A stretch of DNA of 63,874 bases, filler included, from Octopus bimaculoides (lineage: Eukaryota): assembly GCF_001194135.2 (NCBI RefSeq). It is 10 parts of 10 records of this genome, joined end to end, with 100 filler letters (N's around TTAATTAATTAA, not from the genome) between each part and the next. Parts side by side here need not be neighbours in the genome. Positions count along the whole stretch, not along the records: positions 33,900 to 44,754 come from NC_068994.1; 9 more parts are not named here. One strand, 5' to 3'. Under the pieces are notes generated by a model. It worked only from the letters and a program-made list of their open reading frames with translations, did no database searches and was not told the DNA's origin. The position numbers were made by a program, and so were the translations under genes. Of this stretch, positions 1 to 63,874 are shown in pieces (the stretch's first letter is position 1; the number at the start of each line of letters is the position of its first letter).

Positions 1-13935: not shown

Positions 13936-13980
13936 CACACGCTGAAGATGGGTAACCACACAGAAACTCGAGTCCGTGTG
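13936..13980 (+). ncRNA. Minimal type-I hammerhead ribozyme, core intact
   Basis: CACACG-CTGAAGA-TGGGT aacc ACACA-GAAAC-TCGA-GTC-CGTGTG. Helix I is 6/6 bp; CUGANGA and GAAA cores present; helix II has one mismatch; helix III is the palindrome ACTCGAGT; GUC site with cleavage after 13974. Confidence 0.8.
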
Positions 13981-14127
13981 TAGTACGTAAGGCTTGAGAT
14001 GAAAGCGAATACCTCCCCTCACAAATACTAATCTGTCCCAGAGCGTGTGGCGTTAGCCAGCTGGAGGACATGTCTTCCTGTGGCTATAAACATCACTGTC
14101 CAGTATAGGGCATCACAGTTGGCTGGC

Positions 14128-14173
<46 letters not shown>

Positions 14174-15955
14174 CTCACATTTCTGCAGCATAATTTCAAG
14201 GTATTGTCACCTGTTATGCATAGGCAAGTTCTTGAGCGAAAACTCGACGTGTTGCTGCTCCATTCCCATGCAGTAAACGTTTATTGTCATCAGAACTCAC
14301 TCGGTTATGAAGTAGCCGCATGTCGAACATAAGTGCTGCGAAGCATGACACGTAAACTCAGGATATGCTAGGGTGCAATGGAAGCCAAAGTATAGAATTA
14401 ATAGAAAAAAACAGATATAGTATTAAAGAAGTCATAAAATATACAGGCTTTTTGGCAAACCACCGTTGTAATTGCATAACAGATAACTCAAACATTATAT
14501 GATCTTGCGAATTATCTCTTGAGCTTTTTGCAAGAAATATCATGAGTCTGTGTATGAGTGAGTGCGTGCGTGCGTGCATATGTGCGTGTGTATTCATATG
14601 TATATATCACCATATACCGTCATCTGAAGCTGTTACTATATTCCTGTCACATCCTGTCTCTTCCCTTTCTGGCCATATATACATATAAACACACAAACAG
14701 GAACACACACACACATAAACATAGGCCATTTTTTTTTCGTTCTCTCTATTTATATTTCTACCTATCCTTGTCTTTTTTGTACTCCATGTCTCTCATTCAG
14801 TTTTTTTTCACACAATTGCTCTTTTTCCATAGCTATTTCTTCTATCTTGCTTTTGTTTCCATTTATCATTCCGCATCCTTTTCCCTTCACGACCTCCTTT
14901 CTCCTTCTCCCCAACAATCTCTTCAATCCACTCTTTATTCCTGCTTACTTCCCTTAAACATTCTCAGTTTTTTACTCTTATAAACATTTTCTTTAGAGTA
15001 GAGCTGTTGATTGACGGAATCTTTAGAACCCCAGACAAAAGCTCTTAACTTATTTAACTCACGCCCCGCCAAAATATTTCAAACCATTTGTCAAGCTCAA
15101 CTTGGTTCAATCGAAAGCTTTCGATAAGTTAGTCATCGTAACTTAGCGGTTGGTGTCGATCCCACCCTCAGAGTTAGATAGCTCCAATGAACAATGACAT
15201 CTGCACGGTGGACAGAATAAAAGGCCATCTATCGAAGGCTTGTTGTTTGTTTACCTTTCAGATCATTTGTTCATTCCATTAAAATTATCCTCTCTCCTCT
15301 CTCTGCAAGCATTGAATCTCCAGCCAGTACAGCGAGAAGTTAAGGTAGCCATTTCGTTTCAATGGGACACGAAAGAGCTGTGTCAGCATTTACCATATAA
15401 GGACAATGCCTCCGTCACGGTGTTGAACACGAAAGAAATTGAACACACAGATTTCGACAAGATCAAAATATAGCCATAACAAGTCAGTGAGGTGACAGCA
15501 CAATCCAGATACATGAGAATTGGAACAGGGTTGAAGCTACCTATATATGTTTATCTGCTAGTCTCTCTTATATCTGTATCAATATAGCAGCAACAGCAAA
15601 ATTTTAAGCATAGCATATCTTTATCATTGTCACCCTGCCTTCTGCGCAGGCGTGCTTTTAGTTGGTACTATTGTAGTCATGTGATCGATGTTTGAGACTG
15701 GTCGCACCATTTTTCATTCTGGTTTACAATAGAAGCATGGTCGCTCCACTAGCAATGTGCACCAAAAAACAAAGAGCAGTGATCCGATTTCTCTGGTTTG
15801 AAGATGGGAAAATTCACGAAAAAAGCAACAGACGAAGACAGGTGGTGTAAACAACANNNNNNNNNNATTAGTATAACGCTCGGGAATAGAGAAAGTCTTT
15901 AACGTTTCGTGCCTACGCTCTTCAACATAAATGAACACAGAAAGAAACAAGGAGA

Positions 15956-15989
<34 letters not shown>

Positions 15990-15993
<4 letters not shown>

Positions 15994-16740
15994 GGTCTGT
16001 GAGAAAAACAGCAAAATGACACAAGTCACTCTACCAGAAATTTGGAAACAAGATGCTGTACTGCTTGCCATTCGCGCTGGACGCTCCAATACGAATATTT
16101 CAGAGTATTTAGACGTCAATTTGAGGTCTGTGCAATCTGAGCACATGTACTGGGAGTTATAAATGTCAAACATCCAGTCAACATCATGGTGTTTGGCGTA
16201 ATCACTAGTGATGGCGACGTTATACCTCCATTGATCTTGCCACACGGCCTCAGGTTGTGCACAAGAGGCCTAATTCAAGTGCCTGGAGGAGGTAGTGCTG
16301 CCCTGGGTCAAGAGGGTTGCAGCAGGAAGACCCTATGTCTGGCAACAGGACTCTGCACCATGGCACACAAGCAGGAAAACCGAGTCGTGATTGTCAGACA
16401 ATTTTTGCGACCACATCACACCTACCATCTGGCCACCTAACTCCCCAGACTGCAAGTCACTTGATTATTATGTGTGGGGCGCAGTTGAGGGGAAAACCAC
16501 CAAAACTTCTCTAAACACCAAAGATGAACCGAAGGCAAGGATTATGGCAGTACTTGCCAACTTAAACAAGGAGATCGTCCAGAAGAGTTGCAGGAGATTC
16601 CGAAATCGTATGGAGGCCGTCGTTGAAGTCAATTGGGATTCTATTTTATTGAATAAATTTACTCTAGTAAATACATCTGATGTCAGTATTATTTTCATTT
16701 TTTCGTAATTTAGGCGACAGTTTATTCACTGCAACCTGTA
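15990..16740 (+). mobile_element. DD37D (maT-type) transposase pseudogene, internally deleted
   Basis: HPVNIMVFGVITSDGDVIPP...; DNFCDHITPTIWPPNSPDCKSLDYYVWGAVE...CRRFRNRMEAVVE. N-terminal HTH-like piece at ~16020-16130; right end CAACCTGTA. Confidence 0.85.
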
Positions 16741-16800
16741 TATATATATATATATANNNNNNNNNNNNNNNNNNNNNNNNNNNNNNNNNNNNNNNNNNNN

Positions 16801-16812
16801 TTAATTAATTAA
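16801..16812. other. Artificial scaffolding linker TTAATTAATTAA (also 33844, 44799, 48296, 51128, 52900, 55066, 59229, 62437)
   Basis: An identical 12-mer with stops in all six frames, centred in N44...N44 (100 bp) nine times. Confidence 0.95.
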
Positions 16813-16856
16813 NNNNNNNNNNNNNNNNNNNNNNNNNNNNNNNNNNNNNNNNNNNN

Positions 16857-16923
16857 CATCCGGTTTCACCAGTCCTCAGTCAAATCGTCCAACCCATGCT
16901 AGCATGGAAAGCGGACGTTAAAC

Positions 16924-16960
<37 letters not shown>
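16857..16960 (+). mobile_element. RTE-type LINE/SINE 3' tail
   Basis: CAACCCATGCTAGCATGGAAAGCGGACGTTAAACGATGATGATG, near-identical to the tail at 32430-32486. Confidence 0.85.
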
Positions 16961-17429
16961 TATTATGACCTGCCCACAGCAGTGAAACTGAGTTCTAGAA
17001 GTGCTGTGTGTCCCACCCACACTTAACAAGAAAATCTCTCACATACTCTACCACAACAAACCAAACAACATCTTTACATCTCTTCCTCACATTTCCACTT
17101 CATGCACTAGGTTTACCTCCCAATCCCCAATCCTGTCCTCTTGGACCTGTGCCACTGTATCATTGCTCTCCGCTAGCTTCCAATGTGTGTGTCCCACCCA
17201 CACCCTGTCTCATTGTATCATTGCGTATGCCCAGCACTTTGCCACCATCTCTATCCAGCTGTCTCCTACTCTCTCTCTCTCCTTCTCCTGCACTTTCCTA
17301 AGGTTGGGTCTCTTCTACAGCAAGACACCTGTTTCTGTCTCTCTACCTCATGCCTTACTATAACCTTTCATCATCCAATACAAAATCACCTCCTCCAATC
17401 ATCCCTCCCTTCTCAAAAGTTTTTTTTTT

Positions 17430-17705
17430 TTGTCTTGCAAGTACTTGGTGACAATGTAAAGTGGTTGGCATTTGGAAGAGCATCCAGCTGTAAAAAACCT
17501 TACCAAAACTGACCTTGCCTGTGCTTGAGCCATGAAAAAGCACAAAGTCCACTCTCCTGAGTGGTTGGTGTTAGGAAGAGCATCCAGCTATAAAAATCCT
17601 GCCAAAACAGTTAGAGAAGTCTGGTGCAGGCTTCTGCCTGGCCAGCGCTTGTCGAACCATCCTACCCATGCCAGCATGGAAAGCGGACATTAAATGATAA
17701 TGATA
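17430..17705 (+). mobile_element. Older RTE-tail-bearing repeat
   Basis: GAGTGGTTGGTGTTAGGAAGAGCATCCAGC...CCCATGCCAGCATGGAAAGCGGACATTAAATGATAATG. Confidence 0.75.
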
Positions 17706-17765
17706 GGCTTGGCAGCTATTCATAACATCAGTAAACGGATATTTGTCCTCATCTTCTTTGCTGTT

Positions 17766-17810
17766 AACACAACGTTTCAGCTGATGTACTCTCAGCCTTC
17801 ATCAGGTGTC
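17766..17810 (-). ncRNA. Minimal type-I hammerhead ribozyme in inverted pLTR, core intact (family B)
   Basis: Minus strand GACAC-CTGATGA-AGGCTG agagtacat CAGCT-GAAAC-GTT-GTGTT. Helix I GACAC/GTGTT; helix III is the palindrome AACGTT; GUU triplet. Confidence 0.75.
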
Positions 17811-18622
17811 CTGGGGAATTTCAAACCTGGATGTATTAATAACACACACCAAGTATGGATCCAAGACATCCGTACACTGCAAGCCAACCTTCACTGAATG
17901 ATACCTCAACTTCAATTCCCACCATCCATACAGTGAAAAGAGAGGGATTGCTCAGTGCCTAAAACATAGAGCAAAGAATATAAGTAGCGATCCTGATACA
18001 CACCACAAAGAAATGATCAAGCTAAGTAACAATCTATTAAGCAACAACTACCCCCAAAACATACTATTCACCTCCAATTATGAAGAGAAGAGAGGATGAA
18101 ACCCATAAACTAACCACAGTCTGTCTACCCTATGTGAAAGGCCTCTCCGAAAAGAAATGCAGCCCATATGACATCAGGACAGTATTCAAGAGTAATACAA
18201 CACTTTGTAAATATCTCCTTTGAGTAAAACCACCAATAGAAGAGAATATGACCAAAGACTGCATGTACTCCACCCCATACAGCTGTGGTAGGTTATACAA
18301 AGGCAAAACATGCCACCCCCTTAAAATAAGGGTAGAGGAACATCACAAAGTTGTGACATGGGGAGATATTGATAAATCGGTTATAGCTGAGCATGTATGG
18401 AAAAATGGAGACCACCTCCACCTGTGGGATGAAGTTAAAATAATAGACAGAGAACACCACTGGAAAATAGGAAAACTAAAAGAGGTAGCACATATGCTAG
18501 GACATAATAAACTCCTAAGCAGACCTACTGCAGATATGAGTAGCATATGGGAATCGGTATTAAGGAAGGATAGGAAAATATTAGATTTATAAGCCCTAAA
18601 ATTCAAACCATAATTGCCCATG

Positions 18623-18696
18623 GACATATGGTGTAGTGGTTAAGAGTGCAGACTACTAACTCCAAAATTCTGAGTTCGATTCCAGGCAGTGACCTG
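18623..18696 (+). other. tRNA-like Pol III promoter cassette (SINE head)
   Basis: GGACATATGGTGTAGTGGTTAAGAGTGC (A box)...GAGTTCGATTCC (B box), with no recognisable SINE body after it. Confidence 0.65.
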
Positions 18697-18768
18697 AATA
18701 ATAATAATAACAACAACAACATCGAAAAATACCTTAGGAATGAGAACCCAGGTTCGAAATTTCCCGAA

Positions 18769-18812
18769 GACACCTGATGAAGGCTGGAGGGTATCAGCCA
18801 AAATGTTGTGTT
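18769..18812 (+). ncRNA. Inactivated hammerhead in 3' pLTR (family B)
   Basis: GACAC-CTGATGA-AGGCTG...CAGCC-AAAAT-GTT-GTGTT; CCGAAACG has become CCAAAATG, consistent with two CpG transitions. Confidence 0.7.
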
Positions 18813-19886
18813 AACAACAAAGAAGATGAGGACATTGTAAATAATGTACAAGTTACTTAGTGACCTCACTGCTGCTGGTGCCATGTAAATACTACCCAGT
18901 ACACTCTGCAAAGTGGCTGGTGTTAGGAAAGGCATCCAGCCATAAAAAAAAAAAAAAAACATGCCTGTTCCTGTCAAACCATCCAACCTACACCAGCATG
19001 GAAAATGGACATTAAATGATTGTAAGAATTTTCCATGCACCATTCAGTACATTCATTATTATTATACTTATTTCAAATGAAGCGAAAAGCTTATTTAAGC
19101 TATTTCCCATCCCATAATTTATTTCTTATTGCAGTATGTTATTTTAAAGTACCCCTTCTTTTTTATTTCATGTTTTTAAAGACTTAGTAAACAGAGGAAG
19201 ACAGCGCCTATCTTTTTTTAATTTTTTTTTCCACAATCTGTAAGACTGGTAAGAGAAATGAAGGGAATTATCTTCAGACTGGAAATCTGAAGAAAGGAAA
19301 TGAAATTCATTGTAACAATCCCATTTTATTAAAGGTGTTTACTTTACTAACTGTTGTAATAGTGTAGAGGTGGAAAAAAAGGATAATCCTTCATAACAAG
19401 ATTTGAACTAAGAATCCCAAAAAAGGAAATTAAATATTGTAAAGCATTTAATCTGGTGTTTTGTTTTTCTTGTGAATAAATTTTTTTAAAGCTACTTAAA
19501 AGGTGACATATTTAATTATCATATAAACTTGTGTGATAAACAAAGCCAGCTGCTTCTTGTTTCATGATCAAAGTGGATATGTTGACAGGTGATCAAACAT
19601 AGACATTTTGCTCAGAAAACCTGGGACATAGCTGTTGTTGCATAGTCCTAGGTCAGCCCTGACTGAATAAATCTATAGCCAAAGGCATTCCAGGCTTGCC
19701 CATCCCATCTTTTATTCAGTGTACCTAGGACAGCATTATCTAATGTGTCCTAGATGGTATATGATTTGGGGAAGATTTGGCTGCTATTTCTACAGGTCAA
19801 GTGACTGCATAAACTTTCCTTGTTGGCTCACTGAGACATAACTAATTCTAACAGTTAAGTGAATAGAATCATGTAACCAGGCTTCA

Positions 19887-20067
19887 CCCTTTAGCATTCA
19901 GATTACTGGTCAAATGTAATGCTTATTTATTCCCATTGTTTTGAATTAATCATGCATTATCTTGTGGCATCAAGATTTTGATGATGAGGGTAGCCGTGAG
20001 AGGCAGGATCTGGTCCATTTCAATGTAAAATAGGTAGAATATTTTGGATGGTTTAAATGATAAAGGG
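19887..20067 (+). mobile_element. piggyBac-like MITE (other copies ~44070-44279, ~48670-48810, ~55122-55258, ~57113-57235)
   Basis: Termini CCCTTTAGCAT...ATGATAAAGGG followed by TTAA; shared body CAAATGTAATGCTTATTTATT...GAATTAATCATGCATTA. Confidence 0.7.
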
Positions 20068-20257
20068 TTAAACTCCCAAACTGTAAACCTATTCTCCAAA
20101 ATATCATTTTATCTCCACTTCTACTAAATAACCTTCCTAAGAGAAGCTACCAAGGAACTTCAGACCTGTTAGAAATAGCAACCAAATCACCATTATATCA
20201 TACCCACTGACTTAAAAATGTGGGAAAGGATAAACTGTAAAATATATCATATAGAAA

Positions 20258-20670
20258 GGCGGCGAGCTGGCAGAAACGTTAGCACGCCGGGCAAAATGCT
20301 TAGTGGTATTTCGTCTGCCGCAACGTTCCGAGTTCAAATTCTGCCGAGGTCGACTTTGCCTTTCATCCCTTCTGGGTCAATTAAATAAGTACCAGTTATA
20401 CACTGGGGTTGATGTAATCGACTTAATCCGTTTGTCCCCTCTGTGTAGCCCCTTGTGGGCAGTAAAGAAATAAGAAACGTTAGCATGCCAGGCAAAATGC
20501 TTAGCGGTATTTTGTCTGTCTTTACATTCTGCGTTCAAATTCCGCCAAGGTCGACTTTGCCTTTCATCCTTTTGGGGTTGATAAATTAAGTACCAGTTGC
20601 GTATTGGAGTCGATGTAATCGACTAGCCCCCTCCCCCAAAATTTTGGGCCTTGTGCCTAGAGTAGAAAAG
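20258..20670 (+). mobile_element. Dimeric tRNA-derived SINE with 17 bp TSD
   Basis: Two tandem units sharing AGAAACGTTAGCA...GCCTTTCATCC...TAAGTACCAG. Flanked by AATATATCATATAGAAA at 20241-20257 and 20671-20687. Confidence 0.85.
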
Positions 20671-22960
20671 AATATATCATATAGAAAACCAAAAAGAAAT
20701 ATAATGTTAGGATGGTCATGGCATGAGAGCATTTGATCAAATGTTAACTCAATTAAAGCTAGCTCAGGGCTAAGCAACAGCAACCTTTGAAGTATATGTT
20801 AAACAGAGAAAAAAAACTATTTTTAAAAAGCTATTATTAATAACAGTGAATGGACAATAGACTTGGTAGAGCATTGGATAAAATATCTCATTTTTGATAT
20901 TTGCTCACATCCCCTACATTTTGAGCTCAAATCCTACTAAGGTTTCATTTTATTTTTCATCTGCCTGAAGTCATTAAAATAGGTATCGGTCAATAAAAAT
21001 AAGCACTGGAGTCAATGTAAGCATTAATATTCTAGAAAGCAGTGCTTCAGTATGGTCACATTCGAATGAGTGAAAAAATTAAAAAGAGTGATAAAATGTT
21101 GTGCTAAACTATAGTCTAATTCATCAATAACTGCAGTTTCTGGAGCTGAAACATCAGTAACATTTCCTTAAGGAGTATACATTGAGATGGTTTTTAGATA
21201 TTTTTATCAGTGCCTGTTCCACCGGGCTACAGTTCTCGGACGGAAGGACCAGATGAATTTGGTAACAAATATGGGAGAAGACAGGTGTTGGGGGGGGGAT
21301 GACTGTAGCAGTAATATAATAGGCAGAGAGAGGCAATAGCAAGTAAGCTAATGCTTGTAGTGTATTGGTGAAGGCATCATTAGCAGAAGGGCCTGTTCTT
21401 GGTTGTTGTCTACAAGATTTGTACATGTAGCAGCAGCATTTTGCCACGATGTGGTATGAGTATTGTGTGAACAGTACACCAAAGTGGGTATTTAGCTTCT
21501 GACCCTGAAAGATCATTAAAGAGTGAGAAGCCTAGTATTTGTAAACAACTTTAAGGGTTACAATGGTGCACTGGTGGTAAGGTATAGCAGCAACTGTGTC
21601 TTTGTACTATTCAAAGAGATGAGGTTGTAAAGTTATTATTCATGTTAATGCAGCAGATTTGGTATCAGAAGCTTACATTGTATGTGGATAATGCCTGTGT
21701 CTAGACCATTTAGGGATAAAGTGCGATAGAGGTTCGTATAAAATTTAGCTGCTAAAGTTTATCAGCAATAAATTGGCTATACTTTCACAATAAATAAAAT
21801 TTTTTTAACAATTTTTGATATAAAATTCCTAATAATATTTAATTATAAAAATATGGGTTTTTTTTTTAAACATCGAATAGCTATGGGGGTCACCCGAACA
21901 AAATAGGACTCAAAGAGGTCCACAGGTAAAAAATGGTCAAGAAGCACTGATATAGATCATTAAAGCACAGAAGGAGTGTGAAGGACATCACCAAACCTAG
22001 AGATACAACAGAGTTATGGAATAGCAGTTGGAGAGAACTCAATCATCATATGTTCATTAATAGATGGAGAGAGGCAAAAGAAAAAAAAGACAAAAACAAA
22101 AAATTCATTTCTGATTATTTATTTAATTTTTTTTTTAAAAAGCAAACATTCTATAATACAATATGTGAATAATAAACATATTCAATAGAAATATGAAATA
22201 AAATTGATATTGCTTAGTCTCTTTCCAGAGAAAAAAATGTAGAGAACCACCATCAGCTTTTAGTTGTATATAATGTATTTTGTACTACATATGTTAGTGA
22301 GAACCACAAGATTTATTTTGAGTTGACTTTAAACAGAAATTTGTCACTTGATTGATTGACTCATTAATTAAAACTAGAAACTCTTTGGCTTCTTTAGCTG
22401 AAGTTTAAGTTTTGCTTGGTGGCCAAGATTCTGCAGAACTATTTATAGAAATTTGGTGCAATCTTTCTAAATAGGAAGTAAGAAAAAGCTAAATCTTTTT
22501 TTTTTTTTTATTAAATTAGAAATATCTATTCTTTCAACATGAAAACAATGTTAGAAATAGTGAAATTTAATGCAGTAAATAGTGAAAATTAAAATAATTT
22601 CAATGAGTTAAGTTATATATATATATATATATATGTATATAGCTTACAAAATTTTAATTTAGAGCTATCTTTTCACTGTTTAAAAATCAAAAAGGTTAAA
22701 GAAAAACACAAAAGTTTTAGTATTATATTAGAACACATAAACATTAAAAAGTTTAATTGTTAAGGTTATATAAAAAAAAAATCAAAAGAATAAATACTAA
22801 AGTGAAAATAGAATATATAGCTAGATTCTAAAACAATTTTTACAAAATTTTTCATCCCAATTTTCTTAAGATTAAACCTAAAGAAAAAAGGTTCACTGTA
22901 TTTGTTATAATAAATATATATAATTTTGAACATGCTGTCAAATTTGACAATATCTGAAGT

Positions 22961-24999
22961 TAGTCTCTAATACTGGGATGCCAATTTTGGCAAAATTCAT
23001 TTTCTTCCCAAATTGAGGCAAAAGTGTACTTGTTGGTATCACATTGAAAGGTAAGAATTTAAATTACAACTTCAGCTCAAGGGGACAATGGAGAGCCCAA
23101 TAGGAAGCATGTAAGAGATTTGAGAAGCTTGACTGTGTTTTTGATGGAAGTGGCAATATTCAAATAGCTCTAATATTTGTGTTGAGAGTATGATCTGAAT
23201 ATATTTGGTGTCATTTGGTTTGAAATGAAGATCTACACTCATATTTATAATTAGTTTATCCCTATAAGGTACTGTGTCTACAATATCAATATGAATTATT
23301 TAACATCAGGTTTATTTAGCGATAATTCAAAATTGGCAAGGAACAAGAAAAAACCCCACAAAAAACTACAAGAGATAAACTAAAAGCAACAAGAAAATGT
23401 AATATCAAGTAAGTTTGCATAATACATATGAATAATAAAGGCAATCCCTTCAAATCATCAACAACTCTAAACAACCAGAATATAAAGAAGACAAATATGA
23501 AATGCATTAAATGGAAGTGAAAGGAACTGGGAGAGTGATTCCTATTAGTAAAAACCCTACCATCTTAAAGTACTGAATTCTAACCAGTCCTGAGATTAGC
23601 TTTTGTGAAGCAGAAAGAAAAGGTAATGAAGAGCTTGTCATCATGAGGAAAGAAGTGCAACTCGACATCATTTCTAGGTCCATGGGACAGGCTCACTAGA
23701 TAGTATTATTAATATCAGAAATTAGCTTGAGGAAATCAGTGTAGACCTGGTAACACTAGATAATAAGCATGTGATTATGGGTCTGGTGAAGCCCCTATCT
23801 GAACCTTTGAATTGAGGGGGCAAGAAAAATATAATTACTTCTAGAAAAGAAGTACTTGAGAAAAATTATATTTTTTTCAAAATGTCAATCAAGAAAAATC
23901 TACTAATGGTTTTCCATGGAAATTTCAACAGAAAACATCACTTAGTAATATAACATACAAATTCAAGTTTAAAAGAAACAACACTCAAAGCAACGGCTCT
24001 CTTTTACGCTTTCTCTTGATCAAACAGCACATCAACTTTTAAGCTTAATAAGAAACAATACTGCTGAGAGATGAATGACAGAACTTGTCACGTAACTGAT
24101 ATCACAGTTGCAGCTAGCACACTATATCATCAAATATTACAGTAGAAAGAAGTTGTGATGCAGCTTGTCTGTAGGCTGTATTCCAATGAAAATTATGTAG
24201 ATGATACCACTGTTGATCTCTTGAGAATGAAAATGTTCAGCCACAAGACAATGGATAAGGAAAAGCTAACTCCAACAGCTGACACTTTAGACCAGCATCT
24301 CAAAAGGAGCATCTTTCAAGCAGATATATTTGGATTACAGCCTGTGAGTGATGATACTTGTGCAAGACACCTACAATCATGGATTGAGAAAGACAGGAAG
24401 CTAGTTCTAATTTGGACAACTCTAATCTTTGCAAACAATGTCTTTGATCTTGATGTAAAATGTTCCTACATAAAAACATGACCATTTTTTGTATATTCAT
24501 CACAAATTTTAAAACACTTTCCGCAGTTTATAAAACATTTAATGTATTTAATCTTTGTCTTCTTTAAAATTTGCCTGTTAAAAGACTTTGATGATTTGAG
24601 AGTGCATATAACATTATATAAACACTGTCTGATATTAAATTTGATTACTTTTTTGTTATTAAATATTTTCAAATCATCTCCAAAATAACCTGATGTTAAA
24701 AGATTTACTCTATAAACACAGTATCTTATGGAGATAAATAAGTAATCTCTATTCGAAAGCAAGTGAACCCCAGATATACTTAGACTGGACCATCAACTCA
24801 AATGTTAAAGCTTTTTGGATATTGTCATTTTTCATGTAAACATGGGCTCATGTGCCATTCAGCCCTACATAATTACAATTGGGTTGATCATTGTCGATTC
24901 AGATTGAAGTTGTAATTTCATTTTTTACCTTTAATGTAATCGCTAAAAGTAAATATTTGCATCGATTTGAAATAACTGGTTGTTGGGGCACCCTGACTA
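22961..24999 (+). mobile_element. Academ-type DNA transposon, internally deleted, with ~350 bp degenerate TIRs
   Basis: TAGTC...GACTA termini. 22961-23334 aligns by eye with the reverse complement of 24662-24999. Internal frame reads ALFYAFS*SNSTSTF (XPG/H3TH FHAFSGCDTTS-like) and VDLLRMKMF...KLTPTADTLDQHLKRSIFQA...LVLIWTTL...VKC. Confidence 0.7.
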
Positions 25000-25377
25000 T
25001 AAGGAATACTCTCATTTACTGATAACAACCCACTCAACATAACTGATAGTATATTCTTTACTGACTCCCAGAATGGAGCTGTACAGACATGTAATTCAAA
25101 GATTAGTAAATATTATATTGAAATGGGTGCACTCCAAGACCATAAAATCTTGCTTTATATGAAGGATAAAACAGTTTTTATTTTCACTTTAACAAGGAGT
25201 GCTCTGAGGTAATTTGTGTTGGCCTGATTTGCTTTAGAATATCATATCACTATGTTTTTGCGCTTCTCTGCCTGTCTCTCACCAAAAGCACTGTGATTTG
25301 TCCTGCAATTTCAGACATGCTTGAGCAAGATCTCCAATCACTGTTTGGAATGGGGTGAAAGATCATATCCCAGACCA

Positions 25378-25452
25378 TCACAAGTCTGGGGCTTCACAAA
25401 TTACTATAGGGAAGTCAACATGTAGTCGTGGAAATGGAAGCTCAATTTCACC
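25378..25452 (-). CDS. TUSC2: Tumor suppressor candidate 2 (TUSC2/FUS1), last coding exon
   Basis: Acceptor TTATTTTCCAG, then GEIELPFPRLHVDFPIVICEAPDL*; compare the vertebrate TUSC2 C-terminus GIVKLDHPRIHVDFPVILYEV. Phase 0 fits the previous exon. Confidence 0.9.
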   Translation of the reverse strand, partial: GEIELPFPRLHVDFPIVICEAPDL

Positions 25453-26299
25453 CTGGAAAATAACAAAAACAGAAATATTAGAAAACAGAGCTATTGATTA
25501 AATGGTGGCAGTTTGAGACATCTCAACATTAAACAATCTCTAAACAATGAAAATGTATTCTATTGACATCGTTGATATTAATAATGCAGTAAAATTTACA
25601 TATAGAATCCAATGGTAAAAATAATCAAATTTTATGTTTTATATCCATATATATCTCCCTAACTAACATCTCTGCTATAAATTACGTTAATTTGTCATTA
25701 TAAATTTAAACATCAGGTTTGGCCTATTACTGCTCCAATTACCGATACAGTTACCTCCCTTCTATCTAGTAATTTCAATGGCTGATGAATAATTTTTCAG
25801 TCTTGCACTGAATTCAAACAATGAAAATATACTGAAAAAAAGATAATATTGCAAACATAAAGGTATAAATCAATGTTTATAAGCTACTTTACGTAAAACC
25901 GATCAAACTATGAAACAAACGAATAAACATTAGTAAGTACCTTTCAGTGACACATCATCTCTAGACACCTTGTACCTGTAAAGTGACACACCATCTCTCT
26001 GTGACACAACACAAACTTCACCTAACATAATACCTCTAAATTACATACCACTTCTAAGTGACACACTACTTTTCTGTCAGTATTTCTCATTTGGAAAATG
26101 CTTTGGGATGAAGAGGGGAGGACAAATTGCCATGTTGGATAAAATTAAAACGATTTCAAGCTTTTCAAACTTGTTAATTACCATAGTTAAAAAAAATTAT
26201 AGAAAGCAAACTCACATTTATCTTTCCAGTAATAAAGAGTAAGGAGGACAAAAAAATGTCACTAATATGTTTTTTAACCAGAGTCTAGTATTTGTCAGG

Positions 26300-26680
26300 T
26301 GGAGGCGCAATGGCCCAGTGGTTAGGGCAGTGGACTCGCGGTCATAGGATCGCAGTTTCGATTCTCAGACCGGGCGTTGTGAGTGTTTATTGAGCAAAAA
26401 CACCTAAAGCTCCACAAGGCTCCGGCAGGGGATGGTGGCGAACCCTGCTGTACTCTTTCACCACAACTTTCTCTCATTCTTACTTCCTATTTCTGTTGTG
26501 CCTGTAATTCAAAGGGTCAGCCTTGTCACACTGTGCCACGCTGAATATCCCCGAGAACTACGTTAAGGGTACACGTGTCTGTGGAGTGCTCAGCCACTTG
26601 CACGTTAATTTCACGAGCAGGCTGTTGCGTTGATCGGATCAACTGGAACCCTCGACGTCGTAAGCGACGGAGTGCCAACA
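26300..26680 (+). mobile_element. Full-length tRNA-derived SINE with 13 bp TSD, antisense in TUSC2 intron
   Basis: GGAGGCGCAATGGCCCAGTGGTTAGGG head; 3' stem CGTCGTAAGCGACG; TSD AGTATTTGTCAGG at 26287-26299 and 26681-26693. Second copy (3' part, minus) at 56424-56615. Confidence 0.9.
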
Positions 26681-26843
26681 AGTATTTGTCAGGCTGAGAA
26701 TTACTCCTATAAGTGACATATCACTTCGAAGAGACACACTATCTCTAGAACATATACATTCTCTAAGTTCTCAACACCTAAAACAACTAGCTTAGTCTCA
26801 TAAGCACTGTTACTTTTAACAAAAAGCAAACCCACCAACCTAC

Positions 26844-26961
26844 CTGCGCTATCAAGTTTCGCTCTTGTTTACGCATCATGCGTTTCTTCCCCATTCGGTC
26901 GAGAAACACTTCTTCGTAAAATTCATGCGCAAGATCTCCATCTTCATCAAAGTACATTGAT
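26844..26961 (-). CDS. TUSC2: TUSC2/FUS1 internal coding exon
   Basis: Acceptor TTTTCATTTACAG, donor CAG|GTAGGT. The 118 nt encode (x)SMYFDEDGDLAHEFYEEVFLDRMGKKRMMRKQERNLIAQ, matching the TUSC2 signature SMFYDEDGDLAHEFYEE...NLIPQ. Confidence 0.93.
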
Positions 26962-27234
26962 CTGTAAATGAAAAAAAAAAAAAGGGAATGGTTAAAGTAA
27001 TTGGGTTAACAACTTAGAATTAGTGGACATTAAACGATGATGATATATATATATATACATACATACATGTTATATTTATATATATACACACATACATACA
27101 CAATCACTAAGTACCACAGTCTGTTTTGGCCTGGTTTCTATGACTAGATGCCCTTCCTAATGCCAACCACTTTACAGAGTGTACTGGTTGCTTTTTACAT
27201 GGCACTAACACCAGTGCTTTTCATATGGATAGAT

Positions 27235-27890
27235 CATCATCATCAATATTTAACCTCTGTTTTCCATGCTAGCATGGGTCGGGTGGCTTGACAGGAACTA
27301 GCAAGCCCAGGGGCGGCACCAGGTTCCATAGTCTGTTTCAGGTTGGTCTCTATGGTTGGATGCAGAGTGTAATGGATACTTTTTATGTAGCACCTTGGTT
27401 TTAGGATCTCAAATTCTGTTATGGTGGGTAGGTCTTCTCGAGTACTGCAATGCACCATATAGCCCGATTCTCTGTCATCTCCTTTATAAGGTTCAGCATT
27501 TTGAGATCAGCTTTCAATACTTCCAGCCACTTTAAGTGATCAACACTTAAAATGGCTGCAGTTGACTATGCTGCTGCTACACCAGTCATAGGGTATGACT
27601 CCTTCGTGTATCACCTGGTTCGTAATACGGGTGACTAGGCTATAGCCAACACTGCCAGATATTTTGAGCATCTCTGCAGTGATTCCTGATGGGCCGGGGG
27701 CTTTCCCGGTCTTCATACTCTTAATTGCTTTATCTACCCTGGTACTATCAACTCGGATAGCTGGTCCCTCTATTGGGTCGACATAAGGCAGGCTCTCTTT
27801 CTCCCATTCATTCTCTTTATTAAGCAATCTATCGTAGTGGCATCTCCAGACCTCTTTCTTTGCATCCTCATTTAATGCAAGCGTACCATC
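27235..27890 (-). mobile_element. RTE-clade LINE fragment with internal deletion
   Basis: EDAKKEVWRCHYDRLLN...VDKAIKSMKTGKAPGPSGITAEMLK...IPYDWCSSSIV (pre-RT region), joined to the ORF C-terminus and the CCCATGCTAGCATGGAAA tail. Confidence 0.85.
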
Positions 27891-28429
27891 NNNNNNNNNN
27901 NNNNNNNNNNNNNNNNNNNNNNNNNNNNNNNNNNNNNNNNNNNNNNNNNNNNNNNNNNNNNNNNNNNNNNNNNNNNNNNNNNNNNNNNNNNNNNNNNNNN
28001 NNNNNNNNNNNNNNNNNNNNNNNNNNNNNNNNNNNNNNNNNNNNNNNNNNNNNNNNNNNNNNNNNNNNNNNNNNNNNNNNNNNNNNNNNNNNNNNNNNNN
28101 NNNNNNNNNNNNNNNNNNNNNNNNNNNNNNNNNNNNNNNNNNNNNNNNNNNNNNNNNNNNNNNNNNNNNNNNNNNNNNNNNNNNNNNNNNNNNNNNNNNN
28201 NNNNNNNNNNNNNNNNNNNNNNNNNNNNNNNNNNNNNNNNNNNNNNNNNNNNNNNNNNNNNNNNNNNNNNNNNNNNNNNNNNNNNNNNNNNNNNNNNNNN
28301 NNNNNNNNNNNNNNNNNNNNNNNNNNNNNNNNNNNNNNNNNNNNNNNNNNNNNNNNNNNNNNNNNNNNNNNNNNNNNNNNNNNNNNNNNNNNNNNNNNNN
28401 NNNATATATATATATATATATATATACAT

Positions 28430-28595
28430 ACACGGCGGGCTTCTTTTCGTTTCCGTCTACCAAATTCACTCACAAGGCTTTGGTCGGCCCGAGGCTATAG
28501 TAGAAGACACTTGCCCAAGTTGCCACGCAGTGGGACTGAACCCGGAACCATGTGGTTGGTAATCAAGCTACTCACCACACAGCCACTCCTGCGCC
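28430..28595 (-). mobile_element. SINE 5' half (family of 6407-6803)
   Basis: Reverse complement of GGCGCAGGAGTGGCTGTGTGG...TTTGGTAGACGGAAAC. Confidence 0.85.
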
Positions 28596-28779
28596 TGATG
28601 ATGATGATGATGATGAAATTATAGATGTAATGGAAATCATTTTCTGGTTTGATAAAACAGATACAATATTAATTTGTCAAAAGTATAATTAAAACGCCTT
28701 ACTAGAAAAAGAAAATTGAAGAAAACAAAAACGTATGCAAAAATTTACTGCGAGAAACAAATTTATGACAGTCATGGTC

Positions 28780-29030
28780 GCAGACGAAATAAAAATTCAC
28801 AAGTAGGCACGTAAACTGAACTATTTTACATTTCTGTGGACAGAGTTTATTTGGTCAGATGAAGCAGCACAAGGAAAAAGCGAAAAACAAGTTCTCTGGG
28901 AGTGTGACTATTCAGGAATTGAGTTGATGAACAACTCGAATTGTTTAAACTAGTTTAAGCATGTGGACTATCTTGTTAGACCGTAGTATGTAAAAAGAAT
29001 GCACCTGTTTGGTAGGTAATTTTATAGTCA
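28780..29030 (+). mobile_element. Possible degraded Tc1 relic
   Basis: FLWTEFIWSDEA resembles the Tc1 WxxVxWSDE first catalytic Asp; weak TV...VW motif downstream. Confidence 0.3.
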
Positions 29031-29721
29031 GGTATAAATAAAAAAAAAAAGCACTTTAACAGTATTTAAAATAGATTAATTTGCCTCTTGATAGAATTAT
29101 TTTGGGAGTTTAAAACTAGTAACATTTGGATATCTAAAACATATAATATATGATGAAAGACTTTAATGAAAAAAAAATACCATGTCACTTGTGTCTTAAA
29201 ATGATGAATAAAAGTTAAAATGCGGCGTTAGCTAATCAAACTCAGCATTTTGAATTAAATACTTAAGGGGAAATAACTACTACATATGGCTATTTATGCG
29301 AAGTTTTCGTGATGTTGTGAACAGGTTGAGTGCAGCGATGAAAATGGAACAAGAACACCTGAAATATACATATACAGTCATTACCTATTTTTCTGTCTTC
29401 GATCGCATCGTTTACATAGTTGTATGCATATACGAAACGTCGTAACTTTCAGTACTGGTTATGATTTCTATAGGAAATCTGCAGAGATAACTTTAAAAAG
29501 TGACTACAAGAAAGATTTCTGAAGCTCTAAAAATGCCACTAACCAATAACTCGAGACCCATTAAAGTAAATTCAGTATGAGACACAAGCAGAAACTTTAA
29601 ACACACAAGAATACAGAATGAAAGTATACAATGTACTGAGAAGAGATGCAGCAAAGGTTTTGGGAATTGTTAAATTAGTAGAAAATATAAACACATGGCA
29701 TTGAGTTTAACGCAGATGTCA

Positions 29722-29981
29722 AATAATAAATGCGCCCTTTTAAAGCCTAACCAGGCTCATGGGCCCGGTTTCCAGGTTTCTATGACATATGCGTTCCCCA
29801 GCTGGACGGGACGCCAGTCCACCGCAGTGTTACTCATTTTTGCCAGCTGAGTGAACTGGAGTAACGGGTAATGAAGTGTTTTGCTCAAGAACACAACGCG
29901 CCGCCTGGTCCAGGAATCGAAACCACAATCTTACAATCATGGTGCTGACACCCTAACCACTAAGCCACGCGCCTTCACAAG
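29722..29981 (-). mobile_element. tRNA-derived SINE with ~10 bp TSD
   Basis: Minus head GTGAAGGCGCGTGGCTTAGTGGTTAGGG...TTCGATTCC; GCAGATGTCA at 29712-29721 and 29982-29991. Confidence 0.8.
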
Positions 29982-32161
29982 GCAGATGTCAGGCGTTCCT
30001 TTAGTAATTAAAGTTGAAAGCTAAAAGCCTCAAGAAAGGCGCTGCTGAAAAGTAAAGATAAATCTGAGACCCTAACTGATGCTGGGATTACTACAACTAA
30101 CAGAACTTTATTTATAAATTTCCTGAATCAAAAGATATTGAGATATTTAAGTTTAGGAAATCTTCTCAGTTAAAAATGCTGTGATAAAACAATTGTACTT
30201 ATAAAGCATTAGTTAAATCTTGAACTGTTTCTGTACATCTATCAGTGTATTTGAGATCATAGTAGATTAGTGAATAGTTTAGTCATAAAAAGTTAACCTA
30301 ACTCATGATGAATCACCTTGGACAGAGATTCCTGTCACCAGCTGGAACTTCCTGAATTTACTTTGACACAATAATCTACCTTGCTTTCAAGGACTTCAAA
30401 TATTTTGTCTTACATCAAATAATGAACCAAATATAGACTATTCATCATCCTTTAACATCTGTTTTCCATGTTGGTATGGGTTGGGTGGCATGGCTAGAGC
30501 TGCACCAGGTTCCAATTGTGTGTTTTGACTTGATTTCTACGGCTGGATGCCCTTCCTAATGCCAACTACTTTACAAAGTGTACTGGGTGCTTTTTACATG
30601 GCACTGGCACGGATGCTTTTTATGTGGCACCAATACTGACAAGTTCACTGGATAACTTGCAAGACAAAAAGCCCCCTTTAGCTGGGAGGGGAGCATTAAT
30701 CAAGGTGGTAAGGCAAAAATATTGTTTGACTTTGTTATATACATTCTGAATGGCTGTGTATTCATTTCACATAATGTATGTCAACAAGGTTAAAGAGGCT
30801 TCTAGACAATCCACCCACAAGGTTTTGGTAAACCCAGGGGTATACTGGTACTTGTCCAAAATGCAACACAATGTGAGTGAACCTGAAGCTACATGGTTAG
30901 GAATCAAGTTACTTAACCAGTCACATCAGTACCTATATCACTAACAATATCTATGTAGGTTTTCTTTTTGCTAACCCCTAATTTATTTATTTCCAATTGA
31001 ACTTCTTCAAACTGAATTTCTTTAAATTGAGTGTGAAGAAACTTGTAATTATTTACATCAGCATGTAGCAAACATCAAAAGTTCACATAATGGAATAAAT
31101 TAGTTTGTTGTAAAGAAGAGAAGTACACATACATTTTTATCAGGACTCTTTGCTAGAGAAAGATGAAATGCATTCTAATAGTGATGAATAAATTAACTGG
31201 AAGAGGTGAAGGGGTGAGAGAGAAAGGAAAAAGATTAACAGTGAAGATTATGGACGTGAAGAAAAGTAACATATAATTATAAATTTTTTTTTTTTGCCTT
31301 TGGTATGAGAAAAGCAGCCAGTACATGCTGTAAAGCGATTGGTGTTAGGAAGGGCATCCAGCTGCAGGAACCATATCAAAGTAAACACTGCAGTATGATG
31401 CAGTCCTTGGACCCATCAGATCCTGTCAAACCATCCAATCCATGCCATCAAGGAACATGGATTTTAGATGATAATGATGATGATGACATTTAATTAGAGA
31501 TGTTTGAAGAGAGACAACAATGATTTATTAGATGATGGTTGGTTATTATTTACAGGTTGTACATTTGTGTTGTTAATTCAGAGAAGAGATTTTGTGAAAT
31601 ACTAATGAATAACTGAGGACAAATTAATTTCAGCTTTACAGTTTATAATTATCAACGATATGTTTTGCTGTTGGTAGATGTAGGCATTTTTTAAAATGTA
31701 TTTTCTCTGAAGGAAAGGTCTGTGATGATGGTCTTTATCTCTAAGACTAGTCAGACTGATGCCATTAATTTTCTGATGACTGCAGAAACCACATGGAATC
31801 ACAAGTAAGTGTCTTCTATTACCTATACTTTATTAGTGGAATTTAGTAGATGATAGTGGTGCAATCAGAAACAGTGCATCTCTCTTTGTCAAATTGTAAC
31901 CATCTGATAAAATAAACACTCAGGTTAATATGAATGACTAAAAACATTTGAAAGCAGTGCCCCCATATGGCCACAGTCCAGTGACTGAAACTAGCAAGAA
32001 AATATCTAGACACTTGTAATGTATATAATAAACACTTCTTGGTACTCAAAAAAAAATATTTCTATGACTGTATTAAAAGTTTACAATTGAAAAGCCAGTG
32101 ACACTTAGCACAACTGATATGAAGGGAAGATTAAATCTTTAAACATTACATGAATTGACAA

Positions 32162-32486
32162 TATTGTCTCTCCGTGGCCGTTGCCAGTACCGCCTGACTG
32201 GCTCCTGTAGGATTTTCGAGCGAGATCGTTGCCAGTGCCCCTGGACTGGCTTGTGCGGGTGGCACATAAAAGACACCATTTCGAGCGTGGCCGTTTTCGT
32301 GCGGGTGACACGTAAAAGCACCCACTACACTCTCTGAGTGGTTGGCGTTAGGAAGGGCATCCAGCTGTAGAAACTCTGCCAAATCAGACTGGAGCCTGGT
32401 GTTGCCATCCGGTTTCACCAGTCCTCAGTCAAATCGTCCAACCCATGCTAGCATGGAAAGCGGATGTTAAACGATGATGATGATGA
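32162..32486 (+). mobile_element. Young RTE 3'-end insertion (repeated at 32954-33277 across a gap)
   Basis: CpG-rich; ends in CCCATGCTAGCATGGAAAGCGGATGTTAAACGATGATG. The second copy, including unique flanks, differs at only a handful of bases. Confidence 0.8.
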
Positions 32487-33280
32487 ATAGNNNNNNNNNN
32501 NNNNNNNNNNNNNNNNNNNNNNNNNNNNNNNNNNNNNNNNNNNNNNNNNNNNNNNNNNNNNNNNNNNNNNNNNNNNNNNNNNNNNNNNNNNNNNNNNNNN
32601 NNNNNNNNNNNNNNNNNNNNNNNNNNNNNNNNNNNNNNNNNNNNNNNNNNNNNNNNNNNNNNNNNNNNNNNNNNNNNNNNNNNNNNNNNNNNNNNNNNNN
32701 NNNNNNNNNNNNNNNNNNNNNNNNNNNNNNNNNNNNNNNNNNNNNNNNNNNNNNNNNNNNNNNNNNNNNNNNNNNNNNNNNNNNNNNNNNNNNNNNNNNN
32801 NNNNNNNNNNNNNNNNNNNNNNNNNNNNNNNNNNNNNNNNNNNNNNNNNNNNNNNNNNNNNNNNNNNNNNNNNNNNNNNNNNNNNNNNNNNNNNNNNNNN
32901 NNNNNNNNNNNNNNNNNNNNNNNNNNNNNNNNNNNNNTTACATGAATTGACAATATTGTCTCTCCGTGGCCGTTGCCAGTACCGCCTGACTGGCTCCTGT
33001 AGGATTTTCGAGCGAGATCGTTGCCAGTGCCCCTGGACTGGCTTGTGCGGGTGGCACATAAAAGACACCATTTCGAGCGTGGCCGTTTTCGTGCGGGTGA
33101 CACGTAAAAGCACCCACTACACTCTCTGAGTGGTTGGCGTTAGGAATGGCATCCAGCTGTAGAAACTCTGCCAAATTAGATTGGAGCCTGGTGTAGCCAT
33201 CCGGTTGCACCAGTCCTCAGTCAAATCGTCCAACCCATGCTAGCATGGAAAGCGGATGTTAAACGATGATGATGATGAAT

Positions 33281-33760
33281 AGCAAGCATTCTGAATGGTG
33301 GTTCGATAGAGACAAAGTGCCAAAACACAATCCAAAAAAGAATATTCACCAAAAAAAGCTAATGGTGTCTGTTTGGTGGTCCAGCACTGGTGTCATCCAC
33401 TACAGCTTCATGAGACCTTGTAAGTCAATTACAGCAGATGTATACATCAACCAACTGGATGAAATGTTAAGTGAACTTACAATTAAACAACCGAAATTGG
33501 TCAATAGAGACAGTCTATTGCAAGATGATGCTCAACCACATATTGTGCAAAGAATGCTACTCAAGTTACAGGAACCGAACTTGGAAGTACTCTGTCACCC
33601 ATCATATTCACCAGACCTTGCACCAACTGACTACCACGTTTTTCCAGGCACAACCACCTTTCATGATTTTATCACCTCTTGCTCTCCAGAATGCTTCACT
33701 GCTGGCATAAATAAGCTACTGATAAAATGGCAAATTTGTCTTGATAAATTAGGTGCCATC
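33281..33760 (+). mobile_element. Mariner (DD34D) transposase pseudogene fragment
   Basis: KKLMVSVWWSSTGVIHYSF...ITADVYINQLDEM...LLQDDAQPH...LEVLCHPSYSPDLAPTDYHVF...GINKLLIKWQIC. Confidence 0.9.
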
Positions 33761-34219
33761 CCACCCCCCTCCACCGGAAGTTCATTCCTCTGCCATCCCN
33801 NNNNNNNNNNNNNNNNNNNNNNNNNNNNNNNNNNNNNNNNNNNTTAATTAATTAANNNNNNNNNNNNNNNNNNNNNNNNNNNNNNNNNNNNNNNNNNNNA
33901 TATATATTATTGTGTCTGGGGAGAGTCATTCTCTTTTCGTGCCTCACTGGTTCAAGATCCACTCATTTACTTATTTATTTCTTCTAAACTTTTCGTTGTG
34001 TCTTGCAACCTTTTCAATAGTAGTTGACTGTCCATTATCAGAGGTGTGTTCATCAGTGGGCATGTGTATACACATAAGTATGTTTGTATGTAAGCATGTA
34101 TGTGTGTGTATGCATGTATGTGTGTATGTATGTGTGTGTGCTTGAGGTACCTATCTATCTATTTATCTATCTGATTACTTACATATCCATTTACCTACAT
34201 ATATATGTGTGTGTGTGTG

Positions 34220-34258
<39 letters not shown>

Positions 34259-34265
<7 letters not shown>

Positions 34266-34612
34266 GAAATATTGCATTTCTAAATCTCTCAGAGGGACTT
34301 ATACAATAGCAGCACAATAAAGTGATAGTTTGTTGCCAACTAAATGTGGCAATCCCAGGAAATGGAAGAATGCTACTGCTATTTAGCTGCAGGAAACATT
34401 GTTTCCAGTTATGTGACACAAACTTTCTGTATCCTTAAGTTTTCAAACGGGGCAGATAAGAACCTCCACCTAGCAAAGCCAGCATCCAGAGATTAGTTTT
34501 TGCTCTTCATCAGTCTGGTGTAGCTTGGCTTGGCTTGCTTATTTGCCTTTGAAAACTTATAGAATTTCAAGTGAAATAAATTCACTGATCTACAAAATTA
34601 GAAATATTGCAT
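34259..34612 (-). mobile_element. Hammerhead-bearing ~335 nt monomer (family C), slightly more than one unit
   Basis: Starts and ends with AAAATTAGAAATATTGCAT (34259 and 34594). Contains CCAGA-CTGATGA-AGAGC...AAAAC-TAATC-TCTGG at 34486-34518 on the minus strand, with a helix II deletion. Confidence 0.8.
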
Positions 34613-34800
34613 GTCATAGCCCCTTTCCTGGGTCTGCCACATTTAGTTGACAACAAACTACCACTTTATTGTGCTGCTACTGTATAAGTCTCTCTGAGAG
34701 ATTTAGAAATGCAATATTTCTAATTTTGTAGATCAGTGAATTTATTTCACTTGAAATTCTATAAGTTTTCAAAGCGAATAAGCATCAACAGCTAGCAAGC

Positions 34801-36631
34801 CACTTTTTGTTGCTTTTTGAAGAACTGTAGCTGAATTTTTTGTGCAAAGCCATCATTGTTGGGTGGCAGTGAATAATTGAGAGAAATGAAAAGTTACGCA
34901 GAGGCTACTGGAGGTCGAGTTCCCCTAGATCCACCTGTGCTGAAGCCGGAGATGATACAGTGGAATGAGGAGCTGATAAACAAATATTATGGTATGGTAG
35001 AGAAAGAAGGGTCAGATATAAGAATGACCCTGCCAGAGGATGAAAAAGTGAAAATCGAAAAGAAGACGGTCATATTCAGAACATTTTCGAATGAAAATAG
35101 AAGAATTGAACATGCACCACAGGAAGAGATAGAAGAAATTTTGGAAGAACAAATAGGAGACAGCATAGCGTTCTTTATGAGAGGAAAGGGATATGCGTCG
35201 ATAATAGTAACCTTTTTATCAGAAGAGGAGGCGGAAAGAATCTCCAACAGGCTGATACAGGGAGAAAAATGGACTTTGATGCCAAACTGTTTGGGCAAAA
35301 GAATTGTTAGAATTAGGGTGGGAAGAATCCCACTGTCGATAGACCCAGAGTGGATAATAGCCGCAATTTTTCATTTAGAGATGAGGAAGGAAAGCGAAGA
35401 CGTGAGGACTGGCATAAAAAACTGAACCCAACAACTGAAGTAATGGGGCTACGGATTAGAGATAATTTGTGCAGTAAGCCCAAAATATTACGACAAAATA
35501 CCTGAAACTTTAGAGCTACCAAATGAAGAAAGGCTGGAGATAATGTTGGAGGGAAGACCCCCAAAGTGTTACGGATGTGGTAAAAGAGGGCGCTTAAGAA
35601 AGAAATGCCCTAGAGCAGCAGTGGAAATGGTAGAGGAGAGTATTCAGGAGAATATAATGGTAGAAAAACAGCAGAAAACAGAACATGACAGGAACTTTGT
35701 GGAGGTGAAAGCCAGAAAAAGAAAGAGAAGGATGTCACCGGCGACAGTAGAATTGAAGAAGTACAAAGCAATGGAAGAGGAAACCTAACCCACAATGAGA
35801 AACAGTGAAGATTTACCAGTAGGATCACCAATAAAGGACTTACAAGTACAGAGTCATTCAAACCAGCAGACACTCAAACACATAGACATGCAAAAGCACA
35901 CAAGTAATAACGAACAGAAACAAGACAACCCAGAATTACGGAAACCTAAAGTCATAGACACACAGATGAAACACGTAGAATTACAGTCAAAACGAACACA
36001 CAGACACACAAATACAGAGACACAATCATACGAAAGCCAAAAACTGCAGAAATATAGAGACAAGCTACAACATGCAAAACACAAACAAAAAGAAAATTTA
36101 TAGTGAAATATAAGACACTCCAAACTTGAAAGAATTTCAAAATTGAAAGACATTGTGAAAGATTGAATCCACTGAGGCTGGAGGTAGATGTTGAACTGCA
36201 CACCTCGGTGGTGAATTATGTGGACGAAAAGGAGAAGATGAAGTGGTAATTCATGATTTATTTAAGAAACTGTGAAAAACATTTGGTTAAACTTATTGTT
36301 TTTTTTTTGTTTTTTTTTAAGTGGAAAGAAAAGGAAATAAGTAAATTCTGGAACTATTGAATGAACATTTGTTTAAAAAGTTTTAAAATTGTATGGTGAA
36401 AGTGAAAAGGGAAGTCATGGTTTCGCCTCAGAACGAGGCTGGAAATTATTAGGTAAAATGTAAAGTTTTAAAGAAAAAAAGGAATCCACATTGTCATCTC
36501 GGAGTGAGAGAGCCGTCTCATTTTCATTGTAAATTAATTCATTTCACATTCATCATTTCATGTGTTTTTTGTTCCTGCATGTCTGTGTATGTCCCCTCTG
36601 TGTTAGGCATTGTGCCAGTAATAAAGAATAA
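34801..36631 (+). mobile_element. ORF1-only L1/Tx1-like non-autonomous retroelement (HAL1-like) with 11 bp TSD
   Basis: TSD AGCTAGCAAGC (34790-34800) / AGCTAACAAGC (36632-36642); ends AATAAAGAATAA; no RT or endonuclease sequence recognised. Confidence 0.65.
34886..36103 (+). pseudogene. Gag-like ORF1 (RRM-like region + CCHC-type zinc knuckle), three in-frame stops
   Basis: Track ORFs 34877, 35543 and 35795 are all in one frame (406 codons from ATG 34886). Starts MKSYAEA; GKRIVRIRVGRIP; EGRPPKCYGCGKRGRLRKKCP; basic RKRKRR. Stops at 35423, 35441 and 35786. Confidence 0.8.
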
Positions 36632-36641
36632 AGCTAACAAG

Positions 36642-36682
36642 CTAGAATGATGAAGAGCAATGACTCTGAAACTAGTCTCTGG
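36642..36682 (+). ncRNA. Minimal type-I hammerhead (family C), C3-to-A core mutation
   Basis: CTAGA-ATGATGA-AGAG caatga CTCT-GAAAC-TA-GTC-TCTGG. Helices I and II pair; helix III is the palindrome ACTAGT; GUC site. Confidence 0.75.
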
Positions 36683-36848
36683 ATGCTGGCTTTGCTGGGT
36701 GGAGGTGCTTATCTCCCCCATTTGAAAACTTAAGGACACGGAACACTTGTGTCACATAGCCAACTGGAAATGATGTTTCCTGCTGCTAAATAGCAGTGGA
36801 ATTTTTCCCTTTCCTGGGACAGCCACATTTAGTTGGCAACAAACTATC

Positions 36849-36884
<36 letters not shown>

Positions 36885-36899
36885 CATGTCTACATAACA

Positions 36900-37640
36900 G
36901 CCTACTAACAACTCTACCTGTGCATATATAAACTGTGGGTATTGGGGTATGAGTACCTGCTACATATATTCCTTATTTAGTACTGGGTATGTTCATTTAT
37001 AAGGACGTACTCCTTTATTTGTCTGAATGTTGGGTCCTTCAGGTGCTTGAATAAAATCTGAATGTCAAGTTGACCCAGCATGCCTCCTTGTTGGTAGAGT
37101 ATGGAGGACTGTTTTTTTGTCATCCTATTGTCTCAAATAATCATTTAGTCTCTCTGCTATGCTTCTAGAGGTCTCACCTATGTATATCATGTGCTTTACA
37201 AGCACCCTCTATGCAGCTTATGCTGTAGACTACATTTCTAGTTCTACAGTTAATGCCAGAGTTAATCTTACATACCATGCAGTTATCATTGGTGCATGTG
37301 GTATTCACAAAGGGCTACATCCTTCATAGTTGTGATCTGATGGTGCTCCCTGGCTTTTCAACAATCTTAATGTTGAGTTTGGCCTGCTTCAGAGCTTTTC
37401 CTAAATCTTTGGGCTAGTTCTTCATGGGCTATGGCCTCTACAAACATCATTCCTTGATATTTGTCGGTCTTATACCACGTGTTCATCCTGTTTGCTTTGT
37501 TACAAACTGTATCCTATTCCACTCTTTACTTCTATATTTATGGCAGGTACCACTGGTTTCATTACATATAATACTATCTAACTTCTTTCTAGAACCTGAT
37601 CTTTCTGGTCATATCCAGAGAATTGCATGCAGTGCATGAA
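36900..37640 (-). mobile_element. Penelope-like element remnant (GIY-YIG)
   Basis: Minus strand RNVVYSISCIEGAC...(Y)IGETSRSIAERL and a C-terminal INEHxPVLNK-like stretch, with frameshifts. Confidence 0.7.
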
Positions 37641-38279
37641 GTTTCTTTGTTTCATAGGGTTTGTATAAAGGGGACACGTTCATTATCCTAACTAAGTTTG
37701 CTATCAGCATGTTGATTTTCATGTTGTGTGACAAAATTGAGATATATAAAAAAAAAAGACATATAAAAAAGGTATTTCTTTACAAATTTATCAATCAGAA
37801 ATGGTCAGTCACAATAAACTCTAAAGTATGTATGGTTTCTCCCAGAAGAGAAAACATGCATACACTCTCAGACATCTGTTCATATAGACACAAAAATGCA
37901 CACATACATAAAAACATACTTGTATGTATGCATATTGCATGCTTACATGCATACAAAAAACACATCTATTCATACATAAAATCAAACATACACACATAAT
38001 GCATGCATATTGTACATACACATTCATACAGAGACACACATACATAAGACACACATACAAAAGTTACACACATCTATACATCTGTCTACCCATCCATCCA
38101 TTCATACATGCAGCAGATAGACATTGGGATACATACAGGCATACAAAAAACCCATCTATTTATCCATCCATACATCTATCTATATATATTCTTATATTTG
38201 TCTACCCATCCATATATACACACCTACATGCATGCATGAATACATACATATACATACATATACATACACATGCATGCAT

Positions 38280-38318
<39 letters not shown>

Positions 38319-39510
38319 TTGGAGCATTTGGCCACATGGCTAACTGCCTCAATGGTAATCTTGAGAAATTGAGTATCACAAAACTACAAAGTAACTTAAA
38401 ATTCCAGCTACAAGTTATTAAAGATACTGTCAATATATGTAAAACAGTCAAAAAGTTCAACGTGTTATAAGCTCTACACATACAATGGCATTTATGCCGA
38501 CATCGATGTGAATGTACACGTACATACATTCATATATAGAAGACTACCCTGTTGATGTTGTCTAATTTCCATTGAAAGACTCTTGTTTGTACATTAGAAG
38601 CTGGCTCTTACTCCATTAGTGAGAAATTTGAAAAATAAAACCATGAAAACTCTCTCTTTCTCTTTCTCCCTCTCTTTCTTTCCCCCTCTCCTCTCTCCCC
38701 CTCTCCTCTCTCCACCAGATCGGANNNNNNNNNNTCTCTTTCTCCCTCTCTTTCTTTCCCCCTCTCCTCTCTCCCCCTCTCCTCTCTCCCCCTCTCCTCT
38801 CTCCCCTCTCTCTCTCTCTTTCTCTCTCACATGCACACACATACAACCAACATTCATTCATTGATGTATATACAAACATACATAAATACATGCACATCCA
38901 TATGAATAGCCCACATCTATCCATACACACACGTGTATATGCAAACATATATTTATGCATACACACACACACACATAGATACACATACATACCTACATAC
39001 ACATACCTATATATATATACACGTATTATCAATACTTCTTTCAAGTATTCTTAACATTCTCCCCAAAGCTTTCAAGTTCTTCCAATTTCATTGTATTCTA
39101 TAAATCTCTTCATAAATTGTCCAAAATATATACATTTTGATTGACCACTGCTCATTAGGAAAATCTACCTTTAACATTCAGTCAGTTATTGATGCTACTG
39201 TCTCCCATTGTCTTACATAAAATTCTACTTCACAGACAATTAATGTTAAAGGTCATGTGTTAGGTTACTGCTAGCTATTTTAACATCTCCAATGTTGCCA
39301 GTCTGTTAATACATACTGTAAAATTTGTACTAACATACATACTGGTCAGAGATAATAAAATTTAATCAATTAAAATGATGCCTTTAATGAGGAGAAAAAT
39401 ATAATTATCTTTATGATTAGGTGCAAGCATGGCGATGTGGTTAAGAAACTTGCTTAGTAGCCACGTGATTTTAGGTTTAGTCCAACTGTACAATTTGGGT
39501 TGACCAGTGC

Positions 39511-39546
<36 letters not shown>

Positions 39547-40049
39547 CACACACAAACACACGCACACACATGTATATATTATTCTTACACAATAATGACT
39601 ACTGACCGAGACCTTTGGAAATGTGCTGTGCGTGAGAANNNNNNNNNNCAAGCCAAGTGAGATCGTTGCCAGGGCCCCTGGACTGGCTCTTGTGTGGAAA
39701 GCGGACGTTAAACGATGATGATGATGTCCATAATGATTTTCTTAATGTAAACCCTTGCGGTTAATAAAGGAATCCTTATTACTATTAAGACAGAGCTCGA
39801 AGAATTGTTACTGCACTGGGCAAAATGCTTAGCTGCATTTCATCCATCTTCACATTATGAGTTCAAATGCCAACGAGTTCAGCTTTGCCTTTCATCCTTT
39901 CAGAGTTGATGAAATAAGTACCAGTGGAGTACTGGGGTCAATGTAATCAACTTACCCACTCCCTGAAATTACTGGCCTTGTACCAAAATTTGAAACCTTT
40001 TTTTTTCTTTGTTTTCAGTCTGTTTCATTTTTTTAAAACTTTTTTTTAT

Positions 40050-41738
40050 TTCTAAAATGTGGTTATTTTTGTCTTGTTTTCATTGAATGCATCCTTACTG
40101 GCCTGCAAAGACTACTGGGACTGGAGTATCAGACTAGTTAAGTGGCAGTTGACAGGGCCAATCATCAACAACTGGTGGTGGATTGCCTTGGAGAGGATGA
40201 TTAGAGTAGAATTGATAGCATTTAGCAAAGAACTAGCAATAGAAAGAAATATATGAGAGGAAGAACTAGTTAGCAGACTAGAAGAGGCAATTAGTTGAGG
40301 AATTACAACCAATGTGCTAGTGGTGGGAGTGGCCCTTGACCTTTTCTTCGAGATGAAACCATGAGCTAAAGCCCATGCACTCAAACATGAAAGAATTAAA
40401 GTCATTTGATGAGCCCAAATGGTGGAATCACAATGTGACAGCAAAACCATGATCAGGTCTTTGACAGACTGGTACAAGTGCACGCTGCTCAGTTCCAAGC
40501 AGATATGTGCAGCATTCTGGCAGGACTTCACAACTGTATGAAGAGTGTGATGGATCAGTGACAGTACGAGGACTTTAGTTCATATCCGGACGGCCTGCCA
40601 CAGCTCTTGGCAGCAGATACAAGGTTCTGCAAAAAGCCAGTAACAGCTATAGAAATACAGGAAATGATGAGTGGTTGCACAAGTCACAAATCATCGGGTT
40701 TGGCTGGTCCATCCTATGAATTCTGCAAGTTCATGCCAGATTAGTTTGGCAGCCTCTTGGCAGACATCTACTGTAACTGGCAGCAGAATGGAAGGATTCC
40801 TAGTGTTGTGAGCTAGGGAGCAGTAATGCTGCTGTAAAAGGATGCTAACAAAGGGGACATGCTAGGCAATTTTTGGGTCGTAACTCTGCTAAACTCAGTG
40901 TTTAAGATTTTGATCAAGGTATTAGTGAAAAGGTTAGCCGTTGTCATCAGTAATCTGGTGAGGGAGGCATTGCACAATCCTCAACAGGTCTATCCATGCA
41001 ATATGTCATAGAGAGGACTGAGACAAAAGCTGGCTATGGTGGAGCTCTGATCAAATTGGATCAGTCTAAAGCATTCAATAGGGTCATCCACCATTATCAT
41101 TGCTGACTTGTAGAGTTATGTTGAACTATCTGCTTAGCCCATAGTAATGATTGCCCTACAGCCTTTTTTTAATAGTACAGGTTAGGCAGTTTTCCTTTGT
41201 CTCATGGTGATTGCAAAAGAGGTTGTCTGGTGGACAAGGCTGAAAGGTATGAGGACAGAGACTTTCCTCTTTGGTAGGTTCCTTAATGCCTTTTTTGAAG
41301 TTTCACTTGAAAAACAATGTGAGGAGGAAACTGAGGATAGAGAGAGAGAAAGATGTTGTTCTTGGGTGAATTTATTGGAAGGTGGGTGAAAGTTTCAAAA
41401 ATGGCAAGAATGGATAGCACTGCTGTAAGTGTAGAACTGAAAGTTGGAGAACAAGAAGTGGAAAGGTCACATGCCTTTGGTGATCTGGGAAATCTTGGAT
41501 GGTGGGATCCCTCGATTGTTCTTAAAGGTCCTCCTATATCAGGAAGACCACATCACAATTCCTTTTTCTTTTCCTTTTATTTTTGCTTCTTTTACTGATG
41601 TGTACTATGTATACTTTTTCTCTTTGATTTATTGTATACTATGTACACTTTGTATTTGTATTTTTATTTCATTTTATGTATATTTGTTTATAGTAGTAAA
41701 ATGTTTGTGCCACACTTTAGCTCACTCCCTCCCTTCCT

Positions 41739-41740
<2 letters not shown>
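40050..41740 (+). mobile_element. L1/Tx1-clade ORF2 remnant with internal deletion and 3' UTR
   Basis: KDANKGDMLGNFWVVTLLNSVFKILIKVLVKRL; ALIKLDQSKAFNRVIH; AKEVVWWTRLKG...FIGRWVKVSKMARM; ends at a (TA)n run. Confidence 0.8.
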
Positions 41741-41802
<62 letters not shown>

Positions 41803-41806
<4 letters not shown>

Positions 41807-42070
41807 CACATGGCCTAGTAGTTAGGATGTTGCACTCATGATCGCTAGATCATGATTTCAATTCCTACACCAGGTGGTGCAGTGTGTTCTTGAGCAAAAC
41901 ACTTCCTCTCACATTGCTCTGCAATCACTTTAACATCTGACATGTGGTACACAGTGCACCTGTTCAGACAACGTTGATTTGATGGAGGAAGTGAGCAAAT
42001 AATGTACAGCACAAACATTTGATTACTATAAGCAAATCATTTGTGCAAGTTCGACAAAAGCTGAATGCTC
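41803..42070 (+). mobile_element. Old tRNA-derived SINE
   Basis: GAGCACATGGCCTAGTAGTTAGG...TTCAATTCC...TGTGTTCTTGAGCAAAACACTT. Confidence 0.7.
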
Positions 42071-42108
42071 ATAATCATTTTCAACGGGGGTGGGGGATTC
42101 CATCACAC

Positions 42109-42149
<41 letters not shown>

Positions 42150-42644
42150 NNNNNNNNNNNNNNNNNNNNNNNNNNNNNNNNNNNNNNNNNNNNNNNNNNN
42201 NNNNNNNNNNNNNNNNNNNNNNNNNNNNNNNNNNNNNNNNNNNNNNNNNNNNNNNNNNNNNNNNNNNNNNNNNNNNNNNNNNNNNNNNNNNNNNNNNNNN
42301 NNNNNNNNNNNNNNNNNNNNNNNNNNNNNNNNNNNNNNNNNNNNNNNNNNNNNNNNNNNNNNNNNNNNNNNNNNNNNNNNNNNNNNNNNNNNNNNNNNNN
42401 NNNNNNNNNNNNNNNNNNNNNNNNNNNNNNNNNNNNNNNNNNNNNNNNNNNNNNNNNNNNNNNNNNNNNNNNNNNNNNNNNNNNNNNNNNNNNNNNNNNN
42501 NNNNNNNNNNNNNNNNNNNNNNNNNNNNNNNNNNNNNNNNNNNNNNNNNNNNNNNNNNNNNNNNNNNNNNNNNNNNNNNNNNNNNNNNNNNNNNNNNNNN
42601 NNNNNNNNNNNNNNNNNNNNNNNNNNNNNNNNNNNNNNNNNNNN

Positions 42645-42845
42645 TGTTAGGGTGTGGCACTTTTTCACGCAGCTATCCTCATCCATTCTCACCACATGTC
42701 CAAACCAGCGCAATCGTCTCTCTTGCACACCACAACTGATGCTTCTAATGTTCAGCTTTTCTCTCAAGATACTTACACTCTGACGGGTATTCACATTGAC
42801 ATTACACATCCAACGGAGCATACTGGCTTCATTCCTTGCAAGCTT
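42645..42845 (-). mobile_element. RTE LINE C-terminal fragment
   Basis: MLRWMCNV...LREKLNIRSISCGVQERRLRWFGHVVRMDEDSCVKKC. Confidence 0.85.
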
Positions 42846-42854
42846 ACGTATGTC

Positions 42855-42915
<61 letters not shown>

Positions 42916-44397
42916 TATCTCCTATGTAAATCCCCATGATTTATGTCTGTCTTTGAATTGTCCTCTTCATTCATACCCTAGTGGTGAATAAAAGAAATCA
43001 TTATTATTGTTGTTGTTGTTGTATAGTTACTGTTGGTGTAGCAATAGTTTACTTGTATTTGCCTTGTTCAATAAAGACAAGTGTAAAGTGAAGACGAAAT
43101 TGTGTTGTTGTACTGGAAGTAACAGGTTGGGTGCAGTGGGTAAGTTTATTGTGATATTTTATATTAACCACCAATCCACCAGCATAAAAAAAAAATATGA
43201 ATAAAATTATTGTGGTTGCTTAGGCTGTAGGGTGGCAGTGGTTATGGTGGTGGAGGTGGTAGCAGCAGCAGCAGCGACAATGGCAGCTAAAAATAGTTTA
43301 TATTTTTTATTGCTCTTAAACCCCATTCTCATATAAACCACACTGTAAAACAACAGCTGGTTTGGGGGAATAGAGGAGATGTTAAAAATCTGAAAAATAA
43401 TTCTAGAAAATGGAACATTCCAACATAAAAACGAAACAAAAAAATTTTTTTAAAGAACGGAAAAAAAAAAACATTTCCCCTTTCTCTTTAATGGTTACAT
43501 CTGGCCAAGTCATTAACAAATCAGCTTAAGGGCCAAAGGTTCACTGATCTCCTAGATTTTTAGCATGGCATAGTAATGTTCTAATGTATCTTTAACTGGC
43601 ATACTGAACTTTATATCACCCAATCCACTTAACATATGGAGTCTGCTGTTGTAAGCAGCAGGAGTAGTGTAAAATTGACAGAGTGTTCCATTAACTTGCA
43701 GTAAGTATCAAGTATCAAGCTGAAATTGTTACATGCACCAGACTCTCTATCTCCCCCCCCCCACACACACACACACACCAACCCCCACACTTCACATCAT
43801 CTTTGCTGGTATGTATTACCTTCCTGACCCACATCTTCCTCCATCTTCCCCTCCAACTGTTATTCATTACTGACCATGCCTCAACCCATGTTCACCTCTC
43901 ACCGCATTTCTCTCTATCCCCGTCTTTCTCTATCTACCACTTCTCTTTTATTCACCTTCTTGTAACTTGAGGGTGAACCCTGATGCGTCTCCACTTCCAT
44001 CTTCTCTCTTTTCCGGGTGACCATGTGTCTCCCCTACAGCAAGACACTGTTCCTGTTCCATACTTTGTATTCAGATTATTCTGTCAAATGTGATGCGTAT
44101 TTATTCACTTTGTTTTAAGTTAATCCTGCATTATTTCATAGCTTCAAGATTTTGATGATGTGACTGCTTGTTTTTAGAATGACATTATAGGGTAGGTGTG
44201 TGATACCAGATCTGGCTGGTTTGAATGTAAAAGCGGTAGAATATTTGGGTCAGATATGGCCAGTTTAAACACTAAAGGATTAACCCAGTGGTTCTTAACC
44301 AGGGTCCATGTAAGGTTTTGTTTTTAAAATTTATGTGTAATAAATTGGTTATACATACTTCTACAATACACAAAATATTCTAACAATCTTTTTATAC

Positions 44398-44427
44398 TAC
44401 TAGCAGAAACACCCGGCGTTGCCCGGG
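44398..44427 (+). mobile_element. Helitron/Helentron-like 5' terminus
   Basis: TACTAGCAGAAACACCCGGCGTTGCCCGGG: ACTAG start plus a CCCGG...CCGGG subterminal hairpin, typical of non-autonomous Helitron ends; 3' end not located. Confidence 0.45.
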
Positions 44428-45049
44428 TTAAAGAGAATAATGAAATCTAAAAACGCCGTCTAGACTACGCAACCCTCAACTGTTAGTAGCTACGATACCA
44501 TATTTCTACATTAATAACTCTCCAATCCATGCCAGCATGGAACATAGATATTAAGTGGAATGCTAGAAGTTTTCAACTCATATGTATATAAAGTAAAATA
44601 CACGTAATTCAGAAACGCGTTTTTGTGTATCTTATTTCGTAACCAAACAAACAGGTACAGATTATAAATAATGAAAGGCCAATTTTGGTGATTCATTTGA
44701 CAGAGGTAGTAGAGAGACAATGCGATGATAAATCTGAGGTTGGATCTTGAAAGTNNNNNNNNNNNNNNNNNNNNNNNNNNNNNNNNNNNNNNNNNNNNTT
44801 AATTAATTAANNNNNNNNNNNNNNNNNNNNNNNNNNNNNNNNNNNNNNNNNNNNTATATATACACACATAAACACACACACACACACACATACATATGTA
44901 CATACGTGCATACATACGTTTTCACGCTGAAAGACATTCTTTCAAGAGGCACATATACGAATACATTCGTATACTCGTAGAAATGCATAGAAGCATTCAA
45001 ATGTGTGTGTGTGCGTGTGTGTGTGTGTGTGTGTGTAATGTATGCAGAT

Positions 45050-45062
45050 TGATAGATAGATT

Positions 45063-45122
<60 letters not shown>

Positions 45123-45148
45123 CATGCATAGACAAACAGATGGACAGA

Positions 45149-45229
<81 letters not shown>

Positions 45230-45270
45230 GATAGATAGATATATAGATAGATAGATAGATAGATAGATAA
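45050..45270. repeat. (GATA)n microsatellite
   Basis: Directly visible. Confidence 0.95.
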
Positions 45271-45634
45271 AGAAGTTATTGACACGCGCACATGCACACA
45301 TACGCACCATATGTGTGTATGTTTGTGTTACGTGTGTGTGTGTGTTGTGTATACGTTCACACACAGACACATTACATACACAAACAAAGACTTATACACA
45401 CGCGTAGACACGCACAGAAATACACACACACACACACACGCACATACACACACACAAACACGCACGCACGCACATACACATATATACGCAACTGAAGGGA
45501 CAGGGCGGTTTTATTATCGATAATCATTTTGTATTATATAAACCATGATGGTAGTATTTTATATTACATCATAGTCTGTCAGTCAGTCTCCTTATTTCTC
45601 TCTACCTCTCTGCGTAACTGTCTGTTCATTTGCT

Positions 45635-45698
<64 letters not shown>

Positions 45699-46184
45699 CT
45701 CTTTCTATTTGCGCCCGTCTATCAATCTATTCTTCTTATCTATCAATCTTGCTCTCTATCTGCCTAACTTATTATGTACCTATCTTTCTATCAATCAATC
45801 TATGAAACTATATAGCTTGCTAGCCGTTTAATCTGTCAATCTATCTTGCTATCTGACTATCAATCAAGTTATTTACCGACATCACTTGCTATTTAAGAAT
45901 ATCTATCTATGTATTTGTCTTTCTTTCTTGTTTTGTTTTTTTCTTTTGTTTTCTTTTGTTTTGCCTTTTGTTTTCAGTCTCTTTATCTATTTCTCTGCCT
46001 AGCTAGTTAGTTATTCATAAGTCCATCTATGTAAGTTTTTCTTCGCCTATCTGCCACATCTCTATGTGATTATCCTTCTGCCTCCCAATTTTTGTCCATC
46101 TTCTTTACATGTTTACATATATACAGGCACACACACTCACACACACTCACCCACACTCACACACACACATGCACACACATACAC

Positions 46185-47300
46185 ACGGGTGCTATACCGA
46201 AACTAACGCAAAAGTGAGCATAACTGTTTTATTAACTGACGTATGTCGCTCAAATTGCACAATTTGGTTGAATAGCTCTTCCTTTGTACAAAGGTACTAT
46301 TCAACATAGTCTCCTTCATAAGCGATGCATCTACGTCTCCGTTGAACCAAGCTTTCGAATCCTCTTTGAAAAAGATTCGGTTATGCATAATTGTATCAAC
46401 TTCTTTGTAGTCGCTTTCACTGCAGCTCTGTCATCAAGTTGTTGTCCTCGAATTATCTTCATTGCAACGAACAGATGGAAGCCGAAAAAGCAAAATCCAA
46501 GCAGTATGGTGGATGGGGAACCACTGACCACTCCAATTTGCTTATTACCTGGTTTGTTGCCGAAGATGCGTGTGGTCGCGCATTTCCATGGTTAACCGTG
46601 AATCGTTTTCGGATTCTTGCTCGGTCTCTTCGCCCTAGCGGCTTTTCTAAGCTTTCTGAGTGTTTCAATGTACCGCCCGCTATTCACGATACAGATGCAT
46701 TCCAGAAAATCAAGGAGAATCATGTACTTGTCATATCTCCTAGGACAGTCACCATGATTTCCATCATGACAATCGATAGCTCTTGAACTTCTAAGGGTTT
46801 TGGAGAAGAGATATGACAATATTCCATAAACTGGGTTTTCGTTTATGTGTCACAAAGATTCCCTCTCACCAGATCAGATTTAATTTTTTTAAAAAAAAGG
46901 TATCTTCATTGGCTCCAAACATTTCCTTCCAGCAGGCAGGACAAAGTTCCACCCATCTCTCCATGAAATCAGGCGTTAATTACCAAGGCTCACTTCGCTC
47001 GCACTTTTCAATACCCAAAGTCTTTCACTATATTTTGTAATATATTCTGCTCTCAGTTCAATTCTGCAACGAGCTCACGGTTTCTAACTCCTCAGAATAA
47101 ATTCGTCCATTCCACTCGCCGTGCACATTGGCCTTCTCAATGGTGTCATCTTCTGGAAATAGGCTGTGACTGTCGTACAGCCTATACTTGCTCTTTAGTC
47201 AGGCACTCAGTGACATTGCAACCACATGGAACGCATTATTTACCATGCCATGAAACGGAACAGGATGAAATGTTCCGATATTCGAAGCGTTTCGCTGCCA
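46185..47300 (-). mobile_element. Mariner transposase pseudogene
   Basis: DFLEC..IVNSGRYIETLRKLRKA..RAKRP; HGNARPHASSATNQVISKLEWSVVPHPPY; ...RGFESLVQRRRRCIAYEGDYVE*. Left TIR-like CACGGGTGCTATACCGAAACTAACGC; right boundary approximate. Confidence 0.8.
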
Positions 47301-47461
47301 AGGAATTCAATTCCAACGATCTATATCAGTTAATAAAAGAATGTTGGGCTCAGTTTTGCCTTCTTTTCGGTAAAAATTTTTGTATGCATGTGTTTGCATG
47401 AAGATATAGATTGGTTGCTAGATAGAAAGATATATATATACACATATGTGTGTGTGCGCGC

Positions 47462-47499
<38 letters not shown>

Positions 47500-47789
47500 N
47501 NNNNNNNNNNNNNNNNNNNNNNNNNNNNNNNNNNNNNNNNNNNNNNNNNNNNNNNNNNNNNNNNNNNNNNNNNNNNNNNNNNNNNNNNNNNNNNNNNNNN
47601 NNNNNNNNNNNNNNNNNNNNNNNNNNNNNNNNNNNNNNNNNNNNNNNNNNNNNNNNNNNNNNNNNNNNNNNNNNNNNNNNNNNNNNNNNNNNNNNNNNNN
47701 NNNNNNNNNNNNNNNNNNNNNNNNNNNNNNNNNNNNNNNNNNNNNNNNNNNNNNNNNNNNNNNNNNNNNNNNNNNNNNNNNNNNNNNNN

Positions 47790-47859
<70 letters not shown>

Positions 47860-48189
47860 GTTTTGTATATAATAATGCAATAACTTCCGTGTTTGTTACG
47901 ATGTATAGTGAATTCACCTATCATTATAATATTGGATCATAAGGAAACACACAGGCAGTGATTCAAAACATGTAGGTCGAATAACAATATATGCAGTAAG
48001 CAGAACGCACAATATTGTAGGATGATGCTGCAACAATATGCTTGACTTCTAAAGAGAATATTGCGCTTAGCGTACAGTAATATAGTGGCAGAATGTCATT
48101 CGAATATCGAACTCTCATTTAAAAATTGCGTATCTTTTCCAGTAGGAAACTTTTGGTACCAGAGAAGTAATATAAATTTTATTTAAAAC

Positions 48190-48251
<62 letters not shown>

Positions 48252-48351
48252 NNNNNNNNNNNNNNNNNNNNNNNNNNNNNNNNNNNNNNNNNNNNTTAAT
48301 TAATTAANNNNNNNNNNNNNNNNNNNNNNNNNNNNNNNNNNNNNNNNNNNN

Positions 48352-48643
48352 CTAGTACTTATTCTATTGGTCTCTTTTGCCGAACCGCTAAGTTATGGAG
48401 ATGTAAACTCACCAGCATCAGTTGTCAAGCGATGTTGGTGGGGACAAATACAGACACACAAACATATACATATATATATACGACGGGCTTCTTTCAGTTT
48501 CTGTCTACCAAATCCACTCACAAGGCTTTGGTTGGCCCGAGGCTATACTAGAAGGCACTTGCCCAAGGTGCCATGCAGTGGGACTGAACCCGGAACCATG
48601 TGGTTGGTAAGCAAGCTACTTACCACACAGCCACTCCTGCGCC
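48352..48643 (-). mobile_element. tRNA-derived SINE (family of 6407-6803)
   Basis: Nearly complete reverse-complement copy up to the gap. Confidence 0.9.
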
Positions 48644-49779
48644 AATGAAATATACTTATTTATTCTCATATTTTCAAATTAATCATGCATTACTTTTTAG
48701 CTTTGATATTTTTCAACGATGTGTCTGTTTATTATTAGAATAGCATTGTAGGATAGGTGTGAGAGGCCAAATCTGGCCAGCTTGAACATAAAATTGGTAA
48801 TTAAAAGTGACACATTGGTTAGTTCTAGATATATCTATTATTTGACTAAGATGATGAGGTCATGATTGGAACGTCTTTGATTATAAGTCTACTTACTCAG
48901 AACTGATAGGAGATTAAGCAATAACTACAAACACAACTAAATCTAATTGTAATCATTTTAACCAGTGAAAGTTTACTGAATGCAAAATATCTGCCATTAC
49001 TGAAATATTTTTGTTTTTGAGGAAATGCTAAAATATTCAATAAGATAACTACTTATAGAATTTATTTTTTGGTAAAAATAGTAATTTTTAAGCAAAAAAG
49101 AAAGTCTATTGAAAATTTAATGCTTTGTTCTATCTCCCGTTCTACAATAAATAATTTTAAAAAATGCCCTTTAATGAAATAATACTTTTGCATTACATTT
49201 GAGAATGACATTTAGAATTTATGCAAAAACAAAATTCTTTCTTTTGAAAGACTGTTGTTAATGAAAATGACATTTGAAAATATTAAGCTCTTCTATAAGC
49301 TAAAATTTAAATTAATTCCTCATATTATTCAAGTATATAAATTAACCATAATATTTCTCCAACAGAACAAAGTTGAAGATTGTGTAGAATTCTCAACTAC
49401 AAGACAAATGAATAATTATATCCATTCTCATAAATAACAGAAATAACTATCTTCATGAAATTCGTATTATTTAATATGGTCCACTTTCTGTTAAGTCTTC
49501 TTTTTTAAAAAAAAATACCAAATCAAGTAGATAAAAATGGGTTATTAATTATTTCCTTTTAATCTTATGCGTTAGTTTTAGAATATATCTAATATATCAT
49601 TCTCATTAACCATACATCTTTCAGTACTGTAATCTTGCTAATATCTTCTAAAACATAAATCTCTGCAAATAAAGAGTTATATACTGTAGAGTAGTAAGCC
49701 AAAATGAAATTTTCACGAAGTTCTTTTTTTCTCTTTCTCAGGTATTGTTTTTGAAAGGTTTCATGAATATAGACTAGAT

Positions 49780-49785
49780 GTGTGC

Positions 49786-49836
<51 letters not shown>

Positions 49837-50282
49837 TAAGTATGTATGTATGCAAGTGTTTTTGAATGTGTGAATGTGTCTATGTTGGTCTGTCTGTATG
49901 TATGTGTGTAAGTGTGTGTGTGTGTGTGTATGTGTTTGTGTCTATGTACATATATCTATCTGTCTGTCTGTCTGTCTGTATGTATGCATGTATGTGTATA
50001 TGTGTGCGTGTGTATATTTGTATTTATGTATGTATACATGCATGCTTGCATGCAGGTATGTATATATGTACGTATGTATGTACGTACATATATATATGTA
50101 TGCATTATGCATGTGTGTGTATATGTATGTATGTATGGATGGATGGATGGATGAATGGATGGATGGATGAATGGATGCATGCATGCATGTATGTATGTAT
50201 GTATGTATGTATATATGTATGTATGTATGTATGTGTATGTATGTATGTATGTATGTATGTATATGTATGTATGTATGTATTA
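49780..50282. repeat. Compound (TG)n/(TATG)n/(TGGA)n microsatellite
   Basis: Directly visible; explains the ORFs at 49866-50345. Confidence 0.95.
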
Positions 50283-51233
50283 AGATGTCATCTGTATTTT
50301 ATAGAAATATTCCATTTCCACAACATGGAAATATTTAAAATGTAATATAAAGTGACAAGATAAATCATTGACTGTGTAACATATGCTATTACATGCCACT
50401 TGATAGATCTCACAATATCAGCTTAATGATTCCTAGTTATCCATGCTGATAACAACAAGTGACAATGCAGTCATAACTGAAAAGCACATAAATTTTTTAT
50501 TATCTTTATTCTTTTTTTTTGTTTTTTTTTTTTGTTTCCTTGAATGCAATGAAAGAAAATATGAAGAAATGAAATTTACTAAGTAGTATTCTTTCCTACA
50601 TAACAAGTTAGAGATAAGAGCTATTCAATATCTTTTGATTTAATACAGCTTAGTGGAAATATATCTAAGAGGTCCAAAGTAAAATAGACAGAAAAAGTAG
50701 CCATAAACGAATTTTGTCAAAAAAGAAGTTTTCTAAAAAAAATGACATTGTAGGAATATTAAATTGGAATCCATGTAATGTAAGTTAGATACATTGAAAA
50801 TGGTTTAAAACACATTTATATATGTCATTATAGATTTATATTTATATACATTTTTTTTTTTACCTATAAATCTAACATTTTCTGGGGAAGAAAATTTTGT
50901 AATAGCCTGTTAGCAAGCTTAGACACTTCATATTCAAAAACTTCATTTATATATAAATGATTTCTCTTTTGCCTTCTAAAAATAATTTTTTCTTCTAAAT
51001 CTTAAATACATAAAAATACATATGCATTAAAGTTACATGATTAAATCTATGATTAATGCAATATAAATTGGGTATTTTTGTAGNNNNNNNNNNNNNNNNN
51101 NNNNNNNNNNNNNNNNNNNNNNNNNNNTTAATTAATTAANNNNNNNNNNNNNNNNNNNNNNNNNNNNNNNNNNNNNNNNNNNNTCGGGAGACACGTCCAT
51201 CCGCTTGAATAATAATAATAATAATAATAATAA

Positions 51234-52855
51234 CCTTTTAACTCACATGCTAAACAGACCTGGATGCGGATGCAAATGTTACGGCAAAACAATCAGCCAC
51301 CTTTTATATATGGATGACCTAAAACAATACGCTACAAATGATAAACAGCTGGAAACACTACTACAGACAGTACATGGATTTACCAAAGAAATAGATATGA
51401 AATTTGGATTAGAAAAATGTGCCAAAGCAACCTTGAAAAGAGGAAAACTAGTTAAGAGTAGCAACATCACACTAGATAAAGCCAATGAAATGGGATAATT
51501 AGACCAACGCCAGACATAAATATTTAGGAATCAATGAACTAGATATGATGCAACACACACAAATGAAAGAGGAAATAAAGAAAGAATACCATAGACGAGT
51601 TAGATCAATACTGAAAACAGAGATCAATGATAAAAACAAGATAATATGTATTAACACTTTAGCCGTCCAAGTTATAAGTTACAGCTACAATATCTTAAAT
51701 GGACCCTAAATGAACTTACGAAAATAGACAGGAAAACAAGAAAAATAATGACAGGATCTAGGATCCACCACCGAAAATCTGACATAGAAAGGTTATATAT
51801 ACAACGTATAGAAGGTGGTAGAGGCCTTATAGAGCTGGAAAACTCTTATGAAATAATCACTATAGGACTGCAAAAATGCCTACTTCAGAAGCAAGGAAAA
51901 CTAATACAAATAGCCACAAAACACGAGCAAAACAAAAAACTGTTTTCAGTATTTAAGAAATCTGACAAAAAAAGTCATACTACCAAACAAATATGAAGAA
52001 GAAGAAGAAACAACAAAAGCTATAAAACAAATGAAATCCAAACTAAAATTAGAACAGCAACGGACCATGATTAAACGATGGCAAGAAAAGCCCCCTCATG
52101 GCAAATACTGGGCTAAACTAAACGCAAAAGAAATAAGAGAAAAATCCCAGCAATAGTTGAGAAGCTCAGGACTCAAAGCAGAGACTACAGGATTTTTAAC
52201 TGCAGCACAAGACCAAAGCCTCTCCACCAGAAATTACCCAAAACATATAATGAAAAGAAATATAACAAGTAACTGCAAAATATGTGGCGATGGACAAGAA
52301 ACAATAAATCATATTATCTCTGGCTGCCCAGTGCTGGGTAAGAAGGAATGTATTCACAGACACAACAGAGTTCGGATCTACATACACTGGAAGCTATGCC
52401 AACACTATGGAATAACAACAGAAAAAAGATGGTATAGGCACACGCCAGAAAAGGTCACAGAAAATGAGAACGCAACCATACTCTGGGATATGCCAATACA
52501 CAGATAGAGAAATTAAGGCCAATAGGTCAGATATAGTTGTCAGAGATCACGAAGAAAAAAATGCTTTCTTATTGATGTATCAATACCAGCAAATGACAAC
52601 GTTTCTCTAAAAGAAATGGAGAAACTTTCAAAATACAAAGACATGGAAATAGAGATAACTCGAATGTGGAATCTAAAAACAGAAACAATTTCTATCATAG
52701 TAGGTGCCTTAGGTATAATAAAAAAATATTCAGACAAATACATAACAAAAATAGCAGGACTTACAAATATATATAACATACAGAAAATCGCACTACTGAG
52801 CACTTCACAAATCCTACGCAAAACACTTTCAATACAGTAACCATAAGAGCACCAC
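51234..52855 (+). mobile_element. Dong/R4-clade non-LTR retrotransposon, 5'-truncated (RT C-term, CCHC, restriction-like endonuclease)
   Basis: SHLLYMDDLKQYA...DMKFGLEKCAK; LKAETTGFLTAAQDQSL; CKICGDGQETINHIISGC; IKANRSDIVV...FLIDVSIP...KEMEKLSKYKD; IIVGALG. Several stops and frameshifts. Confidence 0.9.
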
Positions 52856-52955
52856 NNNNNNNNNNNNNNNNNNNNNNNNNNNNNNNNNNNNNNNNNNNNT
52901 TAATTAATTAANNNNNNNNNNNNNNNNNNNNNNNNNNNNNNNNNNNNNNNNNNNN

Positions 52956-53112
52956 ATCACTAGCATCATTGTCGTCGTCGTCGTCGTCGGTCGCTCTCAT
53001 CATCAGCATCGTCGACATCATCGTCACCGTTATCACAACCCCCCCCCTTATCATCATATTATCATCATCATCCTGGTCTCCTCCTCCTCCTCTTTCTTCT
53101 TTCTTCCTCCTG

Positions 53113-53154
<42 letters not shown>

Positions 53155-53400
53155 CCATCACCATCACCATCATCGTCATCGTCATCATCATCATAATAAC
53201 CATCACCACCTCTGCACCCATCATCATAATCATCATTTGATTATCATACCCATCAACGTTTCCATATCACAATCAACATAGATGTCGCTGTCATCGTCGT
53301 GGTCGTCGTCATCATCTTCAGCTGCTGCTACTGCTGCTGCTACTGCTGCTGCTGCATTACAAAGGTCACAACACCTTTGTCATCATCATCATCACCATCA
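52956..53400. repeat. Degenerate (CAT)n/(CGT)n/(GCT)n low-complexity tract
   Basis: Directly visible; source of the poly-S/poly-M ORFs. Confidence 0.9.
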
Positions 53401-53899
53401 TCCCAAACCAACAAGGGAGTATCTGATTTCTCAAAAGTTCTATCCAATCATCTTAACGAAAAAAAAAAAAATGAAAAGAAAAAAATGGGGGAATGACAGG
53501 GCACATGGATAATGTAATCCTTCGATAGATTAAAACATGAGGTCGCTATGGGCTAAAAAACTCCATAAGATCATCGTCTTCAAGGAAGGGCTGTGGGACC
53601 AGACGTAACTGGTTGATAAAGAATTTCGTTTCGTAACAACGTGGTTTTCGCTTCGATCTCATTGCGGTGGAATAAAAACGAATTCTTAAATTCATGTAAT
53701 TTTAACCACTCGGAAGGCTCCGATTGCCGGCATATTGCGTGTGTGCTAATATCCATTGCCATGGAGATCAGTAAAATAGATACACACAAAGAAGACGAAG
53801 CGTTTACGTGGTCTCTAGACTTGCTAGAAATAGGAGCTGCATTTTCCTTTTTTTAAAGAAGTTTCCTGAATCATACACTCATAAGATTCGGTTTCACTG

Positions 53900-54100
53900 T
53901 TTCTGTGGCTGACATATTTCCCCACCTCTGGACTGGACACCGGTCTGTCCCCAGAATTCTAATTTTGCCAGTTGGGTGAACCGTGGTAACCTGAAATAAA
54001 ATGTTTTGCTCAAGAACACACGCATCACCCGCTCAAGGAATCGAAACTACAGTCTTGCGATAATGAGTCCGACACCATAACCATAAAGCCACTACATCTT
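53900..54100 (-). mobile_element. Degenerate SINE (family of 2640-2966)
   Basis: TTTTGCTCAAGAACAC...GGAATCGAAAC...ACCATAAAGCCAC. Confidence 0.65.
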
Positions 54101-54979
54101 CCTTAAACTACATCATAACGTTGAGATTCCATCAGAACTACATTGTTTTGAAAAGAATCTGGTAAAAAATTGAAAGAAATGGTTGGAAGAAATTTAACAA
54201 GATCTACGAATTCAAAAGAGTGAATTTGATTTGCAGGATGATGAGCAGTGTTATCCAAATGCAAAGTAAAAATCTTATCTATCATTGACAAAGCGAAACG
54301 AGGTCGAAACCACGTGATGTGGATATCCTGGCAGCGGAATTAGCAGTGATTGTCTACCGCCGACGATAGCTGTGATGTGCTTTTATGCACCAAATAAATC
54401 ACAAGAGAGTTTTTCTCTCGGTAAATATCGGAGTATTTGTGTGTTCTTACGCAACATCCACTTTCATGTGGTGAATATTTTATTTTAAGCGTTAATATTC
54501 TAAACTGTGGGAACGAGTTTAAATATTTAGCATCTTATGTGATCAGCTCAGAAAGAACAATATCATGGTCAAGTTGCAATGAATTGGCCAATATTTATAG
54601 GTACACATGATATAAGCTGATCTTTAAAACGAAATTCAATATCTTTTGTGATTTCGTTGATCCAGTTTTCTTGTTTGACATCAAATAAGGCTTTGGTCAT
54701 ATCTACGAAAGATATAACGTGCGTGGAAAATACATCCAGGATGAAAACAAATGTATGCGACTTTACCTCTTCCTATGCAGCTGCTTTGGGAAGCTGGCAT
54801 CATCCTTGCAGTATCTATCTAGATGTCATTGGCAGAGATTCGGAATATGAAATGCGAGATCTTGATGTGACAATGCTGGATCGTGCAATCCGAAGGACGA
54901 GACTTGAAGTCTGTTTTGACCGAACTCGCTAAATCACGATTAAGACCACGCATACATGTGAGCACGTTGACGTATGTAT

Positions 54980-55021
<42 letters not shown>

Positions 55022-55494
55022 NNNNNNNNNNNNNNNNNNNNNNNNNNNNNNNNNNNNNNNNNNNNTTAATTAATTAANNNNNNNNNNNNNNNNNNNNNNN
55101 NNNNNNNNNNNNNNNNNNNNNATATGAGGTACTTAAACCAAAATTTGATCACAATAACATCATTAAAACCTTTAAGCTATGAGATAGTACATGTTTAATT
55201 CAAAACAATTTGAATAAATAAGCATTACATTTGACAGAATAATCTGAATGCTAAAGGGTTAGCCTTGAAAGCCTCCTCATCAATGTCCATACTCCTAATG
55301 TGACCATCATGTCCTAATTTCAGATTTTGCTATTTATTATTCCTTGCATAATCCAAAGCTTACGACGCTTGCTGCTACTTTGCATGTATGCATGCGAACT
55401 ATCACTTTGTGTGCATCGCGGTTGTAATCTCTTTATTACTGTTACGTGTGTGTGCTGGCCTTGTGCTAATTTTTGAAACTATTATATTACATTT

Positions 55495-55870
55495 TTTTTT
55501 TTGATCTTTTATTTGTTTCAGACAGTTAACTTTGGCCATGCTGGGACACCACTTTGAAGGGTTTTTGTTGAACAAACCAACCCCCAGGACTTACCCATTT
55601 AAGCCTAGCACTTAGTCTATATTGGCCTCATTTTGCTGAACTGCTAAGTTACAGGGACATAAACACACCAACACCGGTTGTCAAGCAGTGGTGAGGGACA
55701 AGGGACAAACACATATACACACACACACAAACACACACGATGGGCTTCTTTCAGTTTCTGTCTATGAAATCCACTCACAAGGCTTTAGTTGGCCCAAGGC
55801 TTGCACAACATGCCACACAGTGAGACCGAACCTGGAACCATCTGGTTGGGAAGCAAGCCACGCCTGTGCC
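55495..55870 (-). mobile_element. Old SINE (family of 6407-6803)
   Basis: CTTCTTTCAGTTTCTGTCTATGAAATCCACTCACAAGGCTTT...; many CpG-to-TpG changes. Confidence 0.8.
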
Positions 55871-56139
55871 TATAATATGTACACACCACTGTCTTCATCA
55901 TTTTATGACCATTTCCAATGCTTGCATGCATTTTGAAGGATTTTCACCCATACAGCTTCTTACTAATTCTTCTAATCCTTTCTCTTCTTTCCGAGTTTCA
56001 GCAGCCCCCGGTTTACCCCGACTATACCCCCACCCCACCCAAGTCTTCCTCAATCTTCTTCTTCTGCAAATTGNNNNNNNNNNTTACCCCGACTATACCC
56101 CCACCCCACCCAAGTCTTCCTCAATCTTCTTCTTCTGCA

Positions 56140-56420
56140 AATTGCTTCCATTTAAATCGCTCAGGGGCACTTTGTCCTATCTGTTATCCTGCACGTGACT
56201 CGCATGTCCACACCAACACAGTCTCCTCTTCTGCATTTCACATCTGGTTTCTCATTTCTCACACCTAGTTTTTCTCTAAATTCATTTGTGCTTCATTGTT
56301 GATGACACCTGCAACAAGACCTTACTAACCCTCATTTGCATTTTTCCACCCTTCGTATACACCCATTGCTTACACCCTTCATATGCACCCAATATCTCAC
56401 TTCTATGTAAAACCATGTTG
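56140..56420 (-). mobile_element. RTE LINE C-terminal fragment
   Basis: Minus strand MVLHRSEILG...MQMRV...(E)LREKLGV...MQKRRLCWCGH. Confidence 0.6.
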
Positions 56421-56423
56421 CGT

Positions 56424-56615
56424 GTGTTGGCACTCCGTCGCTTACGACGTCGAGGGTTCCAGTTGATCCGATCAACGGAACAGCCTGCTCGTGAAATTAA
56501 CGTGCAAGTGGCTGAGCACTCCACAGACACGTGTACCCTCAACATAGTTCTTGGGGATATTCAGCGTGACACAGTGTGACAAGGCTGACCCTTTGAATTA
56601 CAGGCACAACAGAAA
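56424..56615 (-). mobile_element. SINE 3' part (family of 26300-26680)
   Basis: Near-exact reverse complement of 26495-26680. Confidence 0.9.
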
Positions 56616-58535
56616 CATGAACAAACACACACGCATATATACATACATACATACATACACACATACATGCTCAAACACACATATATATACATACATACAC
56701 GCACATACATACTCAGACACACACACATACATATATACACACACACACAAACATATACATACATACATACACAGATACATACATACATACATCCATACTC
56801 AGACACACACAACACACACGTATACATATATATATATATATACACATGCACACATATACATAAATACATACACACCCACACACACACTATATTTTTCGTA
56901 TGTTGTTTCACTGTTGTTATGTTTCCCGTTCCAACAGAGCTGATTGGCTATTGAAATTCCTGTACAGATCGTCCTCTATGCAGTTCCAAATCGCCGGCTT
57001 GATGCCTGTCAAACTGACGCACCATTGTATGCACAATATTGATTTAAGTGATGTGGTGAGTTTCATTCATTGTTTGCAATACCATGTATATATTGTTGTT
57101 GTTGTTGATGAACCCTTTAGTGTTTTAAACTGGCTGTATCAGGCCCAGATATTCTATTTGTTTTACGTTCAAGCTGGCTAGATCCAGCCTCTCATACTTA
57201 CCCTACAATGTCATTCTAAAAGTAAGCAATCGCATTACTGGTGTTAGACTATATTGGCCCAAATTGGTGGTCTTTCCCCTGGATAAACATTAGTAGTGTG
57301 GAGAGGGGCTATCCGCATGCATAGCCAACTTAAAGTAAGAAAAAACAGGAAAAATAATCCAGAATCCTTGTCCAGTACCGGATTGATCCCACAATCTAAT
57401 CAGTTTGTCTCCCACTACTGCTTGACAGCCAGTGTTGGTTTGTTTATGTCCCTGTAGTTTAGTGGTGCAGTTAAAAGAGACTGATAGAATAAGTATTGAA
57501 CTTAATAATTACTTAGGTTGCTTTGTGTGACTATGCCCTTCAAGATGGTTTGCCCAATATGGCTGCAATCCAATGACTGAAAGATGATAAAAGATATATA
57601 GACACTCATTTGAAAATACACACACACGCACACACACACATACACACACACACACACATACACACACACACACTTGTTATGCAATTTATAAATAAATTTC
57701 TGATCAAAAGTTAATTTCTCCCTTCTGTGTTTTTTTTTTCTTTTTTCTCTTTTGAAAAGGTCAAAGGTCATTTGGATTACATGAAGAAATTAGATAATGN
57801 NNNNNNNNNNNNNNNNNNNNNNNNNNNNNNNNNNNNNNNNNNNNNNNNNNNNNNNNNNNNNNNNNNNNNNNNNNNNNNNNNNNNNNNNNNNNNNNNNNNN
57901 NNNNNNNNNNNNNNNNNNNNNNNNNNNNNNNNNNNNNNNNNNNNNNNNNNNNNNNNNNNNNNNNNNNNNNNNNNNNNNNNNNNNNNNNNNNNNNNNNNNN
58001 NNNNNNNNNNNNNNNNNNNNNNNNNNNNNNNNNNNNNNNNNNNNNNNNNNNNNNNNNNNNNNNNNNNNNNNNNNNNNNNNNNNNNNNNNNNNNNNNNNNN
58101 NNNNNNNNNNNNNNNNNNNNNNNNNNNNNNNNNNNNNNNNNNNNNNNNNNNNNNNNNNNNNNNNNNNNNNNNNNNNNNNNNNNNNNNNNNNNNNNNNNNN
58201 NNNNNNNNNNNNNNNNNNNNNNNNNNNNNNNNNNNNNNNNNNNNNNNNNNNNNNNNNNNNNNNNNNNNNNNNNNNNNNNNNNNNNNNNNNNNNNNNNNNN
58301 NNNNNNNNNNNNNNNNNNNNNNNNNNNNNNNNNNNNNNNNNNNNNNNNNNNNNNNNNNNNNNNNNNNNNNNNNNNNNNNNNNNNNNNNNNNNNNNNNNNN
58401 NNNNNNNNNNNNNNNNNNNNNNNNNNNNNNNNNNNNNNNNNNNNNNNNNNNNNNNNNNNNNNNNNNNNNNNNNNNNNNNNNNNNNNNNNNNNNNNCACAC
58501 TGCAACTCCCGTGATAACTACTACTAACATGGCAG

Positions 58536-58587
<52 letters not shown>

Positions 58588-59284
58588 ACTTTACAAGAGA
58601 AATTGCTTTAATTTGGAAAAGACTAATAGTTAATGATTAATTAAATGAAGATTTACTAATATGTGGGTGGTGTGTGTGCGTGTGTGTGTGTATGTTTATA
58701 TATAACATTCCCAACTGGATTGCTTGNNNNNNNNNNATACACAGACATTTTTAAAGAACTATCCCAAATTTTAACTTCACTCTTCATTGTATCTTTTAGT
58801 TCGTTTCCATCACCACTTCAGACTTTCTCCAATATTTTTTACCTATACACGCATGTTTTAACATTTTTATGTCTGCATCTTTAAAATCTACTACTTTACA
58901 CACATATATTTTTAATATATTTATTAACTTACAGATTTTTTAAAGGAATGTCTATGCATTATATTTTCAACCTATCATGTACAATTGCCCTTTAAATCTA
59001 TCTCTAACCAGAATCATGTTTGTGGATTGAATTACCAGGTCTTTTGTTTCTTCACATTACAAGTTTATATCTTTTGTCTCAAGTTACTCTTGAGCACTTC
59101 TAAGTTCAAACCTCTGTATTGTGAGAGAACTTCGAATCAATCTTCTTTCTCAAAACAATTGTATATATATATATATATATATATNNNNNNNNNNNNNNNN
59201 NNNNNNNNNNNNNNNNNNNNNNNNNNNNTTAATTAATTAANNNNNNNNNNNNNNNNNNNNNNNNNNNNNNNNNNNNNNNNNNNN

Positions 59285-59332
<48 letters not shown>

Positions 59333-59691
59333 TGCACACACACACACTCACAGGCATACACATACATGAGCCAATGCAAGTCAATTTTAGTCCAACTAAG
59401 CCAGATCTTTAATCTCTGACAATGCACAACGGTAATACGTTGTCGGAGCTATGATTTTATATCTCTGTGTTAAACACAGGGCCTCATATTTACCATACAG
59501 AAAATTATAAGGTATTTGTGTTACCTTATTATATGCCACTTTATATTTCATATTTTCTTTATATATTATATACAAGCCACAGGTGTTACTGAGAGCCAGA
59601 AGTTTGATTGCCAACCGCATGGTTCCGGGTTCAGTCCCAACTGTGTGATACATTGTGGATTTGGTAGGCGGAAACTGAAACAGGACCGCTG

Positions 59692-59737
<46 letters not shown>

Positions 59738-60152
59738 NNNNNNNNNNNNNNNNNNNNNNNNNNNNNNNNNNNNNNNNNNNNNNNNNNNNNNNNNNNNNNN
59801 NNNNNNNNNNNNNNNNNNNNNNNNNNNNNNNNNNNNNNNNNNNNNNNNNNNNNNNNNNNNNNNNNNNNNNNNNNNNNNNNNNNNNNNNNNNNNNNNNNNN
59901 NNNNNNNNNNNNNNNNNNNNNNNNNNNNNNNNNNNNNNNNNNNNNNNNNNNNNNNNNNNNNNNNNNNNNNNNNNNNNNNNNNNNNNNNNNNNNNNNNNNN
60001 NNNNNNNNNNNNNNNNNNNNNNNNNNNNNNNNNNNNNNNNNNNNNNNNNNNNNNNNNNNNNNNNNNNNNNNNNNNNNNNNNNNNNNNNNNNNNNNNNNNN
60101 NNNNNNNNNNNNNNNNNNNNNNNNATATATATATATATATATATATTCATGC

Positions 60153-60192
<40 letters not shown>

Positions 60193-60827
60193 TTGTGTGT
60201 GTATGTACGTATGTATGTATATGTATGTGTGAGTTTGTGTTTGTCCCACCACCATTTGCCAGCCGGTGTTGGTTAGAAAGCTATTAGGTGATGCACCAGC
60301 GCTCAGCTCTGAGTGCACTGCATCTTATGGGAGAAACAGCTGTAAGTTGATTACGTAATTACTGTTCCTGTGTTATTTTTTAATTTGATATACATACATA
60401 CATGAATATATATATATCTCTATATCTATACCTATATGTATGTATAATGGCAGTGCCCCAGTACGGCCACAGCTCAGGAGCTAAAATTAGGCCAAATGAA
60501 ATCATATATATATTCATATATTTATTTAAGTATGATGCATGTACGCAAGTATATATACCACACACACACACAGACACACACTCACATACACATAGATAGA
60601 TGTCTGAACTTGCACATATACATATTTACATATTTATATGTCTCCTACACTCTGATACTTAATCAGATTATGCAAAAGACAAAGAAAATAACGCGTGTGT
60701 GTTTGTATGCATCATCACAATCATCATCACCATCATCATTTTCTGTATTGTATATAACACATTCATTTATGTATATATATACACACATACATACATACAT
60801 ACATACATACATACATACGCATGCATT

Positions 60828-61069
60828 CGAGGAGGTGCTAAAAATTCCTGGCTTTAAGGGTATCACGAAAGGCCTGGTTGGAGCCCCAACCTTCCGAGTT
60901 CTTTTACTTTGAAAAACACTGAAGGACTGTTGCAATAAGTGTGTGAATCTGAGACGGGAATATGTTGAATATGATCATAATTAACCCTAACCCTGACCCT
61001 AATCATAATTGATTGATCCTTCTCTATTTCCTTTAAACCAAAACCAGAAACTTTTTCAGCAACCCCTCG
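60828..61069 (+). mobile_element. Mariner-derived MITE
   Basis: TIRs CGAGGAGGTGCTAAAAATTCCTGGCTTT / AAACCAGAAACTTTTTCAGCAACCCCTCG-TA; interior keeps the transposase C-terminus (NKCVNLRREYVE). Confidence 0.8.
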
Positions 61070-61077
61070 TACATACA

Positions 61078-61109
<32 letters not shown>

Positions 61110-61133
61110 GACATGCATACATACATACATACA

Positions 61134-61166
<33 letters not shown>

Positions 61167-61371
61167 GTGTGTGTGGGTGTACAAATATTTCACGCGCGCG
61201 AATTACACTGAATGAGTTCCCAACTAAAATGCTGTTCATGACGTCAATCAAATGACGTGACGAGCGGGTTTCAGGGGGGGGGGGTTCACCTGACCTGGAA
61301 GAACTTCGGTTACCAAAGAAGGTGGGGAGACTAAGTGAACATGTACTCAACAATATATACATACCTACATA

Positions 61372-61416
<45 letters not shown>

Positions 61417-62348
61417 GCACACACGCACACACACATGTAAATGGGTCTTTGTCGATTTTCCACAGCGAGTTTTCTAGTCATTCGATCACCTCAAATAGCT
61501 TCTCACTAAATTAGAGTAAAAGTAGTTGAGTATCCCACGATCATGTTCACCCTTCACGTAACCCGTAGTGGTCATGTTATGTCAAAGCTGAACATCTGAA
61601 ATGCAGGTTCAATAGCTAGGAGAAACTTTAGGGTATTTGAAGGACTTCAGAGAAGAAGTCCTCCTCATGCGAGAGTTTCAGCCCTTAACTCTTTACCCCT
61701 TAGGGCTCCAGGCCGCCGCATGCGGTCATGACTCCTAGATACTCTTCTGTTACTACAGTCTGTGATATTGCTTGCTGTACATTGTTCCTAAATAATTAAA
61801 GTGCCCCAAAATCCATTTCACTCTCTCTATCTCTTTTTCTCGTCTCTCTGTATATATATTTTTCGTGGTAGGAGGTTTGACGTCTATTTTTAGCATATAA
61901 GGGATCCACTTAGTGGCCTCTCTTATTTATATTTAAATATAATTCACAGTACTCGGACGTTGTTTTTTTTACGTATGCTGACCACTGATTCAAATGGGTA
62001 TAATTAAATTATATTAATTTCTACCCTTATTATTTAATTTTAAATATCCATGTTCTGTAACCAGTTGATTCAATGCAGAATTTTATTCACTTGAGTTATT
62101 TTCTGGCTTGGCGCGCTAGTATGACGACATTTGAATGGAAGTTTCGATACATAATAGTGGAACTCTATACACGCGTATCTTCTCACGGAGACGGGTGATA
62201 TCCAGTTCCGCTGTTGCATGTCAGCATCGATTTCGCCGAGGAACCACAGACAATAATTAAATTGTTTATGGCAAAACCTTATGGTATGGAATTAAGTGCT
62301 ATGTTTATTTCATTTTATTTGTTTAACCCGATAAAGAGAGGTGGGTAG

Positions 62349-62392
<44 letters not shown>

Positions 62393-63157
62393 NNNNNNNN
62401 NNNNNNNNNNNNNNNNNNNNNNNNNNNNNNNNNNNNTTAATTAATTAANNNNNNNNNNNNNNNNNNNNNNNNNNNNNNNNNNNNNNNNNNNNTATATATA
62501 TATATGTGTGTGTGTATGTATATATATATGTGTGTGTATATAAATATATATATATATGTGTTTGTGTGTGTGTATGTATGTGTGTGTGTGTGTGTTCTTG
62601 ATATTCTTGCAGAGCAAGTTGTTTTACATCTATTACGCTATTTTTCTTTTGTTTCTTGGCTCTGGTGAGGCGTCTAGGAACATTCACAATGTGATTGTTC
62701 CGAGCCCTATCCCCACGCACCCCGTTCGCGAGCACGCATTTTTTCTTCATATTCATTCCCAGCAAGTTGTTTTACACCTATTCAGACTAATTTTTAAAAT
62801 TTTGTTACTGGATCAAACGCTTTAGTTTGACCCAGAAATGTTTTGAAATTTTTGTCCGAATCATGATGTCCTTATTTTTCCGCGTATTTTGAAAAAAAAA
62901 AAAAAATTCTGAAAAAAGTTTAAAATGAAGGAAATGGGTGTGGGGTGGTAATTTAGAAATGTTGATTTTTGCCAATTTTTTTGCAGATTCGTATTCCCTG
63001 TAGCCAATAAGGGGAGTTTGTGTAAAAAAAAAAAAAATTTTTTTTAAAGGGTGGTTTTTGGGGAGGGACGCGTGGAATTCTTTAAACTTAAAAACTATAA
63101 GAGAAGCCTTTTCGGTGAAAAAAAAAGCAATATTTTCAGATGAAAAGGTGTGTGACT

Positions 63158-63378
63158 AAAGGGAGATTTGGCTATTGTTTCTAGCATATCCCATGACCAC
63201 CTTTCTCGTTTCTTTCTCACTCTGACAAGTATCTACGTTTTTCAATATTTTCTCCTCATTAATAGCATATACTCATGCTATTAAAAAGAATTTTTTTGGA
63301 AAATTTATGATTTTTATCATCCCTAAACCTTACCAATCATGGAATATGCTAAAAACAACAGCCAAATCTCCCTTAAAT
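63158..63378. repeat. Short inverted-repeat (MITE-like) element
   Basis: TAAAGGGAGATTTGGCTATTGTTTCTAGCATATCCCATGA and TCATGGAATATGCTAAAAACAACAGCCAAATCTCCCTTAAA are ~40 bp inverted repeats; the same motif occurs at ~19770 and ~20170. Confidence 0.6.
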
Positions 63379-63874
63379 ACCTTTTTGTCTGAAAATATTT
63401 ACTTTTGTTTTTACTGAAAAGGCTTCTCCTATAGTTTTTAAGTGCATAGAGCCCCCCAAAATTATTGTGCATAGGGCCCACAAAATTGGTCTGGAGACAG
63501 GGAGGTAAAAGAAACCATTTTTCAGATGCTCCAGATCATTTCCAGGGGCACTGTGAAAAAAATCTGAAAAACCCCTGTCAAAACAAATAAATTCCAATTT
63601 ATGTGGGCGACCTACCCCAGACGTCTGCCCAAAGTTGACTTGAATGAATTTTCTGAAACTCCTCTCCCCATTCACAGGAATTTTTCAATGCAAATTCTGC
63701 TGTAATCGGAATCTACACCATATGAATCATATTTGTAGAAAATTTAATTAAAAAATATTCATTTCTGTAAGTTATGAAGAAACAAATTTGGGGGTGTGGC
63801 TCATTCACTAACTGTTACACCTACTCAAAAGTGGAGATAAATTCTGGCCATAGAATTGCTTCCTGCCACTTCCA

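What the first reader, a model, noticed from the sequence alone, without database searches (positions are those of the whole stretch)
34259..36852. Candidate non-LTR retrozyme family: ~340 nt non-coding monomers, each with a minimal hammerhead, in a head-to-head inverted array
Seen: a unit delimited by the repeated AAAATTAGAAATATTGCAT (spacing 335 nt) on the minus strand, back-to-back with a plus-strand array of just over one unit. The two damaged ribozyme copies complement each other to give the consensus CCAGA-CUGAUGA-AGAG caauga CUCU-GAAAC-UA-GUC-UCUGG, a type-I hammerhead with a GUC site. No coding capacity. Known: metazoan non-LTR retrozymes are tandem repeats of a few hundred nt with minimal type-I hammerheads, processed to monomers and circRNAs and thought to use Penelope machinery. 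Inference: this is such a family. I do not know of a description in octopus, but I cannot search for one.
Basis: partly seen in the sequence, partly recalled or inferred. Interest (0 to 1): 0.85.

Follow-up and report, generated by a model that had tools for sequence, protein, structure and literature searches.

The report
Decayed octopus hammerhead retroelement insertion

Summary
The repeats and the two damaged hammerheads are real.

The locus is not an array of non-coding monomers. It is one two-armed, head-to-head insertion into a (TA)n microsatellite, with both 3' ends facing outward and a 58-nt "tail" on one arm only. That is the Penelope-like element (PLE) insertion signature.

- **Minus arm:** a single 335-nt short non-coding copy. 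The 19-nt terminal repeat is the tail, not a second monomer.
- **Plus arm:** the same element with a 1.83-kb ORF2-less LINE nested just 5' of the ribozyme core and flanked by a 12-13-nt direct repeat. Its ORF1 (tandem RRM plus CCHC knuckle) now has in-frame stops and a frameshift.

The same chimera occurs at six O. vulgaris loci. In one of them the inverted arm is also the long form, so the chimera is copied as one template. The short form was seen three times.

No RT/endonuclease partner, tandem array or circular RNA could be tested. Verdict: a retrozyme-like, PLE-dependent non-autonomous family new to cephalopods, with an unexpected LINE ORF1 passenger. The window copy is dead.

The parts
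34220..34259 (.). (TA)20 microsatellite flanking the 3' end of the minus arm (presumed target)
   Evidence: TRF period 2, 20 copies. Nearly every arm 3' end in all nine insertion events abuts (TA)n.
34259..34316 (-). 58-nt 'tail': a 3' extension of the minus arm beyond the CACTTTAT end used by the plus arm. Its last 19 nt repeat the arm's own 5' start, which gives the 335-nt spacing.
   Evidence: CACTTTAT lies at 34317-34324(-) and 36848-36855(+). The family alignment shows ends with and without this extension. The tail concept comes from PMC8557442 and PMC11167929.
34317..34485 (-). Structured 3' terminal region of the short-form copy
   Evidence: Four conserved hairpins with compensatory changes across 8 copies. 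9 of 33 pairs change on both sides, and pair 204/217 is CG:4 UA:4.
34486..34518 (-). Dead hammerhead of the minus arm. An 8-nt deletion removes the 3' strand of helix II and G12, and G16.2 is changed to A.
34519..34615 (-). 5' part of the short-form copy, including the uninterrupted site (…AAGCCAAGCTACAC|CCAGA) where the long form carries its insert
   Evidence: The same uninterrupted junction is seen in the L001 inverted arm and the L005 solo copy.
34616..34620 (.). Head-to-head junction between the two arms
   Evidence: inverted repeats I1 and I4
34621..34669 (+). Upstream partial copy of the element's last 49 nt (pseudo-LTR-like partial tandem)
   Evidence: Direct repeat D13, 92% identical to 36807-36855. 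Three-way identities are 90-94%.
34670..34803 (+). 5' region of the long-form copy, ending in the left direct repeat R (CTAGCAAGCCAC, 34792-34803)
34804..36633 (+). Nested ORF2-less LINE. It comprises a T-rich 5' end and 5'UTR (34804-34885), an ORF1 remnant (34886-36249; in-frame stops ending at 35425, 35443 and 35788, a premature stop at 36103, a frameshift near 36110), and a 3'UTR ending AATAAAGAATAAAG (36620-36633).
   Evidence: Octopus homologues P0001-P0003. The family has 122 representatives, and none of the 10 longest has RT/EN. The model shows tandem RRMs plus a CCHC knuckle. Distant relatives are ORF1 of complete LINEs with APE+RT. The 3' end aligns with the 3' ends of those LINEs. 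Window 34631-36857 aligns end to end with L001 9136-11289.
34886..36249 (+). Degraded ORF1 (gag-like: two RRM-like domains plus the knuckle PKCYGCGKRGRLRKKC, whose His is replaced by Arg)
36634..36646 (+). Right direct repeat R (CTAACAAGCTAGA). It overlaps the 5' strand of helix I.
   Evidence: R of 13-24 nt flanks the insert in every long copy that retains both junctions.
36642..36682 (+). Hammerhead of the plus arm. All helices are intact, GUC site present, predicted cut after C36677. It is inactivated by C3->A.
36683..36855 (+). Structured 3' terminal region of the long-form copy, ending CACTTTAT without a tail
36853..36884 (.). (TA)16 microsatellite flanking the 3' end of the plus arm

Best explanation
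Window 34259-36855 is a single ancient insertion of an octopod non-autonomous retroelement into a (TA)n microsatellite, made by a Penelope-like (PLE) RT/GIY-YIG enzyme supplied in trans.

Shown:
- The element has a short form of about 335 nt. It consists of a 5' region, a type-I hammerhead and a ~170-nt structured 3' region.
- It also has a long form, in which an ORF2-less LINE (5'UTR, ORF1, 3'UTR) sits immediately 5' of the ribozyme core between 13-24-nt direct repeats.
- In the window, the two arms lie head to head with both 3' ends outward. One arm carries a 58-nt 3' extension.

Inferred:
- Both strands of the cut target primed reverse transcription from the element's internal start sites, one on a short-form RNA and one on a long-form RNA. 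The two cDNAs were then joined head to head. This is the behaviour shown in vitro for the anole PLE.
- The LINE module entered by an ordinary LINE insertion, so the direct repeat is a target-site duplication. It has since travelled with the element.
- The short form is either the ancestral empty element or a deletion between the repeats during reverse transcription.
- In intact copies the ribozyme probably cuts multimeric transcripts as a dimer, through the palindromic ACUAGU helix III.

In this window both ribozymes and the ORF are dead, so the copy is a fossil.
For: 1. Same architecture at independent O. vulgaris loci reached only through ORF1 similarity: L001, L002, L003, L004, L005 and L006. 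Window 34631-36857 aligns over 2295 nt with L001.
2. PLE signature:
   - seven of nine insertion events are two-armed with 3' ends outward;
   - where a tail is present it is on one arm only;
   - upstream partial tandems occur;
   - nearly every arm 3' end abuts (TA)n.
   These are the features listed for PLEs in PMC8557442. PMC11167929 shows a PLE protein cutting and extending both strands, with internal RT start sites that create the tail.
3. The L004 inverted arm is long-form: 5186-5941 vs 7998-7241, 89% identical. The chimera is therefore copied as one template starting from the element's 3' end.
4. Hammerhead under constraint:
   - intact copy in L005;
   - U3/A8 double change in L003;
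   - helix I fully replaced yet still paired in L004 and L006;
   - helix II positions 1 and 3 compensated;
   - 3 descriptor hits against 0.005 expected.
5. The LINE nature of the insert is supported. The L007 LINE has the same T-rich start and a 16-bp TSD.
6. The short form is seen without the insert three times.
7. A decayed PLE fragment with a CX4CX2C linker and GIY-YIG abuts the same (TA)n. A complete PLE with hammerhead pLTRs lies in L003.
Against: - No autonomous PLE sharing the element's 3' region or tail was found. The neighbouring PLE fragment and the L003 PLE show no sequence similarity to it.
- Rfam hammerhead models do not score even the intact copy.
- Helix III cannot form within one molecule, so activity rests on an assumed dimer.
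- The tail is 55-58 nt, against the 30-40 nt described for PLEs.
- In L005 both arms end in (CT)n before (TA)n, in mirror symmetry. This suggests that part of the microsatellite may be added at reverse transcription rather than being the target.
- The loci were sampled through ORF1, so long forms are over-represented, and nothing is known genome-wide.
- R boundaries differ between subfamilies, and L006 carries two ORF1 modules in tandem. This fits repeated site-specific LINE insertion as well as a single capture.
- There is no RNA evidence of any kind.
Confidence: 0.7

Rival explanations
1. One reading: the ~335-nt unit is a bona fide non-LTR retrozyme. That would mean tandem multimers transcribed, cut by the hammerhead, circularised and reverse-transcribed by rolling circle. 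This locus would then be a fragment of such arrays in inverted orientation.
For: - Size, GC of 37%, non-coding short form and type-I hammerhead of canonical metazoan build fit the definition in PMC7229834 and PMC7761336.
- The short-form RNA folds better than shuffles, z = -3.66.
- Slightly more than one unit (1.06) is what a circular or multimeric template would give.
- Monomer-only retrozyme families are reported.
Against: - No locus shows two or more consecutive monomers. The 19-nt overlap is accounted for by the one-sided tail.
- Copy ends lie about 170 and 225 nt downstream of the cleavage site, not at it.
- Most sampled copies carry a protein-coding module.
- Circular RNA could not be tested.
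Confidence: 0.2
2. The unit is simply the pseudo-LTR of an autonomous Penelope-like element. The copies seen here would be internally rearranged PLEs.
For: - PLEs carry hammerheads in their pLTRs and show exactly this insertion architecture.
- PLEs are abundant in Octopus.
- In Xenopus, retrozymes are sister to PLE pLTRs.
Against: - None of seven long copies or three short copies has RT or GIY-YIG between or beside the unit halves.
- None of the 10 longest of 122 ORF1 relatives has RT/EN domains.
- The two PLEs at hand share no sequence with the unit.
Confidence: 0.1
3. The whole element is a LINE-dependent SINE-like or HAL1-like element, moved by the LINE family whose ORF1 it carries. The (TA)n would be its own 3' microsatellite tail, and the hammerhead a passenger.
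For: - ORF1 and the insert's 3' end are LINE-derived.
- Related LINEs end in microsatellites: (TTA)n in L008, and (AT)30 after the LINE fragment in this window.
- The mirror-image (CT)n(TA)n in L005.
- A small hairpin precedes the element's 3' end, as in stringent LINE/SINE pairs.
Against: - The outer ends are not LINE ends. The LINE 3' end lies internally, next to R.
- Both arms start from the same 3' end and overlap in content, which L1-type twin priming does not produce.
- A one-sided tail is described as unique to PLEs.
- (TA)n lies on both sides of the 5'-truncated L005 solo copy.
Confidence: 0.1
4. Sub-rival on the origin of the long form: the ORF1-only LINE is a site-specific element, like Tx1L in Tx1D. 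It would repeatedly target the ~30 nt just 5' of the hammerhead core, rather than being captured once and co-amplified.
For: - R boundaries differ by up to ~12 nt between subfamilies (L002 vs L005).
- L006 has two ORF1 modules of different subfamilies in tandem, each followed by R.
- All seven modules sit at the same site in the same orientation.
Against: - All six observable 5' junctions are full length, whereas LINE insertions are usually 5'-truncated.
- The unit and the module diverge in step between loci: about 71% identity over the whole 2.3 kb.
- The L004 arms show the chimera being copied as one template.
- Template switching at R explains both the deletions and the L006 duplication.
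Confidence: 0.3

Closest known systems
Metazoan non-LTR retrozymes (Cervera & de la Pena 2020, PMC7229834; review PMC7761336; vertebrate survey, bioRxiv 10.64898/2026.07.22.740005)
   Same: - A few-hundred-nt, AT-rich, non-coding unit with a type-I hammerhead.
- 4-bp helix II, 5-6-nt loop 2, very short palindromic helix III implying dimer cleavage.
- Presumed dependence on PLE machinery.
- Previously reported in a mollusc (mussel).
   Different: - No tandem multimers seen.
- Insertion ends carry explicit PLE marks (inverted arms, tail, (TA)n), which the review says retrozymes lack.
- Most sampled copies carry a LINE ORF1 module, whereas retrozymes are defined as non-coding.
- Circular RNA is untested.
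Penelope-like elements and their hammerhead-bearing pseudo-LTRs (PMC4209133, PMC8557442, PMC11167929)
   Same: - Partial tandem upstream copy.
- Adjacent inverted 5'-truncated copy.
- One-sided tail and AT-rich/(TA)n insertion sites.
- Hammerhead a fixed distance upstream of the reverse-transcription start.
   Different: - No RT or GIY-YIG ORF.
- The ribozyme is not the PLE 'minimal' type (helix II 7-8 bp, no helix III).
- The tail is 55-58 nt rather than 30-40 nt.
ORF1-only LINE derivatives such as mammalian HAL1 (from my own knowledge, not checked here)
   Same: A LINE that has lost ORF2 but keeps a conserved ORF1. Copies that are intact or only truncated at the C-terminal end persist in diverged subfamilies (P0001, P0004, P0005).
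   Different: Here the module is not at large in the genome. In all seven cases it is embedded at one site of a ribozyme-bearing carrier and moves with the carrier's ends.
Site-specific Tx1-clade LINEs that insert into another transposon, such as Tx1L in Tx1D of Xenopus (from my own knowledge, not checked here)
   Same: A LINE found at one defined site inside another repeated element, flanked by a target duplication.
   Different: The clade of the octopus LINE was not determined. Co-amplification with the carrier is better supported than repeated targeting.
Schistosoma Sm-alpha and newt satellite 2 hammerhead repeats (cited in PMC7229834; sequence details from my own knowledge)
   Same: SINE-like or satellite repeats of ~330 nt carrying a type-I hammerhead with a CAAAUA-like loop 2 and a minimal helix III.
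   Different: Those occur in long tandem arrays or as dispersed SINE-like copies, without a nested coding module or a documented two-armed insertion.

Membership tests
Hammerhead ribozyme, type I | Conserved core C3-U4-G5-A6-N7-G8-A9 ... G12-A13-A14, then A15.1/U16.1 and a cleavable H17 | tested here: met
   The family meets it: the L005 copy is fully intact, L001 has CUGAAGA (N7=A), and L003 has the known U3/A8 covariant. Both window copies fail, through C3->A and an 8-nt deletion.
Hammerhead ribozyme, type I | Three helices around the core, with helix I open, supported by covariation | tested here: met
   Every helix I position shows at least 2 standard pair types across 7 copies. Helix II positions 1 and 3 are compensated. 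Helix III is 2 bp with a 2-nt loop, forms only in a dimer, and ACUAGU is palindromic.
Hammerhead ribozyme, type I | Recognised by curated covariance models (Rfam Hammerhead families) | tested here: not met
   No hammerhead hit at E<=10 in the window, in L001 9300-9900 or in L005 6150-6300. This is probably because of the 2-nt helix III loop.
Hammerhead ribozyme, type I | Self-cleavage | not testable with these tools
   Needs in vitro transcription of monomer and dimer.
Non-LTR retrozyme | Small (about 150-400 bp) repeats with a type-I hammerhead and GC below 45-50% | tested here: met
   The short form is 335 nt with GC 37.3%.
Non-LTR retrozyme | Head-to-tail tandem multimers (dimers to large arrays) | tested here: not met
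   At most 1.06 units in the window. There were no consecutive monomers in about 130 kb of fetched Octopus and Argonauta loci. A genome-wide census was not possible.
Non-LTR retrozyme | No protein-coding capacity | tested here: inconclusive
   The short form is non-coding. Seven long-form copies carry a LINE ORF1, which is uninterrupted in P0001 (257 aa, C-terminally truncated) and P0004, and in P0005, whose locus was not fetched.
Non-LTR retrozyme | Expressed as monomeric linear and circular RNA | not testable with these tools
   No RNA data available.
Penelope-like element (autonomous) | ORF with telomerase-like RT and GIY-YIG endonuclease | tested here: not met
   Absent from all copies. 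Only an unrelated decayed PLE fragment lies next door.
PLE-type insertion (autonomous or dependent) | Partial tandem (pLTR), adjacent inverted 5'-truncated copy, one-sided tail, AT-rich/(TA)n site | tested here: met
   All four features are present in the window and recur in L001 (twice), L002, L003, L004 and L005. L006 has the partial tandem only.
Non-LTR retrotransposon (LINE), for the 1.83-kb insert | ORF1 of RRM + CCHC type, LINE 3' end, flanking target-site duplication | tested here: met
Non-LTR retrotransposon (LINE), for the 1.83-kb insert | ORF2 with endonuclease and RT | tested here: not met
   ORF1 is followed directly by a ~385-nt 3'UTR in the window. No ORF2 was seen in the other copies either.

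The most novel reading that the evidence does not exclude
Octopods harbour a three-way parasitic arrangement. A hammerhead-bearing, retrozyme-like carrier is integrated by Penelope-like RT/endonuclease. Through many rounds of amplification and subfamily divergence it has kept a captured LINE ORF1 (an RRM-RRM-knuckle RNA chaperone) lodged exactly at the 5' edge of its ribozyme. One mobile RNA would then combine a ribozyme, a LINE protein and PLE integration, with the short non-coding 'retrozyme' form arising again and again by deletion between the flanking repeats. This would give a concrete, sequence-marked link between retrozymes and their mobilising enzyme, and a route by which such elements gain and lose genes.
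Probability: 0.35. Interest if true: 0.7.

Novelty: new variant of a known kind. Interest (0 to 1): 0.5.

Why it matters
The review of the field states that animal retrozyme repeats carry no motif that reveals which autonomous element moves them. A 2026 preprint argues from vertebrate data that they derive from PLE pseudo-LTRs.

This octopod family shows the PLE integration scars directly on a retrozyme-like unit: two outward-facing arms, a one-sided tail and (TA)n sites. It extends the picture to cephalopods.

It also shows that such a unit can carry and keep a LINE ORF1, which is outside the current definition of retrozymes as non-coding. That makes two questions directly testable:
- Is the ribozyme needed for mobilisation or only for RNA processing?
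- Does the ORF1 protein serve the carrier?

For genome annotation, these chimeras are currently called as 'uncharacterized protein' genes in Octopus assemblies.

Tried and rejected
- **Rfam scans** of the window, L001 and L005 at E<=10 gave no hammerhead hit, only microsatellite-driven miRNA noise. I kept the hammerhead call on comparative grounds.
- **Pfam on the three window ORF pieces** gave nothing above threshold. The knuckle has lost its His here, and homologues and structure were needed.
- **Intron idea:** I considered that the 1.83-kb insert might be an intron, because PLEs retain introns and the insert starts with a pyrimidine tract plus AG. There is no conserved GT donor, and it has LINE ends, so I rejected this.
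- **Segmental duplication:** I considered that the window and L001 might be duplicates of one locus, because the left flanks share a repeat. That repeat is itself multi-copy and sits at different distances, so I rejected this.
- **Uneven age of the three unit pieces:** the first impression came from comparing different segments. In the shared 49 nt all pairs are 90-94% identical.
- **Search for the autonomous partner:** the neighbouring PLE fragment as a protein query gave one uninformative hit.
- **Unbiased sampling of unit copies:** a spurious ORF inside the unit as a protein query found nothing.
- **P0005 and P0008** are not on record in the gene-position index.
- **L002, L006 and L008** were not available to scripts and were read through the sequence tools.
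- **L1-type twin priming** as the source of the inverted arm is rejected, because the arms overlap in content and both start at the element's own 3' end.
Full report
**1. What is in the sequence**

The 19-mer AAAATTAGAAATATTGCAT occurs at 34259-34277 and 34594-34612, spacing 335. Its reverse complement is at 34709-34727.

A minus-strand copy runs 34615->34259. It meets a plus-strand copy head to head at 34616-34620. The inverted repeats between the two are 89-99% complementary.

The plus copy is not continuous.
- Pieces 34621-34803 and 36634-36855 match the unit.
- (TA)20 and (TA)16 flank the whole composite.

**2. The ribozymes**

- The plus copy (36642-36682) reads CTAGA-ATGATGA-AGAG-CAATGA-CTCT-GAAAC-TA-GTC-TCTGG. 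All helices pair, but C3 is A.
- The minus copy (34486-34518) keeps CCAGA-CTGATGA-AGAG. It has lost 8 nt (helix II 3' strand and G12) and has G16.2->A.
- No intact CTGATGA...GAAAC exists in the window.
- Rfam reports no hammerhead at E<=10.

On the window alone the ribozyme would remain a reconstruction.

**3. Relatives**

The 1.83-kb insert holds one reading frame with in-frame stops. Its translation finds Octopus proteins (P0001 at E=5e-68).

Looking up where these and further family members are encoded gave six O. vulgaris loci, L001-L006. All six carry the same composite. Window 34631-36857 aligns with L001 9136-11289 over 2295 nt at 71%. The insert therefore belongs to the element and is not a chance nested insertion.

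The homologous ribozymes:

| Copy | State |
|---|---|
| L005 6203-6242 | Fully intact: CCAGA-CTGATGA-TGAG-CAAGA-CTCA-GAAAC-TA-GTC-TCTGG |
| L001 | One mismatch at the 10.1/11.1 pair |
| L003 | TTGATAA, the U3/A8 double change described for Cercyon PLEs |
| L004 | Helix I CCTGAA/TTCAGG and helix II TGGG/CCCA |
| L006 | Helix I CACATG/CGTGTG |

Every helix I position shows two or more standard pair types. A descriptor finds 3 hits in 101 kb against 0.005 in shuffles. I take the hammerhead as real and selected in the family.

Two cautions apply.
- Rfam models do not score even the intact copy.
- Helix III (AC-UA-GU) cannot close within one molecule. Activity would need the dimer that the palindrome ACUAGU allows, as proposed for metazoan type-I ribozymes.

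By the criteria of PMC4209133 this is the canonical metazoan build: 4-bp helix II, 5-6-nt loop 2 and a tiny palindromic helix III. It is not the PLE 'minimal' type.

**4. Insertion architecture**

Across the window and the six O. vulgaris loci I count nine insertion events. These include a small extra one at L001 6850-7144 and a solo short copy at L005 7160-7410.
- Seven are two-armed, with the arms head to head and both 3' ends outward.
- Nearly every arm 3' end abuts (TA)n.
- Copies end either at ...CACTTTAT or 55-58 nt further on.
- Where the extension is present it is on one arm only.
- Several plus arms are preceded by a partial copy of the 3' end.

This is the list of PLE hallmarks given by Craig et al.. 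The anole PLE protein cuts and extends both DNA strands and starts reverse transcription at two internal sites whose spacing is the tail.

The 19-nt terminal repeat and the 335-nt spacing in the window follow from this. The minus arm lacks the first ~36 nt of the element and carries the 58-nt tail. It is therefore one copy, not an array.

The ~170 nt between the ribozyme and the 3' end contain four hairpins with compensatory changes, one of them just before the end. They are a plausible recognition module for the enzyme, but this is inference.

**5. The insert is an ORF2-less LINE**

- The ORF1 model is two RRM-like domains followed by a CCHC knuckle.
- None of the ten longest of its 122 relatives has RT or endonuclease domains.
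- The distant relatives P0014 (Argonauta, L007) and P0011 (O. sinensis, L008) are ORF1 of complete LINEs with APE and RT.
- The last ~90 nt of the insert align with the 3' ends of those LINEs.
- The insert starts with a T-rich tract, as the L007 LINE does. That LINE has a 16-bp target duplication.
- The insert is flanked in every long copy that retains both junctions by a 13-24-nt direct repeat R. R ends at or near the 5' strand of helix I.

I read R as a LINE target-site duplication.

The short form, with an uninterrupted site, is seen three times: the window minus arm, the L001 inverted arm and the L005 solo copy.

In L004 the inverted arm is itself long-form and 89% identical to the plus arm over 780 nt. 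The chimera is therefore reverse-transcribed as one template from the carrier's 3' end.

Uninterrupted ORF1s in subfamilies only 38-49% identical at the protein level (P0004 and P0005 near full length; P0001, 257 aa, C-terminally truncated) argue that the ORF has been under selection during amplification.

**6. What remains open**

- **Single capture or repeated targeting.** All observable 5' junctions are full length and the unit and module diverge in step. This favours a single capture followed by co-amplification. Variable R boundaries and the two tandem modules of L006 would equally fit a site-specific ORF1-only LINE, or template switching at R.
- **No partner identified.** The PLE fragment next door (36890-37700, minus strand; CX4CX2C linker plus GIY-YIG, Pfam E=0.0011) and the complete PLE in L003 share no sequence with the element.
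- **Untested retrozyme features.** Tandem arrays and circular RNA could not be tested, because no eukaryotic genome or RNA search was available.
- **Possible added microsatellite.** The mirror-image (CT)n in L005 hints that some microsatellite sequence may be added at reverse transcription.

**7. Comparison and verdict**

The short form works like, and may qualify as, a monomeric non-LTR retrozyme. The tandem criterion was not met in the sample, so I do not file it as a member.

It is not an autonomous PLE and not an ordinary pLTR. It is a PLE-type non-autonomous element.

The long form, a ribozyme carrier with a resident LINE ORF1, has no counterpart in the papers I could search. The nearest analogues are HAL1 and Tx1L/Tx1D, recalled from my own knowledge.

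The window copy is a fossil: both ribozymes are dead, ORF1 is broken, and the arms are 6-10% apart.

The finding is real and moderately interesting.

Noticed in passing
window 36890-37700 (minus strand): Decayed, 5'-truncated Penelope-like element fragment with a CX4CX2C linker and a GIY-YIG motif (VVYSISC...YIGETSRSIAERLNDY), carrying stops and frameshifts. Its 3' end abuts the same (TA)n as the hammerhead element, so this microsatellite was hit at least twice by PLE-type insertions.
   Followed up: partly
window 40068-41317 (plus strand), followed by (AT)30 at 41744-41803: Decayed, internally deleted LINE ORF2 fragment. It is 35-55% identical to the ORF2 of the Argonauta LINE in L007, whose ORF1 is the distant relative of the element's ORF1.
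   Followed up: partly
window 42650-42821 (minus strand), next to the N run 42151-42645: ORF ending ...LRWFGHVVRMDEDSCVKKCHTL runs into an assembly gap. It looks like the C-terminal end of another LINE ORF2 (RTE-like by memory). Short N runs at 38725-38734 and 39640-39649 are further assembly gaps.
   Followed up: no
window 33900-34170; L001 7218-7386, 7401-7681, 8406-8448: An unrelated repeat (TTGTGTCTGGGGAGAGTCATTCTC...) lies next to the microsatellites on the left flank. It recurs in both orientations in L001. It is probably a MITE- or SINE-like family that seeds or targets microsatellites.
   Followed up: no
window 39793-39994; L001 1-961, 8612-8709, 16985-17150: A ~200-nt dispersed repeat with many copies at 72-81% identity, probably an octopus SINE. 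ARAGORN finds no tRNA in it.
   Followed up: no
L003 217-3632: [quoted passage not shown]
   Followed up: partly
L006 3017-6830: Two ORF1 modules of different subfamilies lie in tandem inside one carrier, each followed by a copy of the direct repeat R (R-module-R-module-R-hammerhead). This was either two hits at one site or template switching at R.
   Followed up: partly
L005 4026-4042 and 6404-6427: Both arms of the two-armed insertion end in (CT)n before the (TA)n, in mirror symmetry. This is not what a split pre-existing target or a direct target duplication would give. It may reflect slippage at the reverse-transcription start.
   Followed up: no
L001 6850-7144: A second, very short two-armed insertion of the same family. 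Each arm has only ~100-170 nt of the 3' region, with a tail on the plus arm only and (TA)n on both sides.
   Followed up: partly
L001 13542 (+), L005 7547 (-); L001 5943 (-) / 6038 (+): Further hammerhead-like motifs of other families: CTGAAGAGCGTAGGCTCGAAACGT, and a palindromic pair CTGATGATTTCATTTGAATGAAACAGTTCTAGTC. Octopus DNA seems rich in PLE-type ribozyme motifs.
   Followed up: no
window 36419-36520 and the homologous 3'UTR positions in L001, L003, L004, L005: Conserved hairpins in the LINE-derived 3'UTR: GGTTTCGCCTC..GAGGC, and TCATCTCG..GAGATGGCCGTCTCATTT. The first is duplicated in L001. The motif GGTTTCGCCT resembles the last codons of the O. sinensis LINE ORF2.
   Followed up: no
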